From NCBI GenBank assembly GCA_947581825.1, contig CANPVP010000001.1:7606-39605 (forward strand): 32,000 bases of DNA, in the 5' to 3' direction. Under the pieces are notes generated by a model. The model saw only the letters and a list, made by a program, of their open reading frames with translations, was not told the origin of the DNA and did no database searches. A program made the position numbers and the translations under genes. Origin of the DNA: an uncultured Clostridia bacterium. GTDB lineage: Bacteria; Bacillota; Clostridia; TANB77; CAG-508. Numbering within the stretch: position 1 is the first letter of the stretch; every line of letters begins with the position of its first letter. Below are positions 1-32,000 of the stretch, in pieces.

Positions 1-33
1 TATAGAAGCAAATTTAATTAAGGAGATAGAATA

Positions 34-1071
34 ATGGAAAAAAGTTTTAGTGAAAGTTACAAAGAAGCGGGTGTTGATGTAACAGCAGGATACAAATCAG
101 TGGAGTTAATCAAAAAAAGTGTACAAGAAACTTACAATAAATCTGTAATATCAGATTTAGGAGGATTCGGAGGTTTATTTGCTCCAAATTTAACAGGAAT
201 GAAAGAACCAGTATTAGTATCTGGAACTGATGGAGTTGGAACAAAATTAAAATTAGCATTCTTATTAAATAAACATGATACAATCGGTCAAGACTGTGTT
301 GCTATGTGTGTAAATGATATAATTTGTTGTGGTGCAACTCCAATGTTTTTCTTAGATTATTTAGCTTTAGGTAAAAATGTTCCAGAGGTTGTTGCAACAA
401 TAGTTAAAGGTGTTACAGATGGCTGTAAAAAAGCTGGGTGCGCATTAGTTGGAGGAGAAACAGCAGAAATGCCAGGTTTTTATCCAGAAGATGAATACGA
501 TTTAGCAGGTTTTAGTGTAGGAATAGTAGATAAAGAAAAAATAATAGATCCAAACAAAATTAATGTTGGAGATGCAATAATAGGAATTGCTTCTTCAGGA
601 GTTCATTCAAATGGATTTTCATTAGTTAGAAAAATATTTGATGTAAATAAAGAAAACTTAAATGAATATAAAGAAGAATTAGGAATGACTTTAGGAGAAT
701 GCTTGCTTACTCCAACAAAAATATATGTAAAACCAGTAATGAAAGTGTTAGAACAAGTTGAAGTAAAAGGTATATCGCATGTTACAGGTGGTGGATTCTA
801 CGAGAACTTACCTAGAATGTTAAAAGACGGTGTATCAATTGAAATAGATAAAGAATCTTATCCAGTTCTTCCAATTTTCAAAATGATTATGGAAAAAGGA
901 AATATACCAGAAAGAGATATGTATAATACTTTTAATATGGGAATAGGAATGGCTTTAATTGTTGATAACAAAGATGTAGAAAAAACAATAGAAATATTAA
1001 AAGAAAATGGAGAACAAGCCTATGTTATAGGAAAAATAGTTGAAGGAAATAAAGAAGTTACAATAAAATAA
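34..1071 (+). CDS. purM: Phosphoribosylformylglycinamidine cyclo-ligase (AIR synthetase, PurM)
   Basis: 345-aa ORF with an AGGAG RBS upstream. Blocks [32 protein letters not shown] and HSNGFSL are typical PurM/AIRS motifs. Confidence 0.95.
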
Positions 1072-1082
1072 TTAACTTTGAC

Positions 1083-1111
1083 TTGACAGAATATTAGCTT
1101 TATGATAATAT
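1083..1111 (+). promoter_or_regulatory. Sigma-A type promoter for tRNA-Ser
   Basis: TTGACA (1083-1088), 17-nt spacer, TAATAT (1106-1111) with TG two nt upstream (extended -10). Lies ~20 nt upstream of the tRNA 5' end. Confidence 0.65.
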
Positions 1112-1130
1112 ATATGCGTTGACCGCATAA

Positions 1131-1222
<92 letters not shown>

Positions 1223-1232
1223 AGGAAGACAA

Positions 1233-1262
1233 AAGTATGTAATATAATTACATACTTTTTTT
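1233..1262 (+). terminator. Rho-independent terminator after tRNA-Ser
   Basis: 11-bp perfect stem AAGTATGTAAT/ATTACATACTT with a 3-nt loop, followed by a T-run. Confidence 0.75.
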
Positions 1263-1285
1263 ATATAGTAGAAAAGGAGAAAAAT

Positions 1286-2170
1286 ATGACAGAACATGAA
1301 GCAATAATAAATAAAGCACTTGATGGGGATGTTATAAGTTGTGAATTAGTAAGTAATACTAATAATATCGTGTATAAAATAATTCGAAAAAACAAACAAA
1401 TTCTATATGTAAAGTTTTATCAAAACAATTCTTTTCATATTGATAATGAAATTAACTTATATAAAATAGTAGAAAATAAATACTTGAAAGAATTAGTTTA
1501 TAGTTCAGAAAATCCAAAATTTGCAATTTTTAAAGAATTAAGAGGAAAAAGTATTGATGAGTTAACTGATGAAGAATTAAAAGAAAATGCTGATAATATC
1601 ATAGAATCTGTATGTGATTTCTTTTCTTCAGTAGGTAAAAATTCTTTAAAAGGTTATGGTTTTTTGGATGAAAAATTAGAGGGAAAAAAAGAGTCTTTTA
1701 AAGATTTTATATGTGAAAGACAAACTGAAACTTCTAAGATATTAGAAGAATATTCATTTTTATCAGAAGCTTTTAATAAAATATATAATAAATATAATAA
1801 AATATTAGTAGGGGATAATAAGTTAATTCCAATAGATACTAACTTAAAAAATATAATGCTAACAGAAAATGGATTGATAAAATTTGTTGATCCAGGAGAA
1901 TTAATAAGTGGACCAATAATAATGGCATATGGGGATTTTGTTGCTCATTCATATAAAACTATATTATATGATAAATTAATTGAAAAATTAAAGTTAGACG
2001 AAAAAGAAAATAAATTACTAAGAATTTATGCGATTTTTTCGTCATTAAATGTATTAGCTTTTTTAAAGAAAAATGGCGTAGATAATTTAGAAACAGTAAT
2101 ACCATATGGTAATAAATATACATTTTTTGAATTAATAGAAGAGCATATGAAATATTTAGAATTAAAATAA
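1286..2170 (+). CDS. Kinase-fold protein (aminoglycoside/choline phosphotransferase-like family)
   Basis: 294-aa ORF with a GGAG RBS. IDTNLKNIM resembles the HGDxxxxN catalytic loop and FVDPGE resembles the DFG-type metal-binding motif of the APH family. Substrate unknown. Confidence 0.5.
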   Translation: MTEHEAIINKALDGDVISCELVSNTNNIVYKIIRKNKQILYVKFYQNNSFHIDNEINLYKIVENKYLKELVYSSENPKFAIFKELRGKSIDELTDEELKENADNIIESVCDFFSSVGKNSLKGYGFLDEKLEGKKESFKDFICERQTETSKILEEYSFLSEAFNKIYNKYNKILVGDNKLIPIDTNLKNIMLTENGLIKFVDPGELISGPIIMAYGDFVAHSYKTILYDKLIEKLKLDEKENKLLRIYAIFSSLNVLAFLKKNGVDNLETVIPYGNKYTFFELIEEHMKYLELK

Positions 2171-2176
2171 TTAATA

Positions 2177-2207
2177 AAAAAACTTATACAAAATGTATAA
2201 GTTTTTT
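2177..2207. terminator. Bidirectional terminator between convergent genes
   Basis: Stem AAAAAACTTATACA/TGTATAAGTTTTTT with a 3-nt loop. An A-run on one side and a T-run on the other serve both strands. Confidence 0.7.
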
Positions 2208-2210
2208 ATA

Positions 2211-3797
2211 TTAATTATTAACACCATGCTTTACCATAGGTGTGTCTGAAGTTATAGCTTTAAATGTATAGCCATTTTCTAAACCATAGTCTATTATATC
2301 TGACAAAGCATTTAAAGTTTTAGTGTTTCCACTGAAATCATGCATTAAAACTACGTTAGAACGGTTTTTTACTAAGTTTTTTGTTACATAATTATATACT
2401 TGGCTTGATGTACTTGCGCCACCAGCATCCTCTGAACTAACATTCCAGTCATAATATTTAAATCCTTCTTCAACAACTTTTTTTGTAAGTCTTGTCATGA
2501 TGCCTTTACTATAATGTCTACTAACGGTATTTGAGCTACCTCCAGGGAATCTTATTATTGTTGGACTATACCCTGTAGTCTTTTTTATTTTTTTCTGTAG
2601 TTTAGTTATATTATTCATAAAAGCTTCATCGGATTTATAAATTTCACTGTATACATGTGAATATCCATGAATTCCAATAGAATGTCCTTCATTGTATTCT
2701 CTTTTAACAAGATACTCTAATGATGAACTATAATTTAATATAAAGAATGTTGCTTTAACATTTTTCTTTTTCAAAATATCCAAAATTTTTGGAGTAATAC
2801 TACTAGAAGGTCCATCATCAAATGTTAAATATATAATACCTGTATTTTTTCCTTTATTAGTAGAAGTTTTTGTTTGAGTAGAAGTTGTAGCTTTTTTATC
2901 TTCTTTATCTTTTGGTGTTTCAGTTTCTTGATCTTTTATTTTTTCTTGTTCCTTATAAACAGTAACAGTTCTAATCTTTTCGGCTTTATTTCCAGACTTA
3001 TCGCTAACTGTATATTTAATTTTATATGTTCCAACTTTAGAAGTATTTACTTTACCAGATATTTTAATTTCATTTGATAAATCTCCATCCTTTTCATCTA
3101 CTGCAGTGGCACCTTTTTCAGTATATTTATTATTTAAAAAAACTTTAGTACTAGAAGAACCTTTTAAATTAATAGTTGGAGGAACGTCATCTACGATATA
3201 TACTTTCCTTTTTACTATAGCTGTATTGCCAGAGCTGTCTTCAACAGAATATACAATATTGTATTCTGAATTATTTATTTGTTCCTTTTCTGTTTTAACT
3301 TTATCGTTTAAATCTTCAAAACTATTATCTTCAACAGTATAACCAGGTTCTTTATATTTATCTGAATAAGATAAATTATAAGTTTTATCACCTTTTAAAG
3401 TTATTGTTGGAGGAACCGTGTCTACGACATTTACAGTTTGATCAAAAGAATATTTTCCAGTTATTGTTGGAACTTGATACTGTATTTTGTATGAACCGGT
3501 TTTATTATAATTAATATTTCCATCTGCTTGAATAGAAGATGTTACATCTTTCATATGATATGTTGTATGTGGAATTGCAACTGAAGCATATTGATTTACT
3601 TCTAAATTTACTACTTCACTTGTAATATCAAATTTTGGTTTCTCAAGGACATATGTTCCTGAAATACATACAACAAATAGTAAAAATGATATTGATAAAG
3701 CTAATCCTAAATTATGAAATTTTTTTGCTTTAAATATTATTATAAAAAATAATGCTACAACTAAAAAAAATACTAATTCAATAAGATATAAGTTCAT
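2211..3797 (-). CDS. Membrane-anchored polysaccharide deacetylase (NodB/CE4 domain) with Ig-like repeat domains
   Basis: 528 aa with N-terminal TM segments. Three repeats each contain VDxxPPTIxLKG (DUF5011/Ig-like pattern), followed by a K/T/E-rich linker. The C-terminal NodB block has IYLTFDDGP and HGYSH motifs. Confidence 0.85.
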   Translation of the reverse strand: MNLYLIELVFFLVVALFFIIIFKAKKFHNLGLALSISFLLFVVCISGTYVLEKPKFDITSEVVNLEVNQYASVAIPHTTYHMKDVTSSIQADGNINYNKTGSYKIQYQVPTITGKYSFDQTVNVVDTVPPTITLKGDKTYNLSYSDKYKEPGYTVEDNSFEDLNDKVKTEKEQINNSEYNIVYSVEDSSGNTAIVKRKVYIVDDVPPTINLKGSSSTKVFLNNKYTEKGATAVDEKDGDLSNEIKISGKVNTSKVGTYKIKYTVSDKSGNKAEKIRTVTVYKEQEKIKDQETETPKDKEDKKATTSTQTKTSTNKGKNTGIIYLTFDDGPSSSITPKILDILKKKNVKATFFILNYSSSLEYLVKREYNEGHSIGIHGYSHVYSEIYKSDEAFMNNITKLQKKIKKTTGYSPTIIRFPGGSSNTVSRHYSKGIMTRLTKKVVEEGFKYYDWNVSSEDAGGASTSSQVYNYVTKNLVKNRSNVVLMHDFSGNTKTLNALSDIIDYGLENGYTFKAITSDTPMVKHGVNN

Positions 3798-3916
3798 GTG
3801 TTTCCCTCTTTTTTATTTCATTTTATTCTATATTTATTGCAATATTCAGTTATAATTTTAGTAAATAAAATACTGTCTATAAAATTATACATCTACAAAA
3901 AAAATAGTCAAGAAAA

Positions 3917-3951
3917 TAAAAAAAATAAGCGATTATCAAATAATCACTTAT
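3917..3951 (-). terminator. Rho-independent terminator of the surface-protein gene
   Basis: On the minus strand: stem ATAAGTGATTAT/ATAATCGCTTAT (one G-U pair), 3-nt loop, then a run of 8 T. Confidence 0.65.
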
Positions 3952-3995
3952 TAATTTGTAATAACTTGTAGCTCAGAAGTATTCTTCACCATTCT

Positions 3996-5315
3996 TTATA
4001 TATAATGTTTGTTTTTCCTTTTTAATATTGAAATTATAAAAAAAGAAAATATTAATGCAATTACTACTATGGCAGGTAAATTATTTATACCAGTTTTTGG
4101 TGTGTCATCTAATTTATCTAAATCACTAGATTTATCTGAACCACTAGGTTCGTCTAAGTTAGCTGAATCACTAGGCTCGTCTATTAATTCTAGTGAATCA
4201 ATAGCATCATTAATAGCATCTGCCATAGCATCTACTTCACTTTGCTCCAATACATTTTTACCTTTAATTACTGCGTTAATTGCTTTTTCAACAGCACTAA
4301 AGTCTTTATAATCAGCTTTATTTAACTTGTTAGCTCTAGCAATCGCTTCTTCAACTTTGCTATAATCTGCCTCAGCAAAGATTATTTTATTTCCATCACC
4401 TTCTCCGACTTTAAATGCTTCTTTTTTTATATTATCAGTATTTAAGCTGTCCACGTGATATACTTTAATACTACCATTTTTTGTATAAAATCCGTATTCC
4501 CCATTAAGTGTTATATTGCCACCATTAATTATTATATTTTTATTTTTTAACACTCCTGTTGATACTACTGCTGAATTAGAAACTTGAGAACTAAGAGATA
4601 AATTTCCCCCACTTATTACAATTCCATCATCTTTGGTATCCCAATCACCAGACGTTCCTGAAACAAATATTGCTGAATCGTTTGATTTTATATCTACATT
4701 TCCACCAGTAATATTTACTTGGACTAGAGCATAAATGCCATTTACTTTTCCTAAACTAGTTTCCATATCTTCGGTATTAATATTAACATTTCCACCTTTT
4801 ATAGTCATAGTTCCATCTATCCAGAATCCACCCTTACTGTTTATAGTACCAGATTCAATGTTTAAGTCATATGCATAGTTAATAGTATTTCCTAAATTAA
4901 ACCCTCCTCTTGCATCTGCTTTGGTTACTTCTAAATTTAAAATACCATTATTTGAACTTTTAAAAGTCAGACTTCCGTGAGTACCTTCTGTATTACTTCC
5001 TGTTCCATAGAATACAGATTTGGATTCTGCCTTTAATGTATTCATTCCTTCGTATATAACTGTTATATTATCATTTTTGTTAAAAGTAAAACATGGCTGG
5101 TCACCTGCCACATCAAAGTTTGCATTTTTTAAAGTTAGTGTTTTGGTTTGACTATCCCATTTCCATCCATGAGTGTCAAGTTTGTCTTCTGTTATATGAG
5201 TGGTTAAATCTAGTGTTTCAGTTTGCTTTACTATATTTTCTGCTGAAACAAGATTTGGTATTATACAAAATATAGAAATTAAAAATAAAATAATAAATAT
5301 TTTTGATTTTAACAT
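3996..5315 (-). CDS. Cell-surface protein (beta-helix-like repeats, FIVAR-like helical module, C-terminal xPKTG sorting signal)
   Basis: 439 aa with a signal peptide ending VSAEN. Repetitive GGN(I/V) segments, then an ADYSKVEEAI..ADYKDF..AVEKAI helical module. C-terminus is TPKTG + hydrophobic stretch + KRKNK. Confidence 0.7.
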   Translation of the reverse strand: MLKSKIFIILFLISIFCIIPNLVSAENIVKQTETLDLTTHITEDKLDTHGWKWDSQTKTLTLKNANFDVAGDQPCFTFNKNDNITVIYEGMNTLKAESKSVFYGTGSNTEGTHGSLTFKSSNNGILNLEVTKADARGGFNLGNTINYAYDLNIESGTINSKGGFWIDGTMTIKGGNVNINTEDMETSLGKVNGIYALVQVNITGGNVDIKSNDSAIFVSGTSGDWDTKDDGIVISGGNLSLSSQVSNSAVVSTGVLKNKNIIINGGNITLNGEYGFYTKNGSIKVYHVDSLNTDNIKKEAFKVGEGDGNKIIFAEADYSKVEEAIARANKLNKADYKDFSAVEKAINAVIKGKNVLEQSEVDAMADAINDAIDSLELIDEPSDSANLDEPSGSDKSSDLDKLDDTPKTGINNLPAIVVIALIFSFFIISILKRKNKHYI

Positions 5316-5580
5316 CCTAACCTCCTTTTACATTAATTATAATAAATTTTTTTTAAATAAATTTAAGAATAAAATATAATAATATTATTTTCATTATAAT
5401 ATAAAATATACAGGAAATAATTACGAGGAGGTTCTTAAAATTGAGTGAATTGGTAATAAAAATAATTAGTAAAATTTTACTTGTTTGCTGGTTTTTTACA
5501 TATTATTATTATCACTTTTTTTTATATAATAAATCCACCATATTATCAATCCTATACGAATTAATGATATGGTGGATTAA

Positions 5581-5638
5581 CTTATACGGGTTCGTCTAAG
5601 TTTACTATGGTGAGCCGAAACTTTCTAAATTCGAACCC
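5581..5638. repeat. Degenerate partial copy of the tRNA-Arg 3' half plus its downstream flank
   Basis: CTTATAC..TAAGTTT.CTATGGTGAGCC..ATTCGAACCC mirrors 6565-6618, which overlaps the real tRNA-Arg 3' end. Exact shared blocks are 7, 7, 12 and 10 nt, in direct orientation. Confidence 0.7.
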
Positions 5639-5674
5639 AATTTATTTAGAAAATGAAATGGTAATATATTTTTA

Positions 5675-5936
5675 TCATTCATAATGTGACCACATACTTA
5701 ATATTCTTACTGTTTGTTCTTTTTCTAATACTTCATAAATAAGCCAATGTTGTATATTGATTCTTCTTGAATATAAATCTTTTAAATCACCGTAATAATT
5801 TTTCATAAGGTGGTGGGTTTTGAAAAGGATTATCTTTTATAACTTCAATTAGAGCTTTGACTTTTTGGGCTAGATTGTTCTGTTTTAATTTATCAATATC
5901 TTTTAGTGCTTTTTTATGATATTCTATTTTATACAA
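5675..5936 (-). pseudogene. yoeB: Txe/YoeB-family toxin, frameshifted
   Basis: Frame 1 gives LYKIEYHKKALKDIDKL..NPFQNPPPYEKLLR*. The -1 frame continues YGDLKDLYSRRINIQHWLIYEVLEKEQTVRILSMWSHYE*. Removing one T near 5805-5812 gives a contiguous YoeB-like protein. It starts directly after the antitoxin stop. Confidence 0.8.
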
Positions 5937-6185
5937 TTACCAATCCACCTCGTCTTCTTTTACAAAGTCCTTATCAGAAGAGTTTTTTCTTTTTATAAGT
6001 TCTTCTTTTAGTTTTGGCATAGAAGAAATATATAATGTTTTAATTAAATTATTATAATCTTCTTCAGATAAAACAACTGCATTTCCATTTTTTGTTGATA
6101 TATTAATAGGTTCATTGTATTTTATTGTATTCTCTAAAAGTTTATAGATATCTTTTCTAAAATTGGTTATATTTGTATTAGTCAT
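5937..6185 (-). CDS. yefM: Phd/YefM-family type II antitoxin
   Basis: An ATG at 6185 is preceded by a GGAGGTG RBS. The sequence MTNTNITNFRKDIYKLLE..VVLSEEDYNNL is typical of Phd/YefM. It sits upstream of, and abutting, the yoeB remnant. Confidence 0.8.
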   Translation of the reverse strand: MTNTNITNFRKDIYKLLENTIKYNEPINISTKNGNAVVLSEEDYNNLIKTLYISSMPKLKEELIKRKNSSDKDFVKEDEVDW

Positions 6186-6324
6186 TTTTACCACCTCCAT
6201 ATATAATTATATTATAACATACGCTTTTATGTACGCAATGTTCAATAGGTTAAATTGAAAAATATTTAATTATACAATATAATATTTTATCAATAAATTA
6301 GTGATATTATTCATAATAAAAAAA

Positions 6325-6519
6325 GCGAACCCAAGATTTTTCTACGCATAACTTATTCGTACGCATTAAAATGCTACGACTAAGAAATCTAGCAAATGCA
6401 AATCCTAAGAAAATCTAGGGTTCGCCATAATTATCTTACACAGCATAACTTATCTGTAGCTCATTTCATTTCGCACAGCTAAGAAATGTACAGAAAAATC
6501 TCCTACTAGGAGATTTTTC
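6325..6519 (+). repeat. Structured intergenic repeat element, locus 1 (two core units plus flanking hairpins)
   Basis: Outer stem 6325-6340/6410-6425 encloses unit 1 (6342-6391). Unit 2 (6439-6490) contains the 45-bp core 6442-6486, which is a perfect inverted copy of 11202-11246. A terminal 12-bp hairpin lies at 6493-6519. Confidence 0.75.
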
Positions 6520-6592
6520 CTACAATATAAAAAAAGTTTATTAGCCTTATGCTAATAAACTTAGCTTATACTGGATTTGTATAAGTTTGCTA

Positions 6593-6669
6593 TGGTGAGC
6601 CAGAAGGGATTCGAACCCCCGACCCTTGGCTTAGAAGGCCAATGCTCTATCCAACTGAGCTACTGACCC
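6593..6669 (-). tRNA. tRNA-Arg (anticodon UCU), encoded CCA
   Basis: The reverse complement reads GGGTCAGTAGCTCAGTTGGATAGAGCATTGGCCTTCTAAGCCAAGGGTCGGGGGTTCGAATCCCTTCTGGCTCACCA. Anticodon loop is CTTCTAA, and the D and T loops are canonical. Confidence 0.9.
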
Positions 6670-6771
6670 ATAATTTGAAAATCAAATTGCAAGAATTATA
6701 ATAACATAAAAAGCAAACTATGTCAATGTATTTTATAAAAATAATTTACATAGTTTGAAATATAATAAAAC

Positions 6772-8436
6772 TTATATAATAATAGTTTTGTAAGTGCTGT
6801 AAATAACCATTCCAGGTTTTCCAGATGGTGATTTTCTAATATTTTTTATTTGAGTATAATCTACACTCACATGTAGAGAATCTGAGGCTTTACTAAATTG
6901 CTTAGCAAGAGAAGCACATTTATAAATAATATCATCATTAATTTCTAAATTATTAGTTTTTAAAACAATATGACTTCCAGGTAGACCTTGCACATGAAAC
7001 CAAAAATCAGCTCTAGATGCGAATTTTAAAGTAAGATATTCATTTTGTCTATTATTTTTTCCAATAAAAATAGTATAACCATCAATTTCTAATTTTTCTA
7101 AATTAAATGAATTTGTAGAGTTCTTTTTGTTAATTTTTTTATTATTTTTTTTCTTCTGAGATTTGCTACATAGAGAGTCAGAAATTTCTGATTCAATTTC
7201 TGATAAATCGTCTAATGTTTTTGCAATAGTAGTTGAAAATAAAATAGCTTCTAAATATGAATGTTCCTTTAAAGCATCATTTTTCTGATCAATTATAATT
7301 TTTGAAGCATTTTTTAATTTTCTATATTTTTTAAAATATTTTTCAGCATTTTTCTTAACTGTAATTGAGATATCTAAAGGAATTTTTATTAAATTATTAT
7401 TTTCATAATAATTTTCAAGTTCTACAAAATTAGAACGTAAATCACTAATTTTATATAAATTAGAATTTAATAATTCACCATAAATTTTATAAGTGTCCAT
7501 ATTATTACAATCTTCTAATTTGTTTTCGATATTTTCTAATTTTTTATTGCATTTTTTTAAATTAGTATTAATAATTTTTTCAAGAGAGTATTTTTTATTA
7601 AAAAAGTTTTCAGAATTTTCTTTTTCAAAATAAAATGAATCTATAAAATAATTTAAAGATAAAGGCTGAGTTTTTATATCAGTAATATCTAAAGAAAAAT
7701 CCTCTTTTTTTCCTAAATTAAATTTTTCAAAATCTAGATTAAATAAATCAGAAGTTGATAATTTTTTTAAATATTCATAAACAGATAATAGATCTTCTTT
7801 TGAAAAGTTATTAGAATCTATATTATATTTTTCTAAAATATAGAAGATAAGTGATTTACTTGTTCCATTAAAAGAATTTAAAATTTTAGAAATTAAATCA
7901 CTAGAAGAATTTTTGCTTAAAATTTCAAAAAATTCGTCAAAAGAAGAAACATCTAAAAAATCATATTTATTAGATATAGGAAGAGTATAGATAGATTTTC
8001 CAGTATATTTTAAAGAGCCAATAATAGAATTATCGAAATCAGTTAAAATGATATTGCTATATCTATTCATAATTTCTGCAACGATTTTTTTTGTAACTAT
8101 ACCAGTTGAATCAGAATAGCATTCGAATAATATTTCTACAACACGTTCAAGTCCAAAAGTATTGAAAGCAATTATTCTACTACCAGTTAAATGTTTTCTA
8201 AGTAGCATACAAAAATTTGAAGGTGTAGTAGGATTTTTTTTAGTAGAATTAGACAAGCAAATTCTGCAGTTTTCTGCACTAGCATTAATAAGTAAATTGA
8301 AAGTATTTCCACAATTATATAAATTAAAAATAATATCGTTTTTTGTTGGAGAAAATATTTTATTTACCTTACTATCTAAAATGGAAGTATTTAATTCTTT
8401 TATAATATTATTCATTACAAAACCATCAAAAGCCAT
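6772..8436 (-). CDS. rqcH: NFACT-family ribosome quality-control protein RqcH (formerly fibronectin-binding protein A-like)
   Basis: 554 aa with N-terminal MAFDGF..ELN, a central coiled coil, and a C-terminal DFWFHVQGLPGSHIVLK NFACT-R block. Confidence 0.8.
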   Translation of the reverse strand: MAFDGFVMNNIIKELNTSILDSKVNKIFSPTKNDIIFNLYNCGNTFNLLINASAENCRICLSNSTKKNPTTPSNFCMLLRKHLTGSRIIAFNTFGLERVVEILFECYSDSTGIVTKKIVAEIMNRYSNIILTDFDNSIIGSLKYTGKSIYTLPISNKYDFLDVSSFDEFFEILSKNSSSDLISKILNSFNGTSKSLIFYILEKYNIDSNNFSKEDLLSVYEYLKKLSTSDLFNLDFEKFNLGKKEDFSLDITDIKTQPLSLNYFIDSFYFEKENSENFFNKKYSLEKIINTNLKKCNKKLENIENKLEDCNNMDTYKIYGELLNSNLYKISDLRSNFVELENYYENNNLIKIPLDISITVKKNAEKYFKKYRKLKNASKIIIDQKNDALKEHSYLEAILFSTTIAKTLDDLSEIESEISDSLCSKSQKKKNNKKINKKNSTNSFNLEKLEIDGYTIFIGKNNRQNEYLTLKFASRADFWFHVQGLPGSHIVLKTNNLEINDDIIYKCASLAKQFSKASDSLHVSVDYTQIKNIRKSPSGKPGMVIYSTYKTIII

Positions 8437-8559
8437 AAAAATCTCCTTAAATCTTTTTCAATAATATTACAATGATAAAAAATAAAAGTCAATAAAAATA
8501 ATATTGAAAAAATATTAAATTAGTATTAATATTATAGTATAAAATTTGGAGGGGAATAT

Positions 8560-9264
8560 ATGGAAGTAAAAACAGAAAAAATAAGCGAAAAAATAAGCGT
8601 ACTTTTCTGGACTTTTGTCATATTTAGCATTTTAGGAATGATAACTGAAATGGTCTTTTGCTATGTTACAACGGGAATAATAGAAAGTAGGCAAGGGTTA
8701 GTATGGGGACCTTTTTGCCCAATATATGGTGTAGGAGCAGTTGTCGCAATTTTAATACTAGAAAATGTTAAGCCAAACAATATAAATTTATTTATTTATG
8801 GAGCAATTTTAGGTGGAGTTGTAGAATATAGTTTGAGCTATATGTTAGAAGCAATTTATGGAACTAGATTTTGGGATTATTCATATCTTAAATATAATTT
8901 AAATGGAAGAATTTGTTTTTTATATTCTATCTTCTGGGGAATATTAGCCATTATAGTAATAAAAAAAATAAATCCAATGATAAAAAAAATAATAAAAAAG
9001 ATACATGAGAAGTCAAAATATAATATTCTAGAAAAAGTATTATTTACATTTTTAATAATAGACACTTTGTGTACATGGTGGGCTATTAGCGAATATAAAG
9101 AAAGAGCTAAAAATATATACTATGGAAGAGAAGAAAAAAATTCAAACAGCATAGGAGAAAAAATATTTCCAAATGAATATATGTTAAAAGCTTTTCCGAA
9201 TCTTAGATTTATAACAGACGAAAAAGATGAGATATACATTAGGAATGTTATTGCACCAGAATAA
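8560..9264 (+). CDS. Multi-pass membrane protein (putative ABC-transporter type IV / PF06541-like family)
   Basis: 234 aa with a GGAGGGG RBS and several TM helices. The GLVWGPFCPIYGVGAV motif is typical of this family, as I recall it. Confidence 0.55.
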   Translation: MEVKTEKISEKISVLFWTFVIFSILGMITEMVFCYVTTGIIESRQGLVWGPFCPIYGVGAVVAILILENVKPNNINLFIYGAILGGVVEYSLSYMLEAIYGTRFWDYSYLKYNLNGRICFLYSIFWGILAIIVIKKINPMIKKIIKKIHEKSKYNILEKVLFTFLIIDTLCTWWAISEYKERAKNIYYGREEKNSNSIGEKIFPNEYMLKAFPNLRFITDEKDEIYIRNVIAPE

Positions 9265-9288
9265 TATAAAAATATATAGGAGTTATAT

Positions 9289-17673: not shown

Positions 17674-17976
17674 TTATTTTTCTATATCTTGATTAGAATT
17701 TAGTATATATTCTTTTATAATTCTAATTGAATTTTTATGAATGTTTTTTATTTTTTCTATGTCATCACAGAAATTAAATTCTTTTAACATTTTATTTAAA
17801 GCATAATTATCCAGTCCAAAAAAATCCATAAAAGAAACTTTAAAAATTATTTCAATATAATTATTATCACATTTATCTTTTTTTTCATTTTTTATTAATG
17901 TAGTAAGCTGTTCAAATGTATCTTTTCCATGTTTACTCAAAAATAGTTCTGAAAATTTAAGATTTTTAAAATTCAT
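17674..17976 (-). CDS. Hypothetical protein (100 aa from the ATG at 17976)
   Basis: ORF convergent with the XRE gene. A GGAAG RBS precedes the internal ATG. No motif recognised. Confidence 0.5.
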   Translation of the reverse strand: MNFKNLKFSELFLSKHGKDTFEQLTTLIKNEKKDKCDNNYIEIIFKVSFMDFFGLDNYALNKMLKEFNFCDDIEKIKNIHKNSIRIIKEYILNSNQDIEK

Positions 17977-18071
17977 AAAATACACTTCCAATAATTAATA
18001 TAAAAAATCTAATTAAGTCTAAAACTTATTAAATGGTATACATTATTGTATCAAGATACTTGTTTATTTTA

Positions 18072-18088
18072 TGTCAAAAATTGTCGAA
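18072..18088 (+). promoter_or_regulatory. Tandem Spo0A-box pair (TGTCAAA-N3-TGTCGAA)
   Basis: Same 10-bp register as the pair at 17106, located in the divergent region between 17976(-) and the ECF sigma gene. Confidence 0.5.
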
Positions 18089-18275
18089 CATATAAAAAAA
18101 ATAGAGCTTTTTGAATTTGAAGGCTAATTATAAGCATACCAGATTTATAAAAAAGATGTAATAAAAAAAGAAAAAATATAATAAGTAATATTAAAATTAG
18201 TTCACGCTAAAGGAATATGAAATTAAATATAGAAATAAATAGTACAAAATAATTTTATAAAAAATTTTCAAAAAA

Positions 18276-18312
18276 TGAAACTTTTTTTGTGTGTAAATAT
18301 ATCTTATAAGTA
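18276..18312 (+). promoter_or_regulatory. ECF-type promoter upstream of the ECF sigma gene (putative autoregulation)
   Basis: TGAAACTTTTTT-N14-TCTTATAAGTA, ~45 nt upstream of the ATG at 18357. It has the same sequence blocks and spacing as 28580-28616. Confidence 0.55.
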
Positions 18313-18356
18313 TATCAAGTTTGCAAATAAGATATCATGAGAGGAGAAAAATAGGA

Positions 18357-18899
18357 ATGGATAACCTAGTAGAAAAAGCGCAACATGGGGATAAAGAAGC
18401 TTTTACTGAACTTATACTATTATTAAAATCAGAGTTATATAAAATTGCGAAAACAAGGATAAACAATGATGAAGATGTATACGATGTAATACAAGAAACG
18501 ATGATAATTGCATTTAATTCAATAAAAAAATTAAAGCAAATCGAAAAGTTTAAACCATGGATAATAAAGATTTTAATAAATGTAAGTAATAATTTATATA
18601 AAAAAACAAATAAAAGCAATGTTATATCATTAGATAAAATTGAAGGTTATAGTTCCTTAGAGTACTCTGATTTTGATGAGGTTGAAACAATATTGGATTT
18701 CAATTTTATTTTAAATAATTTTAAATATGAAGATAGAATAATCATTATTTTATTCTATGTAGAAAAATTTACTGATAAAGAAATTGGACAAATATTAAAT
18801 TTAAAAGAAAACACTGTCAAGACAAAAAGGACAAGAGTAAAGGAAAAAATTAAAGAAATGATTAAAGGAGGTCAAGAATTTTATGGATCAATTAGATAA
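18357..18899 (+). CDS. ECF-type (group 4) sigma-70 family sigma factor
   Basis: 180 aa from the ATG preceded by GAGGAG. It has region 2 (DVYDVIQETMIIAF, FKPWIIKILIN) and region 4 (FTDKEIGQILNLKENTVKTKRTRVKEKI). The track ORF starts at an upstream TTG. Confidence 0.85.
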   Translation: MDNLVEKAQHGDKEAFTELILLLKSELYKIAKTRINNDEDVYDVIQETMIIAFNSIKKLKQIEKFKPWIIKILINVSNNLYKKTNKSNVISLDKIEGYSSLEYSDFDEVETILDFNFILNNFKYEDRIIIILFYVEKFTDKEIGQILNLKENTVKTKRTRVKEKIKEMIKGGQEFYGSIR

Positions 18900-19995
18900 A
18901 AAATTATATAATGATTTAAATACACAGATAGAAATTCCAGAAAAACTTGATACAATTATAAAAAATGGATTAAATAAAAAGAAATCACCTTATTCATTTC
19001 TTAAATTAATTGCATCAGTTTGTATTATTACATTTATAACTTCAGGAGTAGTTTTAGCAGGGGGAAAAGCAGTTGAAAAAATATGGAAAGAACCACAAAG
19101 AGTAACGATGGATTACAAAGAAAATAATAACAATGATATGACTAAAGAAAATATAATGTCTGAAGAAGAAGCAAGAAAAAAAGGAAAAGAAATATTGGAA
19201 AAATTCGGATATAAAAACGATAAAATAAAAACAATAAAACTTGACAAGAGTCCTGATGATTTTGATGTAGCTTGGTGTATTGAAAGTGAAGATAATATTT
19301 ATATAGATTTTGATGCTAAGGGAGAAGAGTTTTTTTGTATATCAGATGATAATGTATTATATAAGGATATAGAAAAATATAGAACAACAGAAAAAGAAGC
19401 AGAAAAAACTGCTAAGGAACTAGCTAAGAAGTATGGTTATGATACAGAACAGTATAGTTATGCAGAAGTAAGTTCAAACTTAAATTCAGAAAGTGATTCA
19501 TATATTTGGAATGTTACTTTTTATAAGGAATATGATGGAATAAAAAATCCTTATGAAAGTATTCAGGTTACATTTGTTCCAAAAATAAATCAAATATGTG
19601 GATTGAGTGTAGTAAATAAAAAATTTGAAAATAATCCTGTAGAAATTACAAAAGAACAAGCTAAAGAAATTGCTTTAAAAGAAGAACAGAAAATTAATGT
19701 AAAATATGAAGTAAAAAATATAGAAATAAATTTAAGGATAGAATCAATGAATGGATGTGCTTACCTTAGAACAAATGATTATGAACAATTGCATAAGCAA
19801 ACTCCTGCAGACTATCCAAATGAAAAATGGGTATTCTATCGAACAGATTCACGAATTAGAAAGATTTGGTTAGTAACAATAGTATATGATATACCTAACA
19901 AATTTGCGGAAGATTATAATGTGAACGATGAAAGAGTTAGTTATTTTGTAGATGCAACAACAGGAGAAGTAATAGGTGGAGGTAGTATCTTTTAG
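18883..19995 (+). CDS. Putative anti-sigma factor: N-terminal cytoplasmic segment, one TM helix, three PepSY-like extracytoplasmic modules
   Basis: Overlaps the sigma gene stop by 17 nt. TM helix is LKLIASVCIITFITSGVVLAG. Three repeats begin EEEARKKGKEILEKFGY, TEKEAEKTAKELAKKYGY and TKEQAKEIALKEE. Confidence 0.65.
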   Translation: MDQLDKKLYNDLNTQIEIPEKLDTIIKNGLNKKKSPYSFLKLIASVCIITFITSGVVLAGGKAVEKIWKEPQRVTMDYKENNNNDMTKENIMSEEEARKKGKEILEKFGYKNDKIKTIKLDKSPDDFDVAWCIESEDNIYIDFDAKGEEFFCISDDNVLYKDIEKYRTTEKEAEKTAKELAKKYGYDTEQYSYAEVSSNLNSESDSYIWNVTFYKEYDGIKNPYESIQVTFVPKINQICGLSVVNKKFENNPVEITKEQAKEIALKEEQKINVKYEVKNIEINLRIESMNGCAYLRTNDYEQLHKQTPADYPNEKWVFYRTDSRIRKIWLVTIVYDIPNKFAEDYNVNDERVSYFVDATTGEVIGGGSIF

Positions 19996-20049
19996 AAGAG
20001 TGAAGTAGTAAGAGTATACAAATTAAAAAAAATGACCTTTTTGAAATAA

Positions 20050-20083
20050 AAAAGCTACTGGAATAGATTTCACAGTAGCTTTT
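20050..20083 (+). terminator. Hairpin terminator after the anti-sigma gene
   Basis: 11-bp stem AAAAGCTACTG/CAGTAGCTTTT with a 12-nt loop. Confidence 0.55.
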
Positions 20084-20192
20084 GGTATAGACTTTACGGA
20101 GAAAATTCACCGTAATTCAAACAACTTACAAGTCGTTTAAATGAAAACTAGATGAGATGATTGATAAGATTCACGAATTGCTTATTCTTTTT

Positions 20193-20705
20193 TCAATTGT
20201 TCAAAATATAGCTGTAATCAACATTACAGCTTCTATTCGGAGCATAGTTACCGTTAGCATCCTGAACAATGAAGCGAATTTTTAATTTTTTGCCTTGTAC
20301 AGAACTATAGGTTTGTACACTAACAGAGCCACTTGGACTAGCCTTAGAGACACCAGAAGCATATACTGTACCAGTAGAAGCATCTACAATTTCAACTTTC
20401 AGTTTAGATGAAGAGCTACAAGTGTAAGTTGTTGCAATAGTGAGATATTTGCACTGGCTATTGCTGTCAATAGTCTTAGTCTTGGTCATATTGGAGCCTA
20501 CCATATTAAAGCTACCAACATGACGTTTGGTGTTGCCAGTGTACGTCCATGTTTCCTCACCACCAGACAGAGGCATTACGTCTCCATAAGAGGTGGGCAT
20601 TACGTCACAGTTAAAGATTTCAGTAGCAAAAGCCACCGATGATGAGCAGAGAATCATGACCATAGCCATGAGAACCGGAAGAATCCGCTTGGTAAAATTT
20701 TTCAT
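20193..20705 (-). CDS. Secreted hypothetical protein (beta-rich, Cys-containing), compositionally foreign
   Basis: The ATG at 20705 has an AAAGGAG RBS. Signal peptide MKNFTKRILPVLMAMVMILCSSSVAFA. G+C is visibly higher than in all surrounding DNA. Confidence 0.75.
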   Translation of the reverse strand: MKNFTKRILPVLMAMVMILCSSSVAFATEIFNCDVMPTSYGDVMPLSGGEETWTYTGNTKRHVGSFNMVGSNMTKTKTIDSNSQCKYLTIATTYTCSSSSKLKVEIVDASTGTVYASGVSKASPSGSVSVQTYSSVQGKKLKIRFIVQDANGNYAPNRSCNVDYSYILNN

Positions 20706-20766
20706 TAGAATTACTCCTTTCATAAGCATCTCATCAAGTTTTCAATGCAATAAAATACACAATAAG

Positions 20767-20835
20767 TATATAATAAAAAATAGATATTTATAAATAAAAG
20801 TGGAAAAAAGTGGAAAAAAGGGGAAAAAGGGGAAA
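20767..20835 (-). promoter_or_regulatory. Promoter region with four phased ~10-bp repeats (TTTCCNCTTT type) upstream of the secreted-protein gene
   Basis: The minus strand reads TTTCCCCTTTTTCCCCTTTTTTCCACTTTTTTCCACTTTTATTTA-N18-TATATA. The near-identical layout is found at 29441-29488. Confidence 0.5.
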
Positions 20836-21287
20836 TGCCTAAAAGAAATTTATGTGAAAAATTATAATAATGCGTATAAATAGATTATATATGATATACT
20901 AAAAATGCCAAAAACAGCCTAAAAAACAATTAAAGAAAATTTTGGGACGTGTTTATTGAATTTGATTTAGAAAATATATAAAATATAGGTGTGTATAAAG
21001 ATTATGCTATAGTTTATAAATACTATAACTATCTTCAGTAAAAACTGAAGCATAGCTACTAAAAATTTAGTTAGTAGCAGTTTTTCTACATTTTATATGT
21101 AGCACAAAATGGGAATGCAACTAATAAATATATAGATTATTTATTGTGCTTAAAAATTGAAGAAAGTAAATGTGAGTTAACTCCCCCAACTTACAAATGC
21201 TTTCTCTTTTTTTACCCAAATTTAAAGAAAAGGAGGAGTTAATTAAAAAATCTTTTACACAGAAAGAATGGAAGGAGATTTAAGAAC

Positions 21288-21650
21288 ATGGAAAGTGGTT
21301 TTAGTTTTGAATTATATGAAAGGGTATTTGAAAATTGTTTTATACATAGTTCTTATTACAAAAATGGAAATTTACAACTGAGTTTATTTGGAAATGATTC
21401 AGAAACAAATGAAATAGCACATTTTGCAGATATTACACTAGAACAAAATAAAAAGTTATTAGGAGAAAACGAAATTGTAGTAGATTGTACATATAAACCT
21501 ACACTAATCCCTCAATTACTGGAATTAGGTATTTTGCAAGAACAAACTGGTTTATATGTAGAAGGATTAAATATTTATCCAATCTACAAAGTAGACTTAA
21601 GTAATTTAATACAAAAACAATATGTAATGCAAAAATTAGTTGCTGCATAA
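21288..21650 (+). CDS. DUF4313-like protein (120 aa)
   Basis: GGAAGGAG RBS. The pattern FELYERVFENCFIHSSYYKNGNLQLSLF..EIAHFADITL matches my memory of the DUF4313 family common on conjugative elements. Confidence 0.5.
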   Translation: MESGFSFELYERVFENCFIHSSYYKNGNLQLSLFGNDSETNEIAHFADITLEQNKKLLGENEIVVDCTYKPTLIPQLLELGILQEQTGLYVEGLNIYPIYKVDLSNLIQKQYVMQKLVAA

Positions 21651-21669
21651 GAAGAAAGGAAGGTAAAGA

Positions 21670-22837
21670 ATGGAAAAAACACGATTTGTAAATTTACCAG
21701 TAATTCGGAAGAATCCAACATGGAGAAAGAACTGAGAAAAAAGTAACAGAACTAGGCTATTTTATAGCAAAAGTTGATGATACTTATATGCAAACATACT
21801 TACAAAAATTTGATAAGATATATAAAGGTAAACAATGTATTGACATAGAATTTTTTAATGATGAACCTTTAACGATAAAATATGCAAGATATAATCAAAG
21901 TGGAGAAGTATGCTATTGTATGGCAAATTCAAATACAGCTAATCAAAAAACTAAAAATGGATGGCAATCAGTGCAATGTAATTCTAATTGTCAGTATAGA
22001 CAAAAAAATGAATTTGGAAAATCAGCTTGTAATCGTATAGGCTGGCTTAAATTTTTTATTCCCAGTGTATGCAAAGACAGAATTTTTTTAATGAGAATAA
22101 CAGGTCAAACATCACTTAATAGACTTGATGATTATTTTAATTTACAACGAGTACAGGGAAATACTATAAAAGGGCAATATACTTTATTTCTAAAACAAGA
22201 AGAACAGTCAAATAGTTTAGGCAAAACTTTCAATAATTATGTCTTAGATATTCTGAAAAAAGATGATTTTATTTCTCAAGAATCAATTCCACAAAATAAT
22301 AATAGACCAAAAGAAAATTATATATGTAATGACCAAAATATAAATAAAAAAGTAGTAAATAACGATACTAAAAAAGAAAATATACAATCTACATCAGAAA
22401 ATAATGTAAATCTAGATAATATAGATAATGTAACAACAGAAAAAAATACTAAAAAGGACATTTCTAAGGAAAAAATCCCAAAAGGAACAAAAAGCAAATC
22501 TAAAAAATCTGAAAATACTGAAATAAAGGCAGAAAGTAATTTAAAAGAAAATAAAATAAGTCAAGAAAAATCTTTGGATAATGAAAACTTAGATAATTGT
22601 TATGCTTTACTTAGTACTTTTAACGAAACAATAGCAAATAAAGAATATTTAATAGGTGAATTTACAGATATGAATGACAAAATATGCAATATTGCAATTC
22701 GACCAGAAGATGCGGAAGAACTTGCAAAGTGTGATTTAGGAACATTTGTAAGATTAGATGTGTCAGAAAGAAAGGGAAGAAAATTTGCAATAAAACTTGA
22801 ATTTATCGAAAAAACACAAAAAAAAGTAGTAGCATAA
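21670..22837 (+). pseudogene. Possible phiC31-gp3-like recombination directionality factor with C-terminal extension; 5' end frameshifted
   Basis: The ATG at 21670 gives MEKTRFVNLPVIRKNPTWRKN*. The long ORF (track 21788..22837) is open from 21704 as FGRIQHGERTEKKVTELGYFIAKVDD. Deleting the C at 21706 joins them as ..NLPVIGRIQHGE... The body is Cys-rich, followed by a K/N/E-rich linker and a C-terminal globular part. Confidence 0.45.
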
Positions 22838-22976
22838 TGAGTACTTAGGAAATATTCAAAATACACTACTACTTATATGGCATTGCACCTATGAATTTTC
22901 TATATTATATACAAGTAAATGGATTAAGTCAATAGTAAAAAAATGATAAGTTAAAAAATAAGGAGAAGTATATACC

Positions 22977-23195
22977 ATGAATAATGAATTCAAGAATAGT
23001 ACATTGGTGATTGTATGTGGTCCTGGTGAAAACAATGGAAAAATATATAGAAACGTGCTAGGTATAATTGTTGAAAGAGATCCTTATTACAAAGATTATT
23101 TAGTAAGATTTCAAGACGGAACAGAGGATTGGTTTCTGCCAAGATACATACGAAAACTATGTAAAAGGAAAAAGGAGAAAAGTAATGAAGGTTAA
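22977..23195 (+). CDS. Small hypothetical protein (72 aa)
   Basis: AAGGAGAAG RBS. Overlaps the downstream ATPase gene by 11 nt, suggesting translational coupling. Confidence 0.6.
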   Translation: MNNEFKNSTLVIVCGPGENNGKIYRNVLGIIVERDPYYKDYLVRFQDGTEDWFLPRYIRKLCKRKKEKSNEG

Positions 23196-25023
23196 TTATA
23201 TAAAAACTAAAGGTTTTAGAAAGTTTGAGAAAATATTTGAAACAGAATTATATGATATTACTAATATAACAGGTAAAAACAGAGCTGGGAAAAGTAATGT
23301 ATTATATGCAATTATAAATATAATGCTTGGGACTAATCTATCAGGAGATGAAAAGGCATGTTTAATTAATAAAAATTGTGATTCATCTTATGGAGAAATG
23401 AGATTTACAGACAATAGAGGAATGGAGCATACTTTAATTCGTGTGAAAAATAAATATTCTAATAAAGGAAATATTATCAGCCTAGATGGAAAATCTATTA
23501 CACAAGCTGAATTAACAAGTTTTTATAAGGATAAAAAATTATTTTTATCAGTTGTAAATCCAATATATTTTCTTAACAAAAAAACAGCAGAACAAAAAGA
23601 ATTGGTTGATAAGTATCTGTCGGATATAAAGCCTAAAACAATATTTGATAGACTAACAGAGGATGAACAAAATAAATTAATAGATAAATATTATAAAGAT
23701 ACAGAAAAAACATATAATGAACTCACTTTTAAAGAGCAAGAGAATTTTATAAACTGTAAAATGTTAGATATTTGTATGGACGTTGCTTATAGTAATTTAA
23801 GTAAATCAGAAAAAAATGTATTAGAAGAAATTCCAAAAGATATACCAGTATATATCAGTGAATTAAATGCAGGAATAAAAAGAACAGAGAGTATCATATC
23901 CTCTTTAGATGGTAAAATAGAATATACACAAAGTATCGTAAACGAAGAAATACCTAAATATAAGATTTTCGAAAAGGAAGAGGAACTTTCACTTGCAGAG
24001 CAAGAATTAGCTTACTTGAACAGTAACTATAAAATCGTCGAAAAAGATAATCAAAAGAAAATCGTAGAAGAAATGGAAAGAGATATTTTATTAAAAGAAA
24101 CAGAGTTTTGCGAACTTGAAGACGAAATGAAAAAAGGTAAAAAAATATATCTTTCTATTAAAAATGGAACTTCTTGTACTTGTCCTACATGCAATCAAAA
24201 AATACAAGATGAAAGTAAGAATATAACAATATCAAATATGTACTCTGAATTAGTAGCAAAGTATGATAGAAGAAATTTATTAGAAACACAATTAAAAGAT
24301 TTAAAAATAAAATTATCAGCAGAACGTTGTAAATATCATGCTCTAGAAGGAAATCCAACAGTGGAAAGACAAAAAAGAATTGAGCTTGTTAAGGAGACTA
24401 TAAATAGGTTGGAGCAAGAAAAGCAAGATATTCAAATATTTAATAAGGAGATAAAAATTAAAGAAAAAAATATAAATACAGCAAAAATTGATATAAAAAA
24501 ATTCAATTACGAAAAGCAAGAGAAAACAAAACTTATTAGTAGTTTTAATGATGCCAAAAAAATAGCTCAAAAGTTATATATATCATATATTGAAGAAAAG
24601 ATGAAAATAGCTAAAGAATATTTAAAAAATGTAAATATAAAATTCTATTCCGTACTTAAGACTACAGGAGAAATTAAAGAGGATTTTATAATTACTTATA
24701 AAAATACTCCACTTACAGATTTATCTCGTTCTGAAACTATTGCAACAGCTTTAGAGTTTGCTAATATGTTTAATAAAATTAGCAATGCCAATTTCCCTAT
24801 TTTTATTGATGATTATGAAAGTTGTACAGATTATGACTTTATCAAAGAATATTCTAAAAATACTCAAATTATCGTATCAAAGGTAGAAAAAGGAAGTAAT
24901 CTAAAAATAGCAGATGCAAACAGTCTTAAGCTTAAGATTATTAAAACAGCTATTAAAGGTTATAAAACAGTTAAAACATATAAAAATAATATAAATAATG
25001 TAGCAGAAAAAAAGGCTGCATAA
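23185..25023 (+). CDS. SMC/Rad50/SbcC-like ATPase with central CxxC hook
   Basis: 612 aa with N-terminal Walker A GKNRAGKS and a long coiled coil. SCTCPTCNQ sits near the midpoint. The C-terminus has signature-like LSRSE and Walker B PIFIDDYES. Confidence 0.75.
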   Translation: MKVNYIKTKGFRKFEKIFETELYDITNITGKNRAGKSNVLYAIINIMLGTNLSGDEKACLINKNCDSSYGEMRFTDNRGMEHTLIRVKNKYSNKGNIISLDGKSITQAELTSFYKDKKLFLSVVNPIYFLNKKTAEQKELVDKYLSDIKPKTIFDRLTEDEQNKLIDKYYKDTEKTYNELTFKEQENFINCKMLDICMDVAYSNLSKSEKNVLEEIPKDIPVYISELNAGIKRTESIISSLDGKIEYTQSIVNEEIPKYKIFEKEEELSLAEQELAYLNSNYKIVEKDNQKKIVEEMERDILLKETEFCELEDEMKKGKKIYLSIKNGTSCTCPTCNQKIQDESKNITISNMYSELVAKYDRRNLLETQLKDLKIKLSAERCKYHALEGNPTVERQKRIELVKETINRLEQEKQDIQIFNKEIKIKEKNINTAKIDIKKFNYEKQEKTKLISSFNDAKKIAQKLYISYIEEKMKIAKEYLKNVNIKFYSVLKTTGEIKEDFIITYKNTPLTDLSRSETIATALEFANMFNKISNANFPIFIDDYESCTDYDFIKEYSKNTQIIVSKVEKGSNLKIADANSLKLKIIKTAIKGYKTVKTYKNNINNVAEKKAA

Positions 25024-25029
25024 AGATTA

Positions 25030-25055
25030 AAGGCAGAGAAATCTGTCTTTTTCTT
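25030..25055 (+). terminator. Rho-independent terminator after the ATPase gene
   Basis: Stem AAGGCAGA/TCTGTCTT (one G-U pair), loop GAAA, then TTTCTT. Confidence 0.55.
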
Positions 25056-25082
25056 ACTATAAAAAAAGAGAGGAAAATACAT

Positions 25083-25499
25083 ATGAAAATTAAAGTTTTA
25101 TTAGTTATGCCAGGAAAAGAAGTTCAAATTATAAAAATTCCTGCTAGTATGAAATTTATAAAATCTTTTATTGGAGAGGAGTTATACAGAATAAAATTGA
25201 ATGAAAATAATGTTCTTATAGCAAATTATAATGCTAATATAAATGAGTTTAATAGAATAGTCAAAGGAAATATTATATTAGGAACATTTATAATTGTTTC
25301 AATAAAAAATAAATTTAGAGTCTCAATGAAGAAAAAGGATATTAGAAAGTTTACTAATATGTTTAAGTTAAAAAAACATCAGAAAAAAGTAGAAATCTTC
25401 AAAGAAGAATACTTGGAGGAATACTACTCAAATCAAAAAATAATGAAACAAAAAAATGCTGAAAAAAATAGAAGAGAAATTTTAAACATAGCAGCATAA
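25083..25499 (+). CDS. DUF3846-like protein
   Basis: 138 aa. MKIKVLLVMPGKEVQIIKIP..FIGEE..LIANYNANINEFNR..GTFIIV follows the DUF3846 pattern as I recall it. Confidence 0.55.
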   Translation: MKIKVLLVMPGKEVQIIKIPASMKFIKSFIGEELYRIKLNENNVLIANYNANINEFNRIVKGNIILGTFIIVSIKNKFRVSMKKKDIRKFTNMFKLKKHQKKVEIFKEEYLEEYYSNQKIMKQKNAEKNRREILNIAA

Positions 25500-25516
25500 A
25501 GAAAGGAAGGAAAAAT

Positions 25517-25924
25517 ATGAATAAATGTGTTTTACTAGGAAGACTTACAAAAAATCCAGAAATAAGATATACACAGACTAATAATGTGATGATAGCAAAT
25601 TTTACTCTTGCTGTTAATAGAAATTATGCTAAAGAGGGAGAAGAAAGGCAAACTGATTTTATAAAAATAGTTGCGTATTCAAAAGTTGCAGAATTTGTAA
25701 ATAAGTATGTTGGTAAAGGATTACAAATATGTATTGGTGGTAGAATACAAACTCGTACATATGAGGACAATAACGGAAAAAAACAGTATGTTACTGAAGT
25801 GATTGCTGAAGAAGTGAATTTTGCAGATAGTCCGAAAAAAGCAGATAAAAATATATTATGGACTAATAACAATAGTGAAAATGGAGAAGAATCAACAATA
25901 GAAGATGACGATTTACCATTTTAA
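25517..25924 (+). CDS. ssb: Single-stranded DNA-binding protein
   Basis: 135 aa with the OB-fold start MNKCVLLGRLTKNPEIRYT and an acidic C-terminal tail ending DDDLPF. Confidence 0.92.
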   Translation: MNKCVLLGRLTKNPEIRYTQTNNVMIANFTLAVNRNYAKEGEERQTDFIKIVAYSKVAEFVNKYVGKGLQICIGGRIQTRTYEDNNGKKQYVTEVIAEEVNFADSPKKADKNILWTNNNSENGEESTIEDDDLPF

Positions 25925-25954
25925 ACGAAAAAAGATGAAAGGAAGAATAAATCT

Positions 25955-32000: not shown

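Follow-up and report, generated by a model that had tools for sequence, protein, structure and literature searches.

Few bacterial regulators have been studied as closely as Spo0A, whose DNA-binding domain is usually regarded as specific to the control of sporulation. The DNA-binding domains of Spo0A bind tandem boxes 10 bp apart (PDB 1LQ1). Among the ECF sigma factors, which usually transcribe their own operon, TGAAAC is the classic -35 sequence. In the 0A box (TGTCGAA) Spo0A makes base contacts to G2, C4 and G5, T3 being without a base-specific contact, and single changes at position 4 lower the affinity about 10-fold (PMC3485338). The DNA-contacting residues are conserved in true Spo0A proteins (PMC3485338). 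0A boxes upstream of or at the -35 are associated in the literature with activation, and one preprint describes duplicated spo0A genes in some Clostridiales. No literature on mobile-element Spo0A paralogues or their operators was found.

The locus described here lies in a 32-kb stretch of DNA, the whole of which is referred to as the window (G+C about 25%). It combines a gene for a Spo0A-like response regulator with an ECF sigma/anti-sigma pair and two arrays of phased repeats. The first-pass annotation had put the arrays forward as binding sites of an activator, with the Spo0A-like protein as the candidate. The conservation of the arrays in related loci and their co-occurrence with the regulator gene support this proposal, and the arrays are regarded here as putative activator sites of the adjacent regulator.

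The element and its Spo0A-like regulator

The first 11 kb of the window are chromosomal, with an AIR-synthase-like gene, two tRNAs, an NFACT/RqcH-like gene and a CvpA-like gene. To their right, from about 11.9 kb, come large serine recombinase genes, small regulators and then the ECF sigma/anti-sigma pair. Two large serine recombinase genes adjoin each other (13757-14836 and 11895-13466, both on the minus strand); the upstream gene begins at MVITKDLSRLGRDY, is apparently without the N-terminal catalytic part and may be truncated or split. The features considered below are the following.

18357-18899, plus strand: ECF sigma factor gene (180 aa; start as in the gene call of the related locus L310)
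18883-19995, plus strand: putative membrane anti-sigma gene (370 aa; overlaps the end of the sigma gene; hydrophobic stretch at about residues 38-60)
20193-20705, minus strand: secreted-protein gene (170 aa, with signal peptide)
20706-20762, minus strand: leader of the secreted-protein gene, holding the block CATTGAAAACTTGATGAGATG
28706-29431, plus strand: orphan response regulator gene (241 aa; receiver domain and Spo0A_C DNA-binding domain)
29520-31952, plus strand: two FtsX-type permease genes (406 and 401 aa; FtsX domain match in the first only)

The unit of secreted gene and array is parted from the regulator gene by about 7.2 kb (21288-28440) that contain an RDF-like gene, an AAA ATPase, DUF3846, SSB, PcfK and PcfJ; in the related loci L087, L097, L099, L307 and L309 the two are adjacent and divergent. 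The full element extends beyond the window. In the gene list of L310 an ABC ATPase (228 aa) and a 126-aa gene come after the FtsX genes, and on this longer contig the FtsX/ABC operon is followed by genes for T4SS coupling proteins, so that the element is an integrative conjugative element. Megablast of 16-32 kb of the window against phage and plasmid collections gave no matches.

The regulator scores above the Pfam cut-offs for both Response_reg (58.9 bits) and Spo0A_C (36.2 bits). Compared with the PDB, the family profile has the Spo0A receiver (9phz, 1dz3) as its best match and the Spo0A DNA-binding domain (1lq1, 1fc3; E about 1e-7) as its second. Against the Spo0A equivalog TIGR02875, which has a cut-off of 200, the score is 78.5 bits with residues 4-187 aligned. 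The receiver residues Asp9/10, Asp56 (the acceptor) and Lys106 are retained. The stretch of the regulator aligned after GYKYLIECI...LFPCVAEKL is QTIKWTLRKFIISMIRY. In the recognition-helix region the family reads (Q/K)(T/N)IKW(T/N)LRK, and Spo0A has SRVERAIRHAIEVAW at the aligned place, with SRVERAIRH where the regulator in the window has QTIKWTLRK. The signature SRVERAIRHAIEVAW, with all contact residues kept, is not found in the regulator family. Judged by these alignments the regulator is a divergent paralogue of Spo0A whose recognition helix is different, in keeping with the altered 0A box described below.

The close regulator family comprises 17 clusters at 90% identity. In an exhaustive profile search clustered at 50% identity, 58 family clusters fell below E 1e-30 and many others scored more weakly; by E 1e-20 there were more than 100 full-length proteins of about 240 aa. 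With an alignment of 12 regulator sequences the matches in genome contigs were mostly unrelated receiver domains, the useful loci being L007-L010 and L036, and an alignment of 17 sequences gave only receiver-domain noise in viral contigs. The loci examined showed no gene for a cognate kinase. At one locus (L314, 2620-2979, minus strand) a 119-aa protein with a Spo0A_C domain only adjoins a family regulator gene and a Peptidase_M23 gene.

Repeat arrays and candidate core promoters in the window

Exact matches to TTTCCNCTTTT number six on the two strands of the 32 kb, and all of them fall within the two loci where a common repeat unit had been noted. In shuffled sequence the mean is 0.37 and the maximum two, and none of 100 shuffles has six. 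The arrays and the candidate promoters that adjoin them are located as follows.

20796-20835, minus strand: array 1, four tandem units toward the secreted-protein gene (TTTCCCC, TTTCCCC, TTTCCAC, TTTCCAC, with a T-run after each)
20765-20795, minus strand: candidate core promoter 1, adjoining array 1 (weak -35 TTTATA at 20794-20789; -10 TATATA/TATACT at 20772-20765)
29441-29461, plus strand: array 2, two TTTCCTC units with a T-run after each, beginning 10 nt past the regulator stop codon
29463-29490, plus strand: candidate core promoter 2, adjoining array 2 (TTTAAA-16-TATAAT)

Read on the gene strand, the TTTCCNCTTTT matches start at 20835, 20826, 20816 and 20806 in array 1 (periods 9, 10 and 10) and at 29441 and 29451 in array 2 (period 10). 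The tandem phasing of about 10 bp proposed earlier is thereby retained, with a period of 9-10 bp rather than strictly 10. Toward the gene, locus 1 (20835-20767, minus strand) is composed of TTTCCCCTT TTTCCCCTTT TTTCCACTTT TTTCCACTTTT ATTTA-N18-TATATA and locus 2 (29441-29490, plus strand) of TTTCCTCTTT TTTCCTCTTTT ATTTA-N18-TATAAT. The distance from the C of the last unit to the -10 is 28 nt at both loci, with TATATA at 20772-20767 or TATAAT at 29485-29490. The spacings of N18 and N16 that had been given for the two loci result from placing TATATA at both; TATAAT at 29485-29490 is the better -10, and the spacing is then equal.

The repeats had also been described as taking the place of the -35 element. 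A scan for consensus promoters returned TTTATA-18-TATACT at 20794..20765 (minus strand) and TTTAAA-16-TATAAT at 29463..29490 (plus strand), and the arrays abut the -35 position, a weak -35 being found at both loci. The shared block CTTTTATTTA is present at both loci as claimed, but it is not significant alone (two found, 1.77 expected); it consists of the T-run of the last unit and the weak -35 region. Array, -35 and -10 have a common layout at the two loci. This layout has the sequence features of an activator-dependent sigma-A promoter, in which sites in helical phase abut a poor -35 and a recognisable -10 is present. It also has the phased tracts of an A-tract element, with runs of T4-T7 every 9-10 bp upstream of the -35. 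The arrays are without the TGAAAC-N20-TCT motif of an ECF promoter.

About 50 nt upstream of array 1 there is a near-consensus sigma-A promoter (TTGGCA-16-TATAAT, 20911..20884, minus strand, 11/12 matches) aimed through the array at the secreted-protein gene, which it could drive independently. It is without counterpart in the compact elements, where the regulator promoter occupies that position.

Four other roles for the arrays were considered and rejected. A scan for promoters and terminators gave no terminator-like site between the regulator gene and the FtsX gene, and the stem of a regulator-gene terminator was not found in array 2. A role as ribosome-binding sites of the opposite strand was discarded, with no conserved coding on that strand, and one as iterons or oriT likewise, the Mob gene of L087 not being nearby. 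The likeness to PhoP-type TTHACA boxes is confined to the TACAC variants, and the period is wrong.

Arrays and candidate ECF-type promoters in related loci

The comparison covers motifs, positions, conservation and gene co-occurrence, all of which were observed directly. All relatives of the regulator with usable flanks have similar arrays beside the regulator gene, with 1-4 units and a period of 9-10 bp. The genes that follow the arrays include at least seven unrelated secreted or export genes, and where such unrelated genes follow, the regulators are 28-89% identical to that of the window.

The closest parallel to the secreted-gene locus is a small integrative mobilisable element (L087-L092) with a 62% identical regulator. 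In L087 the gene order is ECF sigma, anti-sigma, a 179-aa secreted homologue (minus strand) and regulator (plus strand), and this four-gene module is found also in L097/L098, L099, L307 and L309. The arrays before the secreted gene are the following.

L087: TTTACAC, two units
L097: TTTCCAC, four units
L099: three units
L307: TCCAC and TACAC
L309: ATTCAC and three TCCAC units

Across the six orthologous secreted-gene promoters, with regulators 60-100% identical, 2-4 units are kept and the flanks have diverged. Comparison of homologous elements had been suggested as a check of the repeats, and it showed the arrays kept in position and architecture at 6/6 of these promoters. The orthologous arrays are directly followed by TTGTAT, TTGCAT or TTGATA, then by 17 nt, by (TG)nTATCTT or TATTTT, and by a nearly invariant leader. 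Candidate core promoter 1 of the window aligns with this TTGTAT/TTGCAT/TTGATA-N17-(TG)nTATCTT arrangement. The leader block CATTGAAAACTTGATGAGATG is almost invariant in the six elements, the coding regions being about 55-60% identical. The RNA fold of the leader is not significant (z = -0.18), no Rfam family was found in the region, and the leader 16-mer CATTGAAAACTTGATG gave only chance matches, without homology to the locus, in viral and metagenome contigs. The 170-aa secreted protein has no Pfam or other family assignment. It is predicted by AlphaFold2 (mean pLDDT 80, core above 90) to form a beta-sandwich of about 120 residues, for which a structure search returned weak matches of CBM- or tail-fibre-like type only and no specific function.

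Arrays beside the regulator gene are also found where the downstream gene is of another kind. Array 2 is identical in L310 and in L305 (89% identical regulator), and L305 has a second array on the other strand that faces a gene for a different signal-peptide protein. In L093 (71%) three units (ACTC, TCCAC and TGCAC) past the stop codon precede a 139-aa gene and ABC/FtsX genes, and in L311 a 3' remnant of the regulator gene is followed by CCTC and CCAC units and a zincin-like gene. Among the more distant relatives, L008 (38%) has CCAT, CTATC and CTAC at 10-bp spacing followed by TTTATT-17-TATAAT and a PG_binding/Rv2525c-like gene, and L313 (37%) has three to five units before a Peptidase_M10-like gene, with a sigma pair present. 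L316/L317 (33%) have two separate arrays with TTGGAA after each. In L036 (32%) two TGTAAC units lie 28 nt before TGGTAAAAT and the gene of a 161-aa secreted protein, with a sigma/anti-sigma pair nearby, and in L315 (28%) three ATAACAAAAT repeats are placed ahead of a sigma/anti-sigma/regulator operon. The products of the other genes preceded by arrays are signal-peptide proteins, zincin-like peptidases, a cell-wall hydrolase-like protein and FtsX/ABC exporters; exported proteins are their common theme.

A strict scan (unit CNCTTTT at 9-11 bp spacing) of both strands of 317 kb of family loci gave 10 arrays, eight of them at predicted places and the other two being two-unit matches inside genes. 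Neither this unit nor the variant unit of the distant subfamily gave arrays in a background of 640 kb of unrelated DNA with G+C below 35%. No arrays were found in the chromosomal flanks of the family loci. A relaxed unit ([ACT][ACT][CT]TTTT) was dropped as too permissive, with 138 background arrays.

The arrays are not uniform. L311 (10726-10805) and L312 have an identical regulator and operon, but the spacer is exactly 10 bp shorter and has one unit mutated to TTCTTCT, indicating a recent gain or loss of a unit. Since this near-identical element keeps its genes with a single mutated unit, two units are dispensable for retention of the locus. L007 is a decayed copy without an array, and the distance between the final unit and the best -10 differs by 2-3 nt from locus to locus. 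Two further sites were seen in distant relatives. In L036 (4475-4510) four phased CATTTTT units, which are A-tracts when read on the minus strand, precede a perfect TTGACT-17-TATAAT (minus strand) by about 40 nt; they are either curved DNA of a generic kind or a site of the regulator in reverse orientation. In L010 (660-700; 30% identical) the spacer of the regulator promoter (TTTACA-17-TAAAAT) includes CCACTTTTTCC on the opposite strand, which could be an autorepression site or chance.

A consensus derived from 32 units in 12 arrays gives the heptamer TTCCACT, with C in 31/32 units at u6 and in 27/32 at u4, a variable u5, and the T-run as the best-conserved part of the unit. TTCCACT agrees with the reverse complement of the 0A box, TTCGACA, at 5/7 positions. 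In this correspondence u6 equals the contacted G2, u3 equals G5, and the variable u5 (an N in the first-pass annotation) equals T3, while u4 equals C4 and has the opposite base. The complement of the unit, AGTGGAA, accordingly keeps G2 and G5 and departs from the 0A-box core by a G at position 4, a substitution found in all units of the close subfamily. The head-to-tail arrangement of tandem 0A boxes about 10 bp apart is reproduced, with periods of 9-10 bp in all arrays. Such a pattern would be expected from the reading of a paralogue with a changed recognition helix; it is a resemblance, not proof. Within the close subfamily the bases of the unit show no clear one-to-one covariation with residues of the recognition helix, and in L307 TACAC and TCCAC units occur in one array.

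The ECF sigma factor scores 72 bits against TIGR02937 (cut-off 42.9), and SigV, SigY and SigW are the nearest named families. The sigma/anti-sigma pair is conserved in L087, L097, L099, L307 and L309; the anti-sigma counterpart in L036 has a weak DUF4179 match. The window has exactly two copies of ATGAAACTTTTT, against 0.05 expected, one preceding the sigma operon (18275) and the other the regulator gene (28579); both sites have TCT(T/A)(A/T)ATA 20 nt downstream.

18275-18310, plus strand: ECF-type promoter candidate of the sigma operon (ATGAAAC-N20-TCTTATAAG)
28579-28614, plus strand: ECF-type promoter candidate of the regulator gene (ATGAAAC-N20-TCTATATAG)

In L087, L097, L099 and L309 both the sigma and the regulator genes are preceded by ATGAAACTTTTT, with TCTTATA or C(T/A)CTATATA 20 nt downstream of it. 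The motif occurs as well in L007 and L036; in L307 and L093 it precedes the regulator gene, and in L305 its spacer is shortened. The L305 promoter (639-665) has 7 nt between TGAAAC and CTCTATATAT, compared with about 20 elsewhere; the cause is either an error of assembly or a deletion, which should inactivate the promoter. The ATGAAACTTTTT motif is probably the promoter type of the ECF sigma factor itself. Given that TGAAAC is an ECF -35 and that autoregulation is usual in these factors, the ECF sigma factor would transcribe both its own operon and the regulator gene. Since the sigma factor has a separate motif, the regulator is the better candidate for the arrays. The compact elements have the array back to back with the regulator promoter, at a distance of about 20 bp in L097, which makes autoregulation of the regulator possible there.

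A proposed cascade, its alternatives and known systems

The preferred reading, which is considered fairly probable, is that the arrays are operators of the element's Spo0A paralogue and activate sigma-A-type promoters, and that the paralogue is itself under an ECF-type promoter, giving a cascade to the cargo. Each unit (TTCCACT and its T-run) would be an altered 0A box in reverse orientation, and the head-to-tail units every 9-10 bp would provide the spacing of tandem-box binding by Spo0A DNA-binding domains. The promoter-proximal unit, centred at about -43, would end just upstream of the weak -35, with the others at about -53, -63 and -72. The regulator bound to the array would recruit or stabilise sigma-A RNA polymerase and so turn on the gene of the secreted beta-sandwich protein and the FtsX/ABC exporter operon. 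The regulator gene would be transcribed from the ECF-type promoter TGAAAC-N20-TCTaTAtA, a type common to the sigma/anti-sigma operon. The cascade would accordingly run from an envelope signal through release of the anti-sigma factor to the ECF sigma factor, the regulator, the arrays and the exported cargo. In this scheme it is the binding, its activating and not repressing effect, the sigma assignments and a possible need for phosphorylation that we infer.

The scheme is favoured because the motif is non-random and confined to two promoter regions of the window, and the regulator is favoured as the binder because arrays stand before non-homologous genes beside a regulator gene or its remnant. 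The position of array 2, where the Spo0A-like gene ends (29431) 10 nt before the array begins (29441), is as first reported. The scheme is weakened by the conservation of the T-run above all other parts of the unit, such that phased T-tracts alone could stimulate a promoter, and by the mutated unit in L311/L312, the drift of the period between 9 and 10 bp, the variable spacing to the -10 and the lack of clear covariation. The co-occurrence of the ECF sigma pair with most secreted-gene arrays and the strong promoter at 20911..20884 upstream of array 1 weaken it as well.

An explanation by DNA shape takes the phased A-tracts upstream of the Clostridium perfringens plc promoter as its model. The arrays would then be phased T-tracts, that is curved or UP-element-like DNA, acting through their shape or the alpha subunit of RNA polymerase without a specific regulator, and the result would be ordinary. 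Runs of T4-T7 every 9-10 bp directly upstream of the -35 are what such an element requires, the four CATTTTT units of L036 show that tracts of this kind exist in these genomes, and the one-unit variant in L311/L312 is tolerated. Curvature alone does not, however, need the bases between the T-runs, which are conserved across unrelated promoters (u6 in 31/32 and u4 in 27/32 units). The T-run is moreover always on the sense strand, and the arrays are tied to the regulator gene and absent from both the 640 kb of AT-rich background and the chromosomal flanks, so that this explanation is judged unlikely. Still more improbable, to the point of being nearly dismissed, is that the tracts are functionless low-complexity polypyrimidine DNA or products of slippage and that the likeness of the two loci is due to chance. 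AT-rich DNA of about 25% G+C, a copy number of 1 to 4 that is consistent with slippage, and a shared 10-mer (CTTTTATTTA) that is not significant alone could all be accounted for in this way. The failure of all 100 shuffles to give six matches could not, nor could the retention of position and orientation relative to promoters down to about 30% regulator identity and across unrelated downstream genes.

Binding of the arrays by another protein is also improbable, to about the same degree as curvature; the candidates are host Spo0A using the units as weak 0A boxes, another host factor, or the ECF sigma factor with the unit as its -35. Binding by host Spo0A would tie the cargo to sporulation or stationary phase. 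It is consistent with the match of the unit to the 0A box at 5/7 positions, including the contacted G2 and G5, and, to go by the title of a cited paper, Spo0A-activated promoters with weak boxes are known. The G in place of the contacted C4 in all close-subfamily units looks systematic, however, rather than like random degeneracy. The ECF sigma factor is suggested by the sigma/anti-sigma pair that accompanies most secreted-gene arrays, but it has a motif of its own (TGAAAC-N20-TCT) that is absent from the arrays. The units are also without an AAC/CGT pattern, tandem copies are not expected of a -35, and arrays are found beside the regulator gene where no sigma gene was seen (L093, L305 and L008).

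The reading preferred here, of the arrays as operators of the Spo0A paralogue, would extend to a portable three-tier cassette of clostridial integrative elements, a generalisation that is tentative and carries distinctly more doubt than the reading itself. In such a cassette the anti-sigma/ECF sigma pair would control an orphan Spo0A paralogue with its own variant 0A box, which in turn would control secreted enzymes, other secreted proteins and exporters through tandem-box promoters. The paralogue may be phosphorylated by host sporulation kinases, as suggested by the Spo0A-type receiver that is kept and by the lack of a kinase gene in the loci seen. If this is true, expression of the cargo would be an AND gate of an envelope signal and the host signals that activate Spo0A, and Spo0A_C would be a family of DNA-binding domains with several specificities, not a domain of a single regulator.

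The loci point to a group of short Spo0A paralogues carried by integrative and mobilisable elements of gut Clostridia. Each adjoins predictable, putative operator arrays and, in most loci examined, an ECF sigma pair. The proposed pair of operator and regulator is directly testable, with a natural series of box variants. It offers a route to the signals behind the expression of secreted proteins, peptidases, cell-wall enzymes and exporters by mobile elements, and the compact parts (sigma, anti-sigma, regulator and operator) could serve as clostridial genetic tools.

Compared with known systems, the likeness to Spo0A is in the architecture of receiver and Spo0A_C domain, both of which match Spo0A structures best, and in the unit, which agrees with the 7-bp 0A box at 5/7 positions, has A/T flanks and is repeated in tandem at about 10 bp. 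The regulator differs from Spo0A in its length (about 240 aa compared with about 270), in the altered recognition helix, in a score far below the equivalog threshold and in its location on mobile elements beside an ECF sigma pair. The unit differs from the 0A box in having G, not C, at the contacted position 4, and the putative targets are genes for secreted proteins and exporters, not sporulation genes. The pho boxes of PhoB/PhoP and the OmpR sites share with the arrays head-to-tail repeats about one helical turn apart that abut or overlap a weak -35 combined with a good -10. Those regulators are winged-helix proteins with an 11-bp period, whereas here the domain is Spo0A_C, the period is 9-10 bp, up to four units are present and no kinase gene was seen. 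With the A-tracts of C. perfringens plc the arrays share A/T runs that keep helical phase and lie just upstream of the -35, in a clostridial genome that is AT-rich; they differ in the conserved bases between the tracts and in travelling with a specific regulator gene. The autoregulated modules of SigW/SigV type resemble the locus in the overlapping membrane anti-sigma gene and in the TGAAAC motif before their own operon and one extra target, a likeness that concerns the ATGAAACTTTTT motif and not the arrays. The -10 part differs, being TCTaTAtA without the usual CGT, and the extra target here is a Spo0A-like regulator, which would turn the module into a sigma-to-regulator cascade.
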